Below are positions 1 to 64,000 of a stretch of 64,000 bases of DNA, in pieces; position 1 is the first letter of the stretch; every line of letters starts with the position of its first letter. Both the position numbers and the translations under genes were made by a program. The stretch comes from Anaerovoracaceae bacterium. Lineage in GTDB: Bacteria; Bacillota; Clostridia; Peptostreptococcales; Anaerovoracaceae. The DNA lies in contig JAZUNH010000059.1 in assembly GCA_045604065.1 (NCBI GenBank), positions 37,216 to 101,215 of the forward strand, read 5' to 3'. The notes under the pieces are model-generated. The model ran no database searches. It was given only the letters and a program-made list of their open reading frames with translations, and was not told where the DNA came from.

Positions 1-2
1 TT

Positions 3-3000
3 AGTGAGAACTTCACAGATGTCGAGTTCGTGATTGTGGACGGAACACTGAAGATCGAGAAGAGGAAAGTCACGTTGACATCAGCAACGGACGAGAAAGT
101 CTATAACGGACAGCCTCTCACGAACGATAACGTAGCCGTTTCCGGCGACGGATTCGCGGACGGCGAAGGCGCGTCATACAATGTGACAGGAACTATCACG
201 AACGTGGGAAGCACGCCTAACGCGTTCACATACACGCTGAACGAAGGAACCAAGGAAGGCAACTATGAGATCACGACAGTTCCTGGAACCCTTACGATCA
301 CGCCTGTCACCGCCAAGATAACAGTAACGATCACAGAGAACAGCGGCACCGAGAAGTACGACGGCAGCGAGAAGACAGTCACAGGATACACGGTCAGCAC
401 GAGCAACACCCTGTACACAGAGGCAGACTTCACGTTCAGCGGAAACGATTCGGTAAGCGGAACAGATGCCGGAACTTACGACATGGATCTTAAGGCTTCC
501 GATTTCGCGAACATCAGTGAGAACTTCACAGACGTAGAGTTTGTGATCGTAGATGGAACTCTCACTATAAACAAGAGAGCAGTCACGCTGACATCAGCGA
601 GTGACGAGAAGGAATACGATGGACAGCCTCTCATGAACAGCAACGTAGCTGTAACAGGCGACGGATTTGCTGAAGGCGAAGGCGCGACATATGACGTGAC
701 CGGACGCCAGGTAGAAGAAGGAAGCAGCCCGAACACATTCACATACGATCTGAACAGCAACACGAAGGCTGACAACTACGACATCACATTGGTTCCTGGA
801 ACTCTTACGGTAACAGCCGTGACCGACAAGGTAACGGTAACGATCACTGAGAACAGCGGTACCGAGAAGTACGACGGGACTGAAAAAGAAGTCAAGGGAT
901 ACACGGTCAGCATCGATAATGACCTGTATACAGAGAACGACTTCACGTTCAGCGGAAACGATACCGTAAGCGGAACGGACGCCGGAACTTACGAGATGCA
1001 GCTCAAGCCTGAAGACTTCACGAACACAAGTGATAACTTCAGCAACGTAGAGTTCGTGATCGTAGACGGAACGCTCACGATCAACAAGAGAACGGTAACC
1101 CTGACTTCCGCAGACGACGATAAGACATATGACGGAACGCCTCTTACAAACAGTAACGTAGCTGTTTCCGGAGACGGATTCGCTACAGGCGAAGGCGCGA
1201 CATACAATGTAACAGGTACTATCACGAACGTAGGCCAGACTCCTAACGCGTTCACATACACACTGAACGAGGGAACGAAGGAAGGCAACTACGAGATCAC
1301 TACAGTTCCTGGAACTCTCACTATCGCACCTGTGACATCGAGCGTCATCGTTACGATCACAGAGAACAGCGGTACCGAGAAGTATGACGGAACCGAAAAG
1401 ACAGTCGATGGTTACAAAGTAAGCATCGACAATCCGCTGTACACTGAGAATGACTTCTCGTTCAGCGGAGATGATACTGTAAGCGGAACAGATGCCGGAA
1501 CATATGATATGGATCTTAAGGCTTCCGACTTCACGAACACGAGCACGAACTTCACGAACGTGACATTCGTTATCGTAAACGGACAGCTCACGATCAACAA
1601 GAGAACGGTAACGCTGACATCAGCGACCGACGAAAAGGTATATGACGGCGATCCTCTTACAAACAGTAATGTAGCGGTATCCGGCGACGGATTCGCGGAC
1701 GGCGAAGGCGCGACATACAGCGTGACCGGAACCATCACGAACGTTGGCGAGACTTCAAACGCGTTCACATACACGCTGAATGAAGGAACGAACGCTGACA
1801 ACTACACTATCACGACAGTTCCTGGAACTCTGACGATCACTCCGGTTACTGATAAGGTAACGGTCAAGATCACAGAGCACAGCGACACCGCGAAGTACGA
1901 CGGAGAAGAGCATACAGTCACGGGATATGACGTAACGAGCATCTCGAACGAACTCTACACGGCAGACTGTTTCACATTCAACGGAAACGATTCAGTAAGC
2001 GGAAAGAACGCCGGATCATATGATATGGATCTTAAGGCTTCCGACTTCACGAACACAAGCAGTAACTTCACTAACGTTGAGTTCGTGATCGTTGACGGAA
2101 CGCTCGAGATCAGCAAGAGAAGCGTGACGCTTACATCTGCTGACGACGAGAAGGTATACGACGGGCAGCCTCTTACGAATAATAACGTAGCTGTTTCCGG
2201 AGACGGATTCGCTGAGGGCGAAGGCGCGACATATAACGTGACCGGAACTCAGACGAAGAAGGGCAGCAGCGACAACACATTCACATACGAGCTGAATAAG
2301 GGAACAAGTGCTGATAACTATGACATTGATGTGGTCTATGGAACCCTGACGGTAACTGCGGTGACCGATAAGGTAACAGTCACGATCACAGAGAACAGCG
2401 GCACCGCGAAGTACGACGGAGAAGAGCATACAGTCACAGGATATGAAGTGACAAGCATCAGCAATCCGCTGTACACAGAGGCAGACTTCACGTTCAGCGG
2501 AACGGATTCAGTAAGCGGAACAGACGCCGGCTCATACGATATGGAGCTTGTCGCCACAGACTTCACGAACATCAGCGAAGACTTCGGAAACGTAGAGTTC
2601 GTGATCGTAGACGGAACGCTCGAGATCAGCAAGAGAAGCGTGACGCTGACATCTGCCGACGACGAGAAGGTATATGACAAGACGCCTCTTACAAATGATG
2701 AGGTAACAGTAGGCGGCGACGGATTCGTCGAAGGCGAAGGCGCGACATACGACGTCACAGGAACACGCACGGAAGTCGGCGAGACTCCGAACGCGTTCAC
2801 ATACACGCTGAAAGAAGGAACCAAGGCTGATAACTACGACATAGAGACAGTCTATGGAACTCTGACGGTAACGGCAGTTACCGATAAGATAACGGTCACC
2901 ATCACAGAGCACAGCGACACCGCGACATATGACGGCGAAGAGCATGTAGTAACGGGATATGATTTCGCGAGCAGCGATCCGCTCTACACAGAGGATGACA

Positions 3001-6000
3001 TCACGTTCACCGGCTACGCTACGATCACAGGAAAGGACGCTGGCTCATATCCTATGGAGCTCGAGGCGACAGACTTCGCGAACGCGAACAGCAACTTTGA
3101 GAATGTGGAGTTCGAGATCGTAGACGGAACGCTCGAGATCGAAAAGAGAGCTGTCACCGTAACAGCAGATGACCTGACCAAGGTATATGATAACGATCCA
3201 ACGAAACCTGCTCCTGAGCAGTACACAGCGACAGTCGATGGACTCGTTGCAGGCGAATCGATAATCTACACAGTAAAGAGAGATCCTGAAGATATCTCTG
3301 AGAACGTAGGCGAGCATACGATCTTAGCTACAGGAGAAGGTATCCAGGATAACTACACAGTTACCTACTATCCTGGAACTCTCACGATCACACCTGTCAC
3401 CGACAAGGTAACAGTAACGATCACAGAGAACAGCGGATCTGAGATGTATGACGGAGAGGAGCATACAGTCACAGGATATGAAGTCAGCATCGATAACGAG
3501 CTGTATACAGAAGACGACTTCACATTCAGCGGGACGGATTCAGTAAGCGGAACAGACGCCGGATCATATCCGATGGAGCTTGCCGCCACAGACTTCACGA
3601 ACATCAGCGATAACTTCACTAACGTAGAGTTCGTGATCGTTGACGGAACGCTCGAGATCAGCAAGAGAAGCGTGACGCTCACATCTGCCGACGACGACAA
3701 GGTATACGACGGAACGCCTCTTACGAACAGTACGGTAACAGTAACAGGCGACGGATTCGTTTCCGGAGAAGGCGCCACATACGACGTGACCGGAACGATC
3801 ACAGACTTTGGTGAAGTTCCTAACGCGTTCACATACACGCTGAACGAGGGAACGAAGGCTGATAACTATGACATCACGAAGGTCGAGGGAACTCTGAAGA
3901 TCACGCCTGTGACAGATAAGGTAACGGTAACGATCACGGAGAACAGCGGCTCAGAGAAGTACGACGGTACGAGGAAGACGGTCGAGGGATATACAGTCAG
4001 CATCGACAACAGGCTGTATACGGAGAACGACTTCTCATTCAGCGGCAATGCCACGATCGAGGGCACAGACGCCGGAACATACAACATGGAGCTCAAGGCG
4101 GCTGACTTCACGAACACGAGCGATAACTTCACTAACGTTGAGTTCGTGATCGTGGATGGAACACTCGAAATCGGCAAGAGGAGCGTGACGCTCACATCTG
4201 CTGACGACGAGAAGGTATACGACGGAACGCCTCTTACAAACAAGACAGTAACAGTATCCGGCGACGGCTTTGCCGCTGGCGAAGGCGCGACATATAACGT
4301 GACCGGAACGATCACAGACAAGGGCGAAACCGACAACACGTTCACATACACGCTGAACGACGGAACGAAGGCTGACAACTATGACATCGAAGTAGTCGAA
4401 GGAACCCTGAAGATCACGCCTGTCACCGAGAAGGTAACGGTAACGATCACAGGACACACAGGCACAGCAGTATACGACAGCGAGGAGCATACAGTCTCAG
4501 GATATGACGTGTATATCGATAATGACCTGTACACTGCGGCGTGCTTCACATTCAGCGGAACAGATTCAGTGACCGAAGCAGACGCGGGCACATATCCGAT
4601 GGGCCTCAAGAACTCCGACTTCGCGAACATAAGCGAGAACTTCACGAACGTAGTGTTCGAAGTCGAGGACGGATCGCTTGAGATCAGCAAGAGAGCTGTC
4701 ACGGTAACGATCACGGGTCATGAAGGAAGCGCGGTATACGACGGCGACGAGCACAGTGTATCCGGATATGACGCTAAGACAGAGGATAAGCTCTACGATA
4801 CGGGCGACATCACATACAGCGGAAACGCCGAGGCCAAGGGCAGGGATGCCGGAACATACGAGATGGGCCTCACGAAGGATCAGTTCGGAAACAGGAACGA
4901 CAACTTTGAGATCACGTTCGTCGTGACCGACGGAAGCCTGACGATCGATCCGTACAATATCAACAATGACCCTGACAACAGGATCACAGTAACAGACCCT
5001 GATGACACCGTATACAACGGCAAGGATCAGGAGCAGCCTGTGACGATCACAGACAGCAAGACGGGCGGAGAGCTCAAGGAAGGAAAGGACTTCGTTATCG
5101 AATACAGCGACGATGTCAGGAACGTCGGCGAGGTGACAGTTACGATCAAGGGCATCGGAAACTACGAGGATGAGGTCTTCAAGCAGTACAACATCACGCC
5201 TGCGGCCGTGAAAATCATAGCCGACGATAAGGAAGTGGTCTACGGAGATAAGCTGCCGAAGCTCACCGCGACGGTAACAGGTATCATCGGAAACGAGGAA
5301 GTCAAGTACGACCTCGAGATCGAGGATCCGGATGAGAAGCTCTCGAACGCAGGCGAATACACGATCGGAGTCATCCTTACCGATGAGCCTTCAAACGGCA
5401 TCAGGCTGAATGAAGTAAAGAACATCGGCAACTACACAGTCACGACTGAGAACGGAACGCTCACGATCGACGAGGCGCCTCTCACGATCAGCACGGGAAG
5501 CGACACCAAGCGCTACGACGGCACGGCTCTAACAAAGAAGCCTGCGACCGTGAAGGGCCTGAGGAACGGCGATAAGATCAAGGTAACGGTAACAGGGTCG
5601 CAGACACAGGTCGGATCCAGCAAGAACACGTTCAAGATCGACTGGCAGGATACAGACAAGCACAACTACGATCTTACGAAGAACGTAGGAACTCTGACAG
5701 TAACAGCCGCGAACAACCCGGCTCCTGTCAATCCGACGCCTGTAAATCCGACGCCGGCGCCGCAGCCGACACCGGATCCGGAGCCTGTAGAGGACACAGA
5801 AGTCCCACTGCCTGAGCCTGCGGATACAGTTCCTGAAGAGGAAGCACCGCTGCAGCTCGGAAGCTGGGCTCTGATCAACCTTATCTGCACGATCCTGACA
5901 GTCCTGCTCAGCCTGCTGGTACTCGTGATGTACCTCGGGAAGAACAAGAAGAAGGCTGACGAGGATGAGGATGAAGCTCAGACAGAAGATGCCGAGAAGG

Positions 6001-6233
6001 ATCAGAAGATCAGGAAGAAGGGCATCCTGAGGATCATGGACATCATCCCTGCAGTAGCGGCGGTGATCACATTCATCCTGACAGAAGACATGAGCCTTCC
6101 GATGGTGCTCACAGACAAGTGGACGCTCCTGATGGCAGTCATCCTGCTCGTAGACGTCGTGGTAGCGCTCTTCACAAAGAAGAGTACCAAGGACGCCGAG
6201 GAGAACGAGGACGAGGCTGAAGCACAGGAGTAA
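3..6233 (+). CDS. Giant repetitive cell-surface protein (tandem MBG-like beta-sandwich repeats, Pro-rich linker, three C-terminal TM helices); 5'-truncated by the window edge
   Basis: Frame is open from base 3 (SENFTDVEFVIVDG...). Two alternating ~85-aa T/V/D-rich units recur (VTLTSADDEKVYDGTPL...GDGF; VTVTITENSGTEKYDG...GTDAGTY). Then NPAPVNPTPVNPTPAPQPTPDPEP and three hydrophobic segments. Confidence 0.85.
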   Translation, partial: SENFTDVEFVIVDGTLKIEKRKVTLTSATDEKVYNGQPLTNDNVAVSGDGFADGEGASYNVTGTITNVGSTPNAFTYTLNEGTKEGNYEITTVPGTLTITPVTAKITVTITENSGTEKYDGSEKTVTGYTVSTSNTLYTEADFTFSGNDSVSGTDAGTYDMDLKASDFANISENFTDVEFVIVDGTLTINKRAVTLTSASDEKEYDGQPLMNSNVAVTGDGFAEGEGATYDVTGRQVEEGSSPNTFTYDLNSNTKADNYDITLVPGTLTVTAVTDKVTVTITENSGTEKYDGTEKEVKGYTVSIDNDLYTENDFTFSGNDTVSGTDAGTYEMQLKPEDFTNTSDNFSNVEFVIVDGTLTINKRTVTLTSADDDKTYDGTPLTNSNVAVSGDGFATGEGATYNVTGTITNVGQTPNAFTYTLNEGTKEGNYEITTVPGTLTIAPVTSSVIVTITENSGTEKYDGTEKTVDGYKVSIDNPLYTENDFSFSGDDTVSGTDAGTYDMDLKASDFTNTSTNFTNVTFVIVNGQLTINKRTVTLTSATDEKVYDGDPLTNSNVAVSGDGFADGEGATYSVTGTITNVGETSNAFTYTLNEGTNADNYTITTVPGTLTITPVTDKVTVKITEHSDTAKYDGEEHTVTGYDVTSISNELYTADCFTFNGNDSVSGKNAGSYDMDLKASDFTNTSSNFTNVEFVIVDGTLEISKRSVTLTSADDEKVYDGQPLTNNNVAVSGDGFAEGEGATYNVTGTQTKKGSSDNTFTYELNKGTSADNYDIDVVYGTLTVTAVTDKVTVTITENSGTAKYDGEEHTVTGYEVTSISNPLYTEADFTFSGTDSVSGTDAGSYDMELVATDFTNISEDFGNVEFVIVDGTLEISKRSVTLTSADDEKVYDKTPLTNDEVTVGGDGFVEGEGATYDVTGTRTEVGETPNAFTYTLKEGTKADNYDIETVYGTLTVTAVTDKITVTITEHSDTATYDGEEHVVTGYDFASSDPLYTEDDITFTGYATITGKDAGSYPMELEATDFANANSNFENVEFEIVDGTLEIEKRAVTVTADDLTKVYDNDPTKPAPEQYTATVDGLVAGESIIYTVKRDPEDISENVGEHTILATGEGIQDNYTVTYYPGTLTITPVTDKVTVTITENSGSEMYDGEEHTVTGYEVSIDNELYTEDDFTFSGTDSVSGTDAGSYPMELAATDFTNISDNFTNVEFVIVDGTLEISKRSVTLTSADDDKVYDGTPLTNSTVTVTGDGFVSGEGATYDVTGTITDFGEVPNAFTYTLNEGTKADNYDITKVEGTLKITPVTDKVTVTITENSGSEKYDGTRKTVEGYTVSIDNRLYTENDFSFSGNATIEGTDAGTYNMELKAADFTNTSDNFTNVEFVIVDGTLEIGKRSVTLTSADDEKVYDGTPLTNKTVTVSGDGFAAGEGATYNVTGTITDKGETDNTFTYTLNDGTKADNYDIEVVEGTLKITPVTEKVTVTITGHTGTAVYDSEEHTVSGYDVYIDNDLYTAACFTFSGTDSVTEADAGTYPMGLKNSDFANISENFTNVVFEVEDGSLEISKRAVTVTITGHEGSAVYDGDEHSVSGYDAKTEDKLYDTGDITYSGNAEAKGRDAGTYEMGLTKDQFGNRNDNFEITFVVTDGSLTIDPYNINNDPDNRITVTDPDDTVYNGKDQEQPVTITDSKTGGELKEGKDFVIEYSDDVRNVGEVTVTIKGIGNYEDEVFKQYNITPAAVKIIADDKEVVYGDKLPKLTATVTGIIGNEEVKYDLEIEDPDEKLSNAGEYTIGVILTDEPSNGIRLNEVKNIGNYTVTTENGTLTIDEAPLTISTGSDTKRYDGTALTKKPATVKGLRNGDKIKVTVTGSQTQVGSSKNTFKIDWQDTDKHNYDLTKNVGTLTVTAANNPAPVNPTPVNPTPAPQPTPDPEPVEDTEVPLPEPADTVPEEEAPLQLGSWALINLICTILTVLLSLLVLVMYLGKNKKKADEDEDEAQTEDAEKDQKIRKKGILRIMDIIPAVAAVITFILTEDMSLPMVLTDKWTLLMAVILLVDVVVALFTKKSTKDAEENEDEAEAQE
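144..4800 (+). repeat. Intragenic tandem repeat, period 513/516 bp (171/172 aa)
   Basis: GG(C/A)GACGG (GDGF) recurs at 144, 657, 1170, 1683, 2199, 2715, 3747 and 4260. A divergent unit occupies the ~3150-3390 slot. Confidence 0.9.
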
Positions 6234-6275
6234 AAGCTGGCATGCGGACATGACGTCCGGATAAAGCAAGAATAC

Positions 6276-6308
6276 GCGGGACCCGCATAAAGCGGGCCCC
6301 GCTTTTTC
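6276..6308 (+). terminator. Intrinsic terminator
   Basis: GCGGGACCCGC-ATAAA-GCGGGCCCCGC stem (10/11 paired) followed by a T run, just after the surface-protein stop. Confidence 0.8.
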
Positions 6309-6367
6309 TGACATTGAAAAGAAGGCTCTTTGATGATATATTATCTACAGACGGAGGATATCATGAC

Positions 6368-7114
6368 ATGGAATATGAGATCATAAAAGTAAAGCAGCAG
6401 CGTCAGACGAAGTGGGCGGGCGGCAAGACGACGGAGCTCGCCATCTTCCCGAAGCACGCCGACGTGAGCAAAAAGGACTTCGTATGGCGCTTGTCGACGG
6501 CGACATGCAAGAAGGACAAGGCGAAGTTCACCGACTACGAGGGATATAACAGAGTGCTGATCCCGCTTGAGGGAGACGCAAAGCTTGAAAACATCTCCCC
6601 TGACGGAGAGAAGAAGGAGACGGAGATACAGGAGCTCGAGCAGGTGGAGTTCTCAGGCGCCGACAAGACGACGGCCTTCGGGCTCAAGCGCGACTACAAC
6701 CTGATCATCAAAGAGGACTGCCCGTACTATGTGGACGTCATCGACCAGATACTTGCGGGCGCGGGAGAGAACTCTGACAAAGCTGTGCCGGTAGGCGAGA
6801 ACAACGAGGCTTCGTTCCTGTCGATCGATTCCATCCTGAACGGAAAGAGAGTGCCTGTGCGCATGAGGCATAAGAAGGGCTACGACCATGTCGTCCAGGC
6901 TCTGTACTGTGTGGACGGATTCTCGAGCGTCCATATCGAGGAGAAGCTCGTGGAGCTCGTGACTGTCGAAGAAGACGCGCCTACGGACATCAAGATCGTC
7001 AGGCTCACCGAGGGCGAACAGCTTATCCTGAGATACAGGGCCAATGAGAAGATCAAGATGACGATCAAAGGCGCCGGCCGCCTTATCCAGTGCCAGATGT
7101 TCTATAACGAATAG
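6368..7114 (+). CDS. HutD/Ves family protein with C-terminal extension
   Basis: KWAGGKTTELAIFP, DFVWRLSTAT and FTDYEGYNRVLIPLEG match HutD-family motifs. ATG 6368 lies 9 nt after GGAGGA (6353-6358). Confidence 0.75.
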   Translation: MEYEIIKVKQQRQTKWAGGKTTELAIFPKHADVSKKDFVWRLSTATCKKDKAKFTDYEGYNRVLIPLEGDAKLENISPDGEKKETEIQELEQVEFSGADKTTAFGLKRDYNLIIKEDCPYYVDVIDQILAGAGENSDKAVPVGENNEASFLSIDSILNGKRVPVRMRHKKGYDHVVQALYCVDGFSSVHIEEKLVELVTVEEDAPTDIKIVRLTEGEQLILRYRANEKIKMTIKGAGRLIQCQMFYNE

Positions 7115-7131
7115 ATAAAAGCGATGATCAC

Positions 7132-7160
7132 AGCCTGCCGCTTACGCGGCGGGCTTTTTA
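7132..7160 (+). terminator. Intrinsic terminator
   Basis: AGCCTGCCGC-TTAC-GCGGCGGGCT followed by TTTT. Confidence 0.85.
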
Positions 7161-7195
7161 TGTCTTTTCGGGCTTTTTTTATGTCTTTTCGCTGT

Positions 7196-7224
7196 TTGCC
7201 TTTATATAGTTATAGTAGTATAAT
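7196..7224 (+). promoter_or_regulatory. Putative sigma-A promoter
   Basis: TTGCCT-N17-TATAAT upstream of the 7285 gene. Confidence 0.55.
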
Positions 7225-7284
7225 ATTATGGAATGTAATTTTTTGACGGGAAACATTATGCATTAATTGTTTCAGGAGGTATAT

Positions 7285-8982
7285 ATGACACAGGTAATAT
7301 GTGCAAACTGCGGACAGCCTTTAAGGCCGACAGATAAGTTCTGCTATAACTGCGGAGCTAAAGTAGTGCCTATGAAGATGACTCCGGAAGTGGAGGCTGT
7401 AGAGCCGAAGCCGGACGTCATAAAAACTGTTCCGAGGACTCCGGCGCCGGCGCCTGTAAAGGAAGAAGCCAAGGAGGAAAGGCCAAAGTTCCACATGGAC
7501 GAGAGCCTGAGCTGGAATACTGACGGATATCCTGAAGCCCAGAAGCATTCTACCGAGGAAGCGGATTTCGTATGGAACGAGACCACGGCAGAGGAGAGGA
7601 TCAGGAAGCGCCAGGAAGAAGGACGCAGAGCTCTGTATGAAGAGCAGCAGGCGAGGGAAGCAGCAAAGGCAAAAGCAGCCGAGGAAGCTGCCGCCGCTGA
7701 GGCCGCACAGGAAGAGGCAGCAGAGGAAGTAAAAGAAGAGCTCCCTCAGGAAGAGCCTGAAGCGCAGGTTGCCGAGCCTGTGGAGGAAGCTCCTGCCGCT
7801 GAGCCGGAAGAGGTTTCTTATGCGAAGCCGGCTGAAGTTCCTGCAGAAGAGCCGGAAGAGGCGCCTGCAGTGAAAGTGGAAGCGCCTGAAGAAAAACCTG
7901 AAGCGCCTGCCTTCACCTTCGGATCTGAAGATGAGGACGAGGATGACGGAGAGGTCCCTACGATCGAGTCCATTGAGGCAGCCGCGGAAGCAGAGAAGGC
8001 AAAGGAAGTCGAGAAGGAGATCTTCGGATATACCATCGACGACGTAGACTCAGGTGAGAAAGCGGAAGCAATAGACAAGTTCTATACATACAGCAGGAAG
8101 AACGAGGAGTTCCAGGAACTCCTGAACCAGGAGAACGACAGGCTGAGAGGAAGCCGCCCTGACGCGCAGGCGAAGCCTGAGGAAGAGCCGGAAGCGCCGG
8201 CCGAGCCTGAAGAGATAAAGCCTCTGGATCCTGAAGAGGCAGAGGGATTCGTGGGAGTACAGTTCCCTGACACGCCTATGGAGGCGGATGCGTCAGAGGA
8301 AGCTCAGGCAGAAGAAACGGCGGAGCCTGAAAAGGCGCCGGAGACAAACGGATTCCTGGACGGCAACTTCGGGGCTACTGAAGAGCTTAACGAAGAGCCT
8401 GAGGCACAGGAAGAAGAGAAGGCTGAGCAGGACGGAAGCATAGCGTCGGCTGCGGGAGCCGTGGCGGCAAGCGCGGCGGCAATAGCCGCGATAGCTGACA
8501 GGGCAAGGGCCAAGGCTGCGGAGGAAGCTCCTGCAGAAGAGCCTGCAGAACCTGAAGAAGCTCCGGAAGAGCCTGAAGCAGTTCCTGCTGAAGAGCCGGC
8601 TGAGCCTGCGGAGGAAACTCCAGCCGCTGAGGCTGAGGAAGTCAAAGAAGAAGTAAAGGAAGAAGTCGAGGATTCCTTCAATAAAGTAAAGGAGGAAGCC
8701 CCGGCGGAAGTTCCTGAAGAAAAGAAAGACGAGATCCCGGAAGAGATCAAGGAAGCAGTGGAAGAAGAGGAACATAAGCTGACGTATCAGGAAGTGTTCG
8801 ACGATTCCGCGGAGAAGACACAGAAGCACACGTTCCTGAAGATACTCGCGATCCTCATCCTTCTTCTCATCATATTGGAAGTAGTTGCCATACTGATCAG
8901 AAGGTTCGCGCCGGACAGCGCGGCCGGACTCCAGATACAGCAGATCTACGAGATGCTGTTCAGCAGGTTCACGGGTAATTGA
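7285..8982 (+). CDS. Zinc-ribbon protein with long acidic E/A/P-rich region and C-terminal TM helix
   Basis: CANCG...CYNCG at the N-terminus; hydrophobic KILAILILLLIILEVVAILI near the C-terminus; GGAGG RBS before ATG 7285. Confidence 0.75.
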   Translation: MTQVICANCGQPLRPTDKFCYNCGAKVVPMKMTPEVEAVEPKPDVIKTVPRTPAPAPVKEEAKEERPKFHMDESLSWNTDGYPEAQKHSTEEADFVWNETTAEERIRKRQEEGRRALYEEQQAREAAKAKAAEEAAAAEAAQEEAAEEVKEELPQEEPEAQVAEPVEEAPAAEPEEVSYAKPAEVPAEEPEEAPAVKVEAPEEKPEAPAFTFGSEDEDEDDGEVPTIESIEAAAEAEKAKEVEKEIFGYTIDDVDSGEKAEAIDKFYTYSRKNEEFQELLNQENDRLRGSRPDAQAKPEEEPEAPAEPEEIKPLDPEEAEGFVGVQFPDTPMEADASEEAQAEETAEPEKAPETNGFLDGNFGATEELNEEPEAQEEEKAEQDGSIASAAGAVAASAAAIAAIADRARAKAAEEAPAEEPAEPEEAPEEPEAVPAEEPAEPAEETPAAEAEEVKEEVKEEVEDSFNKVKEEAPAEVPEEKKDEIPEEIKEAVEEEEHKLTYQEVFDDSAEKTQKHTFLKILAILILLLIILEVVAILIRRFAPDSAAGLQIQQIYEMLFSRFTGN

Positions 8983-9027
8983 CCCGGAATGGTTCGTTAA
9001 TGATCAGATCAGTTAGCCTTCGGAGGA

Positions 9028-11898
9028 ATGAGTTTGATTTTCAGGAAAACCAAGGAGGCTGAAAAACCACAGCGTAAAAAGAGCGTGATCATCCTGCTTC
9101 TACTGGCGGGGATCATGCTTCTTTTCCTTGCGTCCAACTTTATCACGGACTGGATGTGGTTTGCCGAGGTGAAGTACATAAGCGTGTTCTTTAAGGGCAT
9201 CGTTACGCAGCTTGTCATAGGGGTGCCTGTGTTTGCCGCTGTCTTTTTCGCGACAGACGTATACCTCAGGATGATAAAGCAGAGATACTTCAACAGCGTG
9301 AGATCAGACGCCGAGCCTGACAGGAAGAAGCTCAGCAGGATCACGAACGCGGTCGCGGCGGGATTCTCCCTGCTGGTTGCGTACATCACCGCGTCGTCAC
9401 TCTGGTATGACGGCCTGATGTTCGGCAGCGCGACGGACTTCGGCATCAAAGACCCTATCTTCAGGCACGATGTGTCATTCTACATCTTCAGGTATGAGTT
9501 CCTGAAGGACCTTGACGCGCTTCTCATAACCATAACGTTCCTGTATCTGGCGCTCACGCTCGGGTACTACTGCGTCCTCATAGTCATGAGGAGGCCTGTC
9601 GTATTCGACGAGTATATAAACGAAACGTCAAACGAGCCGCCGCACGGTGATTTCGACGGCACTCCGTTCGGGAGATTCGCCGGACAGATGGGAGGCAATA
9701 TCCCGAACTTCAGGAAGGTGAGATACATTTCCAAGGAAAAGACGAGCGAGCTGTTCGAGTCGGCTTCGACGCAGCTCGTTATACTCGGCGTCGTATTCTT
9801 CCTGCTTCTCGCGTTCGATTTCACGATGAGGCAGTATGATCTTCTCCACGTCCATCTCGGGGTGGTCTACGGAGCAGGATTCACGGCGTCTACCGTAGTG
9901 CTGTGGACATTCCGCGTGCTCGCCGTGCTCGCGGTCGCGGGAGCTGCAGCGATCGCTTTGTTCCTGAAGAAAAAGCAGTTCAAGAAGATCGCGCTCGTGC
10001 CTCTCGCGATGGCTGTCGCGGCCGGGATCGGGATAATACTATCGATCGTGGTGCAGAGCTACGTCGTGTCGCCTGACGAGCTGAACAAGGAGACAAAGTA
10101 CCTGAAGAGAAACATCGAGTTCACGCAGCACGCCTACGGGCTGAAGGACGTGGACGTCAAGGCTTTCAGCTCTGCGAACGACCTGGACGCTGAGGCGATA
10201 AACGAGAACAGCCAGACGATATCGAACGTCAGGATAAACGATTACGTGCCTGTCAACACGTTCTACAACCAGACGCAGAGCATCAGGCAGTATTACACGT
10301 TCAACGACGTGGACGTGGACAGATACGTCATAAACGGCGAGCTGACGCAGACATACCTGGCGGTCAGGGAGATAGACGACCAGAAGATATCCAACACGTG
10401 GCTGAACCGGCACATCAAATACACGCACGGCTACGGCGTTACGCTGTCGAGGGTGGACACGGTCACCGCGAGCGGCCAGCCTGACGTGCTGATCAAGAAT
10501 ATCCCGCCGGAATCTTCGGTGGATACCATATCCGTAGGACAGCCGAGGATCTACTTCGGAGAGATGACCAACGACTACTCCCTCGTGAACACAAACGAGG
10601 ACGAGTTCGACTATCCTGACGGGGACAAGAACAAATACACGAGATATGAAGGCAAGGCGGGGATAAAGCTCAACCTGTTCGCGAGGATCATGTTCGCGAT
10701 CAGGGAGAAGAGCCTTAAGCTCCTCGTGTCAACGAACATAAAGAACGACTCGAAGATCCTGGAGAACAGGAACGTGATAAAGCGTGTAACGACGATATTC
10801 CCGCACATCAAATACGAGCAGGATCCGTACTGCGTGGCTGTGAACGGGAAGCTCTACTGGATCGTTGACGCGTTCACGACGAGCCGCCACTATCCTTACT
10901 CCGAGCCGTATTCCGGCATGATCGGAGGAGACAATTACGTAAAGAATTCGATCAAAGTCATCGTGGACGCTTACGACGGGACCGTCGACTACTACATCGT
11001 GGACGATACCGACCCTATCGCGCTCACGCTGAAGAAGATATACCCGAAGCTCTTCAAAGACGGCAGCGAGATGCCTGAGGAGCTCAGGGAGCACATAAGG
11101 TATCCGTCAGATCTGTTCCAGATCCAGGCGCAGATCTATACGAGATACCATATGAACAACGTAAAGGTGTTCTACCAGCAGGAAGACATGTGGGACATAG
11201 CGGACGAGATCTACGGGACGGAAGAGAGCCCGATGAGATCCAACTACTATATCGTAAAGCTGCCGGGAGAGAAGGACGCCGAGTTCATCAACCAGATCCC
11301 GTTCACTCCTAAGTCGAAGCAGAACATGACGGCGCTCATGATCGCGAGGAACGACGGGGACGGCTACGGGAAGCTGGTCCTGTACAAGCTCCCGAAGAGC
11401 AAGACGGTCTACGGCCCGATGCAGGTCGAGGCGCAGATAGACCAGAACACAGAGATATCCCAGGACTTTTCCCTCTGGAGCCAGTCCGGGTCCAAATACA
11501 GCAGGGGCAACATGTTCGTAGTCCCTGTGAACGATTCGCTTCTGTACATCGAGCCTGTATATCTGGAGGCGTCCAATTCGGCGATCCCGGAGATGAAGAG
11601 GGTCATCGTGATGTACAATGACAGGATCGCGTACCAGCCTACTTTAGGAGACTGCCTGAAAGAACTCTTCGGAGTCTCGGGCGGCACCGTGACAAGCAGG
11701 ACGGCGAAGAAGGAACCGGGCTCAAAAGACGGAAATGGCGAGGAAAGCAGCAAAGACGCATCAACCCCTGAGGATCTCGCAAAAGCCGCTCAGAACGCAT
11801 ATAAGAAGGCCCAGGAGGCCCTCAAGGACGGAGACTGGGCGAAATACGGAGAATATATGGATGAGCTTGAGGAATACCTCGGAAAGCTCGCCGGGTAA
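9028..11898 (+). CDS. UPF0182 family membrane protein
   Basis: ITDWMWFAEV, DPIFRHDVSFY, RINDY, YTHGYG, PRIYFGE, IRYPSDLF, LLYIEPVYL motifs; 956 aa with multiple TMs. True start may be TTG 9034 by RBS spacing. Confidence 0.9.
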   Translation: MSLIFRKTKEAEKPQRKKSVIILLLLAGIMLLFLASNFITDWMWFAEVKYISVFFKGIVTQLVIGVPVFAAVFFATDVYLRMIKQRYFNSVRSDAEPDRKKLSRITNAVAAGFSLLVAYITASSLWYDGLMFGSATDFGIKDPIFRHDVSFYIFRYEFLKDLDALLITITFLYLALTLGYYCVLIVMRRPVVFDEYINETSNEPPHGDFDGTPFGRFAGQMGGNIPNFRKVRYISKEKTSELFESASTQLVILGVVFFLLLAFDFTMRQYDLLHVHLGVVYGAGFTASTVVLWTFRVLAVLAVAGAAAIALFLKKKQFKKIALVPLAMAVAAGIGIILSIVVQSYVVSPDELNKETKYLKRNIEFTQHAYGLKDVDVKAFSSANDLDAEAINENSQTISNVRINDYVPVNTFYNQTQSIRQYYTFNDVDVDRYVINGELTQTYLAVREIDDQKISNTWLNRHIKYTHGYGVTLSRVDTVTASGQPDVLIKNIPPESSVDTISVGQPRIYFGEMTNDYSLVNTNEDEFDYPDGDKNKYTRYEGKAGIKLNLFARIMFAIREKSLKLLVSTNIKNDSKILENRNVIKRVTTIFPHIKYEQDPYCVAVNGKLYWIVDAFTTSRHYPYSEPYSGMIGGDNYVKNSIKVIVDAYDGTVDYYIVDDTDPIALTLKKIYPKLFKDGSEMPEELREHIRYPSDLFQIQAQIYTRYHMNNVKVFYQQEDMWDIADEIYGTEESPMRSNYYIVKLPGEKDAEFINQIPFTPKSKQNMTALMIARNDGDGYGKLVLYKLPKSKTVYGPMQVEAQIDQNTEISQDFSLWSQSGSKYSRGNMFVVPVNDSLLYIEPVYLEASNSAIPEMKRVIVMYNDRIAYQPTLGDCLKELFGVSGGTVTSRTAKKEPGSKDGNGEESSKDASTPEDLAKAAQNAYKKAQEALKDGDWAKYGEYMDELEEYLGKLAG

Positions 11899-11909
11899 GG
11901 AGCCGTCAG

Positions 11910-13829
11910 ATGTTGGATTTTGATTTTGACAAGATGCTGTTCACGATCCCGAAGGATCAGCACGATCCGGCAAGCCTGAGAAAGCTGCTGGACGAGCATA
12001 AGGAAGTGCACTTCGTCTCCTTTGTCGGGATAGATATTGCGGGACACGACACGGATGAGAAGATACCGGTCGGGCTCTTCATGAGAGACATGGAGAACAT
12101 GCTGAGGCACGGAGTCCAGACAGACGGGTCATCCGTAGCGCTGCCTAAGATCGCAGACCTCGGGAACGCGAAGGTGGACATCATACCTGACCCGGACGTG
12201 AACTGGTACGTGGACTATAACTACCAGTACATCGGATGGCACACGAGGCTCCCTGTCGGTACCCTGAGGATACCGTCGTTCCTCGTGCATAACGACGCGT
12301 TTGAATGCGGATCCAGGGCGGCGCTGAGAAACGCCGTAAGATATTTCAAGAGCGAGATCATGAAAGAGCTCCGCGAGCACCCGTATGTCTTTGAGAACAT
12401 ACAGGGGGCGAACAGCGTGGACGACATAGAGGACATAATCATCACGTCCGCGACGGAGCTTGAGTTCTGGGTCAGGACGCCGGATGAGAAGGGCGACAGA
12501 GAGCAGCTCTTCACGGCGCAGATGCTTAAAGAGCAGTACTGGAAGAGGACATACGGAGATGTGAGAACGGCTCTTGAAGAGACTCTCGTGATGCTTGACA
12601 AATACGGCCTCAGCATCGAGATGGGCCATAAGGAAGTCGGCGGCGTCCAGGCGAAGATGAAGAACAGCGGCCATTACGACCATGTGATGGAGCAGCTGGA
12701 GATAGACTGGAGGTACGCGGACGCCCTGCAGGCTGCGGACAACGAGAGGCACATAAAATACGTCATACGCGACCTGTTCACGCAGCACGGCCTGGACGTG
12801 ACATTCATGGCCAAGCCGTTCCCTGACGTCGCGGGAAGCGGAGAGCATACGCACATAGGGATCGCGGCAAAGCTGAAGAGCGGGGAGACGGTGAGCCTTC
12901 TGGCTCCGGCCGACATGACGAGGGACTTCATGAGCCCTGTCGGATTCGGGGCGCTCATGGGCCTTTTGAAGAACTATGAGGTCATCAATCCGTTCATCAG
13001 CTCGTCGAACGACTCAATGAACAGGCTGAAGCCCGGATACGAGGCGCCGGTCTGCATAGTGACGTCGCTCGGCCACTCGGTAAGCATGCCTTCAAGGAAC
13101 AGGACGGTCCTCGTGGGACTCGTAAGGGACGTTTACGCGCCTCTCGCTACGAGGTTCGAGCTGAGGTCGCCTAATCCTAAGAGCAACACATACCTCGTTC
13201 TTGCCGCGTCGTACCTCGCGGTGATGGACGGAATAAGGGCCGCGCTCGCGGAGGAGAAGACGTCCGCGGAGCTCGAGAAGTCCCTCTCCAAGAAATACGG
13301 CGAGGAGGACTTCTACCTCGAGGCGGACAGACAGTACAGGAGCGAGGAAGACGTCTTCACGTACTATACCGAGGAGGACAGGGACAGGCTGTTCGGAAGA
13401 GCGCCTGAGACCGTATGGCAGAACCTCAAGGCTTTTGATAAGTATCCTGAGAAGATGAGGATATTCAAGGGCGGAGAAGTCATGCCTGAGAAGATTCTCG
13501 AGTCGTTCAGGGAGCAGACGACAGAGCAGTGGGCGACCGAGATATACAACAGGCTCGTTCCGGAGACTATGGACTTCATAAGATCGTGTGTCAAGCTGCA
13601 CGACGTGAAGGACTTCAACGACGTGGACGTGCAGAACTGGCTGGAGATAGAGAGGCTGAAGAGGTCTCTCGGGCAGAACACTCTGGAGCAGGACTGCCTG
13701 CTGACAGAGATCAAGCGCGCCCTGGACGAGAAGCGCTACGACGACGCTTCGGATCTTCAGATCGAGATCAAAGCCAGGAAAGAAGAGCTGATGAATCTAT
13801 ATGCAGAATACCAGAAGAATCTGCTGTAA
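11910..13829 (+). CDS. glnA: Glutamine synthetase-family protein (long clostridial type)
   Basis: ELEFW, HKEVG, EQLEID, MAKP...GSGEHTH, RLKPGYEAP, NRTVLV and RFELRSP catalytic motifs; 639 aa. Confidence 0.8.
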   Translation: MLDFDFDKMLFTIPKDQHDPASLRKLLDEHKEVHFVSFVGIDIAGHDTDEKIPVGLFMRDMENMLRHGVQTDGSSVALPKIADLGNAKVDIIPDPDVNWYVDYNYQYIGWHTRLPVGTLRIPSFLVHNDAFECGSRAALRNAVRYFKSEIMKELREHPYVFENIQGANSVDDIEDIIITSATELEFWVRTPDEKGDREQLFTAQMLKEQYWKRTYGDVRTALEETLVMLDKYGLSIEMGHKEVGGVQAKMKNSGHYDHVMEQLEIDWRYADALQAADNERHIKYVIRDLFTQHGLDVTFMAKPFPDVAGSGEHTHIGIAAKLKSGETVSLLAPADMTRDFMSPVGFGALMGLLKNYEVINPFISSSNDSMNRLKPGYEAPVCIVTSLGHSVSMPSRNRTVLVGLVRDVYAPLATRFELRSPNPKSNTYLVLAASYLAVMDGIRAALAEEKTSAELEKSLSKKYGEEDFYLEADRQYRSEEDVFTYYTEEDRDRLFGRAPETVWQNLKAFDKYPEKMRIFKGGEVMPEKILESFREQTTEQWATEIYNRLVPETMDFIRSCVKLHDVKDFNDVDVQNWLEIERLKRSLGQNTLEQDCLLTEIKRALDEKRYDDASDLQIEIKARKEELMNLYAEYQKNLL

Positions 13830-13862
13830 TATATATTAAAGCAAAACCAGGAGGAAAGAGAA

Positions 13863-15146
13863 ATGCTGGACATCAAGCGCATCAGAGAGGACTATGAGGG
13901 AGTAAAGGAAAGAGTCGAGTTCCGCGGAAAGGGAAGCTTCGGCATCGAGAACGTGAAGAAGTACGACGAGGAGCGCCGTGAGCTTCTTGCGGAAGTGGAA
14001 CAGAAGAGGAGCCGTCAGAACGCGGTGTCAAGAGAGATCCCTAAGCTGAAGAAAGAGGGCAAGGACACCACGTACATCATGGCGGAGATGAAGGAGCTCT
14101 CGGCAGAGATCAAGGATGAGAGCGCGAAGCTTTCGGATATCGAGCAGAAGCTCCATGAAGCTCTTCTCGGAGTGCCTAACACGCCGTATGAGGACGTCCA
14201 GTATGGAGAAGACGATACAGCGAACGTAGAGCTGAGGAAATGGGGCGAGCCTACTGAGTTCAGCTTTGAGCCTAAGGCTCACTGGGACATCGGCACAGAC
14301 CTGGATATCCTCGACTTTGACCGCGCGGCAAAGATCGCGGGGACGAGGTTCACGGTATACAAAGGGCTCGGCGCCCGTCTAGAGAGAGCGGTCATGAACT
14401 TCATGCTTGACCTCCACACGATCGAGCAGGACTACAGAGAGATCTTCCCGCCGTTCATGGTCAACAGAGACGCGATGATCGGAACGGGACAGCTCCCTAA
14501 GTTCGAAGAGGACATGTTCTATGTCCCGCAGAAGGACTTCTTCCTCATCCCGACAGCCGAGGTGCCTGTGACGAACCTGAGAGCGAATGAGATCATAGAT
14601 GAGTCAGAGCTGCCGATCCACTACACGGCCTACACCGCATGCTTCAGGGCTGAGGCTGGATCCGCCGGAAGAGATACGAGAGGCATCATCAGACAGCATC
14701 AGTTCAACAAGGTGGAGCTCGTCAAGTTCACGAAGCCGGAAGACTCATGGAATGAGCTTGAGTCGCTCACGAACGACGCCGAGGAAGTGCTGAGGAGGCT
14801 CGGGCTCCCGTATCATGTGGTACGCCTGTCATCCGGAGATCTCGGATTCTCATCGGCCATGACGTACGACATCGAGGTATGGATGCCTAGCTACGGCAGA
14901 TACGTCGAGATATCATCATGCTCCAACTTCCTCGATTACCAGGCGAGGAGAGCCAACATCAGGTTCAGGAGAGCGGGCGGAAAGCCTGAGTTCGTACATA
15001 CGCTGAACGGTTCGGGCCTCGCGATCGGAAGGACGACAGCCGCCATCCTCGAGAATTACCAGCAGGAAGACGGAAGCGTAGTGGTTCCAGAGGCCCTGAG
15101 GAAGTACATGGGCGGAGCCGAAGTCATCAAGAAGGACGAGTTCTAG
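13863..15146 (+). CDS. serS: Serine--tRNA ligase
   Basis: [10 protein letters not shown]-terminus with coiled coil; [49 protein letters not shown]. Confidence 0.98.
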
Positions 15147-15157
15147 AAAAAGGGTAA

Positions 15158-16684
15158 ATGAAGCAGACAGCTACCAAAATATTCAATACGGTATTCAGCC
15201 GCTTCAACATCACCATACTATTGGTATTACTGCAGGCAGGGTATTTTGCCCTGCTTGTTTTCCGCTTGAGCGGCTATGCGGACTGGATACGTGTCGTAGT
15301 GGCAGTGCTCGCCGTAGCCACATGCATATTCATCATGTGGCGCGATTACAATCCGGCGTATAAGATAAGCTGGATGTTCTTTATCGGGCTGCTGCCGTCT
15401 CTTGGCGTGCTGTGCTATATACTGTTCGGCGACAAGAGGCCGTCGAGGAGGATGAGGAAGACGCTTGCCCCGCAGGAGAAAGAGCACGCGGGCGATCTGA
15501 GGCAGAAGGACAGCCTGAGCTGTCTGGAAGGGAAAAGAGCCCTCGGCACCTGCAGCTACCTGAAGGAGGCAAGCATGTATCCCGCGTGGGAGAATACCGG
15601 CGCGAAGTACTATCCTCTGGGAGACGACATGCTCACGGACCTTATCGCCGACCTCAAAGCCGCGAAGAAGTTCATATTCCTCGAATACTTCATAATCGGC
15701 GAGGGATACATGTGGGATACCATCGAGGGGATCCTTAAGGAAAAAGCGAAGGAAGGCGTCGACGTAAGAGTGGTGTACGACGACATCGGAAGCATGAAGG
15801 TGCTGCCTAAGAACTTCAACAGAAGGCTGGAGGACAGCATGATCAGAGTGATCACGTTCAACGCCGTGCTTCCTATCCTTTCGTTCGCATATAATAACAG
15901 AGACCACAGGAAGATCGCCGTGATCGACGGGAACGTCGGATACACAGGAGGCGTGAACCTTTCGGACGAATATATAAACAGAGTCGAGAGATTCGGGCAC
16001 TGGAAAGACGCGGCGGTAAGGATCGAGGGGAACGCGGTGTGGAACTTCACCGTGATGTTCCTCAACATCTGGAACGCGTTCAGGAAGACAGACGCTGACT
16101 ACGACAGGTTCAGGCCAAAGGCCGCGGAAGCAAAAGAGCCGGGCGTCGTCCAGCCATACTGTGACTCGCCTCTTGACGAGGAGCACGTGGGCAAGTTCGT
16201 ATATCTGGACTTGATAAACCAGGCGGAGAAGTACCTTTACATATTCACCCCGTATCTTCTGATCGACAGCGAGATGCAGACCGCTCTCGAGCTTGCGGCA
16301 AAGCGCGGCGTGGACGTCAGGATAGTGACGCCTCATATCCCCGACAAGCCGCTGGTGTTCGCGATCACGAGGTCGTATTACGAGCCTCTTGTCGCGGCCG
16401 GGGTCAAGATAATGGAGTACACGCCGGGATTCGTACATTCAAAGGTGTTCATAGCAGACGGCAGGATCGCTACCGTCGGTACGGTGAACGTCGACTTCAG
16501 GAGCTTCTTCCTCCACTTTGAGGACGGGACGCTTCTTATCGATACGCCTTGCATAGAAGACATCAGGAATGACTTTGAAGAGACGTTCGCAAAGTGCACT
16601 CCGGTGACTCCTAACTTCATGAGCGAGAGATTCATCGGAAGGGTGATAGGCATGTTCCTGAGGGTGCTCAGCCCGCTGATGTAA
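15158..16684 (+). CDS. cls: Cardiolipin synthase
   Basis: Two PLD HKD motifs (RDHRKIAVIDG, FVHSKVFIADG) and N-terminal TM segments. Confidence 0.93.
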   Translation: MKQTATKIFNTVFSRFNITILLVLLQAGYFALLVFRLSGYADWIRVVVAVLAVATCIFIMWRDYNPAYKISWMFFIGLLPSLGVLCYILFGDKRPSRRMRKTLAPQEKEHAGDLRQKDSLSCLEGKRALGTCSYLKEASMYPAWENTGAKYYPLGDDMLTDLIADLKAAKKFIFLEYFIIGEGYMWDTIEGILKEKAKEGVDVRVVYDDIGSMKVLPKNFNRRLEDSMIRVITFNAVLPILSFAYNNRDHRKIAVIDGNVGYTGGVNLSDEYINRVERFGHWKDAAVRIEGNAVWNFTVMFLNIWNAFRKTDADYDRFRPKAAEAKEPGVVQPYCDSPLDEEHVGKFVYLDLINQAEKYLYIFTPYLLIDSEMQTALELAAKRGVDVRIVTPHIPDKPLVFAITRSYYEPLVAAGVKIMEYTPGFVHSKVFIADGRIATVGTVNVDFRSFFLHFEDGTLLIDTPCIEDIRNDFEETFAKCTPVTPNFMSERFIGRVIGMFLRVLSPLM

Positions 16685-16696
16685 AAGGACAACAGG

Positions 16697-17893
16697 ATGA
16701 AAGAAGATCTGGCCGCGTTCCTCGCGGCGCACAGAGAAGAAGAGAAAGCGTCGTTCCACATGCCCGGGCATAAGGGCATGGCGTTCTTCGCGCGCCTCGG
16801 ATACGGAGATCATATGCAGGATCTTCCCGACATGGACGTCACAGAGATACCGGGTGCTGACGACCTCCGGCACGCTGACGGGCATATCAGAAAGATCGCG
16901 GACGACTACTCTGAGTTCTACGGAAGCAGAAGGTCGTTCATATCGGTCAACGGGAGCAGCGCGCTCATAATGGCGGCGATAATGTCGGCCGTAAAAGAAG
17001 GGCGCCTGATAGCCGCGGCGAACAGCCATATCTCGGTCGTCAACGGAGCGAAACTTTCGGGAGCGGATGTCGTATTCCTGGAGCCTTCCCTCTTCAGCCT
17101 TGACGCCGTATCCGTCCCTGGACAGATGGAAAGCGGGAAGAGCGGCATAAGCAGAAAAGAAGCTGCGGCTTTTATGGACAGGTACGAGGACGCTGCCGCG
17201 GTGATCATACCGAGCCCGGATTATCTCGGCGTTGTGAGCGACGTCAGGGGAATAGCGGAAGAAGCGCATAAGAGGGACAAGATCCTGATCGTGGACCAGG
17301 CGCACGGAGCCCATCTCATGATGTTCAGCCGCGCCGGCCTGTGCGGAGAGTCCGGGGGAATGCCTGTGCCGGCGGAGGAGCTCGGAGCCGATATCGTGAT
17401 AGACAGCACACATAAGACGACGGCGTCGTTCACTCAGTCAGCCGTCGCGAACATATTCGGGGACAAAGCTGACCCGGAGTCGTTTGAAGAGTCGCTCATC
17501 ACGCTGGAAAGCACGAGCCCGTCGTACATACTGATGGATTCCCTCGCGCTGAACGCTGAGATAATGAGGGAGCGCGGTAAAGAGCTCGCTCTTTCATGGA
17601 AGTCAGACCTTGACTTTTTCTATGACAGAGTCAGGGATATAAAAGGAGTCTCGGTCCTGACCGGAGACGAAGTAAGAGCCTGCGGCGCGGGATTCGACAG
17701 GACAAAGCTGGTCATCGACTTCAGCAAAGCCGGGATCAGCGGTAAGGAAGCGGAAGAAAAGCTCATGAAAAGGGGCGTGTTCCCTGAGTTCAGCTCGGGA
17801 AGCATCGTCCTCTGCATGACCGGGATCGGCAGTGTCCGGGCCGACTACGAGCTTCTTCTTCAGGCGCTCATGGATATAGCGGGAGAAGCGTAG
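16697..17893 (+). CDS. Orn/Lys/Arg decarboxylase-like PLP enzyme (C-terminally short)
   Basis: SFHMPGHKG, DVTEIPGADDL, NGSS, DQAHGAH, DSTHKT (PLP lysine) and STSPSYILM motifs. Confidence 0.85.
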   Translation: MKEDLAAFLAAHREEEKASFHMPGHKGMAFFARLGYGDHMQDLPDMDVTEIPGADDLRHADGHIRKIADDYSEFYGSRRSFISVNGSSALIMAAIMSAVKEGRLIAAANSHISVVNGAKLSGADVVFLEPSLFSLDAVSVPGQMESGKSGISRKEAAAFMDRYEDAAAVIIPSPDYLGVVSDVRGIAEEAHKRDKILIVDQAHGAHLMMFSRAGLCGESGGMPVPAEELGADIVIDSTHKTTASFTQSAVANIFGDKADPESFEESLITLESTSPSYILMDSLALNAEIMRERGKELALSWKSDLDFFYDRVRDIKGVSVLTGDEVRACGAGFDRTKLVIDFSKAGISGKEAEEKLMKRGVFPEFSSGSIVLCMTGIGSVRADYELLLQALMDIAGEA

Positions 17894-17897
17894 CGGA

Positions 17898-18920
17898 ATG
17901 GAGACGCAGATGAACAGAAGGATCCCGGAGCCGGGGTCATATGAGATGCAGAAAAAGATGGTCATCATGCTGGCGGCACTTACGCCTTCCCTCATGATGG
18001 GCGTATATATATTCGGGGTAAGCATGCTTATCCTTACAATCGTGTGCGCGGCGGCGTGCGAGGCTTTCGCGTGGGCATGCGACACGGTAATGAAGAGAAA
18101 GCAGACGGCTGACGACTTTTCGGCCGCTGTGACCGGCGTCATACTAGCGTTCAGCCTTCCGGCGAGGTTCCCTGTATGGACTGCCATACTCGGCTGCTTT
18201 GTCGCCATAGTCATGTTCAGAGAAGCGCTCAGGGGCTTCGGCGAGAAGGTCGCCTGCCCCGCCATGGGAGCGAGGGTGTTCCTTACGCTAATGTTCACAA
18301 AGGAGATAACGGAGTTCCCTCTGAACGATTTTGTGAAGACGCCGGGAGATGAGCCCGGAGCTCTTACGGGGAAGACTCCTCTCGGACTTCTCCTTTACGA
18401 CAAAGAGCTGCCGGGTCTCCTCAGGATGTTCATAGGGTTCGTCAGCGGGCCGTGCGGCGCTGTAAGCGTAGCCGCGGTCCTGATAGGCGGCCTGTATCTG
18501 GTATGGAAGAAAGTAGTCAGGCCTGAGATCCCTGCCGGGACGGTGATGACGATGTTCGTTATAATGACAGCGTATTACGCAGTTTCAGGAACTCCGGCAG
18601 ACGTCACGAACAGCGCTTCAGGCGTTTTCGGCATGGGAGTCTACCACATCTTCGCGGGAGGACTCATGTTCACGGCGTTCTTCTGCGCCGGACTTTACGG
18701 AGACCTTCTCGATACGAGGAAGAAGGCGCTGATATACGCGTGCGGCGTGGGAGCTGTGACCGCGGGATTCAGGCTGTTCGGCCCGTTCGAGGACGGCGCG
18801 GCTTTCGCGGTGTTGATAATGGACGCCGTGATGTACGCGATAGACCGCTCCGGCTTTGCGGAGCGCCTGGCGGACGCCGGGGAAACAGAGGAGACACAGG
18901 AAGGGAAAGAAGATAAATGA
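17898..18920 (+). CDS. RnfD/NqrB-like membrane protein, stand-alone
   Basis: D(F)SAAVTGVILAFSLP, GFGEKVACPAMGARVFL, TGKTPL, G..SGPCG.VS.AAVLIGG.YL, GGLMFTAFF; multiple TMs. Confidence 0.8.
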   Translation: METQMNRRIPEPGSYEMQKKMVIMLAALTPSLMMGVYIFGVSMLILTIVCAAACEAFAWACDTVMKRKQTADDFSAAVTGVILAFSLPARFPVWTAILGCFVAIVMFREALRGFGEKVACPAMGARVFLTLMFTKEITEFPLNDFVKTPGDEPGALTGKTPLGLLLYDKELPGLLRMFIGFVSGPCGAVSVAAVLIGGLYLVWKKVVRPEIPAGTVMTMFVIMTAYYAVSGTPADVTNSASGVFGMGVYHIFAGGLMFTAFFCAGLYGDLLDTRKKALIYACGVGAVTAGFRLFGPFEDGAAFAVLIMDAVMYAIDRSGFAERLADAGETEETQEGKEDK

Positions 18921-20533
18921 GTCTGTATCTTTCGTTACAATTGTTTGAGCTTGAAGAGCAGCCTGGGAGCGAAGAGCTCCGGGAGGGAGCAGAGGAAGAA
19001 AAGGCTGAGGAAGCCGTGAAGCCTGCTCCTTACAGAAGCGTGAATGTTTTCATTGACGACGGGGCGGTCGCGGTCGAATCGCAGTCTGACGACCCGGTAT
19101 ACTGCTACAGTAAGGTGCTCGGAGAGCAGATGTCGAGCGAATTCCTGATCCAGACAGAGAGGCTGGATATACGGAAATGGGACCCGATGTACTATTCGCC
19201 TGCGTACGCGGGCAGGAAAAGGTGCTCGTGGGTGCTCGACTACTGCGGGCTGAACGAAGAGAGCACGATGAGATCCGGGATAGGCACATATCCTAAGAAG
19301 TGGCAGCTCCTTCTGGACCTGATCGACTGCGTGAACGACAGGAAAGACCTTCGAAGGGAACCGGTGCTTGAAGCTTCCGAGCACGCGTATCCGGGCAGCA
19401 CGGGCTGCATCACGATGGTCAACATCCTTTCCGAGATGCAGATGCCTGACGATGTGGTGGCGGCGGGCATACTCCGCTCTGCCTACCGCGGGGAAGGCAT
19501 GGACATGGAATATGTCAGGGAGAATTTCGACGACGCGGTGACCGCTTTGATGAATGAGTTCGGAGATGATTCCGGGCTCAGCTTCAGCGAGAAGAAGGCA
19601 GCCTTAGTCGAGAGGGTCAAGGCTTCCCAGAGCCTCTACTTCAAGCGCATAGTGCTTGCCGAAGTGCTGAGCGACCTCGCCATCGTCAAAGCTGAGATGG
19701 ACAAAGGGCAGGATTTTTACGGCTTGAGCAGGAACAAGCCGGAAATGGGCATCTTCTACGCGGAGATCATATCTGCGCTCGAGGAACTCGCCGGCGACGA
19801 TCAGTCTGCGGACGTCTACAGGAAGCTCGTGGATATGTATAAGGAAGTGTTCGTTTCCTACAGCCTTGATTCAGTGAACGGCGTGATCTACCAGAGCCAG
19901 GGAGACGCGGCGGCCGTATGCCTAAAGCGCGGAGAATATGACTGGAAGGAAGTGACCGCGGAGATCCCGGAGAAAGCCGAGCCTCTCAGCAAAGAGCTGG
20001 CGCTGTTCATAGCGGGCCTCTGGAGGCGCGAGGCCGACGAGGTGCTGGTGAGGGACGGCAACAAAGCCGGAAAGTACGACGTACCTGACATGACGGTTCT
20101 TAAGGTCGTCATGGGAAAAGGCGGATCGAACAAAGACAGGAAAGACAATAAAATAGTTCTTTCGGTCCTGAGGCGGATGATCGCTGAAGATGAGCAGATA
20201 TTCGCGCCTTTCAGAGCGGAAGAACCTGATCTGGACCTGATAGAGCGGGGAGAAGTCGAGGATGTGAACAAGATCCCCGTAAGCTTCCTCGGGCTCGAGG
20301 ACGACGAGGGGAAGACCATGGCCGCGGTGTTCACGTCCATGGAGGAGCCCGGAGGCATCGATGAAGAAGACCTCCAGGCCATTCCCGTCAGGATGCTTTT
20401 TGAATTTGTGAAGAACATGAGCAGGCTGGACGGCATCATACTTGACCCGTTCACAGACCGCTTCACCGTCACCAAGGAGAAGATCGCCGAGATCCTTGAC
20501 GACATCAAAAGAGATAAAGGATCAATGATCTGA
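18917..20533 (+). CDS. Multidomain protein: degenerate RelA/SpoT-type HD domain plus C-terminal SseB-like domain
   Basis: NILSEMQMPDDVVAAGILRSAY...ENFDDAVTALM...SFSEKKAALVERVK...IVLAEVLSDL aligns by eye with the HD hydrolase fold. The C-terminal AVFTSMEE...DGIILDPF is SseB-like. ATGA overlap with the upstream gene. Confidence 0.6.
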   Translation: MSLYLSLQLFELEEQPGSEELREGAEEEKAEEAVKPAPYRSVNVFIDDGAVAVESQSDDPVYCYSKVLGEQMSSEFLIQTERLDIRKWDPMYYSPAYAGRKRCSWVLDYCGLNEESTMRSGIGTYPKKWQLLLDLIDCVNDRKDLRREPVLEASEHAYPGSTGCITMVNILSEMQMPDDVVAAGILRSAYRGEGMDMEYVRENFDDAVTALMNEFGDDSGLSFSEKKAALVERVKASQSLYFKRIVLAEVLSDLAIVKAEMDKGQDFYGLSRNKPEMGIFYAEIISALEELAGDDQSADVYRKLVDMYKEVFVSYSLDSVNGVIYQSQGDAAAVCLKRGEYDWKEVTAEIPEKAEPLSKELALFIAGLWRREADEVLVRDGNKAGKYDVPDMTVLKVVMGKGGSNKDRKDNKIVLSVLRRMIAEDEQIFAPFRAEEPDLDLIERGEVEDVNKIPVSFLGLEDDEGKTMAAVFTSMEEPGGIDEEDLQAIPVRMLFEFVKNMSRLDGIILDPFTDRFTVTKEKIAEILDDIKRDKGSMI

Positions 20534-22273
20534 CAGAGGCGCCGTGACCTTCCTGAGCCACGCAGCCTCTTCAGGCGTAAGGCGGTCCTTCAGATTTTCA
20601 TAGACACCCGCATGGTAGGAATCGAGCCATGCGAGTTCTTTTTTATCCAGCATTTCCGCCTTTATCGCTTCTCTTTCGAGAGGGGCCTGTGTCAGTACCC
20701 TGAACGCCAGGCTCTCCCCGTCTCTTACGCAGAGGATCTCGCTCTCTATCCTTATCCCGAATTCATTTTCTATGTAGACCCCCGGCTCGTCGGACGTTAT
20801 CATGCCCGGGACGATCAGCGCGTCAGATCCTCTCTTGCTTATGTAGTTAGGCCCTTCATGTACGCTCAGCACATGCCCCACGCCGTGCCCGGTCCCGTGG
20901 TTGTAGTCGAGGCCGCGTTCATTCAGCGGCTTTCTCGTCATCTCGTCGAGCTCTTTTCCGGTAGTTCCTTCAGGGAACACTGCCATCGCGAGGTCGATGT
21001 GTCCCTTGAGAACAAGGGTGTAGTATTCCTTCATCTTTTCCGTGAGCTCTCCTACCGCTATCGTCCTGGTTATATCGGTGGTGCCGTCCGTGTACTGGCC
21101 GCCGCTGTCGACGAGGAGAAGCCCGTACGGCTTTACTTCCGCGTCCGTCTCAGGCTCCGGCTCATAGTGGATGATCGCGCCGTTCTCCATGTATCCAGCT
21201 ATCGTCGGGAAGCTCAGGTCGAAGCAGCCTTCCTGCTCCCGTCTGAACCCTTCCAGCCTGTCGCAGCAGGAGATCTCTGTGAGCTTTTCCTTATCCACCG
21301 TGTTCTTGAGCCAGTATATGAACTTTGTGACCGCGGCGCCGTCCTTAAGGTGCGCGTTCACTGTCGCTTCTATTTCCGTGCTGTTCTTGACGGCTTTCGC
21401 CATCTCCACAGGAGTCGGCTTGTCGGCTATCACGGCGGAGAGCGGCCTCAGGAGAGAGTATGAAGTCTTCCCGCGGTCTGCCCAGAGTGTCTTCCCTTCT
21501 GTGCAGAGCTCTTTCAGGACGCCTGCCGTCTCATTGTAGTCCATACATTCCACGCCCTCTTCAGAGAGCTTTCCCCTAAGCGCGTCTGAGACTGCGCCGG
21601 GGAGCGTGAACAGCAGGCATCTGTCCTCTGTGATCACGGCGTATGAATAGAACACAGGGGTGTTCTGGATGTCTCCGCCCCTGAGATCGAACAGCCACGC
21701 CGTCTCCATGAGGTCGGAGAGAAGCAGTATGCCGGCGCCGGCTTTCTTCATTTCCGCCCTGACGAAGCTGATCTTTTCGCCGTATGTCTTTCCGCAGGAG
21801 CTGAGCGGGAATTCCCATATCTCAGACGGCCTGAGCTCCGGCCTGTCCTCCCAGACGGCTCCGACGAGGTCTTTGTCAGATACTATGTTGCCGCAGATCT
21901 TCTCAAGCTCCGCTCCTTCCTTTGCCGTCATCGTCATGCCGTCGAATCCGAGCGTGATCCCGCCGTATTCCTTCAGCTTTTCGGTTATCTCCGGGACTCC
22001 GGGCTCTCCCATCTTCATGAGCTTTACGCCGGTGCCCTCGAGCTGCATCGCGGCCTGGAGGAAATACCGTCCGTCGGTCCAGAGAAACGCTTCGTCCTGG
22101 GTGATCAAAGCCGTCCCGGCGGATCCTGTGAATCCCGTTATCCATTCTCTCGCCTTGAAGTGGTCGTTCACGTATTCGGAAGCGTGGTCGTCGTCAGACG
22201 GTACGAGGTACGCGTCTATACCGTTCTGCGCCATCAGCGCGCGAAGTTTTTCTATCCTGTTCTTTATGTCCAT
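20522..22273 (-). CDS. Xaa-Pro aminopeptidase (M24B)
   Basis: DDHASEY, GFTGSAG, TDGRY, DSGGQYTDGTTDITRT, HGTGHGVG, VHEGP, EPGVY, GIRIE. Start 22273 chosen by RBS spacing. Confidence 0.95.
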   Translation of the reverse strand: MDIKNRIEKLRALMAQNGIDAYLVPSDDDHASEYVNDHFKAREWITGFTGSAGTALITQDEAFLWTDGRYFLQAAMQLEGTGVKLMKMGEPGVPEITEKLKEYGGITLGFDGMTMTAKEGAELEKICGNIVSDKDLVGAVWEDRPELRPSEIWEFPLSSCGKTYGEKISFVRAEMKKAGAGILLLSDLMETAWLFDLRGGDIQNTPVFYSYAVITEDRCLLFTLPGAVSDALRGKLSEEGVECMDYNETAGVLKELCTEGKTLWADRGKTSYSLLRPLSAVIADKPTPVEMAKAVKNSTEIEATVNAHLKDGAAVTKFIYWLKNTVDKEKLTEISCCDRLEGFRREQEGCFDLSFPTIAGYMENGAIIHYEPEPETDAEVKPYGLLLVDSGGQYTDGTTDITRTIAVGELTEKMKEYYTLVLKGHIDLAMAVFPEGTTGKELDEMTRKPLNERGLDYNHGTGHGVGHVLSVHEGPNYISKRGSDALIVPGMITSDEPGVYIENEFGIRIESEILCVRDGESLAFRVLTQAPLEREAIKAEMLDKKELAWLDSYHAGVYENLKDRLTPEEAAWLRKVTAPLSDH

Positions 22274-22288
22274 ATGCAAGTCCTTCTT

Positions 22289-25200
22289 TTATCCCAGCAG
22301 GCTCATGAGCTCTTCCTTTGTCAGGCTCGCGAGCGATTCAGAAGTGCCGGACAGTATGGCGTCCGCGAGATCTTTCTTCGCCGCCTGCATCTTTATTATC
22401 TTTTCTTCTATAGTAGCCGCGGCTATTAGCTTGTATACCGCGACAGGCCTGGTCTGGCCTATCCTGTGTGCTCTGTCGGTCGCCTGGTTCTGCGCCGCTA
22501 TGTTCCACCACGGGTCGTAGTGGATGACGACGTCGGCTCCGGTAAGGTTCAGGCCCGTGCCGCCGGCTTTGAGCGAGATCAGGAACAGAGGCGTGTCGTC
22601 GTCGTTGAAGTGGCGGACCAGCTGGAGGCGCTCCTCCTTCGGCGTGTCTCCGATGATCTTGTAATACGGGATCTCCTCTTTCTGGAGGTCCTTCTCGAGG
22701 AGCTCGAGCATGGAGGTGAACTGCGAGAAGAGAAGCACCTTATGCTCGCCGTCGATGGCCGTCTTGATGAGCTCGACCGCGGCCTCTCTCTTCGCCGATC
22801 CTCCGTCCCAGTGGTCAGATACGAGCGACGGGTCGCAGCAGATCTGGCGCAGCCTCGTAAGCTCTGCGAGAACTTCGAGCTTTTCTCCGCCGGACGTTCC
22901 CATATTGTTGATGAGGTTCCTGATCTGGACGACTTCGCCCTCGTAGAGCTCGCGCTGCTTCTTTCCGAACACCGCGTACTGGATCTCCTCGTTCTTCTCC
23001 GGCAGATCCGAGAGCACCTCTTCCTTCAGGCGGCGCAGTATGAACGGCTGGACCATCTTCTTGAGCTGCCTCGTGACTTCCTCGTCCTTCAGCTTCGCGA
23101 CAGGATTCTCGAACTTCTCCTTGAACGCGTTGTATGTATACAGGAAGCCCGGCATCAGGAAGTCGAATATGCTCCACAGCTCCGACAGCCTGTTCTCGAT
23201 AGGGGTGCCGGTAAGGGCGAACCTCACTTTGCTGGATATCACCTTCACGGATTTGCTCACCGCGGCGCCCGGGTTCTTGATGTACTGGGCCTCGTCCACT
23301 ATCTGGTACGAGAACTCCTTCTCGCTGTAGCTGTCTATGTCTCTCTTGAGCAGGTCGTATGAAGTGATGAGCACATCGTACTTCCTGTAGGAGTTTATTA
23401 TCATCTCACGCTCGTCCGGCGTGCCTACCACACATACGGTCTTTATCTCAGGAGCCCACTTGTCGAACTCCATCTGCCAGTTGAACACGAGTGAGGCAGG
23501 GCAGACGATGAGAGCCGTATCGAGCGTTCCGCGCTCTTTCTCGGCAAGGAGCACGGATATGGTCTCGAGCGTCTTGCCGAGGCCCATGTCGTCCGCGAGT
23601 ATCCCTCCGAAGTGAGCGGACGAGAGCGTCCGCATCCACTGGTAGGCGTAGACCTGATACGGCCTGAGCACGTCTTTCAGCGATTCAGGCACGTCGTAGT
23701 CGGAATCCGCGATGGAGTCAAGGTCCTTTATGATCTGCCTGAACCCGTGATCCCTGTCAGAAGCCACGTCCTCGTGCTCTTCGAGCATGTGGTTCAGGTA
23801 GTACGCCCTGTATACAGGAAGATGCATCTTCCCGGACACGAAATCCTTCAGCGGGACATCCAGTTTCTGGAACAGCTCGTCTACGAACCGCAGGGTATCC
23901 TGGTGTTCCAGGCTTATGAACGTGCCGTTGCTCAGGAGATGATATTTCTTCTTCTTCCTGTAGCTCTCAAGGAGCTCCAAGAGCTCTTTCGGCGTCAGCT
24001 CCTGAGGGTGGACCTGAAGGTCGAGCAGGTTGGAGCTCATCTTCACACCCACGCTTATCTGCGGGCAGTTCCTGAGCTTCAGCTTCTCGAACTTTTCCGT
24101 CGCGTGAACGTCTCCGAAATTAAGCAGCGTGTTCACGCCGTCGTTCAGTATCTCATATACGTTGTCGTCGGTCTTGTCGACCGCGTACTTTCCGTTAGGA
24201 AGGTCGATCGAAGGGAAGAATCCCTTGACTGCGTCTCTTACTCTTCCTTCCTGCCGCTTATCGTGCATGGTCCTCCTCGCGTTGATGATCATCTCCCTGG
24301 AGATGTCGCGCGGCGGGTTCTTTCCTGTGGCCTCGCCCTTTTCGTTCACGTCGGCAGGGAGCTCAGCCCCGCGGAGGTCTTCCTTATGCTTCTCTCTCTC
24401 CTCGGCCTCTTCTTCTTTCTTCTTTTTCCTGTCCGCTTTCTTTCCGGCGTCCTCTTTCTTCCCGTTCTCTTCCGAATCTATGCCGGAGGCCTTGCCGTGC
24501 GGAAGGACCGCAGGCTCGCCTGACGTCAGGTCGAATGAAGTGTCGCCGTATGTGACGAACGGACGGCAGAAGAGCTCGTCTTTGTCGGTATCAAGGAAGA
24601 AGTCGAACCTCGCTTCAGGAGGAAGGTTGCCGTTTATCTCGTCTTCGTCTTCTTCAGTCACCGTTATGTACGGGTTCCGCATGAGCTCCGGCATGATGCG
24701 GTAGTAGAACTCGGACATGTTATTCACGCCTATCGCGAATTCTGAGTGCCCGTTCGCCGGCCTGTCTTCCGAAGCCCCGGCCTCGTAGAACGGAGCTATC
24801 ACCCTGTATGTGCTGTCCTCGAGCTTAGTCAGCGTCTCGTCCGTAAGGAAGAAGTGGGACGATGTTCCCGAAAGGATGACAGGGGAGTCGAATATCACGG
24901 TGATCCCGTGGAATCCGCTGACCGCCTTGCCGTGCATCTTTCTCACGGTGACGTGGAAGTCCGGCACTCCTCCTCCGATCTCTATCCTGTCCTTACGGCT
25001 CTTTCCCTCGCGGCTCTGCCCGGTGTCGGTCATGTCCTCTTCACGGGCTTCCTGAACGGCCGCGGCTATCTCATCCTGGTCCAGCCTGGAGAGGGAGCTC
25101 CGGCTCCTGTTCCCCGCGGCCTGGGCTGAAGGCTTGATCTTCGGGCCGCCCTTGTATTTGTCGCTGAACTCGACTGAGAGCCCGGCGGCTATGTCGTAGA

Positions 25201-26398
25201 ACGTCTCGAGAGCCTCGCCCTCGAGAGCTATCTCCTTATGCTGTGTCAGGTCCGGGATAGGGTACTTGGATCTTGCCTGCAGCCTTTCGTTCACAGCCTG
25301 CGCGTTCATGACCTCTTTCTCGATGAGGCGGTAGTACCGCTCGTTCCTTCCCGAGAAAGTGCTGCCCTTGAAGATTATCCTGTCGCTCCTGCCGAGCTGG
25401 TATTCCTCGCCGGACCTTACCGAGTCGACTAGCGACGTCAGGTTCTTCACGACGAACATCTTGTCCTTGCCAATGGTGAACGTGAGGCTCACACGGCCCT
25501 CCGCGTCTCTTTCGATCTTAGGCTCTATGGAGCAGGCTTCAGGATCCAGAGTGCCGTCGAAGTCGTAGTACTGGTTCAGGTCGCTGTACCTTCTCAGGAA
25601 CCTTGCCGCTGCCCAGTCGGTCTCGTCACCCGGGTCGTTCTTCTTCAGCTCTTTATCCAGCGCGAGAAGAAGGCAGGTGGCGTGCTCGCACATCATCTTG
25701 CTCAGGTATTTCTCGTCCGGGCTGTTCACATAATGGAGGTTGCAGAGATCGCAGTCTATCCTGTCGAACCTGTCCCTCCTGAACTTCGCCGAGACTGTGC
25801 CGGAGGTGAAGTCCGTGGTAAAGGTGCCTTCGCAGGATCCCTTCATGTCTTCTCCCTCCTCTATGTCGGCCTTGACTTTGCCGAGCTCGAGCCTTCCGTC
25901 GGCAAGATCGATCCTCGCCTTGTCGACTATGTCGTGATAGAACAGGAGATCCTTGGTCATCTCTTCCATGTCGAAGAATGTCGGGGTCACTCCGTCCTCA
26001 TTAGTAAACGGCCTCGAATATTCTCTCGGCTTCTTGGCGCCGCCGTATTCCTCTTCCCATTTGATGATGGCGGCTGCCTCGTGGCAGCAGCGCCTGCCGG
26101 AGACCGCGTCGGCGCATGTGCATCTCATGGAAGGGCGTCCCTGGTTGAGGCCCTGTATGAGGGCTTTGTCATAGTCGTCCTTCTTCCTGCCGTAGCGGAA
26201 CTTCGCGACGCAGTATGTCGGACCGCCGGCGAATTCCTCGAGCTTCCCGCTGTCGAGGAGAGTATGTCCCTCGCGGACCACCTCTTCGTCAAAATCCTTC
26301 CGCCAGTCCTGCGGCTTGATGTTGCTTGTCTGTGATTTCATATCCGTATCACCCGTGACCTTTCGCGATGTGCCTTGAGGGCTTTTCCCGGAAGACAC
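22289..26398 (-). CDS. SWIM zinc-finger / SNF2-family helicase
   Basis: CTC...CCH and CDLC...CEH SWIM-like motifs; LRPYQ, ILADDMGLGKT, DEAQYIKN, LTGTPIENRLSELWS, SLKAGGTGLNLT, DRAHRIGQ. Confidence 0.95.
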   Translation of the reverse strand: MSSGKSPQGTSRKVTGDTDMKSQTSNIKPQDWRKDFDEEVVREGHTLLDSGKLEEFAGGPTYCVAKFRYGRKKDDYDKALIQGLNQGRPSMRCTCADAVSGRRCCHEAAAIIKWEEEYGGAKKPREYSRPFTNEDGVTPTFFDMEEMTKDLLFYHDIVDKARIDLADGRLELGKVKADIEEGEDMKGSCEGTFTTDFTSGTVSAKFRRDRFDRIDCDLCNLHYVNSPDEKYLSKMMCEHATCLLLALDKELKKNDPGDETDWAAARFLRRYSDLNQYYDFDGTLDPEACSIEPKIERDAEGRVSLTFTIGKDKMFVVKNLTSLVDSVRSGEEYQLGRSDRIIFKGSTFSGRNERYYRLIEKEVMNAQAVNERLQARSKYPIPDLTQHKEIALEGEALETFYDIAAGLSVEFSDKYKGGPKIKPSAQAAGNRSRSSLSRLDQDEIAAAVQEAREEDMTDTGQSREGKSRKDRIEIGGGVPDFHVTVRKMHGKAVSGFHGITVIFDSPVILSGTSSHFFLTDETLTKLEDSTYRVIAPFYEAGASEDRPANGHSEFAIGVNNMSEFYYRIMPELMRNPYITVTEEDEDEINGNLPPEARFDFFLDTDKDELFCRPFVTYGDTSFDLTSGEPAVLPHGKASGIDSEENGKKEDAGKKADRKKKKEEEAEEREKHKEDLRGAELPADVNEKGEATGKNPPRDISREMIINARRTMHDKRQEGRVRDAVKGFFPSIDLPNGKYAVDKTDDNVYEILNDGVNTLLNFGDVHATEKFEKLKLRNCPQISVGVKMSSNLLDLQVHPQELTPKELLELLESYRKKKKYHLLSNGTFISLEHQDTLRFVDELFQKLDVPLKDFVSGKMHLPVYRAYYLNHMLEEHEDVASDRDHGFRQIIKDLDSIADSDYDVPESLKDVLRPYQVYAYQWMRTLSSAHFGGILADDMGLGKTLETISVLLAEKERGTLDTALIVCPASLVFNWQMEFDKWAPEIKTVCVVGTPDEREMIINSYRKYDVLITSYDLLKRDIDSYSEKEFSYQIVDEAQYIKNPGAAVSKSVKVISSKVRFALTGTPIENRLSELWSIFDFLMPGFLYTYNAFKEKFENPVAKLKDEEVTRQLKKMVQPFILRRLKEEVLSDLPEKNEEIQYAVFGKKQRELYEGEVVQIRNLINNMGTSGGEKLEVLAELTRLRQICCDPSLVSDHWDGGSAKREAAVELIKTAIDGEHKVLLFSQFTSMLELLEKDLQKEEIPYYKIIGDTPKEERLQLVRHFNDDDTPLFLISLKAGGTGLNLTGADVVIHYDPWWNIAAQNQATDRAHRIGQTRPVAVYKLIAAATIEEKIIKMQAAKKDLADAILSGTSESLASLTKEELMSLLG

Positions 26399-26418
26399 AT
26401 CCTAAACATAGTATATCA

Positions 26419-27792
26419 CTACTTCCGCCAGGCGGCGCAGATGTCCTTGACCGCCCCGTCTATCTCATCTGAAGGTATCTGGTCATAGTAGAGCATGAGC
26501 TTTCCCGGCCCTCCGCCGAGAGGGATCATATGGAGCCTGAGCTTCTCGGCTTCTCTGAGAAGATCCTCAGCGGGCTTATCGGTTACGACGTCCAGCCTTA
26601 TGCTTATGCCGGACTTCGTGTTCCTGGCGGTGACAGTACCGCCTCCATATTTTGAAAAGGCGGAAAGCACTTCCCCGAGCTTCCTTGAATACAGCTTCCT
26701 GAGCTTTCTTATCCCGGTCTGGTATGATCCGTTCTCCATGTATTCGGCAAGGACCAGCTGTTCCACTTTAGAGCATGTCTGGTCATATCTGCTCATGCTT
26801 TTTTTCGAAATGGCGGAGAGCTCGGGAGGAAGGACCATGTAGCTTATCCTTATCGCCGGGAAAAGGGTGGATGAAAACGAGCCGAGGTATACGACGCTTC
26901 CAGCGCTGTCAATGCTTTTCAGGGCAGGGACCGGATTGCCGAAGTATCTGAGCTCGCTGTCGTAATCGTCTTCTATCACGACTGACCCGTTCTGCTCCGC
27001 CCACTCAAGCAGCCGGTATCTCCTCGCGGCAGGCATGACAGATCCTGTAGGGAACTGGTTTGACGGGCTCACGTATACAGCCGTCCCGATATTGACCGGG
27101 AGCCTCTCGATCTCTATGCCGTCTTCCCTGACCGGCACAGGACAGATGTTGAACCCGAAGTCGCTGAAGATGTGCCTTACAGGCATGTACCCGGGGTCTT
27201 CCACGTTCACGAAGTCGATGCCGATTTCTCTCAGCATTCCCGCGAGCCTGCTTGTAAGCTGCTGGACTCCGGCGCCTATGACTATGTCGCCCGGCCCCGC
27301 GGCTACTCCTCTCGCGCTGTAGAGATACCTTGAGATCTCTCTCCTCAGGGCGTACTCCCCCTGAGGGTCCTGAGGGGAAAGCATCTCTTCTGACTTCTCG
27401 TTCATTACCTTCGTGAAGCATTTCTTCCACTTGGCGAAATCGAAGCTGTCCGGATCACATCTGTATTTCGGCGTGTCTTTCTTCTCACGCTCCTCATATG
27501 AAGGTCCGCTCTCTCTGTCTCCGCCGGCGGCTTTGTCAGGCCCCGGCACAGAGGAGACGTAGAAGCCTGAGTTCGGCCTCGACTCCAGATATCCCTCTAT
27601 GATGAGCTGGTCGTACGCTCTCGCGCACGTTGTTATGCTCACGGAAAGCTGCCCCGAGAGATCGCGGAGGGAAGGGAGCCTTTCGCCGGCAAGAAAGTCG
27701 CCCCGCATGATGCCTGCCTTTATATAGTCATACAACTGTATATACAGAGATGTGCCGGAATTGTGCTTTAGATCCGCATATATGGGCTTCAT
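26419..27792 (-). CDS. MocR/PdxR-family regulator (GntR wHTH plus aminotransferase-like domain)
   Basis: LYIQLY...ERLPSLRDLS...AYDQLIIEGY HTH; SPSNQFPTG, IEDDYDSELRY, YLGSFSSTLFPAIRISY. Confidence 0.9.
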   Translation of the reverse strand: MKPIYADLKHNSGTSLYIQLYDYIKAGIMRGDFLAGERLPSLRDLSGQLSVSITTCARAYDQLIIEGYLESRPNSGFYVSSVPGPDKAAGGDRESGPSYEEREKKDTPKYRCDPDSFDFAKWKKCFTKVMNEKSEEMLSPQDPQGEYALRREISRYLYSARGVAAGPGDIVIGAGVQQLTSRLAGMLREIGIDFVNVEDPGYMPVRHIFSDFGFNICPVPVREDGIEIERLPVNIGTAVYVSPSNQFPTGSVMPAARRYRLLEWAEQNGSVVIEDDYDSELRYFGNPVPALKSIDSAGSVVYLGSFSSTLFPAIRISYMVLPPELSAISKKSMSRYDQTCSKVEQLVLAEYMENGSYQTGIRKLRKLYSRKLGEVLSAFSKYGGGTVTARNTKSGISIRLDVVTDKPAEDLLREAEKLRLHMIPLGGGPGKLMLYYDQIPSDEIDGAVKDICAAWRK

Positions 27793-27904
27793 ATTGCATG
27801 TATCTCCTGAATTGTCATCTGAAAAAACTGAATAATTGCATATTTTATGATATACACTTTACTGTTATTATATATACATCACAGAGAAAGGTCAACGAAG
27901 ACAT

Positions 27905-28438
27905 ATGGAAAGGAACACACAGGAAAGCCCTGTATATGAGCTGATGCTTACGGGCCTCATGGCGGCTCTCGTCATGGCGGCCACAAGCTTCTTCAGGATA
28001 CCTGTCGTCGCGACGAACGGGTACATACACCTCGGCGACGCCATGGTGTTCCTTTCTGTTATGATGCTTGGCCGCAGGAATGGGACGATCGCGGGAGCGT
28101 CGGGCTCAGCCCTGGCGGACCTGATAGGCGGCTACGCCCACTGGGTGCCGTGGACGTTCGTGATAAAGGGGATGATGGCTTTCGTGACAGCGTCCGTTCT
28201 GGAAGCGGGACAGGAAAAGAACGGGAAGGATCTTCCTGTGTCTCTTGCCGCTATGGCCGCCGGAAGCCTCGTGATGATCGCGGGCTACTTCTTGGCGCAC
28301 CGTGTCATATACGGTAACCTGGCAGCGCCTTTTGCCGCGCTTCCGGGGAACATATTACAGGCGGCGGCGGGGATCGTCATGGCAGAGATCATGTCGGCCG
28401 CGGTCAGGAAGGCCGCGCCGCAGATGTACCGCCCGTAG
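27905..28438 (+). CDS. ECF transporter S component (PdxU2/HmpT-like; likely vitamin B6 uptake)
   Basis: GYIHLGD...G.IAGASGSALADLIGGYAHWVPWTFVIKG; about 5-6 TMs; divergent from the MocR regulator. Confidence 0.8.
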   Translation: MERNTQESPVYELMLTGLMAALVMAATSFFRIPVVATNGYIHLGDAMVFLSVMMLGRRNGTIAGASGSALADLIGGYAHWVPWTFVIKGMMAFVTASVLEAGQEKNGKDLPVSLAAMAAGSLVMIAGYFLAHRVIYGNLAAPFAALPGNILQAAAGIVMAEIMSAAVRKAAPQMYRP

Positions 28439-28709
28439 GAGCGCGCCGGCTGTTCAGGTGTTTTTCAGCTGTCGTCACTATTTTGTCCATAGCTGAAACA
28501 AAATCAGAGGAATCCTTATATAGCTGAAATCCCAAAGGCGGTTTTGATCAAAAAAACCGGATAAAGCGTCAAAATACAGAGATCGTGCATCGGAAGCGTC
28601 ATGTTTCCGGTGCTTTTTTTCAGCTGTCATTACTTTTTTGTCTATAGCTGAAACAAAATCGGGGAAACCGGCCGGCGGCTGAAAAGAGTGTGCGCGTATG
28701 TACCGCCCG
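28424..28709. repeat. Intergenic repeat element: 12-bp terminal direct repeats and two 44-bp palindromic units
   Basis: ATGTACCGCCCG at 28424-28435 and 28698-28709. Units 28462-28505 and 28617-28660 differ at 4/44 positions; each is TTTCAGCT-N20-AGCTGAAA. Confidence 0.75.
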
Positions 28710-28761
28710 CCTTGATACGTCCCGGCAAAAGTGAGATAATATGGAAAAAAGGAGGACCGCC

Positions 28762-29499
28762 ATGGAAAAGACACTTAAAGACATAATAGATGAAGCGGAG
28801 AACGTGGTCTTCTTCGGAGGCGCGGGCGTTTCAACAGAGAGCGGCATACCGGACTTCCGCTCCAAGGACGGACTGTATCACGCGGAGCAGAGCTACGGAT
28901 ATCCTCCGGAAACGATCCTGTCGCACACGTTCTATATGGAGCATAACGAGACGTTCTTCACGTATTACAAGGAGAACCTCATCGCAAAGGACGTACAGCC
29001 GAACAAGGCGCATCTCGCGCTCGCCGAGCTGGAGAGGCGCGGCAAGCTGAAGGCGGTCATTACACAGAACATAGACGGGCTGCACCAGAAAGCCGGAAGC
29101 AGGAACGTGCTGGAGCTCCACGGAAGCACGCTCAGGAACACATGCGAGAAATGCGGGGCGCACTTTGACCTTGACTACGTAATGGATGAGGCGAACTGCG
29201 ACGGGCCGGTTCCTCACTGCAATATATGCGGAGGAAGGATCAAGCCTGACGTTGTCCTGTATGAGGAGATGCTGGACAACGATGTGATGATAGCAGCTAT
29301 AAGGGCGATACAGGAAGCCGATGTCATGATAGTCGGCGGGACGTCGCTCAACGTTTATCCGGCGGCGGGACTCATCTCGTATTTCAGGGGGAAGCACCTG
29401 GTGCTGATAAACCGCTCGGTGACACCGTATGACGACGCGGCGGATCTTGTGATCCACGACACCATAGGGAAAGTGCTCGGAGAGCTTGTTGAAGGATAA
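28762..29499 (+). CDS. cobB: NAD-dependent protein deacylase (sirtuin)
   Basis: GAGVSTESGIPDFRS, TQNIDGLH, ELHG, CEKC...CNIC, GGTSLNVYPAA; GGAGG RBS before ATG 28762. Confidence 0.93.
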   Translation: MEKTLKDIIDEAENVVFFGGAGVSTESGIPDFRSKDGLYHAEQSYGYPPETILSHTFYMEHNETFFTYYKENLIAKDVQPNKAHLALAELERRGKLKAVITQNIDGLHQKAGSRNVLELHGSTLRNTCEKCGAHFDLDYVMDEANCDGPVPHCNICGGRIKPDVVLYEEMLDNDVMIAAIRAIQEADVMIVGGTSLNVYPAAGLISYFRGKHLVLINRSVTPYDDAADLVIHDTIGKVLGELVEG

Positions 29500-29519
29500 A
29501 GAAGACTACAGGAGCGGCA

Positions 29520-30359
29520 ATGACAGATAAGAAGGACAGAAAACTCAACATAATGGTCGTGAACGACGACGGGATAACCTCGCGCGGGCTGAGAGAGCTG
29601 GTGGATGCGCTGAGGCCCGTGGCGAACATATACGTATCGGCTCCAGACGGGGAGCACAGCGGGGCGAGCCAGTCAATCACGATAACGGAGCCGATCAGAG
29701 TATATGACTTCGACTATCCGGGCGCGGAGGCCGCGTACGCTGTCACGGGGACCCCGACTGACTGCGTCAAGGCCGGGCTGCAGTTCTTCAAAGAGCGCGG
29801 CATCGAAATGGATATGGTGTACTCGGGGATTAACATCGGGAGCAATTTCGGGAAAGACACCCTTTACTCAGGGACCATAGGAGCAGCGATGGAGGCGGCG
29901 CTGTCGAACGTGAGAGCCGTCGCCGTATCGGTGGACAGCCACAGCGCGACACATTTCGAGACGGCGTGCGAAGTTGCTCTTGCGGTGGTCGACAGGTCCA
30001 TGAACGAGCTCACTCCTGATACCATACTGAACATCAACGCGCCGGACCTTCCTCCTGAAGAGGTGAAGGGCATCAGATATACTGCGCTCGGGAACAGGTT
30101 CTATATCGATAAATTCATACCTGTCGAATCAGAGGACGGGGACAGCTACATGCTGGACGGAGCCCCGCTCGACCTGAACGATATAGAGGAAAAATATGAC
30201 GTTACCGCTACATGGGACAATTACGTCTCGATCACGCCGCTCCAGTTCGACTACACCGCGCACGATATGATCGGGAAGGTCGCCTCATGGGATATAAGGC
30301 TCGAGAAAGAAGAGACCGCCAGGGCGTCCGGCGGCACCAGGGAGAACATGCCGGAGTAG
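29520..30359 (+). CDS. surE: 5'/3'-nucleotidase SurE
   Basis: VVNDDGI, SGASQSIT, GTPTDCV, SGINIGSNFG, YSGTIGAAMEA, SITPL. Confidence 0.95.
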   Translation: MTDKKDRKLNIMVVNDDGITSRGLRELVDALRPVANIYVSAPDGEHSGASQSITITEPIRVYDFDYPGAEAAYAVTGTPTDCVKAGLQFFKERGIEMDMVYSGINIGSNFGKDTLYSGTIGAAMEAALSNVRAVAVSVDSHSATHFETACEVALAVVDRSMNELTPDTILNINAPDLPPEEVKGIRYTALGNRFYIDKFIPVESEDGDSYMLDGAPLDLNDIEEKYDVTATWDNYVSITPLQFDYTAHDMIGKVASWDIRLEKEETARASGGTRENMPE

Positions 30360-30531
30360 AGGTGAAAGATTTCCCTGTTTTTCAATATGTTTTCGACTTT
30401 TGGTATTGATTTTTCACGTCAGTGGTAGTAGACTGAATCCGACAAGAAATTAACAATTTCCTGCTTCCATTAATATTCAAAATGTCTAACCAGCCAGAGC
30501 ATGGCTTTTAAACCAAGGAGGGAAAAAAGAA

Positions 30532-31719
30532 ATGAAAGAAGTTGTAATCGTAGGAGCCAAGAGAACAGCTATCGGTTCTTATGGTGGATCACTGAAAAAC
30601 GTACCTGCTAAGGAACTCGGAGCTATCGCTATCAAGGGCGCTATCGAGCAGGCAGGCATCAAGCCTGAAGATGTTGAAGAAGTCATCATGGGTGATGTGC
30701 TCCAGGGCGGCCTCGGACAGAACGTTGCAAGACAGATGTCACTTGGTGCCGGACTCCCGATCGAGACTCCTGCAATGACAATCAATAAGGTCTGCGGATC
30801 CGGACTCAGAGCTGTTGAGCTTGCCGCTCAGATCATCAAGGCCGGCGACGCTGACATCATCGTGGCAGGCGGAGCTGAGAACATGTCAATGTCAGGATAT
30901 GTTCTTCCTAACATGAGATGGGGAGCCAGAATGTTCAACACACCTGCAGTCGACATGATGGTAAACGATGGACTGTGGGATGTTTACAACAACTATCACA
31001 TGGGTATCACAGCTGAGAATGTTGCTGAGCAGTACGGACTCACAAGAGAAGAGCTTGACGCTTTCGCGCTTGCTTCACAGAACAAGGCAGAGGCTGCTAT
31101 CAAGGCAGGCAAGTTCAAGGACGAGATCGTTCCTGTAACTATTCCTCAGAGAAAGGGCGATCCTATCGTATTCGATACAGACGAATTCCCAAGATTCGGC
31201 GCTACAGCTGAGGCTCTTGCAAAGCTGAAGCCTGCATTCAAGAAGGACGGCGGTGTCGTTACAGCAGGAAACGCTTCCGGAATCAACGATTCAGGAGCTG
31301 CTGTAGTAGTTATGTCAGCTGACAAGGCTGAAGAGCTCGGAATCAAGCCTCTCGCCAAGATCGTTTCTTACGCGTCAGCAGGTGTTGATCCTAAGGTAAT
31401 GGGACTTGGTCCTATCCCTGCTTCAAGAAAGGCAATGGAAAAGGCCGGACTCACGATCGACGATCTTGACCTCTATGAAGCAAACGAAGCTTTCGCTGCT
31501 CAGTCAGTAGCAGTCGGCAAAGACCTCGGATTCGATCCTGAGAAGCTGAACGTAAACGGCGGAGCTATCGCTCTTGGTCATCCTATCGGAGCATCCGGAT
31601 GCCGTATCCTCATCACTCTGATCTATGAGATGATGAAGAGACCTGAGGCTAAGAAGGGCCTCGCTACACTGTGCATCGGCGGCGGCATGGGAACAGCTGT
31701 CATCGTTGAGAAGTGCTAG
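30532..31719 (+). CDS. thlA: Acetyl-CoA C-acetyltransferase (thiolase)
   Basis: [43 protein letters not shown]; codon usage looks like a highly expressed gene. Confidence 0.97.
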
Positions 31720-31794
31720 TAACGGGTATATGCACTGAATAAGGCGAAGGTAAGTGCCTTCAGGCATATGCGTTACGACCGAAGTGCTTATCGT

Positions 31795-31827
31795 GCGCTC
31801 CCGCGGAAATGCGGGGGCGCTTTTTTT
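31795..31827 (+). terminator. Intrinsic terminator
   Basis: GCGCTCCCGC-GGAAAT-GCGGGGGCGC followed by T7. Confidence 0.85.
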
Positions 31828-31850
31828 GTGATATATGATATAATAGACGC

Positions 31851-33191
31851 ATGGATTATTTCCTCAACATTCCGAACAAAGTCGACAAGATCCTGAGGAT
31901 GCTGGAGCGGAGCGGCCACGAGGCGTACGTCGTCGGGGGCTGCGTCCGCGATATTCTGATGGGAAGAAAACCGTCCGACTGGGATATCACCACATCCGCG
32001 GAGCCCGGCGAGACGAAGGAGTGCTTCAGCGGGTACAAAGTCGCCGAGACCGGCATAAAGCACGGAACGGTCACGGTCATAATGGACGGAGAACCGTTCG
32101 AGATCACCACGTTCAGGTCAGACGGCTCGTACTCCGACGGAAGGCATCCCGATTCGGTGAGCTTCAGCAAAGACATAAAGGTGGACCTGGCGAGGAGGGA
32201 TTTCACAATGAACGCCCTCGCTTATTCGCCGGCTAAAGGCATCGTGGACGAGTACGGCGGGATAGAGGACATAAACAGGAAGGTCATAAGGGCGGTCGGA
32301 AAGCCTGAGGAGAGATTCAGGGAGGATTCTCTGAGGATACTCCGCGCGGTGAGGTTTGCGGGGACTCTGGGGTTCATAATGGATCCTGAGACCGCGAAGG
32401 CTGTGAAGGACCTTGCCCCTACGGCTTCAAGGTCCTCGGCCGAGCGCGTTATGACGGAGTTCAACAAGCTCCTCATGGGGGCTTACGCAGCGTACGCCGT
32501 GAAGCAGTACAGGCACGCGCTGGATGACATCATCTCTTTTTCCGGAGCTCATATAGCGGACAGGAAAAGCGTAAGGGCTCTTGAGCACGCGCCCGCGTCG
32601 CTTCCGCTGAGAATCGCGCTGATACTCGACGTCCCGGACGAGGGGAGCCAGATGAGCCTGTTCGGATTCGGAAAGGACTCGGGCTTTTTCGGATTCCGCC
32701 AGGAGACCGACATATCAGGCTTCAGAGAAGCTCTGAGGAAGATGAAGTACGACGGAGAGACCATCAAGAGAGCCGTCCGGATAAAGGAGATATCGGTAAA
32801 GAACATCACGCCTGACGAGATAACGGTGCTCCTTGAGATGAGGAAGCTCGCGGACAGCTTCCCGGCTGAAGAGGTGCCGGATATCCTGTATGACGGAATA
32901 AGCGTGAGGAGCCTCAGGGGCAGGCTTTCGGACAGCGCAACGGAGGAGATCTTCAGGATCATCCAGGAGATCACGGAAAGCGGGAAGTGTTATTCCAGGT
33001 CGCAGCTCTGCGTGACCGGCGACGATCTCTCGTCTGACTGCGTGCTGTCGGGGAAAGGCCTCTCACAGGGCAGGGACATCGGTAAGATCCTCTCCGCGCT
33101 TCTTGACGAGGTCATCGCGGGCGAGCTTGAGAACAGCAGGGAAGCGCTTCTTGAAAGAGCGAGGACACTGTACGACACACTGGCGGACTGA
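31851..33191 (+). CDS. cca: CCA tRNA nucleotidyltransferase
   Basis: VGGCVRD, DWDITT, EITTFR, DLARRDFTMNA, RFREDSLRILRAVRF. Confidence 0.9.
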   Translation: MDYFLNIPNKVDKILRMLERSGHEAYVVGGCVRDILMGRKPSDWDITTSAEPGETKECFSGYKVAETGIKHGTVTVIMDGEPFEITTFRSDGSYSDGRHPDSVSFSKDIKVDLARRDFTMNALAYSPAKGIVDEYGGIEDINRKVIRAVGKPEERFREDSLRILRAVRFAGTLGFIMDPETAKAVKDLAPTASRSSAERVMTEFNKLLMGAYAAYAVKQYRHALDDIISFSGAHIADRKSVRALEHAPASLPLRIALILDVPDEGSQMSLFGFGKDSGFFGFRQETDISGFREALRKMKYDGETIKRAVRIKEISVKNITPDEITVLLEMRKLADSFPAEEVPDILYDGISVRSLRGRLSDSATEEIFRIIQEITESGKCYSRSQLCVTGDDLSSDCVLSGKGLSQGRDIGKILSALLDEVIAGELENSREALLERARTLYDTLAD

Positions 33192-33242
33192 GGTGTTTTT
33201 TGATATAATATGACAGACAAAAAAAGCGAACGGAGAATATAG

Positions 33243-34892
33243 ATGTCAGAAGAGAACAGGACCAGAAATTTCATCGAAGAGAGGATAGACGCGGACAACG
33301 CGTCCGGGAAATACGGCGGCGAGGTATATACCAGATTCCCGCCGGAGCCTAACGGATATCTTCACATAGGGCACGCCAAGTCTATATGCCTGAACTTCGG
33401 TACGGCTGAAAAGTACGGCGGGAAGTGCAACCTCCGCTACGACGACACCAACCCGGGGAAAGAGGACATGGAATTCGTCAAGTCGATCGAGGAAGACGTG
33501 AAATGGCTCGGATTCACATGGGCGCGGCGCTGCTGGGCTTCCGAGTACTTTGATCTGATGTACAGCTACGCGGTCATCCTGATCAAAAAGGGCAAAGCCT
33601 ACGTCGACGATCTTTCCGCTGAGGAGATAAGGGAGTACAGAGGGACGCTGACCGAGCCCGGAAAAGAGAGCGCGGCAAGATCCCGCACAGTTGAGGAGAA
33701 CCTCGCCCTGTTCGAGGACATGAAGGCCGGTAAGTACGCCGACGGAGAGAAGGTGCTCCGCGCTAAGATAGATATGGCGTCCCCTAACATGAACATGAGG
33801 GACCCTGTCATCTACAGGATCTCGCACGCCGAGCATCACAATACGGGGACGAAGTGGTGCATTTACCCGATGTACGATTTCGCGCATCCTGTAGAGGACG
33901 CGATCGAGGGTATCACCCACTCACTCTGCACACTCGAGTTCGAAGACCACAGGCCTCTCTACGACTGGGTCATAAACGAGATAGGAGTCTGGGATACGCC
34001 TCCTCAGCAGATCGAGTTCGCCAGGCTGGACCTGACAGACACGGTAACGAGCAAGAGGCAGCTCAAGGCCCTCGTGGACGACGGGTTCGTAGAAGGATGG
34101 GACGATCCGAGGATGCCGACGATAGCGGGGATGCGCCGCCGCGGCTTTACTCCGGAAGCCGTCAGGAATTTCTGCGACGAGATAGGCATAGCCAAGGCGA
34201 ACAGCCTTGTGGACATAGCGGAGCTGGAGCATTTCGTGAGGGACGACCTCGCGGGGAAGACAGAGAGCAGGAACGTCGTGTTCGATCCGGTGAAAGTCGT
34301 GATAACGAACTATCCGGAAGGCGTGACCGAAGAGATAGAGACGGAGAACAACAGGAACGTCCCTGAGATGGGGACGAGGAAAGTGCCGTTCTCGAGAGAG
34401 CTCTGGATCGATGGTGAGGACTTCATGGAAGTGCCTGTGAAGAAGTACTTCAGGCTGTTCCCGGGGAACGAGGTCAGGCTGAAGGGCGCATATTATATCA
34501 CATGCGATGAAGTCATAAAGAACAGCGACGGGACGATAAAAGAGCTGCACTGCACGTACGATCCCGCGACGAAAGGCGGAGACAGCCCGGACGGAAGGAA
34601 AGTCAGGGGCACCATCCACTTCGTCGAGGCGCAAAGCGCCGTGAAGATCAGGGTCAGGAACTACGGCCATCTGTATACTACAGACGAGAGCGGAGCCCAG
34701 ATCCTGAACGAGGACTCTGTGAACGAGACTTACGGATACGCGGAGCCGTCGCTAGGCAAAGCGGAGCCGGGAGAGAAATTCCAGTTCTTCCGCCACGGCT
34801 ATTACGCGGCAGACAGCAGGCTTACCACGGACGATGAAAAGGTGTTCAACCGGATAGTGGAGCTGAAGAGCTCCTGGAAGCCGGCAAAATAA
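33243..34892 (+). CDS. glnS: Glutamine--tRNA ligase
   Basis: [68 protein letters not shown]. Confidence 0.97.
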
Positions 34893-34935
34893 AGAAGCAG
34901 CCGGCTCCATACGCCGGCAGTACAAGGAGGAGAAG

Positions 34936-35196
34936 ATGGGTATCACAGATGCACTGAACGGAATCAAGGACAAGGCACAGGAGGTCCTGGACAAGACGGA
35001 TCTCGACGAGAAGCTGGTTGACGCGGCCAAGAAGGCAAAGGACAAAGCAGCCGACGCGGCGGACAAAGCCAAGGATAAGGCACAGGAGGTCCTCGACAAG
35101 ACGGATCTTGACGAGAAGCTCATGGACGCGGCCAAGAAGGCAAAGGACAAGGCTGCCGACGCGGTGTCCGACCTTAAGGACAAAGTAGGAAAGTAG
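34936..35196 (+). CDS. Small K/D/A-rich helical-repeat protein (35-aa tandem repeat)
   Basis: AGGAGG RBS; KDKAQEVLDKTDLDEKL(V/M)DAAKKAKDKAADA twice, with a 105-bp DNA period (34966, 35071). Confidence 0.85.
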   Translation: MGITDALNGIKDKAQEVLDKTDLDEKLVDAAKKAKDKAADAADKAKDKAQEVLDKTDLDEKLMDAAKKAKDKAADAVSDLKDKVGK

Positions 35197-35251
35197 TCAG
35201 ATAAAAGTGTGGATGTCCCCGGAGCTAAAAAGCCCCGGGGATGTTGCTGAT

Positions 35252-35971
35252 ATGGAAGAAATACTGGTACAGGTAATCAAATATCTTATCGCCGTGATCC
35301 TCGGCGTGGTGCTCGGGAACAGCGCCGTATACATGTTCAACCACATGCCTGCGGCGTGGTTCTGCGACTATGGCGAGGAGCCTTCGGACGAGCTGAAAGA
35401 CCCTTACACGCAGCGTGTGAAGAGCACGCCGTGGAAGTATACGTTTTCAATGCTTTTCGTCGCGGCTGGCCTGTATCTGGTCAGGGACGACTGGGTGTAT
35501 GCTCTTGCCGTGCTCGTCATACTGTGGCTTCTTCTCGAGATGTCCATATCGGACATAAAGTACAGGATAGTGCCGGATCAGCTGCTCGTTCTCCTCGCCG
35601 TATCGGCAGCGGGCGTGATACAGTACCGGAGCTGGCAGGATATGCTGTACGGAGCCGCCGCGGGCTTCCTCATAATGGGGATGACGGCTTTGCTCGGGAA
35701 GGCGCTGTACAGGCGCGATGCTGTAGGAGGGGGAGACATCAAGCTGTTCTCCGCGCTCGGGCTGCTGCTCGGGCTAAGGGGAGTGCTCTTCGTATTCATG
35801 CTTTCGGCGCTTCTTTCGGGAGCCGGGCTCGCGTATCTTCTGGCGAAGAAAAAGATCAAAAGGACAGATACCGTCCCTATGGTTCCTTTCATAGCGGCGG
35901 CGGCAGGGATATATCTCCTGTTCATCAGCCAGAGGATCGACTTCATACTATCATCTATTTTGAACATATAA
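35252..35971 (+). CDS. Prepilin peptidase (A24 family)
   Basis: ISDIKYRIVPD and GGGDIKL aspartate motifs; multi-TM. Start uncertain (35207 GTG possible). Confidence 0.85.
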   Translation: MEEILVQVIKYLIAVILGVVLGNSAVYMFNHMPAAWFCDYGEEPSDELKDPYTQRVKSTPWKYTFSMLFVAAGLYLVRDDWVYALAVLVILWLLLEMSISDIKYRIVPDQLLVLLAVSAAGVIQYRSWQDMLYGAAAGFLIMGMTALLGKALYRRDAVGGGDIKLFSALGLLLGLRGVLFVFMLSALLSGAGLAYLLAKKKIKRTDTVPMVPFIAAAAGIYLLFISQRIDFILSSILNI

Positions 35972-35986
35972 GCTAAGGAGGATCAC

Positions 35987-37027
35987 ATGGTTTCATTTTC
36001 AAGCGATTACATTGCGGGCGCGCACCCGGAGATACTCAGGAGACTTGAAGAGACCAACATGGAGAGCCTTCCGGGATACGGAAGCGACAGATACTGCGAG
36101 AGCGCGAAGGAGAAGATACGCGAGGCGTGCGGCCTTCCCGACGCGGACGTTGAGTTCATTACAGGGGGGACGGAAACGAACCAGGTCGTGATATCGACTC
36201 TGCTGAACGATTATGACGGGGTAGTCGCCGCGGAGACAGGCCACATAAACACACACGAAGCCGGGGCGATAGAGTTCACGGGCCATAAGGTCATGGGCCT
36301 GCCACAGAAAGAGGGAAAGGTCTCTGCCGCGGACCTCAGGAAGCTCCTTGCCGCCTACTATGAGGATGAGAACCACGAGCATATGGTGCGTCCGGGGATG
36401 CTTTACATATCGTTCCCTACGGAATACGGGACGCTTTATTCGAAGGAGGAGCTCAGGGATCTCGCGGACGTCTGCCACGAGTACGACATGCCGCTTTATA
36501 TCGACGGCGCGAGGCTGGCGTACGGCCTCATGAGCAAAGCCTGCGGCGTGACGCTGAAGGACATCGCAGAGATCTCGGACGTTTTCTACATAGGGGGAAC
36601 GAAGTGCGGGGCCCTTTGCGGCGAGGCGGTGGTGTTCACGAAGAAGAACATCCCCGCGCACTTCCTTTCGTCAAAGAAGAAGAGAGGCGCGCTTCTCGCG
36701 AAGGGAAGGCTCCTTGGGATCCAGTTCGACACGCTCTTCAGCAGGTATCAGGGAGGAGATCTGCTGTACTATGAGATAGGCCGCTACGCGATATCCATGG
36801 CGGACAGGCTCGAGAAGCTGTTCAGGGACAGGGGATACGAGTTCTTCCTCGATTCCCCGACGAACCAGAAGTTCATAGTGATGGAGGATGAGAAGCTCAG
36901 GAAGCTCAAGGAAGGCCTCGAGTACGGCTTCTGGGAAAAGCCTGACGAGGGACACACCGTCATACGGCTCGCGACAAGCTGGTCTACGACGGATGAAGAC
37001 CTGAAAGAGCTTGAAAAGCTGATATAG
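35987..37027 (+). CDS. ltaE: Low-specificity L-threonine aldolase
   Basis: FSSDY, GYGSD, GGTETN, HINTHEAGA, DGARL, IGGTKCG, RLATSWST. Confidence 0.9.
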   Translation: MVSFSSDYIAGAHPEILRRLEETNMESLPGYGSDRYCESAKEKIREACGLPDADVEFITGGTETNQVVISTLLNDYDGVVAAETGHINTHEAGAIEFTGHKVMGLPQKEGKVSAADLRKLLAAYYEDENHEHMVRPGMLYISFPTEYGTLYSKEELRDLADVCHEYDMPLYIDGARLAYGLMSKACGVTLKDIAEISDVFYIGGTKCGALCGEAVVFTKKNIPAHFLSSKKKRGALLAKGRLLGIQFDTLFSRYQGGDLLYYEIGRYAISMADRLEKLFRDRGYEFFLDSPTNQKFIVMEDEKLRKLKEGLEYGFWEKPDEGHTVIRLATSWSTTDEDLKELEKLI

Positions 37028-37033
37028 AGACAC

Positions 37034-37067
37034 GCCGCTCCGGGCAGTATTCCGGGGCGGCTTTTAT
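37034..37067 (+). terminator. Intrinsic terminator
   Basis: GCCGCTCCGG...CCGGGGCGGC stem followed by TTTT. Confidence 0.75.
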
Positions 37068-37129
37068 ATTGTTTCAGACCGCCTGAAAGGTGGAAACCGT
37101 ACGCGTTTTGTGGTATACTCTCATATATT

Positions 37130-37915
37130 ATGGAGAAGAATGTTCTGCTGACAATCGAATACGACGGGACCGGGTTTTCAGGGTGGCAGAGACAGCCTGA
37201 AGCGAGGACCGTACAGGGCGTGATCGAGGGCGTGCTGTCGGATCTTCTCGGCGGGGAGATCAGGATCTCCGGAGTGAGCAGGACCGACGCGGGAGTCCAC
37301 GCAAGGGACCAGAAAGCCGCGTTCTCGGCAGACATGAACATACCCGTTGAGAACCTCGCGAGGGTGATGAACGACAGGCTCCAGGGAAGGCCGGAGGCGA
37401 GAGCTTCAGAAGGCGACGTCAGGATCGTTTCCGCGGAGGAAACAGATCACGCGGATGACCTGAGGCAGCAGGTCGCCGGCAAGACCTACAGGTATTCGAT
37501 AAGGAACGCTTCATACATGCCTGTTTTCGACAGGAACTACAGATATCTGGTAAAGTCCCCTCTGGATACAGAGAGGATGAGAGAAGCCGCGGAGTACATA
37601 AAGGGCACGCACGACTTTGCCTGCTTCCAGGCAGCCGGCGGCGAGCCCGGGAAAACTACGGTAAGGACCGTCACGGACCTTTCGGTATCTGAAGAGGACG
37701 TTCCCGGAGGCGGGAAAGACATCTTCATCGACATAACCGGGGACGGCTTTCTGTACAACATGGTCAGGATAATCACAGGGACGCTTGTCGAGACCGGACT
37801 TGGAAAGAGATCGCCTCTGGATATGAAGAAGACGATCGAGTCCGGAGACAGGGCTGAAGCAGGGCATACGGCCCCGCCGCAGGGGCTCTGCCTTATGAAG
37901 GTCTACATGCGGTAG
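37130..37915 (+). CDS. truA: tRNA pseudouridine(38-40) synthase
   Basis: EYDGTGFSGWQRQ, SRTDAGVHA, GTHDF, GDGFLYNMVRI, TAPPQGLCL. Confidence 0.96.
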   Translation: MEKNVLLTIEYDGTGFSGWQRQPEARTVQGVIEGVLSDLLGGEIRISGVSRTDAGVHARDQKAAFSADMNIPVENLARVMNDRLQGRPEARASEGDVRIVSAEETDHADDLRQQVAGKTYRYSIRNASYMPVFDRNYRYLVKSPLDTERMREAAEYIKGTHDFACFQAAGGEPGKTTVRTVTDLSVSEEDVPGGGKDIFIDITGDGFLYNMVRIITGTLVETGLGKRSPLDMKKTIESGDRAEAGHTAPPQGLCLMKVYMR

Positions 37916-37927
37916 GGAGCTGAAATC

Positions 37928-38134
37928 ATGAGCGATAAAGGGAAGAAAGCCGTGAATATCGCGAAAGTCCTGTTTCTGACAGTGATAACCATGGGCATTT
38001 ACGGCGCGTACTGGGCCATGGCGGATATGTTCAAAGAGGACGATATAGATACAGACGAGGTGCAGAAGAACGCGGACTACATGAAGAGGTCGGCGGCGTC
38101 TGCATTCCTGTCCAGATTTTTTACCGGCAGATAG
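37928..38134 (+). CDS. Small membrane protein of unknown function
   Basis: 68-aa ORF packed between truA and the deaminase, with one hydrophobic segment ([18 protein letters not shown]). Confidence 0.65.
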
Positions 38135-38144
38135 GAGAAGCAAA

Positions 38145-38612
38145 ATGAGTGAAGAGATGAAAGACAGCCGTCCGTCGTGGGACGAGTATTTCATGGAGAT
38201 GGCGGAGCTTACGGCGCAGAGATCCACATGCCTGAGAAGACACGTGGGCGCGGTCATAGTAAGAGACATGCACGCCATGGCGACAGGGTACAACGGAGCC
38301 CCGAGGGGCCTCAAGCACTGCGGCGAGCTCGGGGGATGCCTGAGAGAGAAGCTGCACGTCCCGTCGGGCGAGAGGCATGAGCTCTGCAGGGCGCTCCACG
38401 CTGAGCAGAACGCTATAATCCAGGCCGCGGCTCTCGGACAGAGCATCGAGGGCGGAACGATATATATAACCAACCATCCCTGCTCGATATGCGCGAAGAT
38501 GATCGTGAACGCGGGCATCAAGAGGATAGTCATAAGAGAGGGATATCCTGACGAGCTTGCCAAGGACATCCTGAATGAGGCCGGGATCAAGGTAGAAAGG
38601 CTCGAAAAATAG
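38145..38612 (+). CDS. dCMP deaminase (ComEB-like)
   Basis: RSTCLRR.VGA, GYNG, HAEQNA, PCSICAK zinc motifs. Confidence 0.92.
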
Positions 38613-38614
38613 AC

Positions 38615-39727
38615 ATGGTACTGGAGCTTACTAAGTACAACATATTCGGCGCGTTCTTCCTCGCGTTCTTCGTATCCCTCGTAATGACGCCTGTGGCGAA
38701 GTGGATCGCCCCTAAGGTCGGAGCGATGGATATCCCGAACGACAACAGGAGGATGCATACCAAGCCGATGCCGAGGTTCGGAGGCCTTGCCATATATCTC
38801 GGCACCATGATCTCGATCCTGTATTTCCTCTGGGGCAACGAGCACCTTCCCGCGATAGTTACCGGCGGGACGCTCATATACATCCTCGGGGCTGCGGACG
38901 ACATAGTCAGCGGAGGGCTGAACGCTAAGCTCAAGTTCCTCTGCCAGACAGCGATAGCCGTACTCATGTATTACATGGGGCTCAGGATCGAATTCATAAC
39001 GAACTATTTCGGAGGCGGCGGGCACTGGCAGTTCGGAACGGCCATGTGCTTCATATTCACCATTCTCTGGATAGTGGGCATAACGAACACGATAAACCTG
39101 ATCGACGGGCTGGACGGGCTCGCTTCAGGAGTCGCAGCCATAGCGGCGCTTTCCATAGCGTACGTTGCGTACATACACGGAGACAGGTACGGGATGATGG
39201 TGGTATGCCTCGGAATGATGGCTCTTGCCGGAGGATCGCTCGGGTTCCTTCCGTATAACTTCTATCCGGCGAAGCTCTTCATGGGAGACAGCGGGTCGCT
39301 CTTCCTGGGATTCATGATCGCCATATTCGCGGTGATCAGCCCTCTGAAGAGGTCGACGCTCCTCGCCGTGATAGTGCCGGTGCTGGTTCTCGGCATCCCT
39401 ATCTTTGATACGACTCTCGCGATAATAAGAAGAGTCATCTCCGGGAAGCCAATCATGTCGCCGGATAAGGAGCATCTGCACCACCGTTTGATGAAGTCGG
39501 GCTACGGGCAGAGAAGAGCCGTCCTCATGATATACGGCATCAGCACGATAATGGGCATGGCGGCTGTACTGATGAGCCGCGAGCTGTATAAGGACGCGGC
39601 GGTCCTGATCATGACGGCGCTGCTGTACATCTACGTGTTCCTGACGGATCCTAACCATAAGGTGCCTACGCTGCACGCGCAGGACGACGGCAAGAAAGAA
39701 GCAGAAAAAAAGGAAAGCGGCAAATAG
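38615..39727 (+). CDS. Undecaprenyl-phosphate GlcNAc-1-phosphate transferase (MraY/WecA/TagO family)
   Basis: RRMH..PMPRFGG, GAADD, NTINLIDGLDGLA, FMGDSGSLFLG, DKEHLHH. Confidence 0.92.
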   Translation: MVLELTKYNIFGAFFLAFFVSLVMTPVAKWIAPKVGAMDIPNDNRRMHTKPMPRFGGLAIYLGTMISILYFLWGNEHLPAIVTGGTLIYILGAADDIVSGGLNAKLKFLCQTAIAVLMYYMGLRIEFITNYFGGGGHWQFGTAMCFIFTILWIVGITNTINLIDGLDGLASGVAAIAALSIAYVAYIHGDRYGMMVVCLGMMALAGGSLGFLPYNFYPAKLFMGDSGSLFLGFMIAIFAVISPLKRSTLLAVIVPVLVLGIPIFDTTLAIIRRVISGKPIMSPDKEHLHHRLMKSGYGQRRAVLMIYGISTIMGMAAVLMSRELYKDAAVLIMTALLYIYVFLTDPNHKVPTLHAQDDGKKEAEKKESGK

Positions 39728-39754
39728 AGAAAGACATGAAAGGAAGAGATCGAA

Positions 39755-40804
39755 TTGGTTGACATTACTTCTGTGGATTACAACAAAAACGGCGAGCTGG
39801 TCATACTTGACCAGACGCGTCTTCCGGGCGAGGAGAAATACCTGAAGCTCGAGACGAAGGAAGACGTATATGTCGCGATCAAGAAGCTCAGGGTGAGAGG
39901 AGCCCCGGCTATCGGTATCGCGGCGGCGTTCGGCCTTTACGTGGCCACAAGAGACGGCGACGCCGGCAGCATAAAGGAATTCAGAGAAGAAGTGCACGAG
40001 GTCGCGGAATACCTCAAGAAAGCCCGTCCTACGGCGGTCAACCTGGCGTGGGCTCTGGACAGGATGACAGAGAAGCTCGACAGCTTTGACGGAAGCGTCC
40101 AGGCAGCGGAGAAGATGCTTCTCGCAGAGGCGAAGGCCATCAGGCAGGAAGACGAGGACGCGTGCCGCCACATGGGAGAATACGGGCTCAGCCTTCTCAG
40201 CAAGGGCATGGGGATACTGACGCACTGCAACGCCGGTACTCTCGCCACGGCTAAGTACGGAACGAGTCTCGCGGCGCTGTACCTCGGTAAGGAAAGAGGA
40301 TATGACTTCAAGGTGTTCGCGGACGAGACAAGGCCTGTTCTCCAGGGAGCCCGCCTTACGGCGTTCGAGCTTTTCAAGGCTGACATAGACGTAACCCTGA
40401 TCTGCGACAGCATGGCGAACCAGGTCATGAAGAACGGATGGGTGGACGCCGTGCTTGTCGGATGCGACCGCATGGCGGCTAACGGAGACGGAGCGAACAA
40501 GATCGGGACCAACGCCCTCGCGATACTCGCGAAGGAATACAATATCCCGTTCTACATGTTCGTCCCTACGTCGTCGCTTGACCTTGACACTCCGACGGGA
40601 GATGACATTGAGATCGAGCTCCGTGACGGAGAAGAGATATATAAGATGTGGTACGAGAAGCCGATGGCGCCTGAGGGGATCAAGACGTACAACCCTTCAT
40701 TCGACGTCACGCCGGCTGAGTATATCACGGCGATAGTTACGGAGAAGGGCGTCGTCAGGCCGCCTTTCGCCGAGAACCTGAAAAAGATAAAGGAAATGGA
40801 CTGA
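39755..40804 (+). CDS. mtnA: S-methyl-5-thioribose-1-phosphate isomerase
   Basis: LDQTRLP, VRGAPAIG, RPTAVNL, LTHCNAG, ETRPVLQGARLT, NKIGT, NPSFDVTP. Confidence 0.95.
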   Translation: MVDITSVDYNKNGELVILDQTRLPGEEKYLKLETKEDVYVAIKKLRVRGAPAIGIAAAFGLYVATRDGDAGSIKEFREEVHEVAEYLKKARPTAVNLAWALDRMTEKLDSFDGSVQAAEKMLLAEAKAIRQEDEDACRHMGEYGLSLLSKGMGILTHCNAGTLATAKYGTSLAALYLGKERGYDFKVFADETRPVLQGARLTAFELFKADIDVTLICDSMANQVMKNGWVDAVLVGCDRMAANGDGANKIGTNALAILAKEYNIPFYMFVPTSSLDLDTPTGDDIEIELRDGEEIYKMWYEKPMAPEGIKTYNPSFDVTPAEYITAIVTEKGVVRPPFAENLKKIKEMD

Positions 40805-40805
40805 A

Positions 40806-41672
40806 TTGAGCTATAAAGTAAAGCTCCGTGAGTTCGAGGGTCCGTTCGACCTGCTTGTCTATCTGATCGAGAATTCAGAGATGAGCATATACGACATACG
40901 GATATCGGAGATCACGGGGGAGTACCTTGAATATCTGAGCACGATGAAAGAGATGAACGTCAGCGTTTCATCCGAGTTTCTTGTGCTCGCAGCAGAGCTA
41001 CTGAACATAAAGTCCAAGATGATGCTCCCGCGTCCCGAGGCGGAAGGCCCGGGCGTTGTGGAGGAAGACCCGAGGAGCGCTCTCGTCGCGAGGATACTCG
41101 CGTACAAGCAGTGCAAGACGCAGAGTATTATGCTCAGGGAGCAGTCCGAGCAGATGGAGAACGTTTTCGAGAAGCCGCAGGAGGATATCTCGGTGTATCT
41201 CGACCATCCTGACGAGTACCTGAGCCTCGGGCTTTCGGACTTCGCAAAGGCGTTCAACCAGTTCCTTTTAAGGAAGCAGAGGATAGAGGAGACCAGGAGG
41301 CGCTATACAAGGATCGAGCGTGAGAGAGTCTCGATGGAGAGCAGGATGGAGTTCATAAGGGACTCCTTCATAAGAGCTCTGGACTCCGGCGACATAACAG
41401 AAAAGGACTTCAGGGAGCTGATCCCGGATCTCGGGTCAGGGAAGAAAGGTGCGGCGAGGTACAGCACGATAGTATCATTCACTTCGCTTCTCCAGATGAT
41501 GAGAGACAGATATCTGGACGCTGACCAGACCGAGACTTACGGAAGGATAACTGTAAGGCCGGGAGAAGTGGATATCCACGGATATAACGCGGAAGAGGCG
41601 AGCCAGGAGGCGGTCTCGGAAGCAGAGGCGGAAGCCGCAGAAGAACAGGCAAGTGAGGTAACAGATGCTTGA
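40806..41672 (+). CDS. scpA: Segregation and condensation protein A
   Basis: FEGPFDLLVYLI, EFLVLAAELLNIKSKMMLP. Confidence 0.93.
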   Translation: MSYKVKLREFEGPFDLLVYLIENSEMSIYDIRISEITGEYLEYLSTMKEMNVSVSSEFLVLAAELLNIKSKMMLPRPEAEGPGVVEEDPRSALVARILAYKQCKTQSIMLREQSEQMENVFEKPQEDISVYLDHPDEYLSLGLSDFAKAFNQFLLRKQRIEETRRRYTRIERERVSMESRMEFIRDSFIRALDSGDITEKDFRELIPDLGSGKKGAARYSTIVSFTSLLQMMRDRYLDADQTETYGRITVRPGEVDIHGYNAEEASQEAVSEAEAEAAEEQASEVTDA

Positions 41673-42264
41673 CAGGAAATCGATAAAATCAGCATTCGAA
41701 TCCATGCTTTACATATGGGGGCAGCCGCTTCCGGCCAAGGACGCGGCAGATACCCTGGACATCAGCAAGAAGGACGCGATAGAGCTCTTCGAGGAGCTGA
41801 TGGCCGAATATGAGAAGGAAGACCGCGGGATCAGGATCAGGAGGATAAACGAATCCTTCCAGTTCATAACCAAGCCTGAGAACGCCGACTTCGTGAAGAG
41901 GCTCTGCACGCCTGTGAAGATCAAGAGGCTTTCGCAGGCGGCGCTCGAGGTATTGGCGATCATAGCGTACAGGCAGCCTGTTACGAAGGGCGAGATAGAC
42001 GCGATCAGGGGAGTCAAGTGCGACAGGGTCATCGAAGGCCTTGAGAGAAAAGGCCTGATAAAGGAAAAGGGAAGGTCCGACGCGGTCGGCCGCCCTATCC
42101 TCTACGCGACGACCGATATGTTCCTCAAGAACTTCGGTTTCGAGGATCTGTCCGAGCTTCCTGAGATCGAGGATCTCGAGGGCGTGATGGAGATAGACGA
42201 GGACTATGAGGAAGAGCCTGATTCGGCGCAGCTTTCCATAGATCTGGAGGCGAAGGATGAATAA
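41665..42264 (+). CDS. scpB: Segregation and condensation protein B
   Basis: LSQAALEVLAIIAYRQPVTKGEIDAIRGV, GRPILYATT..FL; overlaps scpA. Confidence 0.96.
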   Translation: MLDRKSIKSAFESMLYIWGQPLPAKDAADTLDISKKDAIELFEELMAEYEKEDRGIRIRRINESFQFITKPENADFVKRLCTPVKIKRLSQAALEVLAIIAYRQPVTKGEIDAIRGVKCDRVIEGLERKGLIKEKGRSDAVGRPILYATTDMFLKNFGFEDLSELPEIEDLEGVMEIDEDYEEEPDSAQLSIDLEAKDE

Positions 42265-42754
42265 CGTCATTCTCATCGGAATGCCTGGGTGCGGAAAGAG
42301 CACAGAGGGCGTTCTGCTTGCAAAGGTCCTGAATAAGAATTTCGTGGATACGGATCTCCTCATCCAGAAGTTCGAGGGGATGTCCCTTCAGGACATCATC
42401 GACATACGCGGGAACGCGTATTTCCGCGATGTGGAGAAAGAGATCCTCATGAACTTCAGCGGCGACAACTACGTGATCGCGACCGGCGGGAGCGCGGTGT
42501 ACTACCCTGACGCCATGGAAAAGTTCAGGAAGGACGGCGGGACTATAGTGTACATAAAGCTCCCGTGCGAGACGATAATAAAGAGGCTGAAAAACATCAA
42601 GACACGCGGGATCTCGCTTGCCCCGGGGCAGACTATAGAGGATCTGTACAACGAGCGCATACCGCTTTATGAAAAGGAAGCGGACATAACAGTCGAAACA
42701 GAGGGACTGGAGATAGAGGGATCCGTGAAGAAGATAGCGGAAGCGCTGAAATAG
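42257..42754 (+). CDS. aroK: Shikimate kinase
   Basis: LIGMPGCGKST, DTD, FRDVE, IATGGS, R.PLYEK.AD. Confidence 0.92.
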   Translation: MNNVILIGMPGCGKSTEGVLLAKVLNKNFVDTDLLIQKFEGMSLQDIIDIRGNAYFRDVEKEILMNFSGDNYVIATGGSAVYYPDAMEKFRKDGGTIVYIKLPCETIIKRLKNIKTRGISLAPGQTIEDLYNERIPLYEKEADITVETEGLEIEGSVKKIAEALK

Positions 42755-42769
42755 AAGGAGGTCATAGTA

Positions 42770-43561
42770 ATGAAAAAAAGCATGATCTTTGCATTTGCCG
42801 CGGTCCTTGCGGCTATGATCCTGATGACGGGAGCGGCGTATGCTGACGTGATAGAGATACATTCGGCAAAGGCCACGTCGCCTGACATCGACAGCATACC
42901 TGTGCTCTGGGGAGAGCAGAAAAGGCCGACTATTAATATAACCGAGCCTTCCGGCCTGGACTGCACGGTCACGACGACGGTCGACGGGACTTCGGGCAGC
43001 TGGTGGTGGCTGAAGTGGGATGCGGTGACCGAAGCCTGGCCTGGCGTCTATGACAAGGACCTCCCGTTTTCTGCCGGAAAATGGAAGCTGGAATGCCAGT
43101 TCAGGCTGGAGAATATCGGCGAGACCAAGTACGTCATAGCGGACGACTTCACTTTCACGGTGAACGGAAAGAAATGGGAGATACCGGAAGCGCCGCAGAA
43201 CTATGACACATACTGCATGGTCTTCGTGGACTCGCCTGTATACAGCCTAAGGATGGAAAACACCATGGACGTCACCGTCCAGAACAAGACCATAAAATAT
43301 AAGAAGCTGAAGAAGAAGTCGCAGACAGTCGCCCCGTTCGGCCTCTGCGATAATGAGGGGCCAGTCACATTCAAGAAGGTCAGCGTCACCAAGAAGAAGT
43401 TCAGCAAGTACTTCACCGTCGGAAAGACGAGCGGTAAGATCAGGGTGAAGAAAGGCCTCAGGAAAGGTAAGTACGTGGTGAAGGTCAAAGTCACCGCGGC
43501 GGGCAACGACACGTACAAGGCAAAGTCCCTGACGAGGAAAGTTACGATAAGAGTCAAATAA
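42770..43561 (+). CDS. Secreted protein with Lys-rich C-terminal domain
   Basis: Signal peptide MKKSMIFAFAAVLAAMILMTGAAYA; the last ~90 aa are strongly basic and beta-strand-like. Confidence 0.75.
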   Translation: MKKSMIFAFAAVLAAMILMTGAAYADVIEIHSAKATSPDIDSIPVLWGEQKRPTINITEPSGLDCTVTTTVDGTSGSWWWLKWDAVTEAWPGVYDKDLPFSAGKWKLECQFRLENIGETKYVIADDFTFTVNGKKWEIPEAPQNYDTYCMVFVDSPVYSLRMENTMDVTVQNKTIKYKKLKKKSQTVAPFGLCDNEGPVTFKKVSVTKKKFSKYFTVGKTSGKIRVKKGLRKGKYVVKVKVTAAGNDTYKAKSLTRKVTIRVK

Positions 43562-43570
43562 AGATGAGAA

Positions 43571-44518
43571 TTACAGAATAAACGGGGCGCCATGATCGGC
43601 GTCCTGTTTCAGGTATGGCTTTATCTTTTCTGCCAGCTTATCCGGTATCCTGCGGACGTTAAACTCATAGCCTTTATCACCCTCTAACCATCTTGTCCCT
43701 ACGAGGTAGTATTTACCGTCTCTTTTTGCGATCGTTATGCTGGCGTCCAGATTTCTATCATTGCTCATAATATCTACGTGGTATTCCCTGACACCTTCTT
43801 CTTTCCAGTCTTTATCACTGTTCAGCCATTCTGGAGTGACTGACTTTTTATGTCCGGTCTTTTTGAGCTCGTGGAAGATCTTCTGCCCTTCATCATCGAG
43901 TTTCCTGTCGTTTCGCATGAAGTAATAGTGGTCCAGATCATCGTAGTATTCAATGATCGCATCGAAGTCTTTCTTCTGACAGTAGAAGTATTCATCAAAA
44001 TTCATCAGTATCGGCATCCCTGTATCATTTTCAATGTAGAACATCTGGGACGAATAATCGGTGGCGGTGAGCCACTCGAGAGGAGTCAGGCGCTTTTTGA
44101 TGGTGAACGCGACGTTATCGTCGTACCATTTGTCGCTTCTGTCGTTCATGAACGTGTCCGTGTCAAAATCCATCCAGTCATTTCTGGTCTTCATCCAGAG
44201 GGACGTCCATTTTTCCCCTTCGAACGTGAAAGCCTGATTGTATCGGTCCCAGTAAACGGTGACGTCGGTAGGGTGCACGGATTCAGCGTGCAGTTCGATG
44301 ATCTCTTTATTATCGCTTCTTACGGCGACAAGAAATATTCCCATGAATACGAGAATGACAGCAATAGCTATTGCACGGGCTTTGTTCTTTCTGCTTATCT
44401 GGATCTTATCTTCGCTTTGTTTTCTGCCTGATCTGATCATCAGGAATACCAGCAGGCCGATCATGAGAAAAGCGATATGAGCAGCCACGTAAAAGAAAAA
44501 TGTCATTATGGTCATCAT
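43571..44518 (-). CDS. Hypothetical membrane-anchored protein (two N-terminal TMs), AT-rich
   Basis: 315-aa ORF filling the gap, two hydrophobic N-terminal segments, composition differing from flanking genes. Confidence 0.7.
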   Translation of the reverse strand: MMTIMTFFFYVAAHIAFLMIGLLVFLMIRSGRKQSEDKIQISRKNKARAIAIAVILVFMGIFLVAVRSDNKEIIELHAESVHPTDVTVYWDRYNQAFTFEGEKWTSLWMKTRNDWMDFDTDTFMNDRSDKWYDDNVAFTIKKRLTPLEWLTATDYSSQMFYIENDTGMPILMNFDEYFYCQKKDFDAIIEYYDDLDHYYFMRNDRKLDDEGQKIFHELKKTGHKKSVTPEWLNSDKDWKEEGVREYHVDIMSNDRNLDASITIAKRDGKYYLVGTRWLEGDKGYEFNVRRIPDKLAEKIKPYLKQDADHGAPFIL

Positions 44519-44611
44519 ATCAGTTCGCCTATATATAGTATAAATAATGATATAACATAATATTTAATATTACATTTAAAGAATAGTATTATATTTCTGA
44601 TTTGTCAAGAG

Positions 44612-44665
44612 ATAACCTACAGACGGTTGACATGTAGGTTATTGTAGGTTATGCTGATGTATAAT
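44612..44665 (+). promoter_or_regulatory. Sigma-A promoter with three copies of a 10-bp operator-like motif
   Basis: ATAACCTACA 44612-21, TGTAGGTTAT 44633-42, TGTAGGTTAT 44643-52; TTGACA 44627-32, N17, TATGCT 44650-55; TATAAT 44660-65. Confidence 0.75.
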
Positions 44666-44682
44666 AAAATGGAGGAGGACAG

Positions 44683-46026
44683 ATGGCGGAAGACAGGATC
44701 AGCGAGCTGAAAAAGAGAATAGAAGAGCTCCCTAAAGGCTACATTTCCCGGAAGGTCATATCAGGGAAAGAGCATCTGTATCTCCAGTGGAGAGACGGAA
44801 GCAATATAAGGAGCAGGTATATAAAGGAGTCGGAAAAGGAATCGTTCATCGCCGCTATAGAGGAAAGGAAAGCTCTGCAGGAGGAGCTTTCTGTTGCCGA
44901 AGGCAGGGTTGAATACAAGGCGGCTCCGAGATACTATCTCAAATGGGGCGACGATGTCGTAGGGGAGATCAGGAATGATCTCTGTGTTCAGTTCGTTTCT
45001 CCTGACCTGAATCAGACTGTAAAGGAATACGTGTCTGAGACAGGCATATGGAGCAGAGATGATCTTGTCGATTTTCTCAAGGACAGGATAGTAAGTCCAT
45101 ACAGGAGGGATATCGAGCAGATCCTCGCGAGACTTGGCCTTTCCTCATATGATGTAATTGATGTTGCGCTGGCAACGCATGCTGTGTCGGCAAAAGACAT
45201 GTTCTGGATCTCAGAGACCGCGGACGCACATTTCAGTGACGCAGTAACAGATGTTTTCGATTCGGTGTTCAGCCGCAGGGAGGATCTTACGGGAGACAGC
45301 GTTGATACTCCCGAGGGGGAGAATGTAAAGCGCTACGGAGTATACGATGGAAAGTACGGGATATATAAGAGGCGTCTCAGCCCGCTGACAACAGATATCG
45401 AGTCTGAGATCGCGGTCTATAGGCTTGCTGATCTTCTGGGCGTTCCGTGCTGCCCGTGTTTCAGAACAGATCAGGACACAGTTTTCTCTGAATTTGAATA
45501 TGACTTTTCAAAGGAGTTCATAATACACTTCAGACATATCTTAAAAAAGCAGAGCTCCGGAGACTACCTTATGGATCTGATATCAGCGCGTCCGGGGTAC
45601 CTTAAGGATCTTGCCCGGATGATCTGTCTTGATTTCATCACGAGGCAGGATGACCGGCACCTTTCCAACATAGCCGTAAAGATGTCAGAAGAACCCAGAG
45701 GATCAGAGGAGACGTTCTACCCGCTGTATGATAACGGGAGGAGCCTTTTCTATGAAGATACGGAAGAGACCGCGGCAAGCGCGGCGGATGACGTAGAAAA
45801 GTATGCAACTTCCTTTGGACCTTCCGGGTCATATCTTGACCATGTGCGGATTCTGTCTGACATGGGGATCAGTTTCGGCAGACTGATCGACCTTGACATC
45901 GATACGAAAAAGATAGAAGAAGTGCTTACGGACTCAGGCCTGACAGGATACAGACTGGAAGGCTCGATCAAATGGATAGCAGCGTGCCTGGATATCCTGA
46001 AGTCACTTGACAAAGATAAGCCCTGA
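44683..46026 (+). CDS. HipA-like (PI3K/PI4K-fold) kinase with extra N-terminal domain
   Basis: GGAGGAGG RBS; YK, ESEIAVY, LDFITRQDDRHLSNIAV (DRH..N) and PLYDNGRSL (DNG) kinase motifs; HipA-N-like middle region. Confidence 0.75.
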   Translation: MAEDRISELKKRIEELPKGYISRKVISGKEHLYLQWRDGSNIRSRYIKESEKESFIAAIEERKALQEELSVAEGRVEYKAAPRYYLKWGDDVVGEIRNDLCVQFVSPDLNQTVKEYVSETGIWSRDDLVDFLKDRIVSPYRRDIEQILARLGLSSYDVIDVALATHAVSAKDMFWISETADAHFSDAVTDVFDSVFSRREDLTGDSVDTPEGENVKRYGVYDGKYGIYKRRLSPLTTDIESEIAVYRLADLLGVPCCPCFRTDQDTVFSEFEYDFSKEFIIHFRHILKKQSSGDYLMDLISARPGYLKDLARMICLDFITRQDDRHLSNIAVKMSEEPRGSEETFYPLYDNGRSLFYEDTEETAASAADDVEKYATSFGPSGSYLDHVRILSDMGISFGRLIDLDIDTKKIEEVLTDSGLTGYRLEGSIKWIAACLDILKSLDKDKP

Positions 46027-46066
46027 GCGTACAATTTCAATAGTTGAAAGAAAGGCGGGAATCACT

Positions 46067-46210
46067 ATGGAAAGAATCAAGACACTGGAAACAAGAGATC
46101 TTAAAGCCAGCATGGAGAACGGCGGATGCGGCGAGTGCCAGACGTCATGCCAGTCAGCATGCAAGACATCATGCGGCGTTGCCAACCAGAAGTGCGAGAA
46201 AGATCAGTAA
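46067..46210 (+). CDS. scfA: Six-cysteine ranthipeptide SCIFF precursor
   Basis: MERIKTL...GGCGECQTSCQSACKTSCGVANQKCE matches the SCIFF signature. Confidence 0.97.
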   Translation: MERIKTLETRDLKASMENGGCGECQTSCQSACKTSCGVANQKCEKDQ

Positions 46211-47596
46211 ATGATACATCAGTACAAACTGAACGGATATAATATCGTTCTTGACGTTAACAGCGGGTCTGTACATTATGTGGATGATGTCTGCTATGAC
46301 ATCATCCGTTCTTTTTGTGACGCTGAAGAAGAAGGTAAGGAGCCTGACCTCGCCGCGGTCAAAGCCGATGTCATCAGCAGATATCCGGGCGAGACGGACG
46401 AATCGGTCGAAGCCGCTTTCCGCGACATAGATGAGCTGAAGAAGCAGGGGAAGCTGTTCACGCCTGACATCTATAAGCCTAAGGCGACGTACCTCAAGAA
46501 CAGGCACACGGAGATCAAAGCCCTCTGCCTTCACGTCGCTCATACGTGTAACCTGAACTGCGAGTACTGCTTCGCGAGCCAGGGCAAGTTCCACGGCGAG
46601 AGAGCTCTGATGAGCCTCGATACCGCAAAGCGCGCGATGGACTTCCTGATCGAGAACTCCGGGAATCACGTCAATCTCGAAGTCGACTTCTTCGGCGGCG
46701 AGCCTCTCATGAACTGGGACGTGGTAAAGGGGACGGTCGAATACGCCCGGTCCATAGAGAAGGAGCATCACAAGAATTTCCGCTTCACGCTCACGACCAA
46801 CGGAGTCGGGATAAACGACGAGGTCATCGACTTTGTGAACAGAGAGTGCCACAACGTTGTGCTGAGCCTCGACGGCAGGAAAGAGGTGCACGACGCGCTC
46901 CGCAAGACGATAACGGGCGAGGGAAGCTACGACATGATAGTGCCGAAGTTCCAGAAGCTCGTCAAGGCGCGCGGCGGGAAGAACTACTACATGAGAGGGA
47001 CCTTTACACACGCGAACGTGGATTTCACCAACGACATCTTCCACATGGCGGATCTCGGGTTCGACCAGCTCTCGATGGAGCCTGTCGTCTGCAGCCCGGA
47101 CGAGCCGTATGCCCTTACTGAAGAGGACAAGGAGAAGATATACGAGCAGTATGAGATCCTTGCGAAGGACATGCTGCGCCGTGAGAAAGAGGGACGTCCT
47201 ATCACCTTCTATCACTACATGATCGACCTTACCGCGGGGCCGTGTATCTACAAGAGGATATCCGGCTGCGGCTCCGGTACGGAATACTTCGCGGTGACGC
47301 CGTGGGGAGATCTTTATCCGTGCCACCAGTTCGTCGGGGAGACAAAGTTCAAAATGGGAGACATCTGGAACGGGATAGACAGGGAAGACATAAAAGAAGA
47401 GTTCAAGATGTGCAACGTGTACGCGCGTGAGGAGTGCAGGAAGTGCTGGGCGAGGCTATACTGCTCAGGAGGCTGCGCCGCGAACGCATATCACGGGACC
47501 GGTTCCGTAACGGGCGTGTACGAGTACGGATGCGATCTCTTCAGGAAGAGGATCGAGTGCGCGCTCATGATGAAAGTCGCGGAGGCTGAGCTATGA
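46211..47596 (+). CDS. scfB: SCIFF radical SAM/SPASM maturase
   Basis: MIHQYKLNGYNIVLD RRE-like start; CNLNCEYC; FFGGEPL; SPASM CGSG...GDLYPCHQF...C..CWARLYCSGGCAAN. Confidence 0.96.
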   Translation: MIHQYKLNGYNIVLDVNSGSVHYVDDVCYDIIRSFCDAEEEGKEPDLAAVKADVISRYPGETDESVEAAFRDIDELKKQGKLFTPDIYKPKATYLKNRHTEIKALCLHVAHTCNLNCEYCFASQGKFHGERALMSLDTAKRAMDFLIENSGNHVNLEVDFFGGEPLMNWDVVKGTVEYARSIEKEHHKNFRFTLTTNGVGINDEVIDFVNRECHNVVLSLDGRKEVHDALRKTITGEGSYDMIVPKFQKLVKARGGKNYYMRGTFTHANVDFTNDIFHMADLGFDQLSMEPVVCSPDEPYALTEEDKEKIYEQYEILAKDMLRREKEGRPITFYHYMIDLTAGPCIYKRISGCGSGTEYFAVTPWGDLYPCHQFVGETKFKMGDIWNGIDREDIKEEFKMCNVYAREECRKCWARLYCSGGCAANAYHGTGSVTGVYEYGCDLFRKRIECALMMKVAEAEL

Positions 47597-48297
47597 GGAT
47601 AAACAAATATCTGGCTGACGCCGGCATCTGCAGCAGGAGAAAGGCCGACGAGCTCATAGAGAAGGGCATGGTCAGAGTCAACGGCGTCGTTCTAACAAAG
47701 CCGGGATACGACGTCCAGGACAGTGATACGGTCACGGTCGGGAAGGACGAGGTAAAGCCTTCGGGTCAGAAGTTCTACTACGTGATCAACAAGCCTATCG
47801 GATGCGTGACTTCCGTTTCCGACGACGCGGGACGCACGACGGTCATGGACTATTTCGACGATACTTCGGCGAGGCTGTTTCCTGTCGGAAGGCTCGACTA
47901 CAATACGAGCGGAGTCCTGTTTGTGACGAACGACGGAGACTTTGCCTACCACATGACGCATCCGAAGCATAAGATAGACAAGCTGTACCGCGTGAGGATA
48001 GCCGGGCAGATCAGCAAGGAGGACATATCCAAGCTGAGGCACGGGGTCGACATCGGCGGATTCACGACTTCGAGGGCGAGGGTGGACCTTGTAAGCTGGT
48101 CGAATCACTCGACGCTTCTCGACGTAACGATACACGAGGGCAAGAACAGGCAGGTCCGCCGGATGTTCGAGGCGGTCGGAAAGCATGTGGAAGAGCTCAC
48201 CAGGCTGGAGTTCGCAGGCATAGGGCTCGGGCATCTCAAGCCGGGGCAGTACAGGAAGCTCAACCCGAACGAAGTCGGAAGACTCATGAATCTGTAG
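47593..48297 (+). CDS. rluB: rRNA pseudouridine synthase (RluB/RsuA family)
   Basis: S4 domain MRINKYLA..GICSRRKADELI; GRLDYNTSG; EGKNRQVRRM. Confidence 0.88.
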   Translation: MRINKYLADAGICSRRKADELIEKGMVRVNGVVLTKPGYDVQDSDTVTVGKDEVKPSGQKFYYVINKPIGCVTSVSDDAGRTTVMDYFDDTSARLFPVGRLDYNTSGVLFVTNDGDFAYHMTHPKHKIDKLYRVRIAGQISKEDISKLRHGVDIGGFTTSRARVDLVSWSNHSTLLDVTIHEGKNRQVRRMFEAVGKHVEELTRLEFAGIGLGHLKPGQYRKLNPNEVGRLMNL

Positions 48298-48327
48298 AAG
48301 GCATGGCCCAGAGTCATGCTTTTTTAT
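48298..48327 (+). terminator. Intrinsic terminator
   Basis: AAGGCATGG-CCCAGAG-TCATGCTTT followed by a T run. Confidence 0.6.
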
Positions 48328-48329
48328 TG

Positions 48330-48358
48330 TTGAATAATATGTAAATATAAGGTAAAAT
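48330..48358 (+). promoter_or_regulatory. Putative sigma-A promoter
   Basis: TTGAAT-N17-TAAAAT upstream of the 48401 gene. Confidence 0.55.
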
Positions 48359-48400
48359 CTTGTATAGTGAGTGAGTATATCCATTTTTGGAGGCACAAAA

Positions 48401-50146
48401 ATGAGCGATAGACTGGAAAAACTGTTCACACTGACCGACATTGAGAACCTTGAAGGCGCGCCTGTAACTATCGAGGCTGGCGGACTTATCAAGGATACCA
48501 AGACCGGCCGTGTGTTGGCCAGAATGTATTTCAAGAACTGCGCGGACAAGCCTTTAAGCTCTGTCCTTGTCGGCTTCAGGCCGATGGGGGAGAACGGAAG
48601 GGCCATCTCCGGGATGCGCGACTATCTGTATGACGCGAAGGGCGTTCCTGTAGGGGAGATCTTCGGCGACCAGACGGGCATCCTGTTCGATAATAACGAT
48701 ACAAAGTCTTTCTCAGCCGATGTTGAGGAAGTCGATTTTGAGGACGGCGGATACTGGGATGCCGCCGAGGAAAAGAAAAAGGCGGAGGAGCTCAAGCTCA
48801 TCGTTCCTGAGGAGAAGGAACAGCCTGAGCAGGTGCCTGAGATGTGGGAGAAGCCTGCTGAGAAGACGAGCGCGCCTGCCGTCTGGGATGAGGACACCCA
48901 TGAGGACGAGCCTCATTCAGCTGAGATATACGGCGCCGCCGTGGTGGAGCAGACGTTCGAAGGGCCTGACAACGGCGATTTTGTTCCGGCAAGCATGGAG
49001 ACGAGGCAGCTCGGGCATGAAGAAAGACCTGCACTTGAAGAGCAGACTGACGCGTTCAGAAAAGAAGAGCAGAAGGAGGTCATCGAGCTGGAGGGGCCGT
49101 CTGAGGAAGAACAGCCTGTGATAGAGCTCGGCGGTCCGACAGAAGAAGCGGCCGAAGAGGCTCCTGCCGAGGAAGAGCCGATCAGCGAGCTCGTTCCTGA
49201 AGAGCCTGCGGATATAGAAGCGTACTTTGAGAAGCCGGCTGAAGAGACTCCGGCTGAAGCGCCTGCTGAGACTCCAGTACAGGAACCTGCCGAGGAGCCG
49301 GAAGAGCCGGAAAGGCCTGTAAGGCTTGCCGACATGTATGGCGGAGCGGTCGTTGCGTCGGAGCTTGCATCATATGCGGCGGCATACGAAAAGAGAATAG
49401 AGACTCCTGAAGAGGAGCCTGAAGTGTCTGCTGAGACTCCGGCACAGGAACCTGTCGAGGAGCCGGCGCCGATCGAAGAACTCGTTCCTGAAGAGCCTGC
49501 AGATATAGAAGCGTATTTTGAGACGCCGGAAGAAGCGCCTGCTGAGGCACCTGCACAGGAGCCTGTCGAGGAGCCTGCGCCTGCTGAAGAAGTACAGCCA
49601 GCGCCTGTCGAGGAGCCGGCACCTGTCGAAGAAGCACAGCCTGAGCCTGTAAAAGAGCCAGCTCCTGAAGAAGATAATCAGTGGGCCGGATATGGGTTCG
49701 CACAGCCTGAGGAGGAAAAGCCTGAAGAAAAGCCGTTCACACTTACTCCTGCTGAGCCGGAGGAGACAAAGCCGGAGGAGGCGGAGCCTGTTCAGGAACA
49801 GGAATACATACCTAAGATAGAAGATACGATAGAGCTTCCTAAGGCAGTCGCGCCTGAAAAAGACGCGGAAGACGCGGAGGAGATCCTCGCCGCGATAGCG
49901 GCTAAGGAAGAGCCTGTGGAAAAGCCTGAAGAGGAAAAGAAGGAAGAGACAGAAGAAGCAGCCGCTCCTGCCGCTCAGAAAGCCGACGTGGTGTTTGCCC
50001 AGGAAGAGGAAGTCATTCCGTCGATCATACAGGATAAAGAAAAAGCGCTCACCGGTGAAGACCACAGCGGGCGCAATCTTATGAACATAGTAGTATTCGG
50101 AGGGATAGCCCTCATAATACTTCTGGTGCTTCTTCTCAAAATGTAG
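48401..50146 (+). CDS. Protein with N-terminal beta-sandwich-like domain, acidic E/P/A-rich repeats and terminal TM helix
   Basis: GGAGG RBS before ATG 48401; ELVPEEPADIEAYFE repeated twice; ends IVVFGGIALIILLVLLLKM. Confidence 0.75.
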   Translation: MSDRLEKLFTLTDIENLEGAPVTIEAGGLIKDTKTGRVLARMYFKNCADKPLSSVLVGFRPMGENGRAISGMRDYLYDAKGVPVGEIFGDQTGILFDNNDTKSFSADVEEVDFEDGGYWDAAEEKKKAEELKLIVPEEKEQPEQVPEMWEKPAEKTSAPAVWDEDTHEDEPHSAEIYGAAVVEQTFEGPDNGDFVPASMETRQLGHEERPALEEQTDAFRKEEQKEVIELEGPSEEEQPVIELGGPTEEAAEEAPAEEEPISELVPEEPADIEAYFEKPAEETPAEAPAETPVQEPAEEPEEPERPVRLADMYGGAVVASELASYAAAYEKRIETPEEEPEVSAETPAQEPVEEPAPIEELVPEEPADIEAYFETPEEAPAEAPAQEPVEEPAPAEEVQPAPVEEPAPVEEAQPEPVKEPAPEEDNQWAGYGFAQPEEEKPEEKPFTLTPAEPEETKPEEAEPVQEQEYIPKIEDTIELPKAVAPEKDAEDAEEILAAIAAKEEPVEKPEEEKKEETEEAAAPAAQKADVVFAQEEEVIPSIIQDKEKALTGEDHSGRNLMNIVVFGGIALIILLVLLLKM

Positions 50147-51433
50147 CTAGTCCTGCTTTGACAGCAGGTCCACAAATCCGAGAAGATCACCGGAAGAGCC
50201 GAACATGGCTCTTGCCATCTGAGACTTGCCGCCGCCCTTGCCCGAAAAGGCAGGGGCGTTTTCTTTTACGAGTTTTCCGCAGTCCATGGCGTCTGATACC
50301 AGGAGCGCGGTGTTCTCGCTCTTTCCCGCGAGTATCGTGAGCTCAGGCCGCTCATATTCTCTGCTGAGGCGGTCCATCTGCCTGACTATCTGGAGAAGGT
50401 CATCCGTAGTGAGATCGTCGTAGACGCGCGAGACAGTCTTATCTCCGCATGTCATTATGGAGAGCGCCTCGCTCCTTACTACGCGCTGCGACATCATGGT
50501 GAGGCGGTCGTGGAGCTTCGCGGTCTTCTCCTCGGATATGAGGAACTTCTTCTTCAGGTCCTCGAGCCCAGTCGAGAGCTCGCATGACACGTCGTACATG
50601 TCGTTGAGCCTCGTCTGGTAGTGGCGGAAAGCCCTCTCGCCGCATTCGAGATATATCCTCGACATGCCTTTGTTCGGCTCGATCTTGTATATCTTGATCA
50701 TGCCGACCTGGCCCGCCGATGACGGGTGCGTGCCGCAGCATGCCACACAGTCGTACGGCGATCCCGGATCCCCTACGGTTATTACCGATATGTCCTCGTC
50801 GAACGCGAGAGCTTTCCTAAGAGGGAGCTTCTCCGCCTCCTCGCGCGTGTCGAAATGCGAGCGCGTCACGGGGGCGTCGAGCCATATGACACGGTTAGCC
50901 TCCAGCTCGGCTTTCTCCGCCATCTCCCACGTCACTCTGTCAAAGTGACCGAGCCCCATCTTTTCCTGGGCTTCTCTGTCAAACGCGAGATCGATCGTGA
51001 TGTAGTCTTCGCCCATATGGAAGCCTTTGTTCACGGCGCCGAAGAGCCTGTAGAAGGCTCCGGACAGTATGTGTTCGCCGAGGTGCCTCTGCATGTTGTC
51101 GAATCTGTGGTCCCAGTCGATCTCAAGAGCCATTGCGTCGCCGGGCTTAGGAGGGATAATGCCGCCTCCGGCTTTGAGCACGTGGTACACCAGCCCGTCT
51201 TTCTCCTGTACGTCTGTCACGAGAAAAGCATGCTCGGGATCGCCTGGGTAATATACCCGGCCTGTATCCGCGCTCTGACCCCCTCCCTCCGGGAAGAACA
51301 CAGTCCGGTCGAAGCAGACAGTGTACAGATGTTCGCAGCAGGAGTCGGACGGATGTTCGTCACTTACTGCGGCAGCGACTGCCTCGCAGGACCTCAGATA
51401 TGCGTTATTTTCATACATTTTTACAGTTTTCAT
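50147..51433 (-). CDS. AlaX-like alanyl-tRNA editing protein with DHHA1 domain
   Basis: TVFFPEGGGQSADTG, RFDNMQRHLGEHILSG (HxxxH), CCGTH (CxxxH), GKGGGK; start 51433 after a GGAGGG RBS. Confidence 0.9.
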   Translation of the reverse strand: MKTVKMYENNAYLRSCEAVAAAVSDEHPSDSCCEHLYTVCFDRTVFFPEGGGQSADTGRVYYPGDPEHAFLVTDVQEKDGLVYHVLKAGGGIIPPKPGDAMALEIDWDHRFDNMQRHLGEHILSGAFYRLFGAVNKGFHMGEDYITIDLAFDREAQEKMGLGHFDRVTWEMAEKAELEANRVIWLDAPVTRSHFDTREEAEKLPLRKALAFDEDISVITVGDPGSPYDCVACCGTHPSSAGQVGMIKIYKIEPNKGMSRIYLECGERAFRHYQTRLNDMYDVSCELSTGLEDLKKKFLISEEKTAKLHDRLTMMSQRVVRSEALSIMTCGDKTVSRVYDDLTTDDLLQIVRQMDRLSREYERPELTILAGKSENTALLVSDAMDCGKLVKENAPAFSGKGGGKSQMARAMFGSSGDLLGFVDLLSKQD

Positions 51434-51480
51434 ATCTTCCCTCCGGAGCCGGAAAAAATTTTTTAAAAAAGAACAGAAAA

Positions 51481-51656
51481 TGTGGATAACTATATATTGA
51501 CAAAAGGCGGGCATGCTTTCAGCCTTGTATTTTCAATGTGTGCAGCCATTATCGTTATCCACATGCAAAAGTCGATAAAATCGTATACAATCTGGAACTC
51601 ACATGTGGAAAAGTCAAGAGCAGTTGAAAATACTAACATGCTCGTCATGTGAAAAA
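51481..51656. promoter_or_regulatory. Cluster of four DnaA boxes
   Basis: TGTGGATAA 51481-89 and TTATCCACA 51555-63 (both perfect); TGTGGAAAA 51604-12 and TGTGAAAAA 51648-56 (fit TTWTNCACA). Confidence 0.65.
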
Positions 51657-51690
51657 CATATGTTCAAAAACGAACAGGAGTTTACATAAT
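51654..51690. promoter_or_regulatory. Two LexA (SOS)-like boxes over a putative + strand promoter
   Basis: AAACATATGTTC 51654-65 (reverse complement GAAC-ATAT-GTTT); GAAC-AGGA-GTTT 51672-83; TTCAAA-N16-CATAAT 51663-90. Confidence 0.5.
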
Positions 51691-51692
51691 TC

Positions 51693-52886
51693 CTACTCGT
51701 CGTTATTCCTCGTTATCTCCTTCATGAACTCGTTGAAGTCGTCATAGCCGCTTGCGAGGAACTGCGCCATGACAGGCTCGTTGAACTCATAGTTCCCGAT
51801 AAGCTCCATCGATTTATAGACGGGAGAGAACACGAGGTCAAGCTCGATAAGCGCTATGTCCTGCTGCGAGCTCGACGAACAGATGAACTGTCCGGTCGAG
51901 GTCAGGTGGTATATACCGAAGATATCGTCGTACAGCCTGTAGTCACGCGTATCAACGTGGTTGTTGTTAGGGCGGAACAGCATGTACGAGATTCCGTCGT
52001 TCTCTTCGATCAGGGTGGATCTTCTGGTGAACGGCGTGGAGTCCTGCGAAAGCCTGGCGTCTTTGTCGGTTATGTTATATACCATGACGAATTCAGGATG
52101 AGAAAGCATCATGAAAGCCTCTGTGTCAGATATGCGCATCCTCGACTTTCTTTTATATGAGGTCACGTATCCCCTGGAGAACGACATCTCCGAGATCCAC
52201 ATCTCGAATCCAGAATCGCTCTCGGCAAGGGACTCGCATGAGACGCTGTTCTTGTCATGCCATGATATCTTGTTCCTGTGCAGTGTGTATAGCGTTCCCC
52301 TGGCAGGCGAGTCCTTGCCGGATATCTTTCCTTCCGAAAGGAATTCAAGCCCCGCGCTGTCGCTGTCGCATATCCTCATCATGAAGTAATTGACGACCTC
52401 GTTCGGGGAGAGAGGGGATTTGCAGATCTTGCTGAAAAGAGTCTTCCCGGCTTCGCTGCTGACAGCAGGGATCTCCGCAAGCATCTTCTTCATGCGGATG
52501 CCGAGCCTCGGAAGCGGCTCGCCGGTCTTTTTGTTGACGCGGCTGAACTCTCTGATGAGGAAAAGCGCTTCGTCTTCGGATATGCCGACTTTGGATCCGC
52601 CCAGGCCGCCGGCAAAAGATGTCTCCGCGGCGCGGAGCTCTTTCTCGTCATTCCCGGTGATCTCCTGGAACCTTTCAAAGCCGGTATCCACCGCATCAAA
52701 ATAGAAGAACTGGTGCACGTCGGTGTCCAGTCTGTCTTTCCATTTTACGTACATCGCGTTCACGCCCATGAGCCTCGTGTCGGTGACCCATGCTGAAACG
52801 AACGTGTACGGCTTCTGTTCCTCAGATGTGGCCGGCGGTCTGCCGTCCAGGCCGCCTCTGATGACTTTGAAAGGTGTGTCGGTCAT
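51693..52886 (-). CDS. Conserved-looking hypothetical protein, divergent from metK
   Basis: ~397-aa ORF with normal host-like codon usage; GGAGG RBS before ATG 52886; no recognised catalytic motif. Confidence 0.75.
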   Translation of the reverse strand: MTDTPFKVIRGGLDGRPPATSEEQKPYTFVSAWVTDTRLMGVNAMYVKWKDRLDTDVHQFFYFDAVDTGFERFQEITGNDEKELRAAETSFAGGLGGSKVGISEDEALFLIREFSRVNKKTGEPLPRLGIRMKKMLAEIPAVSSEAGKTLFSKICKSPLSPNEVVNYFMMRICDSDSAGLEFLSEGKISGKDSPARGTLYTLHRNKISWHDKNSVSCESLAESDSGFEMWISEMSFSRGYVTSYKRKSRMRISDTEAFMMLSHPEFVMVYNITDKDARLSQDSTPFTRRSTLIEENDGISYMLFRPNNNHVDTRDYRLYDDIFGIYHLTSTGQFICSSSSQQDIALIELDLVFSPVYKSMELIGNYEFNEPVMAQFLASGYDDFNEFMKEITRNNDE

Positions 52887-52958
52887 CTGCGCTTCCTCCC
52901 GCCTCAAGTATACCGTGATTCCTCGCCGCGGGTCAACTGTGAAAGAGGCCGTTTGCTC

Positions 52959-52986
52959 TTGACATAGTATGGGTATCTAGTATAAT
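52959..52986 (+). promoter_or_regulatory. Sigma-A promoter of the metK leader
   Basis: TTGACA-N16-TATAAT immediately before the riboswitch. Confidence 0.8.
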
Positions 52987-52993
52987 AGTAGAG

Positions 52994-53126
52994 TCCTTAT
53001 CAAGAGTGGCTGAGGGAATAGGCCCTTTGAAGCCCGGCAACCTGTGAAGGCCGTACGGCCAGTCAAGGTGCCAAGTCCTACAGAACGTGTCCGCTTGAGC
53101 GGATCACGGAATCTGAAAGATGAGGA
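52994..53126 (+). promoter_or_regulatory. SAM-I (S-box) riboswitch
   Basis: CTTATCAAGAG...GCTGAGGGAATAGGCCCTTTGAAGCCCGGCAACC...GGTGCCAAGTCC...CTGAAAGATGAGG, upstream of metK. Confidence 0.97.
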
Positions 53127-53149
53127 ATGATATATAAAAGATATGTCAT

Positions 53150-53181
53150 GCCTTTTCTTTCACATGAGAAAAGGTTTTTTT
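53150..53181 (+). terminator. Riboswitch expression-platform terminator
   Basis: CCTTTTCT-TTCACATG-AGAAAAGG followed by a T run, between the aptamer and the metK RBS. Confidence 0.85.
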
Positions 53182-53203
53182 ATTTACATTTAAGGAGAGC
53201 GAC

Positions 53204-54388
53204 ATGAAAAAACTATTTACATCTGAATCAGTAACGGAAGGTCATCCTGACAAGATCTGCGACCAGATATCCGACGCGATCCTCGACGCGATCCTTGAGA
53301 AGGATCCGTACGGAAGAGTAGCATGCGAGACTACGACGATCACAGGGTACGCAATGGTCATGGGAGAGATCAGCACGGAGTGCTATATCGACATACCGTC
53401 TATCGTAAGAGACGTCATCTGCGGTATCGGGTACAACAGGGCGAAATACGGGTTCGACGGCAGCACATGCGCGGTGCTTACGGCCATAGACGAGCAGTCG
53501 GGCGATATCGCGATGGGAGTCGATGACGCGCTCGAGCATAAAGAGGGCCTGATGGACGACGAGAAAGAGGCGATAGGAGCCGGCGACCAGGGCATGATGT
53601 TCGGATATGCCTGCAACGAGACTCCTGAGCTGATGCCTATGCCTATATCGCTTGCGCATAAGCTTGCCAGAAGGCTCGCTGAAGTCAGGAAGGACAAGAC
53701 GGTGAAATACCTGAGGCCTGACGGAAAGACGCAGGTCACGGTCGAGTATGACGATGATAAGGTAAAGAGAGTGGACACGATACTCGTATCCACACAGCAC
53801 GATCCTTCCGCGACACAGGAACAGATCAGGGAGGACATGATCGAGTATGTCATCAAGCCGGTCATCCCTGCGGAGCTGATGGATAAGGACACAAAGATCC
53901 TCGTCAATCCGACCGGAAGGTTTGTCATCGGAGGGCCTCACGGAGACTCCGGACTTACCGGAAGGAAGATCATCGTTGATACATACGGCGGGTACGCCCG
54001 TCACGGCGGCGGATGTTTTTCAGGAAAAGACCCTACAAAGGTTGACAGATCGGCATCATATGCTGCAAGATATGTAGCAAAGAACCTTGTCGCGGCAGGA
54101 CTCGCGGACAGGTGCGAGATACAGCTCGCATACGCGATAGGAGTGGCGAGGCCTGTATCGGTCATGGTGGACAGCTTCGGGACAGGAAAGGTCGACGACG
54201 AGAAGCTTGCGGACATAGTACAGAGACATTTCGACCTGCGTCCTGCGGCGATCATAGAGAAACTCGACCTGAGACGCCCTATCTACAGACAGACGGCGGC
54301 TTACGGCCACTTCGGAAGGACTGACATAGACCTTCCGTGGGAGCATCTGGATAAAGTTGAAGAGCTCAAGGCAGAGCTCGGACAGTAA
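53204..54388 (+). CDS. metK: S-adenosylmethionine synthase
   Basis: [54 protein letters not shown]. Confidence 0.99.
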
Positions 54389-54425
54389 GCCGGCTCATCC
54401 TGAGCCGGACAGGAAAGGAAGAACA

Positions 54426-55742
54426 TTGGGGATAAAAGTAGCGAAATTCGGAGGATCGTCCGTAGCAGACGGCATACAGCTCGAGAAGATGAGAAAGATC
54501 ATCTCGAGCGATCCTGAGAGAAGATATATCGTAGTGTCGGCGCCGGGAAAGCGCTTCGAGGGTGACAACAAGATCACGGACCTTCTTTTCCTCTGCCTCA
54601 CGCAGATGGAGAACAACATCCCGTGCGACCAGATATTCCAGGTCGTATGCGACAGGTTCACGGCTGTCAAGCTGAATCTCGATATCGATATCGACCTCAC
54701 GGAGGACTTCGACGAGATCAGAGAGAGGATGAGCAACGGCGCTCCGGCGGACTATGTGGTCAGCAGGGGCGAGTATCTCTCGGCGAAGATCGTCGCGGCC
54801 TATATTGGATATGACTTCGTCGACACGGAGAATCTGATCATGTTCGACAGGCGCGGACGCGTGATGATCGAAGAGACAGACGCCAGGCTCTCAGCGGAGC
54901 TGGCAAAGCATGAGCATGCCGTGCTTCCGGGATTCTACGGCACTAACATGGAGACGGGCGAGATCAAGACGTTCTCAAGAGGCGGATCTGACATAACAGG
55001 GTCTTTCGTTGCCCGGGCGGTCAAGGCGGACGTATATGAGAACTGGACTGACGTTTCCGGATTCCTCATGGCGGACCCGAGGATCGTCAAGGGCGCAAAG
55101 CCTATCGGCAACATCTCTTACATGGAGCTCCGCGAGCTTTCATACATGGGAGCATCCGTGCTTCATGAGGACGCGATATATCCTGTAAGGCTCGTGGGCA
55201 TCCCTATCAACATCAGGAACACCAACAAGCCTGACGACATGGGGACTGTCATCACAGCAGAGCACGATCCTTCCGACAAGAGAGTAATTACAGGCATCGC
55301 GGGCAACAGGGACTTTACCGTAATCGCGATCTACAAGAATACTCTGAATAAGGAGATCGGATTTGTCAGAAGGCTCCTGTCCATCATCGAGGATCACAGG
55401 ATCAACTTCGAGCACATCCCGACCGGCATCGACACAGTGTCGATCATCATCTCGAACAAAGAGATCGAGGGCAAGCTGGATGATGTGATCGAGGATATCC
55501 AGCTGCAGCTCAAGCCGGACAACATCGATGTGTATACCGACATATCGCTGATCGCTACCGTCGGATGCGGAATGAGCTTCCGTCCCGGCGTTTCCGCGAC
55601 ACTGTTCGACGCTCTCGCGAAGAGCGGCATCAATATCCGTATGATCGACCAGGGGTCGAGCGAGATGAACATAATCATCGGGGTCGCGAACAAAGACTTC
55701 GAGACCGCGATCAGGACGATCTACGAGGCGTTCAATAAGTAG
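54426..55742 (+). CDS. lysC: Aspartate kinase
   Basis: KVAKFGGSSVAD, VVSAPGKR, SRGEYLSA, FSRGGSDITG, WTDV.G..ADPR, two ACT-like domains; TTG start 54426 after an AGGAAGG RBS. Confidence 0.92.
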   Translation: MGIKVAKFGGSSVADGIQLEKMRKIISSDPERRYIVVSAPGKRFEGDNKITDLLFLCLTQMENNIPCDQIFQVVCDRFTAVKLNLDIDIDLTEDFDEIRERMSNGAPADYVVSRGEYLSAKIVAAYIGYDFVDTENLIMFDRRGRVMIEETDARLSAELAKHEHAVLPGFYGTNMETGEIKTFSRGGSDITGSFVARAVKADVYENWTDVSGFLMADPRIVKGAKPIGNISYMELRELSYMGASVLHEDAIYPVRLVGIPINIRNTNKPDDMGTVITAEHDPSDKRVITGIAGNRDFTVIAIYKNTLNKEIGFVRRLLSIIEDHRINFEHIPTGIDTVSIIISNKEIEGKLDDVIEDIQLQLKPDNIDVYTDISLIATVGCGMSFRPGVSATLFDALAKSGINIRMIDQGSSEMNIIIGVANKDFETAIRTIYEAFNK

Positions 55743-55765
55743 AGCAGAAGACATATGCAATAGGC

Positions 55766-55799
55766 CGGGAGGAGCGTTGGCTCCTCCCGATTTTGTTTT
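55766..55799 (+). terminator. Intrinsic terminator
   Basis: CGGGAGGAGC-GTTG-GCTCCTCCCG followed by ATTTTGTTTT. Confidence 0.85.
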
Positions 55800-55858
55800 A
55801 CGAGAGCCTCATATTTTGATATAATCTTGGTAGTACAAAGCACTGAAAGGCGGGGCGG

Positions 55859-57664
55859 ATGAAGAATCTGTTCGGTAATCTGAAAAAATACAAGCTGGAA
55901 ACGTTTGTCATATTCCTGTTCCTCATGCTTCAGGCGTTCTGCGATCTCGCGCTTCCGAGATATACGCAGGACATCATTGACGTGGGGATAATCAGGAAAG
56001 GCTTTCCGGACGGCGTCCCTGAAGGGATCACACAGGCAGAGATAGACAGCGTGCAGAGCGAGTACCTCTGGACGGCAGGCGGCAAGATGCTCGTCATGGC
56101 GCTCGGCATGTTCTTCGCGTCTGCTGTAGTGGCGTATATAGCGTCAAAAGTAGGCGCCGAGATAGGGCGCGATCTGAGGAGCAGAGTCTTTGCGCGGGTC
56201 ATCAGCTATTCGAGCGCTGAGATGGACAGGTTTTCCACGGCGTCGCTCATAACAAGATGCACTAACGACGTCCAGCAGGTGCAGCTCGTCATGACTATGA
56301 TACTTAGGATGCTGCTTTACGCGCCGGTGATGGGAGTATGGGGCATATTCAACGTAGCCAGGACGGGGTCCGGGATGGAGTGGATCATAGCGCTCGCAGT
56401 ACTCATGGTAGTGGGACTCGTATCGATCATGATGTCTGTCACCATACCGAGATTCAAGAAGATGCAGGAGCTGGTCGACGCCCTGAACAGGGTCTCAAGA
56501 GAGATCCTGACCGGCCTTTCCGTGATCAGGGCGTTCGGGTCCGAGAAGATGGAAGAGGAGCGGTTCGACAGGGCGAACAGAGACCTTACCGGTACGCAGC
56601 TCTTCACATCCAGGGTGATGACAATGATGCAGCCCGGTATGATGCTGATCATGAACGGTCTCGTCGTTGTGATAACGTGGACGGCCGCGCACAGGATAGA
56701 CGACGGCGTGATGCAGGTCGGTCAGATGACGGCGTTCATCACATACTCCATGATGATAGTGATCTCGTTCCTGATGATGAGCATAATGTCGATCCTGCTT
56801 CCGAGAGCTGGAGTCGCGGCTGACAGGATACAGGAGATACTTGATACAGAGCCGTCCATAACAGAGAAGGATGAGCCGTCTCATATGGCGGAGAGAGGCG
56901 GCAGGGTCGTGTTCAGCCACGTCGGCTTCAGATATCCCGGCGCGGAGGAGAACGCGCTGTATGACATAGACTTTACGGCGGATGCCGGCAGAACGACGGC
57001 CGTCATAGGAAGTACGGGGTGCGGGAAGAGCACTCTCGTGCATCTCATCCCGAGATTCTACGATGTAACAGAGGGAAGCATAACGTTCAACGGAACAGAC
57101 GTGAGAGACTTGAGGCTGAAAGAGCTGAGAAGCGCTATAGGCTTTGTGCCTCAGAAGGGAGTGCTTTTCTCGGGGACGATAGCGGACAACCTCAGGTTCG
57201 GGAAAGAGGACGCCTCTGACGAAGACATACGGGAGGCTGCGGACATAGCGCAGGCTTCGGGATTCATATCCGAGAATGAAGACGGAATGGAGAGGATGGT
57301 GTCCCAGGGCGGAAGCAACGTGTCGGGAGGGCAGAAGCAGCGCCTTGCGATAGCGAGGGCGATAGCGAAAAAGCCTGATCTCCTAGTGTTCGACGACAGC
57401 TTCTCGGCGCTCGACATGAAGACGGACGCCGCGCTCAGGAAAGCCCTTGAGGAAAAGCTCGCCGGTGTGACTAAGATAATAGTGGCGCAGAGGATAAGCA
57501 CCATAGTCCACGCTGACAGGATAATAGTGCTTGAAGAAGGAAGGATAGCGGGACAGGGCACCCACCGGGAGCTCATGAAGTCCTGCGGGGTATACAGAGA
57601 GATCGCGGAATCACAGCTCTCCGGTAAAGAGCTCGCCGCCCTTGAGGAAGGGGGTGAGTCCTGA
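55859..57664 (+). CDS. ABC exporter subunit (TMD+NBD), degenerate Walker B
   Basis: GSTGCGKST, VSGGQKQRL, LVFDDSFSALD; N-terminal TM domain. Confidence 0.93.
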   Translation: MKNLFGNLKKYKLETFVIFLFLMLQAFCDLALPRYTQDIIDVGIIRKGFPDGVPEGITQAEIDSVQSEYLWTAGGKMLVMALGMFFASAVVAYIASKVGAEIGRDLRSRVFARVISYSSAEMDRFSTASLITRCTNDVQQVQLVMTMILRMLLYAPVMGVWGIFNVARTGSGMEWIIALAVLMVVGLVSIMMSVTIPRFKKMQELVDALNRVSREILTGLSVIRAFGSEKMEEERFDRANRDLTGTQLFTSRVMTMMQPGMMLIMNGLVVVITWTAAHRIDDGVMQVGQMTAFITYSMMIVISFLMMSIMSILLPRAGVAADRIQEILDTEPSITEKDEPSHMAERGGRVVFSHVGFRYPGAEENALYDIDFTADAGRTTAVIGSTGCGKSTLVHLIPRFYDVTEGSITFNGTDVRDLRLKELRSAIGFVPQKGVLFSGTIADNLRFGKEDASDEDIREAADIAQASGFISENEDGMERMVSQGGSNVSGGQKQRLAIARAIAKKPDLLVFDDSFSALDMKTDAALRKALEEKLAGVTKIIVAQRISTIVHADRIIVLEEGRIAGQGTHRELMKSCGVYREIAESQLSGKELAALEEGGES

Positions 57665-59574
57665 TGGAAGATGAAAAGAACGGGATCAGGAAGCCGCCTC
57701 AGGTAGCTATGAGCAGAGGACCGGGAGCGGGGATCGCCCCGGGCGAGAAGCCTAAGGATCTCGGCACGGCCATATGGAAGCTCATAAGATACATGGGCAG
57801 CGCGAGATACGCCGTGCTCGTTTCGATGCTGTTCGCCGCGGGCGGAACGGTGTTCCAGGTGGCGGGGCCTAAGATCATGGGGACCGCCACGACAGAGCTC
57901 GCGAACGGGCTCATCGCCAAGATGCAGGGAGCAGGCGGCATCGACTTCGATAAGATCTGGAGCATCCTCATGCTCACGCTTGTGATATACGTCGCGGCCA
58001 GCGTGCTCAATATGATACAGGCGCAGATCATGGCGGTGGTCACGCAGAAGCTGGGATACAGGATGAGGCGCGAGATCTCAGAGAAGATCAACAGGATGCC
58101 GATGAAATACTTTGAGAGCAGGCCTTACGGAGACGTTCTTTCCAGGATAACGAACGACGTCGACACGTTCACGCAGAGCCTGTCGCAGAGCGTCGCGATG
58201 ATAATAACTTCAGTCACGACCATCGCGGGCACGTTCATAATGATGCTGACGATATCACCGCTCATGACAGCTGTCGCGCTCGTCATACTGCCGGTGTCCG
58301 GGATCTTCGTCAGCCTGCTCGTCAGGCTCTCCCAGAAGCACTTCAGGACACAGCAGGAATATCTCGGCAGCCTTAACGGCAAGGTCGAGGAGGACTTTTC
58401 GGGTCAGCTCGTGATCAAAGCCTTCGGCATGGAAGACGGCATGATGAAAAGCTTCGATAAAGACAACGATGTGCTTTACAGCTCGGCATGGAAGGCTCAG
58501 TTCATATCGGGACTCATGCAGCCTGTCATGTTCTTTGTCGGGAACATGGGATACGCGGGAGTAGCTATCTCGGGCGGGTTCCTCGCGATCAGGGGTACCA
58601 TCGGGATCGGTGACATCCAGGCGTTCATACAGTATGTGAAGAACTTCACCCAGCCGCTGCAGCAGATAGCGCAGGTGATGAACCAGATACAGTCCATGTC
58701 AGCTGCTGTCGAGAGAGTGTTCGAGTTCCTCGAAGAGGAAGAAGAGGACGGGAAGACGTCTCCTGCGGGAGGACGCGAGCTCACCGCTTCAGAGAAGCTT
58801 GCCGACGCGGTCACTAAGGTCAAGAGCCAGGTCATGAACACCGTGACGAAGGGCGCTGTCACGTTCGAGCACGTGAGGTTCGGATACGATCCCGGAAAGC
58901 CTGTCATACACGACTTCTCGGCGGAGGTGAAGCCGGGGCAGAAGGTCGCGATCGTAGGGCCGACGGGCGCTGGAAAGACCACAGTGGTCAAGCTTCTGAT
59001 GCGCTTCTACGACGTAGACGCGGGAGCGATAAAGCTGGACGGAGTCGATATAAGAGATTACGACAGGCACGCTCTCCGCGAGAACTTCGGCATGGTCCTT
59101 CAGGACACATGGCTCTACGCGGCGTCGATAAAGGACAACATAAGATACGGAAGGCCTGACGCTTCGGACGAGGAAGTAGAGGAAGCGGCGAAAGCCGCGC
59201 ATATCCATCACTTCATCCAGGCGCTGCCGGGAGGATACGACATGGAGCTGAATGAAGAGGGCTCTAACGTATCCGCGGGCCAGAAGCAGCTTATCACCAT
59301 TGCGAGGGCGATCCTTGCGGACAACAGGGTGCTGATACTGGACGAGGCGACGTCATCTGTGGATACCCGTACAGAAGAGCTCATACAGAAAGCAATGGAC
59401 AACCTTATGGAGGGAAGGACGAGCTTCGTCATAGCGCACAGGCTTTCCACAATAAGGAACGCGGACATGATACTCGTCATGGATCACGGCGACATAGTCG
59501 AGCAGGGGACGCACGAGGAGCTGCTGGCTAAGGGCGGCTTCTACGCCGGGCTCTACAATTCGCAGTTCGGCTGA
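57664..59574 (+). CDS. ABC exporter partner subunit (TMD+NBD)
   Basis: GPTGAGKTT, VSAGQKQL, ILDEATSSVD, IAHRLST; together with the previous gene forms a TM287/288-like heterodimer. Confidence 0.93.
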   Translation: MEDEKNGIRKPPQVAMSRGPGAGIAPGEKPKDLGTAIWKLIRYMGSARYAVLVSMLFAAGGTVFQVAGPKIMGTATTELANGLIAKMQGAGGIDFDKIWSILMLTLVIYVAASVLNMIQAQIMAVVTQKLGYRMRREISEKINRMPMKYFESRPYGDVLSRITNDVDTFTQSLSQSVAMIITSVTTIAGTFIMMLTISPLMTAVALVILPVSGIFVSLLVRLSQKHFRTQQEYLGSLNGKVEEDFSGQLVIKAFGMEDGMMKSFDKDNDVLYSSAWKAQFISGLMQPVMFFVGNMGYAGVAISGGFLAIRGTIGIGDIQAFIQYVKNFTQPLQQIAQVMNQIQSMSAAVERVFEFLEEEEEDGKTSPAGGRELTASEKLADAVTKVKSQVMNTVTKGAVTFEHVRFGYDPGKPVIHDFSAEVKPGQKVAIVGPTGAGKTTVVKLLMRFYDVDAGAIKLDGVDIRDYDRHALRENFGMVLQDTWLYAASIKDNIRYGRPDASDEEVEEAAKAAHIHHFIQALPGGYDMELNEEGSNVSAGQKQLITIARAILADNRVLILDEATSSVDTRTEELIQKAMDNLMEGRTSFVIAHRLSTIRNADMILVMDHGDIVEQGTHEELLAKGGFYAGLYNSQFG

Positions 59575-59672
59575 TGCCGGGGAGGAGTGTTTCATTCCTT
59601 GGCGATTTACAATTATTACCTTTATATGGTAAAATAAATAAGATATTTGCAGAATCAGTGAGGTGGCATGGA

Positions 59673-60296
59673 ATGAAGAAACTGGTCACGATAAGCAGAG
59701 AGTACGGAAGCGGCGGAAGAGTCGTCGGAAAGCTTCTCGCGGAGAAGCTTGGCGTTCCTCTGTATCATAAGGAGATAATCGAGATGGCCGCTAATGAGAG
59801 CGGTCTTTCTCCAGAAGTCATCGAGAGCGCTGAGCTGGCCGCGAAAAGCAGCTTCTCATACACTCTCTCATCCGCGGTAAGCTTCGGCGAAGGCTTTGGA
59901 GGCGAGGCGATCTCCATGAACGAGAAGCTTTTCCTTGCGCAGTTCGACGTGATAACCGAGATCGGCGCGAAGGGTCAGGGCGTGATCGTCGGGAGATGCG
60001 CGGACTATGTCCTCAGGGACGATCCGGACGTGATCAATGTATTTATCTACGGCGAGAAAGAGGATAAAATCAGGCGCTGCATCGAGGAATACGGCGACAG
60101 CGAGGATGAAGTCGAGAAGAAGATGCAGACGTACGACAAGGCCCGCCGCAACTACTATAACTACCACACTTCAAGGAAATGGGGAGACTACAGGAACTAT
60201 GATCTCGCCATAAACTCAAGCCTGGTCGGAGAACAGGGCGCGGCAGACGTCATTTACGCATATCTCGCCGCGAGGGATAATTCTCAGAGTCTTTAG
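59673..60296 (+). CDS. Cytidylate kinase-like family protein
   Basis: VTISREYGSGGR, VIVGRCADYVL, D..RRNYYNYHT..KWG...YDL.INSS. Confidence 0.85.
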   Translation: MKKLVTISREYGSGGRVVGKLLAEKLGVPLYHKEIIEMAANESGLSPEVIESAELAAKSSFSYTLSSAVSFGEGFGGEAISMNEKLFLAQFDVITEIGAKGQGVIVGRCADYVLRDDPDVINVFIYGEKEDKIRRCIEEYGDSEDEVEKKMQTYDKARRNYYNYHTSRKWGDYRNYDLAINSSLVGEQGAADVIYAYLAARDNSQSL

Positions 60297-60311
60297 ACAA
60301 GGGGGAACAAA

Positions 60312-60509
60312 ATGAGAACCAGAAGCAGAAAAGAGATCGCTGAAAAAACAGCAAAGATCATCCTTATCACACTCGGTATAGGAGCTGTCGCGGGAGCGGC
60401 GTTCGCTCTCAGCCTCCACGGCATCGTGAAGAAGGTATTCGTAAACGAGAAGTGGCCGGACGAGGAATGGTCCAGCGACGACTGGGCTGAGGAAGAGCTG
60501 GAGAACTAA
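60312..60509 (+). CDS. Small membrane protein with acidic Trp-rich tail
   Basis: AGGGGG RBS; one TM; C-terminus KWPDEEWSSDDWAEEELEN. Confidence 0.75.
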   Translation: MRTRSRKEIAEKTAKIILITLGIGAVAGAAFALSLHGIVKKVFVNEKWPDEEWSSDDWAEEELEN

Positions 60510-60529
60510 GGGTCTTACAGGAGGAATAA

Positions 60530-61642
60530 ATGGACGAAAACAAACTGGAAAACGAACAGGAAAAGCAGGAAAAGCAGGAAGAAAAAGAGCCTGAGCAGAA
60601 CAACATACCGCAGTATCCAGAGCAGGGATACCAGTATCCGCCGAAGAAGAAAAGGTCAAGCTTGATACCCGTCATAGCGATAACGTTCGCTATACTGTTC
60701 CTCTTCGGATCGGTATTCTCGTTCATGATGAGGCTGTTCACATCACCGCTCATAAGCGGCGGGAAGCAGAAGAGCTCCGTCAGCTACAGCGCTCCTTACA
60801 TCGGCGTGCTGACAGTCACCGGGACGATAGAAGGCGACAGCAGCAGCGAGTTTGCGACTCAGTCATATCATCATTCATGGACACTGGAGAAGATAAAAGA
60901 GCTGAAGAACGACAAGAACAACCGCGGCCTCATCATAAGAGTCAACACACCGGGCGGCGGCGTCTACGAGTCCGACGAGCTCTACTTCGCGATAAAGGAC
61001 TATAAGGAATCGACCGGGAGGCCGGTATATTCGTATATGATGTCGCAGGCGACTTCGGGAGGATACTATATCTCCTGCCCATGCGACATGATCTACGCGA
61101 ACAGGAACTGCTGGACGGGCTCGATCGGAGTCACGATCGGAACACTGTATGACATCTCGGGGCTTCTCAAGAAGTACGGCGTCAAGACAGTCACCATAAC
61201 TTCCGGCGACAACAAAGCCATGGGAAGCTCTACGGAAGAGATGACCGACGAGCAGAAGGAGATCTTCCAGAGCCTGGTAGATGAAGCGTACGACCAGTTC
61301 GTGGGCATCGTTGCGGAAGGCCGCAAGATGGACGAGAAGAAAGTCAGGAAGCTCGCGGACGGACGCGTATATACGGCGAAGCAGGCCAAAGAGCACGGGC
61401 TCATCGATGAGATCGCGAGCTATCAGGACATGGTAAAAGACATGAGGAAGCGCTTCGAGCTTGAGAGCGTGAGCGTCAACAACATTGATTACGATGAGGA
61501 CGACTCGCTTCTTTCCAGGCTCCTGAGATCACTGTCCGCAGCCGGAAGGAGCAGCGCGGAAAACGAGCTCAGCGGCCTGAAGGCGCTGATGGAGGAAAAC
61601 GGCAAATTTAAAGTGACATACCTTGCGGAAGTGGAAAGATAG
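60530..61642 (+). CDS. sppA: Signal peptide peptidase SppA (S49)
   Basis: RVNTPGG, ATSGGYYIS, TGSIGV, SGDNK, LADGRVYT...GLIDEI. Confidence 0.93.
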   Translation: MDENKLENEQEKQEKQEEKEPEQNNIPQYPEQGYQYPPKKKRSSLIPVIAITFAILFLFGSVFSFMMRLFTSPLISGGKQKSSVSYSAPYIGVLTVTGTIEGDSSSEFATQSYHHSWTLEKIKELKNDKNNRGLIIRVNTPGGGVYESDELYFAIKDYKESTGRPVYSYMMSQATSGGYYISCPCDMIYANRNCWTGSIGVTIGTLYDISGLLKKYGVKTVTITSGDNKAMGSSTEEMTDEQKEIFQSLVDEAYDQFVGIVAEGRKMDEKKVRKLADGRVYTAKQAKEHGLIDEIASYQDMVKDMRKRFELESVSVNNIDYDEDDSLLSRLLRSLSAAGRSSAENELSGLKALMEENGKFKVTYLAEVER

Positions 61643-61647
61643 CATCA

Positions 61648-62865
61648 ATGAGAATAGCGGTAATAATCGGCACATATACGGCGGCGGGACTGCTGGCAGT
61701 GTTCCTTCTGGATCACTGGCTCTGCTCTGCGTCGCTTAAATACAGAGGAAGCACAGCCTGGAGGGTCATAGTATGCTTCCTCTTCATTTCTGTACTCTCG
61801 ATACCTGTGCTCGGCACATATGTGTCGTCTGAGTACTACAGATACATACTGAACAGAGCGAGCTACGTACTGATGGGATACCTTATGTATTTCGGAGGTA
61901 TGCTCCTCATCGCGACGATAATAAAGGGTATCGTTTGGATATTCAGGCATAAGAAGGCGGACAGCGGGGAGAGCGGCGCGTGGAGAACGGCGTCCGCTCT
62001 GGTGCTCGCGGCCATCATTGCGGTTACGATAGCGCTGAACGTCTACGGCACGTTCCACGCGAAGGATACGGTGGTAACCAACTACGGCGTGACGATCGAT
62101 AAAGAAGTCAAGAAGATGAAGAGGCTGAGAGTGGCGCATATCTCCGATCTTCACCTTTCGTACAATTCGGATGAAAAAATGATCCGGAGGATGGTCGAAA
62201 AAGTCAACGCACAGAAGCCGGACGTCGTCTTTGTGACGGGAGACATGTTCACGTCGTGCTACGGCTCGCTGAAGGACCCGAAGCACTACATCAGGATACT
62301 GAAGAAGATCAAAGCGAAAGAAGGCGTATTCTGGGTATACGGCAACCACGACGTCGAGGAGCCGCTCTTCTGCGGATTCGGTCTGGAGCCTCCTGAGAAC
62401 GCCATCCGGACAAAGAAGATCGAAAGGTTCATAAAGAGGTCCGGCATGACGATCCTGGACGACGAATGCACCGCGATAGCGGGAGGAGAAGTCCAGATCG
62501 TAGGAAGAAAAGACCTTCTTAAGCCGGGCGGAGGCAATGACAGCGCGATGCCTGTTAACGAACTCATGGACGACCTGGACAGAGCCAAGCCTATTCTCGC
62601 TCTCGTGCACGAGCCCGTAGGATATAAGGAGCTGTCTGAGAACGGCGCGGACATAGCCTTCTCAGGACATACACATAACGGCCAGGTGTTCCCGGGCAAC
62701 ATCCTTACCAGGTTCTGGAACGACATGGTATACGGGATGGAGAAGAGATCCGGTATGTGGGCCGAGGTCACGTCGGGAGTGGGGTTTTACGGGCCGCCGC
62801 TCAGGATAGGGACCGACAGCGAGATAGCTGTAATAGATATAACATTCAATGGACAGAAGGAATAG
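61648..62865 (+). CDS. Membrane-anchored metallophosphoesterase (YkuE-like)
   Basis: HISDLH, TGD, VYGNHD, HEP, SGHTHNGQ, GPPLRIGT; N-terminal TMs. Confidence 0.92.
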   Translation: MRIAVIIGTYTAAGLLAVFLLDHWLCSASLKYRGSTAWRVIVCFLFISVLSIPVLGTYVSSEYYRYILNRASYVLMGYLMYFGGMLLIATIIKGIVWIFRHKKADSGESGAWRTASALVLAAIIAVTIALNVYGTFHAKDTVVTNYGVTIDKEVKKMKRLRVAHISDLHLSYNSDEKMIRRMVEKVNAQKPDVVFVTGDMFTSCYGSLKDPKHYIRILKKIKAKEGVFWVYGNHDVEEPLFCGFGLEPPENAIRTKKIERFIKRSGMTILDDECTAIAGGEVQIVGRKDLLKPGGGNDSAMPVNELMDDLDRAKPILALVHEPVGYKELSENGADIAFSGHTHNGQVFPGNILTRFWNDMVYGMEKRSGMWAEVTSGVGFYGPPLRIGTDSEIAVIDITFNGQKE

Positions 62866-62868
62866 GCG

Positions 62869-64000
62869 ATGAAAGAGAAAAGGCAGAAGCATGATTGGGA
62901 CAGAAAAGCGGCGAAGCGGAAATCGCATAATGTCGTAAGGTCGCATTATGTGTTTCTGCTGTTCATATGCCTTGTCCTGATGTTCGTGGGACTTGAGTAC
63001 AATCAGTCGACCGCGATCTTTGATGAGTTCAGCAGCACCGAGCAGATCAATTCGATCGCCTCGGGAGCGATCGTAACGGAAAGAGCCACCGACGTGTTCG
63101 ACGATATGCTTAACGGCAGATACAGTACCGCGGACAAAAGAGCCGAAAAGAAAGTAGAGAAGTACCGGAAGGACACAAAGAAAGGCGATGTCCTCGGAAG
63201 GTCGAGAGGCGCCTTCGCATCGCTCGTGAACAGCATCTCTTCAGGGCAGCTGTACGTCCAGCTGGCGCTCGCGCTGAAGAACCTGTCGCATTCCAAAGAT
63301 GTGGCGACAGTGGTGCTCATCCTGCTCTTCTCCATGGTGTTCTTAAGCATAAGTATATTCATAAAGATCCCGATAACGGCGGTCGTGAGGAGGATCTTCC
63401 TCGAGGCAAGGACATATAAAAAGGTGCCGGTCCACGACGCGGTGTTCATCCAGTCGACACACAGGTGGTTCAGGGTATGCCGGGTCCTCATCCTTGATTA
63501 CATAGTCGAGACCCTTCTCTGGTTCACGATCATAGGCGGCATATGGGCGTACTTCACTTATGCCATGGTTCCGTATATCGTGGCGGAGAACCCTGACATC
63601 AAGCCGCTCGAGGCAATGAGGCTGTCCAGAAGGATGATGAAGGGCCACAGATGGGAGTACTTCGTTCTCAACGTGACGTTCATACCATGGTATCTGCTCG
63701 CGGCATTCACGATCGGAGTGTCTGACATGCTGTACGCGGTGCCGTACAGGATCGCCGTATACACCGAGTACTACACACACCTCAGGGAATGCGCGAAGCT
63801 CGATAAAGTAGAGGGAGCGGACCGCCTTAACGACGCCTGCCTGTTCGAGCATGCCCCTGCGGAAGAAGTGCATGAGGCGTATAAGGACATCAAGTCCGTA
63901 AAGGAATACACCGACACGCACCACGTGGAGCTCAAGAGCTGGCAGAAATTCTTCATTAAAAACTTCGGCGTATGGCTCGGAAGCACCGCTGAGAAGAACG
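62869..64000 (+). CDS. DUF975-like membrane protein, 3'-truncated by the window edge
   Basis: Frame open from ATG 62869 to the end (MKEKRQKHDWDRKAAK...). LLWFTIIGGIWAYFTYAMVPYIVAENPDI...AMRLSRRMMKGHRWEYF resembles DUF975. Confidence 0.8.
   Translation, partial: MKEKRQKHDWDRKAAKRKSHNVVRSHYVFLLFICLVLMFVGLEYNQSTAIFDEFSSTEQINSIASGAIVTERATDVFDDMLNGRYSTADKRAEKKVEKYRKDTKKGDVLGRSRGAFASLVNSISSGQLYVQLALALKNLSHSKDVATVVLILLFSMVFLSISIFIKIPITAVVRRIFLEARTYKKVPVHDAVFIQSTHRWFRVCRVLILDYIVETLLWFTIIGGIWAYFTYAMVPYIVAENPDIKPLEAMRLSRRMMKGHRWEYFVLNVTFIPWYLLAAFTIGVSDMLYAVPYRIAVYTEYYTHLRECAKLDKVEGADRLNDACLFEHAPAEEVHEAYKDIKSVKEYTDTHHVELKSWQKFFIKNFGVWLGSTAEKN

Follow-up and report, generated by a model that had tools for sequence, protein, structure and literature searches.

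A PdxR-like regulator with serine at the Schiff-base lysine position, divergent from a predicted vitamin B6 ECF S component in an Anaerovoracaceae bacterium

MocR regulators have been described as PLP-dependent transcription factors, with an active-site Lys conserved in every subgroup (PMC6677901, PMC10450172). Work on PdxR of Bacillus (Shouchella) clausii has shown that the PLP ring pushes Tyr278 away by ~10 Å and opens the dimer, and that the Ser335-Ser342 tract lines the cavity from the partner subunit (PMC10450172). A comparative-genomics study (Suvorova and Rodionov 2016; PMC5320631) predicted that PdxR-type regulators control B6 transport (pdxU) and salvage (pdxK); it leaves the effector-domain Lys and other ligand-binding residues unmentioned. 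On the transport side, the S component HmpT/PdxU2 of L. brevis is reported as a pyridoxamine carrier, with Glu41, His84, Gln87, Tyr120, Asn140, and Gln143 as substrate-binding residues (PMC4860826). Among known systems, the closest to the regulator is PdxR of B. clausii (PDB 7pq9, 7zla, 7zn5, 7zpa, 7zth), together with PdxR of Listeria, Streptococcus, and Corynebacterium.

The locus described here lies in a window of 64,000 nucleotides, i.e. the whole stretch of DNA that was analysed, and comprises two divergent genes:

26419..27792, minus strand: MocR/PdxR-type regulator gene, Lys-less (intact ORF, 457 aa)
27556..27744, minus strand: GntR-type winged helix-turn-helix (wHTH) domain of the regulator, residues 17-79 (PF00392, 54.2 bits)
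26422..27459, minus strand: aminotransferase-like (fold type I) effector and dimerisation domain, residues ~112-457 (alignments and fold search)
27905..28438, plus strand: solitary ECF S component, PdxU/PdxU2 (HmpT)-like, 177 aa (PF07155, COG4720, 127.6 bits)

The regulator reaches 432.2 bits against the NCBIfam PdxR equivalog NF052282 (cut-off 320), which confirms the earlier note in calling it PdxR-like, and it scores below the cut-offs of the curated GabR, MocR, and PtsJ models. Its C-terminal part matches PF00155 in the Pfam profile search. The closest solved structures found with HMMER are PdxR 7pq9 (E 1.6e-86) and GabR 4n0b (E 3e-67), and the PDB matches also include aminotransferases. 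In the AlphaFold model (pLDDT 93.9), the AAT-like domain fits the C-terminal domains of PdxR and GabR at 2.3-2.8 Å in the fold search. Within the wHTH, Arg43, Ser52, and Thr55 are invariant throughout the Lys-less clade described below, and their B. clausii counterparts contact DNA (PMC10450172). Judged from its sequence, the regulator is by descent nested within the PdxR-like tree, and by the biochemical criterion of an active-site Lys aldimine it is no canonical PLP-aldimine regulator.

The second of these statements concerns residue 308 and its surroundings, for which the following positions were assigned:

26869..26871, minus strand: Ser308, codon TCC, at the Schiff-base Lys position (alignment to GabR Lys312 and B. 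clausii PdxR Lys309)
26848..26850, minus strand: Arg315, phosphate-binding Arg (alignment to GabR Arg319 and PdxR Arg316)
26968..26970, minus strand: Asp275, partner of pyridine N1 (alignment to GabR Asp279 and PdxR Asp276, and conservation)
26767..26769, minus strand: Lys342, next to the partner-subunit cavity-lining tract and a candidate substitute Lys (conservation)

The motif around residue 308 reads YLGSFSSTLFPAIRISY, and in HMMER alignments with both 7pq9 and 4n0b Ser308 pairs with the Lys of the FSK motif; the K-to-S substitution proposed in the earlier note is therefore real. Its proposed conservation in orthologs holds as well. Ser is found in all 120 of the nearest clusters (90% identity), and of 27 genomes sampled within the host family, 24 have the Ser/Ala form. 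Across 99 non-redundant sequences of the Lys-less clade, position 308 is occupied by Ser in 85, Thr in 11, and Ala in 3, so that Ser and Thr together account for 97%; Thr309 follows in 90%, which marks the replacement as a specific one. Codons for this Ser in the retrieved loci include all four of the TCN type (36 cases) and AGY (4 cases), indicating that the amino acid is held while its codon drifts. On this distribution of residues and codons, the Lys-to-Ser substitution is far beyond chance.

In the phylogenetic tree of PdxR-like proteins, the query falls inside a clade of 15 rows with Ser or Ala (97*), which is nested in a Lys-free clade of 27 rows with Ser, Thr, Gly, or Ala (SH-aLRT 93). 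Thr lineages are basal in the latter, and a second tree gives the same picture. Sequences of the Lys-less clade have diverged to ~40% identity. By these sequence relationships, the regulator belongs to an old and widespread subclade in which a hydroxyl residue, Ser or Thr, takes the place of the Schiff-base Lys. Among the best 150 PdxR-like cluster representatives, 95 have Lys and 55 another residue; about a third of the PdxR-like clusters nearest to the query are thus without it in their aligned sequences, contrary to the description of this Lys as conserved in all subgroups. In the papers covered by our literature searches, no description of a Lys-less MocR protein was found.

We have also addressed the question of what remains of the ligand pocket, by comparing the 99 Lys-less sequences with 170 Lys-bearing ones. 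Asp275, Tyr277, Ser305, Ser307, Ser317, Tyr202/Phe, Phe247, and Gly175 are conserved at 92-100% in the Lys-less clade and likewise in Lys-bearing sequences. Conservation of the phosphate contacts (Ser305, Ser307, Ser317, and Arg/Lys315) and of Asp275 amounts to 98-100% in the Lys-less clade, Asp275 being absent from a single sequence in each set (present in 98/99 Lys-less and 169/170 Lys-bearing). At position 315, Lys-less sequences have Lys (56) or Arg (43), compared with Arg in 167 of the 170 Lys-bearing ones. Positions that changed along with the Lys include Gln178 (cavity Val178 in B. clausii), Asn245, Cys340, and Lys342. At the last of these positions, 97% of the sequences in the Lys-less clade have Lys, compared with 21% among Lys-bearing relatives, where a further 31% have Arg. 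In the alignment, this position corresponds to Arg343 of B. clausii, the residue immediately following the Ser335-Ser342 tract. As far as residue conservation tells, the rest of the phospho-pyridoxyl pocket is kept, and several cavity-lining positions are remodelled.

The S component is a small protein with hydrophobic segments along its whole length. Its sole PDB sequence match is chain S of 4hzu, L. brevis HmpT/PdxU2 (E 1.1e-14). Its binding-site signature (D45, K88, M91, Y128, N149, Q152) is conserved in 48 homologs adjoining PdxR-like genes; relative to HmpT, the Tyr, Asn, and Gln are kept, with Asp replacing Glu, Lys88 replacing His, and Met91 replacing Gln. In loci L020, L109, and L113, an S-component gene and a Phos_pyr_kin (pdxK-like) gene share an operon, and in another locus (L071) the two stand side by side; an operon of S component and pdxK occurs in one genus of the order-level survey. 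The earlier identification as a B6-type ECF S component stands, with HmpT/PdxU2 as the only solved relative and the subfamily occurring in a pdxK-like operon. The locus also marks a distinct subfamily of S components.

An order-level survey found the S component next to PdxR-like regulators in 32 loci. Among the 40 Lys-less loci of this survey, 22 have a divergent S component, 5 face an ecfA-ecfA'-ecfT operon, none faces pdxST, and 12 are without an adjacent B6 gene. Two simple relations between Lys loss and the neighbouring gene were considered and rejected. The first, that Lys loss goes with changed transporter specificity, fails because Lys-less and Lys-bearing regulators have neighbours of the same S-component signature, the nearest Lys-bearing relatives included. 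The second, that it goes strictly with uptake and not with synthesis, fails because Lys-bearing sisters face S components and Asn/Gln variants face pdxS. One of the latter, the Asn variant L151, faces pdxS with its Arg and Ser residues intact; the distant Gln variant L162 has lost the Arg too. Given the shared signature and the Asn variant at pdxS, Lys loss is tied neither to a new transporter substrate nor to uptake alone, and it is not needed for S-component regulation, since the nearest Lys-bearing relatives regulate the same subfamily. Five genomes combine a Ser-type regulator with a separate Lys-type regulator next to pdxST, and three of the five (G124, G154, G161) have an S component opposite the Ser-type gene.

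PdxS, PdxT, and PdxJ were not found in the host genome. The host therefore appears to be a B6 auxotroph, with the reservation that the genome is 93% complete and gene absence falls short of proof. PdxS is rare in the host family as a whole, with 3 positive genomes among 40 sampled, and the deep Ser/Thr clade covers this whole family of gut and rumen anaerobes, apparently unable to make B6. On contig C70, two ABC ATPases are followed by a CbiQ-type T component, forming an EcfA-EcfA'-EcfT module of group II layout which, by its gene content, is the shared ECF energising module. The class I/II aminotransferase family has 12 matches in the genome, one of them the regulator itself. A weak PF08543 match on contig C65 was considered as PdxK and rejected, being a PfkB sugar kinase and no clear PdxK. 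The locus draws attention to a B6 kinase that is missing from these genomes. The curated PdxR model is named "pyridoxine biosynthesis transcription factor", and if the clade senses B6 without an aldimine, this name would need correcting for a host without biosynthesis genes and a regulator with predicted control of uptake.

The intergenic region spans 27793-27904, as the earlier note had it. The following sites were located in and around it:

27850..27859, plus strand: operator box 1 (ATATACACTT), in the opposite orientation to boxes 2 and 3 (PWM 9.1 bits)
27834..27843, minus strand: operator box 2 (ATATGCAATT), direct repeat (PWM 10.6 bits)
27810..27819, minus strand: operator box 3 (GATGACAATT), direct repeat 24 bp from box 2 (PWM 5.0 bits)
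27792..27801, minus strand: possible fourth half-site (ACATGCAATA), sharing one base with the regulator start codon, namely its last (PWM 7.4 bits)
27867..27895, minus strand: regulator promoter, TTGACC, 17-nt spacer, TATAAT (11/12 consensus positions)
27863..27871, plus strand: candidate extended -10 (TGnTATTAT) of a putative S-component promoter, read from the sequence

The predicted half-site consensus is ATATACAGTT, with one inverted and two direct sites, the latter 24 bp apart, in a conserved arrangement. Several related loci likewise have an inverted site ~67 nt ahead of the regulator start codon, and the position of box 2 (~-51) and the 24-bp spacing between boxes 3 and 2 are conserved as well. 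ATTGCAT is repeated at 27793 and 27835. In a genome-wide scan, the triple arrangement was found at the regulator/S-component locus only. One candidate triplet, on contig C37, was rejected because the genes on its two sides encode a Na+/H+ antiporter and a LysR-type regulator; the absence of convincing further triplets genome-wide indicates that the regulon is local. TTGAC and TATAAT of the regulator promoter are conserved in related upstream regions, and the location of half-site boxes downstream of its -10 suggests autorepression. The candidate S-component -10 overlaps the regulator -10 on the opposite strand, and corresponds to the reverse complement of the conserved TATAATA[AGT]CA, present in L014, L095, L098, L101, and L104. 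An Rfam scan detected no riboswitch in the intergenic region.

Combining these data, we consider it probable that the protein is a B6-phosphate sensor of the PdxR lineage which binds its ligand non-covalently, and controls the S component for B6 uptake and its own gene in a B6-auxotroph host. Ligand identity, non-covalent binding, and direction of regulation are what we infer here. The regulator would bind a 5'-phosphorylated B6 vitamer, most likely PLP, although PMP could fit too. A PdxR-type switch need not be covalent, because in B. clausii PdxR it is the PLP ring itself that displaces Tyr278; in the same steric manner, the pyridine ring would here push out the cavity-filling Tyr277 and move the dimer between two DNA-binding modes. 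In the direct-repeat mode, the dimer would occupy boxes 3 and 2, which immediately precede the presumably weak S-component promoter, and activate uptake. In the inverted-pair mode, it would sit on boxes 2 and 1, covering the promoter core, and shut off both uptake and the regulator's own promoter. The S-component promoter and this activator/repressor logic are suggested by consensus matches and by the B. clausii precedent.

The most economical interpretation is that sensing is non-covalent, and in this part we agree with the earlier note, which had proposed non-covalent sensing of non-aldehyde vitamers (pyridoxine, pyridoxamine, or their phosphates); that the ligand is a non-aldehyde vitamer is no more than a possibility. 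Within that set, phosphates are possible and unphosphorylated vitamers unlikely, because the phosphate contacts and Asp275 are so strictly conserved in the Lys-less clade. If aldimine-free B6 sensing proves true, the covalent bond would not be the signalling step in PdxR-type regulators, and it would become easy to test which effectors (PLP versus PMP or PNP) the family responds to.

It is possible, although we hold it doubtful, that the Ser/Thr clade makes up a separate MocR effector class, either reading PMP/PNP or contacting PLP through a reversible hemiacetal or a hydrogen bond. There would then be two parallel B6 circuits, with Lys-type PdxR reading PLP for synthesis and the Ser-type reading the salvage pool for uptake, and MocR signalling generally would do without the internal aldimine.

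The specific proposal that the change from Lys to Ser/Thr retunes the pocket to the non-aldehyde phosphates PMP or PNP seems to us rather unlikely. An uptake regulator would on this proposal read the first salvage product (pyridoxamine to PMP), and the Lys-type paralogs PLP. Retention of the phosphate and ring N1 contacts along with loss of the aldehyde-reactive Lys is in line with it, and the hydroxyls of Ser308 and Thr309 could form hydrogen bonds with the 4'-amine. Fold type I enzymes with the Lys replaced, such as ColD and the E1 dehydratases (His), use PMP. The co-occurrence of Ser-type and pdxST-adjacent Lys-type regulators in the same genomes suggests two signals, and pyridoxamine is the reported cargo of the solved relative HmpT/PdxU2 (PMC4860826). 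However, the S component departs from HmpT at three of the six conserved binding positions, with D for E, K for H, and M for Q, and pyridoxamine is therefore not established as its substrate. The S components under the control of Lys-bearing sisters show the very same binding-site signature, and at the pdxS-facing Asn variant, with Arg and Ser intact, the expected signal is PLP. Moreover, PMP and PLP pockets are indistinguishable by sequence features.

Returning to the PLP pocket, a relocated Schiff base, with PLP held covalently by Lys342 of the partner subunit, or by Lys315 where present, is improbable, though possible; a nearby Lys taking over in this way was named in the earlier note as refuting its proposal. 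The enrichment of Lys342 in the Lys-less clade (97% against 21%), its place after the tract that lines the cavity of the other monomer in B. clausii PdxR (PMC10450172), and the replacement of the phosphate Arg by Lys in this clade only (56/99) all point towards it. Against this, about half of the Lys-bearing relatives are basic at position 342, which is thus no new feature, and the query has Arg315. In aminotransferases, moreover, the equivalents of 342 and 315 bind the substrate carboxylate and phosphate, several angstroms from C4'.

We give equally little credence to a ligand-blind regulator, whose aminotransferase-like domain would serve only in dimerisation and DNA bending, and in which control would come from regulator abundance or another factor. 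The missing catalytic/anchoring Lys, the 12 Lys-less loci of 40 without an adjacent B6 gene, and the additional loss of Arg in the distant Gln variant could be explained in this way, but Asp275, Ser305, Ser307, Ser317, Arg/Lys315, Tyr202, and Phe247, whose role can only be that of ligand contacts, are conserved at 92-100% in spite of divergence to ~40% identity within the clade. Finally, we rejected, as having nothing in its favour and a negligible probability, an explanation by sequencing error, by pseudogene formation, or by a strain-private mutation, the last named in the earlier note as refuting its proposal, as the ORF is intact, the state is common to the 120 nearest clusters and 24 of 27 family genomes, and synonymous codons vary.

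Compared with B. clausii PdxR, the non-covalent sensor that we favour shares a GntR wHTH followed by a fold type I aminotransferase-like domain, with 36-37% identity, and in the model its AAT-like domain superposes at 2.5-2.8 Å. Asp, Ser, and Arg of the PLP "quartet" are conserved together with Tyr202, Phe247, and Tyr277. The gene is likewise divergent from a B6 gene, with an operator that combines two direct repeats with an inverted one (PMC10450172). Unlike B. clausii PdxR, it has Ser308 for the Schiff-base Lys309, Gln for the cavity Val178, and Asp for His338*, and its predicted target is an uptake gene, the ECF S component, instead of pdxST, in a host without B6 synthesis genes. The wHTH differs at Leu42, Asp44, Ile53, and Asn74-Ser75, which are Lys42, Lys44, Gln53, and Arg74-Lys75 in B. 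clausii, and the half-site consensus accompanies these differing contact residues.

With GabR of B. subtilis (4n0b, 5t4j), the regulator shares the MocR architecture, ~30% identity, and equivalents of Asp279, Tyr281, Ser311, and Arg319. It is unlike GabR in that the latter needs Lys312-bound PLP to form the external aldimine with GABA, a transaldimination impossible with Ser308. The S component resembles HmpT/PdxU2 of L. brevis in belonging to PF07155 and in keeping Tyr120, Asn140, and Gln143, with Glu41 present as Asp. It differs in the changes of His84 to Lys88 and Gln87 to Met91, conserved in the 48 homologs, and because of them its preferred vitamer may differ from that of HmpT. The layout of the locus equals that of the predicted pdxU/pdxK regulons of PdxR (PMC5320631), the difference being a regulator clade without Lys. 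As judged from these comparisons, PdxR control of pdxU/pdxK had already been predicted, and what appears to be new here is the Lys-less PdxR clade.

The regulator carries an N-terminal GntR winged helix-turn-helix domain (residues 17-79, PF00392), followed by a region whose class I/II aminotransferase match is weak in a domain profile search. Against the NCBIfam PdxR model it scores 432 bits (equivalog cut-off 320), while its scores for the GabR, MocR, YczR, EhuR and PtsJ models are far under their cut-offs. The closest solved relatives are Bacillus clausii PdxR (7pq9, E 1.6e-86) and B. subtilis GabR (4n0b, E 3e-67), and in alignment with both, FSS of the query falls on the reference FSK motif. 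The earlier note had placed a Ser codon in the position of the MocR lysine, and this is exact: residue 308 is Ser, opposite Lys of FSK. The gene and its divergent neighbour are located as follows.

26419-27792, minus strand: regulator gene, open reading frame of 457 aa
26869-26871, minus strand: TCC codon of Ser308, from translation of the regulator frame
27905-28438, plus strand: S component, open reading frame with a PF07155 domain match, divergent from the regulator

An AlphaFold model of the regulator, built with 135 homologs as input, is confident (pLDDT 93.9), and the C-terminal part of the model matches PdxR and GabR with a superposition of 2.3-2.8 Å; on this modelling evidence, the aminotransferase-like fold is intact.

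Judged from its distribution among homologs, Ser308 is neither a private mutation nor a sign of decay. Conservation in orthologs, which the earlier note proposed to check, is complete in the nearest relatives: all 120 nearest 90%-identity clusters, 53-91% identical to the query, read GSFSS. Named public-genome relatives belong to uncultured Eubacterium, Anaerovoracaceae, Mogibacterium and Candidatus Copromorpha. Further out, among the 150 best matches of an exhaustive HMMER search over 50%-identity cluster representatives, position 308 is Lys in 95, Ser in 21, Thr in 13, Arg in 12, and Ala, Gly, Gln, Asn or Glu in 9. In trees the query lies within a Ser clade (support 97-100, starred) nested inside a clade of 27-28 rows with Ser, Thr, Gly or Ala and no Lys (support 84 in FastTree, 93 in IQ-TREE SH-aLRT), at the base of which are Thr lineages. 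Codons at this position fit a change of Lys (AAR) first to Thr (ACN) and then to Ser (TCN), and those for Ser comprise all four TCN (36) and AGY (4). Among the 142 tree rows, the starred branches require no fewer than 11 changes between Lys and non-Lys, and the tree topology indicates that Lys was also lost independently elsewhere among PdxR-like proteins. Other lineages show Arg at this position (12 representatives), or else Gln, Asn, Glu or Gly in place of Lys, including loci L151 and L162 and cluster representatives P0174, P0184, P0186 and P0214; one Asn form and one Gln form face pdxS, and in the Gln form the phosphate Arg is gone too. A survey of the host's order, covering 201 genomes, showed the Ser/Ala form in 24 of the 27 sampled genomes of the host's own family, and Lys-less regulators in 6/6 genomes of a second family (Thr or Ser) and 12/27 of a third.

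The cofactor pocket was compared between 99 non-redundant Lys-less and 170 Lys-bearing sequences. Asp275 (N1 partner), Tyr277, the phosphate contacts Ser305, Ser307 and Ser317, Tyr202/Phe, Phe247 and Gly175 are 92-100% conserved in both groups. Position 308 of the Lys-less clade is Ser or Thr in 97% and Ala in just 3%, followed by Thr309 in 90%. Differences between the groups include Gln178, the counterpart of the B. clausii cavity residue Val178 (residues mapped by aligning the query sequence to the solved structures and from PMC10450172), and position 245, which is Asn in Lys-less and His in Lys-type proteins. The phosphate Arg, present in 167/170 Lys-type proteins, gives way to Lys in 56% of Lys-less clade members. 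These patterns indicate a pocket that is retained yet remodelled. In B. clausii PdxR the switch from apo to holo form is steric, with Tyr278 moved ~10 Å by the PLP ring (PMC10450172); by analogy, a non-covalent ligand could therefore set off the same switch.

Gene neighbourhoods of both regulator types were compared in the order survey. The 40 Lys-less (Ser/Thr/Ala) loci comprise 22 with a divergent S component, 5 with an ecfA-ecfA'-ecfT operon, none with pdxST or a PNPOx-like gene, 12 with other genes and 1 at a contig end; the corresponding numbers for the 27 Lys-bearing loci are 10, 0, 8 (pdxST), 5 (PNPOx-like), 4 and 0. A pyridoxal-kinase-like gene follows the S component in one genus. Five genomes combine a Ser-type regulator with a Lys-type regulator adjoining pdxST; three of the five, G124, G154 and G161, have an S component opposite the Ser-type gene. 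In two genera (loci L097, L099, L100 and L103, and loci L105, L106 and L174) the Lys-less regulator stands opposite a shared ecfA-ecfA'-ecfT-trmB-like operon with no S component in that place; in the second genus the operon begins with a TMEM164-family (PF14808) membrane protein, which could be an unrecognised S-component substitute. In the window, Sir2-family deacetylase and SurE-like genes (28741-29499 and 29520-30359) adjoin the S component, and since both or one of them recur beside the regulator in five related loci (L014, L016, L096, L102, L111), their synteny is conserved. The next gene downstream of the regulator, likewise on the minus strand (22289-26398), encodes a 1369-aa SNF2-type helicase-like protein and has a homolog at the same place in L014.

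The only solved relative of the S component is HmpT/PdxU2, reported as a pyridoxamine carrier (PMC4860826). S components beside Lys-less and Lys-bearing regulators (the window and homologs in L014-L145) share one signature, D45, K88, M91, Y128, N149 and Q152, which departs from HmpT/PdxU2 at 3/6 conserved binding positions (Asp for Glu41, Lys for His84, Met for Gln87). Speculatively, a Lys conserved in the pocket might accommodate pyridoxal or a phosphorylated vitamer. A shared EcfA-EcfA'-EcfT module is encoded on contig C70 of the host genome, and contig C21 (422-4107) carries a second, dedicated ECF system made up of an S component of 336 aa (PF07155/PF12822), a T component and a 556-aa fused double ABC ATPase.

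PdxS, PdxT, PdxJ and a clear PdxK were not found in the host genome (93% complete), and PdxS occurs in just 3/40 sampled genomes of the family, so that by gene content the lineage looks like a B6 auxotroph. The single PF08543 match, a weak one, is a PfkB sugar kinase and was not taken as a clear PdxK; a pdxK-like gene of the S-component-adjacent type is found in ~9/40 sampled family genomes. The lack of a recognisable B6 kinase looks like a hole in the salvage pathway, or else hints that phosphorylated vitamers are imported. The class I/II aminotransferase family is matched 12 times in the genome, once by the regulator itself. The only pyridoxamine-phosphate-oxidase-like gene found, for a PNPOx-like flavoprotein (PF12900 80.8 bits, PF01243 46 bits), is on contig C59 at 103402-103920, ~2 kb beyond the window end.

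The best-supported reading, held with moderate confidence, is a B6-phosphate sensor without an internal aldimine that controls B6 uptake, with PLP and PMP both candidate ligands. PLP is favoured by the Asn variant opposite pdxS and by control of the same S-component subfamily by Lys-type sisters. PMP or PNP is favoured by the coexistence of Ser-type and Lys-type regulators in single genomes and by the hydroxyl residue specifically kept at position 308. Some fold type I enzymes without Lys are PMP-dependent, an analogy that also speaks for PMP or PNP. An aldimine relocated to Lys342 of the partner subunit is possible and less likely; Lys342 and Cys340, in or beside the cavity-lining tract from that subunit (B. 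clausii Ser335-Ser342), differ between the groups. A ligand-blind protein, with so many pocket residues kept, is likewise possible and less likely.

For a sensor controlling B6 uptake, the intergenic region offers a candidate operator. A motif learnt from 30 upstream regions has the consensus ATATACAGTT; many regions carry two direct sites, 24 bp apart, roughly 51 and 27 nt ahead of the regulator's start codon, and several an additional inverted site about 67 nt ahead of it.

27850-27859, plus strand: predicted operator box 1, 9.1 bits
27834-27843, minus strand: predicted operator box 2, 10.6 bits
27810-27819, minus strand: predicted operator box 3, 5.0 bits
27792-27801: possible fourth site, from the motif scan
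27895-27867, minus strand: regulator promoter by sequence match, near-consensus TTGACC, 17 nt, TATAAT
27863-27871, plus strand: conserved TGnTATTAT, candidate extended -10 of a weak S-component promoter

Sites above 9 bits number just 17 in 64 kb on both strands, and a genome-wide scan detected the triple arrangement at no other place in the host. Because the regulator promoter sits just upstream of the boxes, autorepression is suggested. Box 2 would lie just upstream of the -35 position of the predicted S-component promoter and box 1 in its spacer; the direction of regulation at the operator is one that we infer. The two -10 elements overlap by 5 nt (within 27863-27872), so that competition between the divergent promoters for RNA polymerase is possible.

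The type of locus is already known, since PdxR control of pdxU and pdxK had been predicted by Suvorova and Rodionov (PMC5320631). The lysine is stated as conserved in MocR regulators (PMC6677901, PMC10450172), and we found no description of a Lys-less MocR/PdxR clade in the openly readable literature. The Lys-less feature is real, and direct testing of the regulator is feasible. In its operator, the box layout parallels the logic of two direct sites plus one inverted site of B. clausii PdxR.

Follow-up and report, generated by a model that had tools for sequence, protein, structure and literature searches.

Three identical 10-bp sites over the promoter of a single-gene HipA-like kinase, a probable autoregulatory operator for the kinase's own N-terminal domain

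Three perfect copies of the 10-mer TGTAGGTTAT lie across the promoter of a gene for a predicted HipA-type kinase in the window, that is, in the whole stretch of 64,000 nucleotides analyzed here. The three sites are probably the autoregulatory operator of the kinase gene, read by the N-terminal domain of the kinase itself (referred to below as the head) so as to repress transcription. The preliminary description had inferred that the N-terminal domain of the kinase binds these sites, and every comparative prediction examined agrees with it. Strong support for autorepression by way of a new DNA-binding domain thus comes from sequence comparisons, which cover the operator and its promoter, the rarity of the motif, orthologous loci, sister kinases with a different head, and unrelated genes that share only the head.

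The kinase gene is a monocistronic open reading frame of 447 amino acids with its ATG at 44683, and the 164-bp intergenic region before it holds no open reading frame of at least 40 amino acids. The order of elements within 44600-44665 is AG ATAACCTACA GACGGTTGACA TGTAGGTTAT TGTAGGTTAT GCTGATGTATAAT, and the individual features are listed in Table 1. A repeat search returned the tandem pair and both inverted pairs as 100% perfect, with inverted spacers of 11 nt and 21 nt. A promoter scan placed a plus-strand promoter (TTGACA, a 17-nt spacer, and TATGCT, with 10 of 12 consensus matches) in the middle of the repeats, such that O1 and O2 flank the -35 hexamer, the promoter spacer is taken up by O2 and O3, and O3 enters the -10 hexamer, ending 30 bp before the kinase gene. 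The preliminary description had reported three perfect 10-mers, an inverted repeat whose 11-bp spacer holds the TTGACA -35 box, and a third, tandem copy overlapping the -10 box TATGCT; all of these were found again, exact in position and sequence. Repeated sites that overlap the kinase's own promoter are the arrangement of hipBA-type operator autoregulation.

Table 1. Features of the kinase locus, in positions of the window
Feature	Position	Strand	Basis or remark
Divergent promoter-like site, TTGACA (44608-03), 17 nt, TATTCT	44580..44608	-	would serve the membrane-protein gene 43571-44518
Operator site O1	44612..44621	-	TGTAGGTTAT on the minus strand (ATAACCTACA on the plus strand); inverted copy upstream of the -35
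-35 hexamer TTGACA	44627..44632	+	promoter scan; within the O1-O2 spacer
Operator site O2	44633..44642	+	TGTAGGTTAT; abuts the -35
Operator site O3	44643..44652	+	TGTAGGTTAT; tandem to O2 with a 10-bp step; its final TAT is the start of the -10
-10 hexamer TATGCT	44650..44655	+	promoter scan; TATAAT in most orthologues
Ribosome-binding site GGAGGAGG	44671..44678	+	read from the sequence; 4 nt before the ATG
N-terminal domain, residues 1-73 (proposed operator-binding head)	44683..44901	+	AlphaFold2 model, profile search
Flexible linker, residues 74-83	44902..44931	+	pLDDT below 50 at residues 74-78
HipA/CtkA-like Ser/Thr kinase core, residues 84-447	44932..46026	+	sub-cut-off Pfam matches, Foldseek, invariant motifs

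The motif is rare outside this promoter. Matches in the window at no more than 1 mismatch numbered 6, whereas 1.23 +/- 1.05 were expected, and none of 100 shuffles reached that number. The genome searched (1.58 Mb, 93% complete) contains 4 exact copies, 3 of them at the kinase operator, compared with 3 for the control pattern, which is the motif read backwards. At no more than 1 mismatch, the genome has 37 sites versus 52 for the control, and the sole pairs within 45 bp are those of the kinase operator. Clusters of three copies of any 10-mer inside 60 bp number only about 8 in the genome, and most of these lie in apparently repetitive coding sequences. With 4 exact copies and only one paired cluster, the motif is thus a private element with a single target and not the site of a global regulator. 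A genome-wide occurrence as the site of a known global regulator had been named beforehand as an observation that would speak against binding of the sites by the kinase's own N-terminal domain, and no second paired site came to light at no more than 1 mismatch. The global-regulator assignment was rejected on the lack both of a single-site excess and of any other paired site in the genome at no more than 1 mismatch; a regulon at no more than 2 mismatches was rejected likewise, with 19 pairs versus 17 for the control pattern. Two other clustered repeats were seen in the same genome, outside the window: GTGACGGTTT occurs four times in about 65 bp on another contig (C64:6835-6900) and could be an operator, and TCTGCCTGCC occurs three times at C38:6671.

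These counts bear on whether the repeats regulate anything at all. They would be non-regulatory if they had arisen by chance, were the relic of a mobile-element end or attachment site, or formed an RNA or terminator hairpin, and we regard this as highly improbable. Chance is excluded by the window and genome counts. Integrase arm-binding domains, which bind repeated arm sites of about 10 bp, are among the weak fold matches of the head, but no integrase or transposase lies nearby. Pairing of the inverted copies could give a 10-bp stem; however, that stem is AT-rich and has no T-tract, the sites are upstream of the predicted transcription start at about 44661-44663, and the scan of 44300-46300 found a single terminator-like site, located within the kinase gene on the minus strand. 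The register of the motif relative to the -35 and -10 hexamers is, moreover, conserved across orthologues.

The product of the gene is predicted from its AlphaFold2 model (pLDDT 84) to be a distant HipA-type kinase, with a core that starts near residue 84 (YYLKW). Foldseek matched the model to CtkA (3akl, E 3e-7, probability 1.0) and to HipA (4pu4, E 2.7e-5; 4pu4 and 3dnt, E 3e-5 to 1e-4, probability 1.0), which places the modeled core in the HipA/CtkA kinase fold. Sequence matches were fainter. Pfam HipA_C (PF07804) scored 18.1 bits against a curated cut-off of 30.5 (E 2.3e-3), and PI3_PI4_kinase scored 18.8 bits against 27.1 (E 1.6e-3), both below the cut-off; the PADLOC PDC-M03A models matched the catalytic region at E 1e-8, and the A1 profile had no match among PDB sequences at E <= 0.01. 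Neither the catalytic loop QDDRHLSN nor the YDNG motif varies in 29 homologues. They supply a D-x-H-x-x-N motif (D324-R-H326-L-S-N329) and a metal-binding Asp (Y349-D350-N351-G352), residues that we take to correspond to D309, H311, N314, and D332 of HipA. A scan of IMG/VR viral contigs returned no relatives of the kinase.

Upstream of the kinase is a divergent membrane-protein gene (43571-44518) whose product has no significant Pfam hit and no DNA-binding domain, and downstream are the genes for a SCIFF peptide and its radical-SAM maturase. It had been stated that no separate regulator gene is adjacent, and this agrees with the identity of these neighbors. Nor is there a separate antitoxin gene of the kind that defines type II toxin-antitoxin systems, with no partner gene conserved among the orthologous loci. 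The divergent promoter-like site has its -35 only 3 bp from O1, and occupancy of O1 might affect the membrane-protein gene too. Because the upstream gene at several orthologous loci lies on the same strand and is not divergent, we infer that any such co-regulation is incidental. On the other side of the kinase, directly after it, the six-cysteine SCIFF peptide (PF13165, E 1e-23) and the radical-SAM/SPASM maturase lie within 46007-47596; the peptide probably starts at an internal Met close to 46070. The final codons of the kinase coincide with part of a strong promoter-like site (TTGACA-17-TACAAT, 11 of 12 matches) at 46007-46035.

A database search returned over 1,000 relatives of the kinase, which fall into three N-terminal types: the window-type head, an HTH_17 head, and headless proteins. 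The window-type head, with the consensus LPKGYISxKxIxGKExxYLQWRxGxKxxSxYI, is carried by the closest 30 or so relatives. DNA from species-representative genomes and metagenome assemblies provided 12 further window-type loci, 11 of them distinct (the upstream region of L108 duplicates that of L008). At all 11, copies of the motif were recognizable and had the same arrangement. The layout consists of an inverted (A/G)TAACCTACA, then a TTGAnn -35, and then TGTAGGTTAT twice with a tandem step of 10-11 bp, the last copy ending in TATAAT, TATACT, or TATGAT. At least two near-perfect copies were found at 10 of the 11 other orthologues and, with the window included, at 11 of 12 dereplicated loci. Degenerate copies are confined to L111 and L112, the latter having only one copy within one mismatch of the consensus and thus falling short of two; these degenerate copies count against the proposed operator. 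Positions 3-8 (TAGGTT) are invariant among the 34 sites collected; the collection filter fixed positions 3-7 only, so constancy outside those positions is informative.

The orthologues are 45-58% identical over the N-terminal domain and at most 62% identical over the kinase core, and the DNA flanking the operator is unalignable. Where annotated, the neighboring genes differ and include priA-def-fmt/rsmB, STAS/CmpB, an SNF2 helicase, HAD/AddB, an HTH_3-HipA paralogue, and SCIFF. The spacer between O1 and O2 always holds the TTGAnn hexamer and is 6-12 nt long, or 20-21 nt in L111 and L112. A spacer this variable fits heads on flexible tethers and not a rigid dimer, and the 6-21 bp range counts against the proposed operator insofar as it needs a flexible or non-cooperative binding mode. 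A scan of JGI metagenomes for the 20-21-nt tandem TGTAGGTTAT(N)TGTAGGTTAT gave 21 contigs, mostly plain tandem arrays, and 0 of the 21 had an inverted upstream copy or a downstream open reading frame with the N-terminal domain. In one metagenome contig (L106:2375-3757), the orthologue is followed by a second HipA_C-like kinase with an Xre-type HTH_3 head, HipH-like in its makeup, so that two single-gene kinases with different heads stand side by side.

Sister kinases in Clostridia provide a natural comparison. Their core is the same, with about 50-57% identity across 80-90% of the query, and they too are single genes, but their head is a MerR/excisionase-type helix-turn-helix, HTH_17 (PF12728), and their operator, although also around the -35, is CGGAAYAAT/ATTRTTCCG instead of TGTAGGTTAT. 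This head is found in many of the relatives listed and in 51 of 79 classified genome loci. The sisters (L009-L084) carry an inverted repeat, TCGGAAYAAT-n3-6-TTGAYATTRTTCCGA, around the -35 and then TATACT, at about 40-90 nt upstream of the start, a position equivalent to that of the window operator; no description of this operator was found in the literature searched. After removal of near-identical upstream regions, the loci were scored for motif A (at least two TGTAGGTTAT at no more than 1 mismatch) and motif B (a CGGAAYAAT inverted repeat around the -35). Loci with the window-type head had motif A in 11 of 12 cases and motif B in 0 of 12, with 1 of 12 having neither. HTH_17 loci had motif A in 0 of 42, motif B in 39 of 42, and neither in 3 of 42. 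Among the headless kinases, 0 of 22 had motif A, 3 of 22 had motif B, and 19 of 22 had neither.

In a maximum-likelihood tree of the cores, the kinases with the window-type head form one clade (support 98/98) that groups with the HTH_17 kinases L009, L018, and L028. Those three have an extra tandem copy of their own site, which gives the same layout of two tandem copies and one inverted copy. Because there is one clade and it groups with the three-copy HTH_17 kinases, a single replacement of the N-terminal domain appears to have coincided with a replacement of the operator, and within the kinase family the co-variation of domain and operator rests on that one swap event. We also observed that L058, L073, and L082 have lost the HTH_17 head and kept the CGGAAYAAT operator around the promoter. 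An operator can thus persist without a head encoded in cis, and a paralogue may act in trans on these orphaned operators.

These data are relevant to the idea that the operator is real and is bound by a dedicated but unlinked regulator, the head serving some other purpose, oligomerization or kinase inhibition, for example. We consider this quite unlikely. Such a regulator would need to accompany the kinase clade in about 10 genomic contexts unrelated to one another and to change whenever the head type changes, and there is no second paired site in the genome for it to act on. On the other hand, it could be encoded in an unassembled part of the 93% complete genome, and the three headless kinases do keep an operator without a head in cis.

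We next turn to the head itself, a domain of about 75 residues. In the AlphaFold2 models it consists of a helix (residues 2-15), three strands (20-26, 29-38, and 41-47), and a second helix (49-72), at a pLDDT of 80-91; the model of the isolated head has a pLDDT of 84. Foldseek with the isolated head gave nothing significant against the PDB (best E 0.15) or against BFVD (best E 0.04), the weak matches including the arm-type integrase domains 3jtz (E 0.29, TM 0.31) and 3rmp (E 0.40) and the AP2 domain 6sy0 (E 0.80-0.97). A profile of 41 diverse heads retrieved from PDB sequences only spurious OspA beta-hairpin repeats. No helix-turn-helix family hit the head, whose model is helix-beta3-helix, and Pfam AP2 and Arm-DNA-bind_3 each matched one head member at E about 0.08. 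The lack of any significant structural or sequence match to a known DNA-binding fold counts against the head as a DNA-binding domain and, with no fold or sequence evidence to mark it as such, leaves some room for the unlinked regulator.

The sole recurrent Pfam family was DUF6788 (PF20586), which matched 27 of the 41 diverse heads below the cut-off (best E 3.5e-4) and is listed in precomputed annotations of orthologues. The matches align on the C-terminal half of the family model, and relatives reach about 20 bits at most. Membership in DUF6788 was rejected, every hit being below the 27.2-bit cut-off; the window's own head gave no hit to the family even at E <= 10, and the family model found nothing in the window's genome. 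Judged from these scores, the relationship would be distant at best. The literature searched contained no mention of DUF6788, and full-text searches (DUF6788, DUF3990, and HipA with HTH_17) returned no description of the head domain or of the kinase family.

The head is nevertheless widespread by its own profile. More than 1,200 clusters, defined at 50% identity, were represented among the matches (1,256 cluster representatives at E <= 1e-3 and 469 at E <= 1e-10), and among the 150 profile hits listed, the head is at or near the N terminus of proteins of 58-650 amino acids. It is carried by 34 of 399 genomes of the same class and is encoded once in the window's genome, in the kinase itself. 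Its fusion partners include AAA_14/STAND-type ATPases and proteins with AAA-ATPase_like and PDDEXK_9 domains.

The preliminary description had proposed looking for analogous repeats upstream of other genes with the same domain, and the search did uncover promoter-embedded repeats there. An exact repeat of at least 9 bp within 100 nt upstream was present at 20 of 29 head genes versus 10% of 150 control regions (Mann-Whitney p = 2e-8, a value inflated by relatedness among the loci). The sequence of the repeats tracks the class of the head as read from residues in strands 1-3. Heads with GY..YLQ(W/T/N)R go with TTAACCTACA/TGTAGGTTAA (L118, L119, L124, L126, L129, L146, and L148), and heads with GY..YHQWT go with ATAACCTAT/ATAGGTTAT (L115 and L116). 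Heads with GS..YHRxTRDG have GTTATACCC/GGGTATAAC, often as 2+2 copies (L127, L130, L133-135, L141, L142, and L150), those with GT..YLKYR have TACCCTACA/TGTAGGGTA (L131, L132, L136, L137, and L140), and the GN..YYQWT head of L128 has AAATAAGTTA three times. In addition, TACACAAC/GTTGTGTA repeats occur at L123 and L149, from two genomes. Paralogues of different classes within one genome (G045, G015, and G158) have different motifs. On a plasmid of Agathobacter rectalis, a cultured organism, the gene for an AAA family ATPase (WP_015515570, RefSeq) is preceded by GTTATAACCC ATTATAACCC, TTGATG, and GGGTTATAAT. For an unlinked regulator to explain these loci, similar repeats would have to have arisen in front of genes with nothing in common but the head.

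More distant head proteins of about 500 amino acids, of the class GY..YHQW(S/T)E (L117, L120-L122, and L145), were observed to have upstream direct repeats of another kind (AAAGGGGTTAAAACGGGGTATAAT). One of them, L145, comes from a faecal contig found by tblastn of phage records, its phage label being unverified, and its kinase is 28% identical to that of the window and has an N-terminal domain of another class.

Several of the head genes belong to two-gene arrangements. Proteins of about 172 amino acids join the head to a VbhA-like segment (sub-threshold, E 1.5e-3) and overlap a following Fic gene (E 3.6e-15), and Fic modules with the head on the N terminus of a VbhA-like antitoxin were found at L118, L125, and L126. 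Stand-alone heads of about 90 amino acids overlap DUF3990 genes (E 1.6e-47) by ATGA, and others precede NADAR (1e-26) or NTP_transf_8 (1e-10) genes; the stand-alone loci of these three kinds are L123, L132, L137, L138, L124, and L143. The head here has the position of an antitoxin's DNA-binding domain, and the gene arrangement is that of two-gene conflict modules that regulate themselves.

N-terminal domains often serve as sensors in STAND/AAA_14 ATPases and in conflict-system kinases. The head, which also occurs fused to such ATPases, could bind its sites and yet switch on its own promoter, or anchor the kinase on DNA as a platform for sensing or activation. We hold this to be unlikely. Every locus has sites flanking the -35 and overlapping the promoter spacer and the -10, which is the classic position for steric repression, and the stand-alone heads of about 90 amino acids, which have no effector, show the same layout before toxin-like genes, as autorepressing antitoxins do.

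Autorepression by the head is the reading that we develop here, and it can be set out as a mechanism. The head (residues about 1-73) would be a sequence-specific DNA-binding module made of a basic helix, a three-stranded sheet, and a helix, flexibly tethered to the kinase core and binding one 10-bp site per domain. Recognition would probably be made by the sheet, in which residues co-vary with the site. Two heads would sit on O2 and O3, one helical turn apart, covering the promoter spacer and the -10, and a third would sit on the inverted O1, at the opposite edge of the -35. Their occupancy would exclude RNA polymerase, resulting in negative autoregulation: the gene would repress itself. Self-repression would keep a potentially toxic, growth-arresting HipA-like kinase low without a separate HipB-type antitoxin or repressor. 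Cognate repeated sites at the head's own promoter that co-vary with its putative recognition residues are what is expected of a repressor in general. Physical binding, its stoichiometry, repression rather than activation, and the toxicity of the kinase are what we infer from this pattern.

On a broader scale, we lean toward the view that there is a large, hitherto unrecognized family of beta-sheet DNA-binding domains, with the head as the founding member to which a function can be assigned, and that these domains act as a built-in autorepressor or antitoxin module of conflict systems, namely HipA-like kinases, AAA_14/STAND ATPases, Fic/VbhA, DUF3990 ADP-ribosyltransferase-like proteins, NADAR proteins, and nucleotidyltransferases. 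Each domain would bind one 9-10-bp site, with a few strand residues setting the specificity, and if this is true, cognate operators could therefore be predicted directly from genome sequence. The comparative data supply the domain together with its DNA target for about seven specificity classes, with the HTH_17 and headless sisters as natural swap controls. A DUF-like family would gain a testable function, for a head that has had no described function, solved relative, or literature, and operators could be predicted for many proteins of Clostridia and other gut and rumen anaerobes. The compact pair of domain and site could be dissected as a recognition code.

The regulatory logic is already known from other systems, being seen in HipB and proposed for HipH, and the DNA-binding module and its operator set appear to be undescribed. 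Tyrosine integrase arm-type domains and AP2 domains have a three-stranded sheet plus a helix and bind tandem sites of about 10 bp spaced by one turn. The integrase arm domains (HPI and P4) and a Plasmodium AP2 domain, which are among the weak hits, thus resemble the head in the sheet-plus-helix pattern and in their tandem sites of about 10 bp; however, they are without its extra N-terminal helix and long C-terminal helix, and the Foldseek matches (E 0.29-0.97, TM about 0.3) are non-significant. This likeness may be taken as a lead only. DUF6788, which recurs in head scans below the cut-off, is itself a family without a described function. The kinase core has its best structural counterpart in CtkA (JHP0940) of Helicobacter pylori (3akl, TM 0.57 on the target, 15% identity), but the solved CtkA chains, of about 280-296 residues, amount roughly to the kinase core alone and have no room for an equivalent of the N-terminal domain. 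We know of no operator for CtkA.

The preliminary description had compared the sites to those of hipBA, and this comparison stands in function, in that repeated sites lie over the promoter with the logic of negative autoregulation, and fails in makeup, as there is no separate antitoxin here. In hipBA (the Shewanella HipAB-operator structure, 4pu4), a separate helix-turn-helix antitoxin, HipB, binds palindromic operators, whereas the window has one inverted and two tandem 10-mers. The nearest precedent is HipH (YjjJ) of E. coli K-12, a Hip kinase from a monocistronic gene, whose N-terminal helix-turn-helix has been proposed to replace HipB (Gerdes et al. 2021, PMC8262856). HipH and the window kinase are both HipA-homologous, are each encoded by a single gene, and have no antitoxin gene next to them. 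The head of HipH, however, is a helix-turn-helix and that of the window kinase is helix-beta3-helix, and no operator is defined for HipH as far as is stated in PMC8262856. The core of the window kinase is also much more distant than that of HipH, with HipA_C below the cut-off and CtkA as the best structural match. The window gene is therefore HipH-like in outline and not a member of the HipH/YjjJ family (clade X), and it would broaden the range of single-gene Hip-type kinase systems past those families that were catalogued in 2021.

Follow-up and report, generated by a model that had tools for sequence, protein, structure and literature searches.

An open reading frame of 447 residues in the genome of an Anaerovoracaceae bacterium poses the question of how a HipA-like kinase might be controlled when no antitoxin gene accompanies it. 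It occupies positions 44683-46026, on the plus strand, of the window (the whole stretch of DNA analysed, 64,000 nucleotides) and opens at the first ATG after a stop, with a Shine-Dalgarno sequence, GGAGGAGG (44671-44678, plus strand), readable 4 nt 5' of that ATG. Five parts are distinguished in the product, all encoded on the same strand: a head domain of residues 1-76 (44683-44910), modelled as a helix, a three-stranded antiparallel sheet and a long helix and weakly resembling DUF6788; a linker; an N-subdomain of residues 80-200 (44920-45282), homologous to a separate protein, PDC-M03B; a kinase core of residues 201-375 (45283-45807), containing K229, E240/E242, the catalytic loop and the Mg-binding Asp; and a C-terminal helical region of residues 376-447 (45808-46023) that is conserved in the family. 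The original prediction held the gene to be monocistronic and self-contained, with no hipB or HTH antitoxin gene upstream, and this is borne out. The gene that adjoins it upstream is divergently oriented and encodes a membrane protein (43571-44518, minus strand), and clustering of all the neighbours of 45 loci revealed no conserved neighbour gene, which rules out a hidden antitoxin partner. The gene in this respect departs from type II toxin-antitoxin systems, a conserved adjacent gene being lacking across these 45 loci.

Fold and affinities of the kinase

The kinase motifs read earlier from the DNA proved to be intact and correctly placed, and their residues are conserved throughout the family. 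In an alignment of 120 homologues the invariant positions are P210, G212, N214, K216, R217, Y218, K229, E240 and E242, and likewise D324, R325, H326, N329, D350 and G352; S206 is nearly invariant. The stretch DTPEGENVKRY (residues 208-218) falls within a Gly-rich-loop region, GDSVDTPEGENVKRYG (residues 204-219; 45292-45339); IYK and ESE follow at residues 227-229 and 240-242, the catalytic loop DDRHLSN at residues 323-329 (45649-45669) and DNG at residues 350-352 (45730-45738). All the catalytic features of the superfamily are thus present, namely the D-x-x-x-x-N loop, the Mg-binding Asp, the ATP-binding Lys and the Gly-rich loop P210-Y218. The catalytic Asp and Asn and the Mg-binding Asp align with those of HipA (D324 with D309, N329 with N314 and D350 with D332), the HipA alignment as a whole not being significant.

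The AlphaFold2 model of the whole protein, built with 120 homologues as input, has a pLDDT of 87.8 and a sole low-confidence segment, residues 194-211, before the Gly-rich loop. On submission of the model to Foldseek, the best matches were to the CtkA structures 3akj, 3akk and 3akl (E 4e-7, TM 0.58 on target), followed by HipA of Shewanella and E. coli (4pu3, 3tpv and 3dnv; E about 1e-5) and then by PI4K-II (E 2.6e-4). The modelled structure is a bilobal kinase of HipA/CtkA/PI3-4K-like fold, which places the protein in the superfamily at the level of the fold, and the description of it as a HipA-like kinase is upheld by this fold and by the conservation of the catalytic residues. The model predicts an active HipA-superfamily kinase. 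Its closest structural relative, CtkA (JHP940 of Helicobacter pylori, PDB codes 3AKJ, 3AKK and 3AKL), best matches the predicted core and is also an accessory-genome kinase, but it lacks the head and the N-subdomain, shares a sequence identity of 15-17% and has been reported to have a different biological role.

Sequence comparison places the protein in the Hip superfamily by a less direct route. Pfam HipA_C (PF07804) scores 18.1 bits (E 0.0023), under its gathering threshold of 30.5, and PI3_PI4_kinase scores 19 bits, also below threshold; a search of NCBIfam with the protein gave no match. PDB sequence searches with the protein and with family, head and N-subdomain profiles returned nothing significant. 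However, a sister family of larger proteins (450-515 residues), with the same head and middle region as the window family, exceeds the HipA_C threshold at 35.5-42 bits versus 30.5, and hhalign aligns the window family with these head-bearing HipA_C kinases over 431 columns at E 2e-40. Homology to the Hip superfamily is established through this intermediate, since the sister family passes HipA_C and the alignment to it is so strong. In hhalign comparisons with single sequences of E. coli HipA and HipH the catalytic loop alone aligned, not significantly; the sister family gave E 0.0063, with a probability of 6%, against E. coli HipH. When sequences are compared directly, neither HipA nor HipH nor any protein of solved structure is significantly similar.

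The region between head and core had been described as HipA-N-like. No Pfam HipA_N or Couple_hipA match is found in the protein, so that this part of the description is not borne out directly, but residues 80-200 have a homologue elsewhere: 17 of 24 members of the family match PDC-M03B of PADLOC over this region, at a best E of 1.8e-7, and the N-subdomain also aligns with the equivalent region of the head-bearing HipA_C kinases. The kinase core in turn matches PDC-M03A (E 1.2e-8), covering that profile in part. By its sequence matches, then, the window protein reads as a head followed by B-like and A-like parts, in PDC-M03 naming, in one chain. PDC-M03 itself is a gene pair, while here a single ORF encodes both parts together with an additional head, and the matches are partial. 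The existence of the kinase module also as two genes, PDC-M03B and PDC-M03A, parallels that of HipS and HipT in HipBST as against the fused HipA, the likeness of the B part to HipS being one of layout; in the window protein one chain carries all the parts, and another kind of domain takes the place of the regulator.

Operators at the promoter and their covariation with the head

The promoter of the gene is of sigma-70 type, consisting of TTGACA (44627-44632), a spacer of 17 nt and TATGCT (44650-44655), a 10/12 match spanning 44627-44655 on the plus strand. Three perfect 10-bp sites are laid over it. The first, ATAACCTACA (44612-44621, minus strand), is the reverse complement of TGTAGGTTAT and is situated just 5' of the -35 box; the second, an exact copy of TGTAGGTTAT, lies at 44633-44642 on the plus strand; the third, again TGTAGGTTAT (44643-44652, plus strand), stands in tandem to the second and overlaps the -10 box. 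The whole spacer is taken up by sites 2 and 3. From centre to centre the sites are separated by 21 and 10 bp, so that all three lie on one face of the helix. In the 1.58-Mb genome the exact 10-mer is found four times, three of them at this promoter, and there is no other cluster of sites even at one mismatch. A triple operator had been proposed from the DNA, and the arrangement stands as the only such cluster in the genome. A wider regulon of the head in this genome was considered and is ruled out, the sole site cluster being the gene's own promoter.

The same arrangement recurs at the other loci of the family with this head. All five loci with the window head, the present one included, carry TAACCTACA-TTGACA-TGTAGGTTAT-TGTAGGTTAT(AAT), in full TAACCTACA-(3-7 nt)-TTGACA-TGTAGGTTAT-T(T)GTAGGTTATAAT, with the -10 box embedded in the third site and the inverted equivalent of site 1 present in every one. 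These five are about 52-58% identical and come from unrelated genomic contexts and organisms. In the homologues the embedded -10 box is TATAAT, compared to which the TATGCT of the window gene is weaker. Relatives that have the kinase in common with the window family, but a head of HTH_17 type in place of its own, carry a different operator: in 21 of 25 such loci two or more copies of CGGAACAAT form an inverted repeat about the -35 box, with the layout TATCGGAACAAT-n5-TTGAYA-TTGTTCCGATA, and the other four loci have a single copy. Neither operator motif is present in 9 of 11 head-less copies. Of the two apparent exceptions, L054 is a head-less copy that retains a relic HTH-type operator; L060 was rejected as an exception, its motif matches being chance one-mismatch occurrences in coding DNA.

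A switch of operator with head is what would be expected if the head reads the operator. Self-repression through the triple operator, as first suggested, therefore receives strong comparative backing, the operator type following the head type. Repression by the head at its own promoter is strongly supported, to the extent that genomic comparison permits, because the operator covaries with the head and because the only cluster in the genome is that at the gene's own promoter. With respect to an autoregulated promoter bearing repeated operators, the gene resembles a type II toxin-antitoxin system, with binding deduced from the sites. In the mechanism that we envisage, the head, through its helix, three-stranded sheet and helix, would bind the 10-bp site TGTAGGTTAT, and the bound sites at the -35 flank, in the spacer and at the -10 box would block RNA polymerase, so that the protein would repress its own synthesis; blockage is to be expected because the sites cover all three of these elements. 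The head would in this way replace HipB in cis as the operator binder. HipBA offers the nearest precedent, having the same kinase fold and a promoter likewise covered by repeated operators, which suggests autorepression. It differs in that HipB is missing here, DNA binding apparently being provided in cis by a head that is not an HTH, so that neutralisation by a partner cannot apply, and in that the window protein is under the Pfam HipA_C and HipA_N thresholds.

A head that binds DNA could alternatively serve chiefly to target the kinase to the chromosome rather than act as a repressor. HipH is reported to localise to the nucleoid and to lose its toxicity when its HTH is removed (PMC11452175), and the sheet region of the present head is basic. 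Yet the gene's own promoter is the only place with a perfect site cluster, every lineage has the sites over the -35 box, spacer and -10 box, as a repressor would, and unrelated effectors use the same head; targeting as the main role of the head is consequently highly unlikely.

The head domain and its other partners

The distinct basic head of about 75 residues proposed at the outset is a real domain according to AlphaFold2, with a pLDDT of about 90-96 in the full model and 89.6 when modelled alone, but its basic character is confined to the sheet, residues 17-48 (pI 10.4), the whole head having a pI of 8.0. The predicted elements are a helix at residues 2-15, strands at 20-26, 29-38 and 41-47, and a helix at 49-72. 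This model shows that the head is not an HTH. When Foldseek was applied to the head alone, no significant relative emerged (best E 0.2). Weak matches include the integrase arm-binding and AP2 domains (3rmp, 3jtz and 6sy0), which have the general topology in common with it, a three-stranded sheet packed on a helix. DUF6788 (PF20586, threshold 27.2 bits) is matched below threshold by 17 of 31 related heads, with a best E of 0.0019; the window head gives no match at E<=10, and precomputed tables nonetheless list PF20586 for the protein. Every match of the head to DUF6788, arm-binding or AP2 domains is under the family or significance threshold, and kinship with the arm-binding and AP2 domains amounts to no more than a lead. 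No mention of DUF6788 was found in the literature searched. Matches of the head to OspA, which arose in the PDB sequence search, were discarded as artefacts of beta-hairpin composition.

A survey of proteins with the same head, which the original prediction had recommended, was productive. Besides true HipA_C kinases, the head is fused to AAA_14/STAND-type ATPases of ~620 residues and to PD-(D/E)XK nucleases, these being an AAA-ATPase_like+PDDEXK_9 protein and a YhcG nuclease. It is also encoded as a stand-alone gene of 97 residues overlapping (ATGA) a PF12281 nucleotidyltransferase gene, a location upstream of the nucleotidyltransferase that is, in gene order, the position of an antitoxin. 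Three of the partner families match PADLOC candidates: PDC-M03A, PDC-S01 (an AAA_14 ATPase) and PDC-S02 (the YhcG nuclease), the latter two being matched by other head-fused effectors. Of the 400 Clostridia species sampled, 35 (about 9%) have the head.

The promoters of these other genes repeat the design. GGTTA/GGGTA repeats are held by head-gene promoters, and the arrangement recurs in 60+ other head-bearing genes: GGTTA sites are present in 63 of 64 distinct promoters of other head genes, with two or more in 39 of the 64, compared to a mean of 0.11 sites, and two or more in 0.7%, for background windows of 120 nt. Genomes of held-out species have the same layout with diverged half-sites and GGGTATAA sites. 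Where the head is of the YYHRVTRDGK type the promoter reads GTTATACCC-TTGACA-...GGGTATAAT-GGGTATAAC, again one inverted and two tandem copies. Variation in the sites can in part be related to the head itself. A TGT[A/G] flank accompanies Arg37 in 13 of 19 distinct heads and another residue at this position in 1 of 43, that single case being an alignment shift; these counts span several architectures and are not phylogenetically independent. From the sites that go with it, the head is in all likelihood a sequence-specific DNA-binding module, and head and operator together appear to form a cassette driving many other suspected toxin and defence genes in gut and rumen bacteria.

A broader proposal may be ventured, tentatively and with the odds rather against it: the head and its GGTTA/GGGTA operators might constitute a portable 'safety cassette', comprising a new class of DNA-binding domain with a readable recognition code (Arg37/TGT), which, when fused in cis, would let dangerous single-gene effectors spread horizontally in tightly self-repressed form and serve as toxin or abortive-infection systems of one gene each. 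Among such effectors would be HipA-like kinases, STAND/AAA_14 ATPases, PD-(D/E)XK nucleases and an AbiEii-like nucleotidyltransferase.

Distribution and possible role of the gene

The family extends to more than 1000 homologues, all named ones being annotated 'hypothetical protein', in three architectures: with the window head (about 30 of the closest), with an HTH_17 head (most) or with no head. In the window the gene is situated in a slot between scpB/aroK and SCIFF which in relatives is occupied by transposase-like ORFs; downstream come the genes for the SCIFF peptide and for its radical-SAM maturase, which have a promoter of their own. Its GC3 is 0.55, compared to 0.69-0.77 in the flanking core genes. 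Among 28 species genomes of the genus searched, no complete copy was found outside the present genome, and two others hold short fragments. One of these fragments, cut off by the end of a contig, comprises the head and some 60 residues from the start of the N-subdomain; the other is a head-only ORF. The gene is nearly absent from phage and plasmid collections, and PHROGs yielded only weak matches, to families whose function is unknown. Its rarity, its slot and its GC3 mark it as an accessory cassette of one gene that moves horizontally. It does not lie in a defence island, the neighbours being housekeeping genes here and at the four other loci with the same head; this context and the scarcity of copies on phages and plasmids weigh against the reading favoured below.

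Such mobility could be that of an addiction or stabilisation module, acting in post-segregational killing or maintenance of a mobile element. One HTH_17-headed lineage does reside in a conjugative element, with a DUF3801 gene on one side and a gene for a TraG/VirD4 coupling protein on the other, and in relatives IS elements make use of the slot that the window copy occupies. Against this, the conjugative context is seen only in L009-L011 among the 45 loci, and a general link to conjugative elements is thereby ruled out; no integrase, relaxase or repeat boundaries are found near the window copy and its closest relatives; the plasmid collection is almost devoid of the gene; and a single stable protein offers no obvious mechanism of differential decay. 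We regard an addiction module as quite improbable.

The reading that we find reasonably probable is of a solitary acquired cassette in which a self-repressing head is joined to a HipA/CtkA-like growth-arrest kinase. The N-subdomain and core would together form a remote HipA/CtkA kinase with a complete catalytic apparatus (K229, D324, N329, D350 and the Gly-rich loop) which, by analogy with HipA and HipH, would phosphorylate host proteins and slow or arrest growth as its level or activity rises. Autophosphorylation of S206, in the Gly-rich loop, may act as a second brake; analogy with HipA and HipT makes this residue, which falls in the low-confidence segment of the model, a candidate autophosphorylation site. 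Analogy gives a weak indication of toxicity, with its target and trigger, of the release by stress or phage that was first suggested, and of growth arrest on derepression or activation, and an equally weak indication of a role in phage defence or another conflict.

A single-gene anti-phage system acting by abortive infection, in which infection would activate or derepress the kinase and host or phage proteins would be phosphorylated, accords with the sporadic distribution of the gene and its horizontally acquired appearance. The core and N-subdomain match PDC-M03A and PDC-M03B and other effectors with the head match PDC-S01 and PDC-S02, all belonging to families predicted from genes inside BREX, DISARM, RM and Hma systems (bioRxiv 10.1101/2024.01.29.577857). 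However, the PDC systems are predicted candidates and the matches cover parts of their profiles, the neighbours at the window locus and at four other loci with the same head are housekeeping genes, and no trigger or sensor domain is evident in the protein. We therefore consider an anti-phage system rather unlikely.

Nor need the kinase be harmful. It might be an ordinary signalling kinase or a transcription factor, not toxic, with a head that does no more than adjust the amount of the protein, and have no part in growth arrest or conflict, as the persistence of head-less copies without a conserved partner would allow. Those copies imply that a cell can tolerate the kinase without the head, which weakens the reading as a toxin; the normal sigma-70-type promoter and strong ribosome-binding site point the same way, and HipH does not raise antibiotic tolerance (PMC9948734). 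A regulator of this kind is nevertheless unlikely. There is no regulon, since the sole operator cluster is at the gene's own promoter, and of 400 species of the class ten (about 2.5%) have the gene, three of the ten copies being broken or fragmentary. The other partners of the head are nucleases, STAND-type ATPases and a TA-type nucleotidyltransferase, and characterised members of the HipA family, when overproduced, inhibit growth (PMC8262856, PMC9948734).

For the self-repressing growth-arrest kinase, the closest known parallel is HipH/YjjJ of E. coli K-12, which belongs to Hip kinase clade X; this monocistronic kinase has an HTH head, inhibits growth and acts on the substrates RpmE and CsrA (PMC8262856, PMC9948734). 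It is likewise a HipA-superfamily Ser/Thr kinase of about 440 residues encoded by a single gene, with an N-terminal DNA-binding domain instead of HipB and, as here, without a linked antitoxin gene (PMC8262856); its HTH is reported in one study to be needed for toxicity, and c-di-GMP is proposed there as a small-molecule antitoxin (eLife 2024, PMC11452175). The window gene shares with that clade its monocistronic organisation and, judging from operator covariation, probably an N-terminal DNA-binding domain. It falls outside clade X with its HTH head, having in that place the helix/three-strand sheet/helix module, and its kinase is too diverged for a significant sequence alignment. The hosts also differ, Proteobacteria in the case of HipH and Clostridia in that of the window kinase, and for hipH no operator evidence was found in the literature searched, while the window gene has a triple operator. 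The suggestion of an undescribed system must consequently be divided: the concept is already known from HipH/YjjJ (PMC8262856, PMC9948734), but the novelty of the head and of the kinase subfamily stands. The head domain, the operator code, the swapping of head and operator and the CtkA-like kinase branch are all undescribed in the literature searched.

For the control of antitoxin-less HipA homologues such as HipH, the locus offers a testable answer as regards the transcriptional part, in the form of a 41-bp operator and a 76-residue head. That the binding motif of the head is readable from genomes provides a handle on the regulation of several candidate defence families. The Hip kinase superfamily gains a remote CtkA-like branch from Firmicutes of gut and rumen, a phylum that makes up 5% of the published Hip phylogeny and is under-represented there (PMC8262856).

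Genomic setting of the kinase gene

The interval between scpB/aroK and the gene for SCIFF is a slot of variable content in the genus (window 42755-46066; 2229-5548 and 2666-4513 at the compared loci L022 and L023, respectively). In relatives it is occupied either by two tandem transposase-like ORFs of around 486 residues or by a single one of 615 residues, while in the window genome it holds genes for a secreted protein and a membrane protein together with the kinase gene. The membrane protein, of 315 residues and without a Pfam family, is encoded on the reverse strand (43571-44518), divergently from the kinase promoter region. Its gene has a GC3 of 0.58, low like that of the kinase gene, flanking core genes having values of 0.69-0.77, and the two may have been acquired together. 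At other loci the membrane-protein gene is not conserved beside the kinase.

On the 3' side, the gene for the six-cysteine peptide SCIFF (46067-46210; TIGR03973, 84 bits) is followed by that for ScfB, the radical-SAM enzyme that matures the peptide (46211-47596; TIGR03974, 756 bits); the two are an ordinary housekeeping pair of Clostridia. The promoter-like site of this pair, TTGACA-17-TACAAT (46007-46035), is located inside the kinase gene, at its 3' end. Further downstream, a 591-residue protein (48371-50146), for which a Pfam search gave no match, is very rich in Glu, Pro and Ala; it contains long repeats within the chain and, C-terminally, a transmembrane segment. Outside the kinase promoter, the source genome contains just one further exact TGTAGGTTAT (contig C26, 29465-29474), a single copy at a frequency around chance level (2.6 expected).

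Kinase copies lacking the head

At locus L054, an inverted repeat of the HTH_17 type, TCGGGACAAT ... TTGTTCCGA (around 3730-3775), is retained upstream of a head-less kinase copy, which suggests that the head was lost and the operator left as a relic. A small ORF (around 4650-4990) precedes another head-less copy, at L060; judged by eye, it resembles a RelE/ParE-type toxin, for which it is a candidate.

The head in other genes

Head-bearing proteins of around 570-585 residues, with heads of the YYHR(V/I)T type, are encoded in species genomes (loci L162-L171); head proteins of similar length at other loci are AAA_14 ATPases. The L162-L171 promoters take the form GTTATACCC-TTGACA-...-GGGTATAAT-GGGTATAAC, sharing with the window the layout of one inverted and two tandem sites but differing in the half-site. 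At L094 (2962-3887), a stand-alone gene for a head of 97 residues overlaps, through ATGA, the gene for a 210-residue PF12281 (NTP_transf_8) nucleotidyltransferase, and four TGTAGGTTAA sites lie upstream of the pair. This arrangement looks like a two-gene toxin-antitoxin-like operon in which the head holds the antitoxin position.
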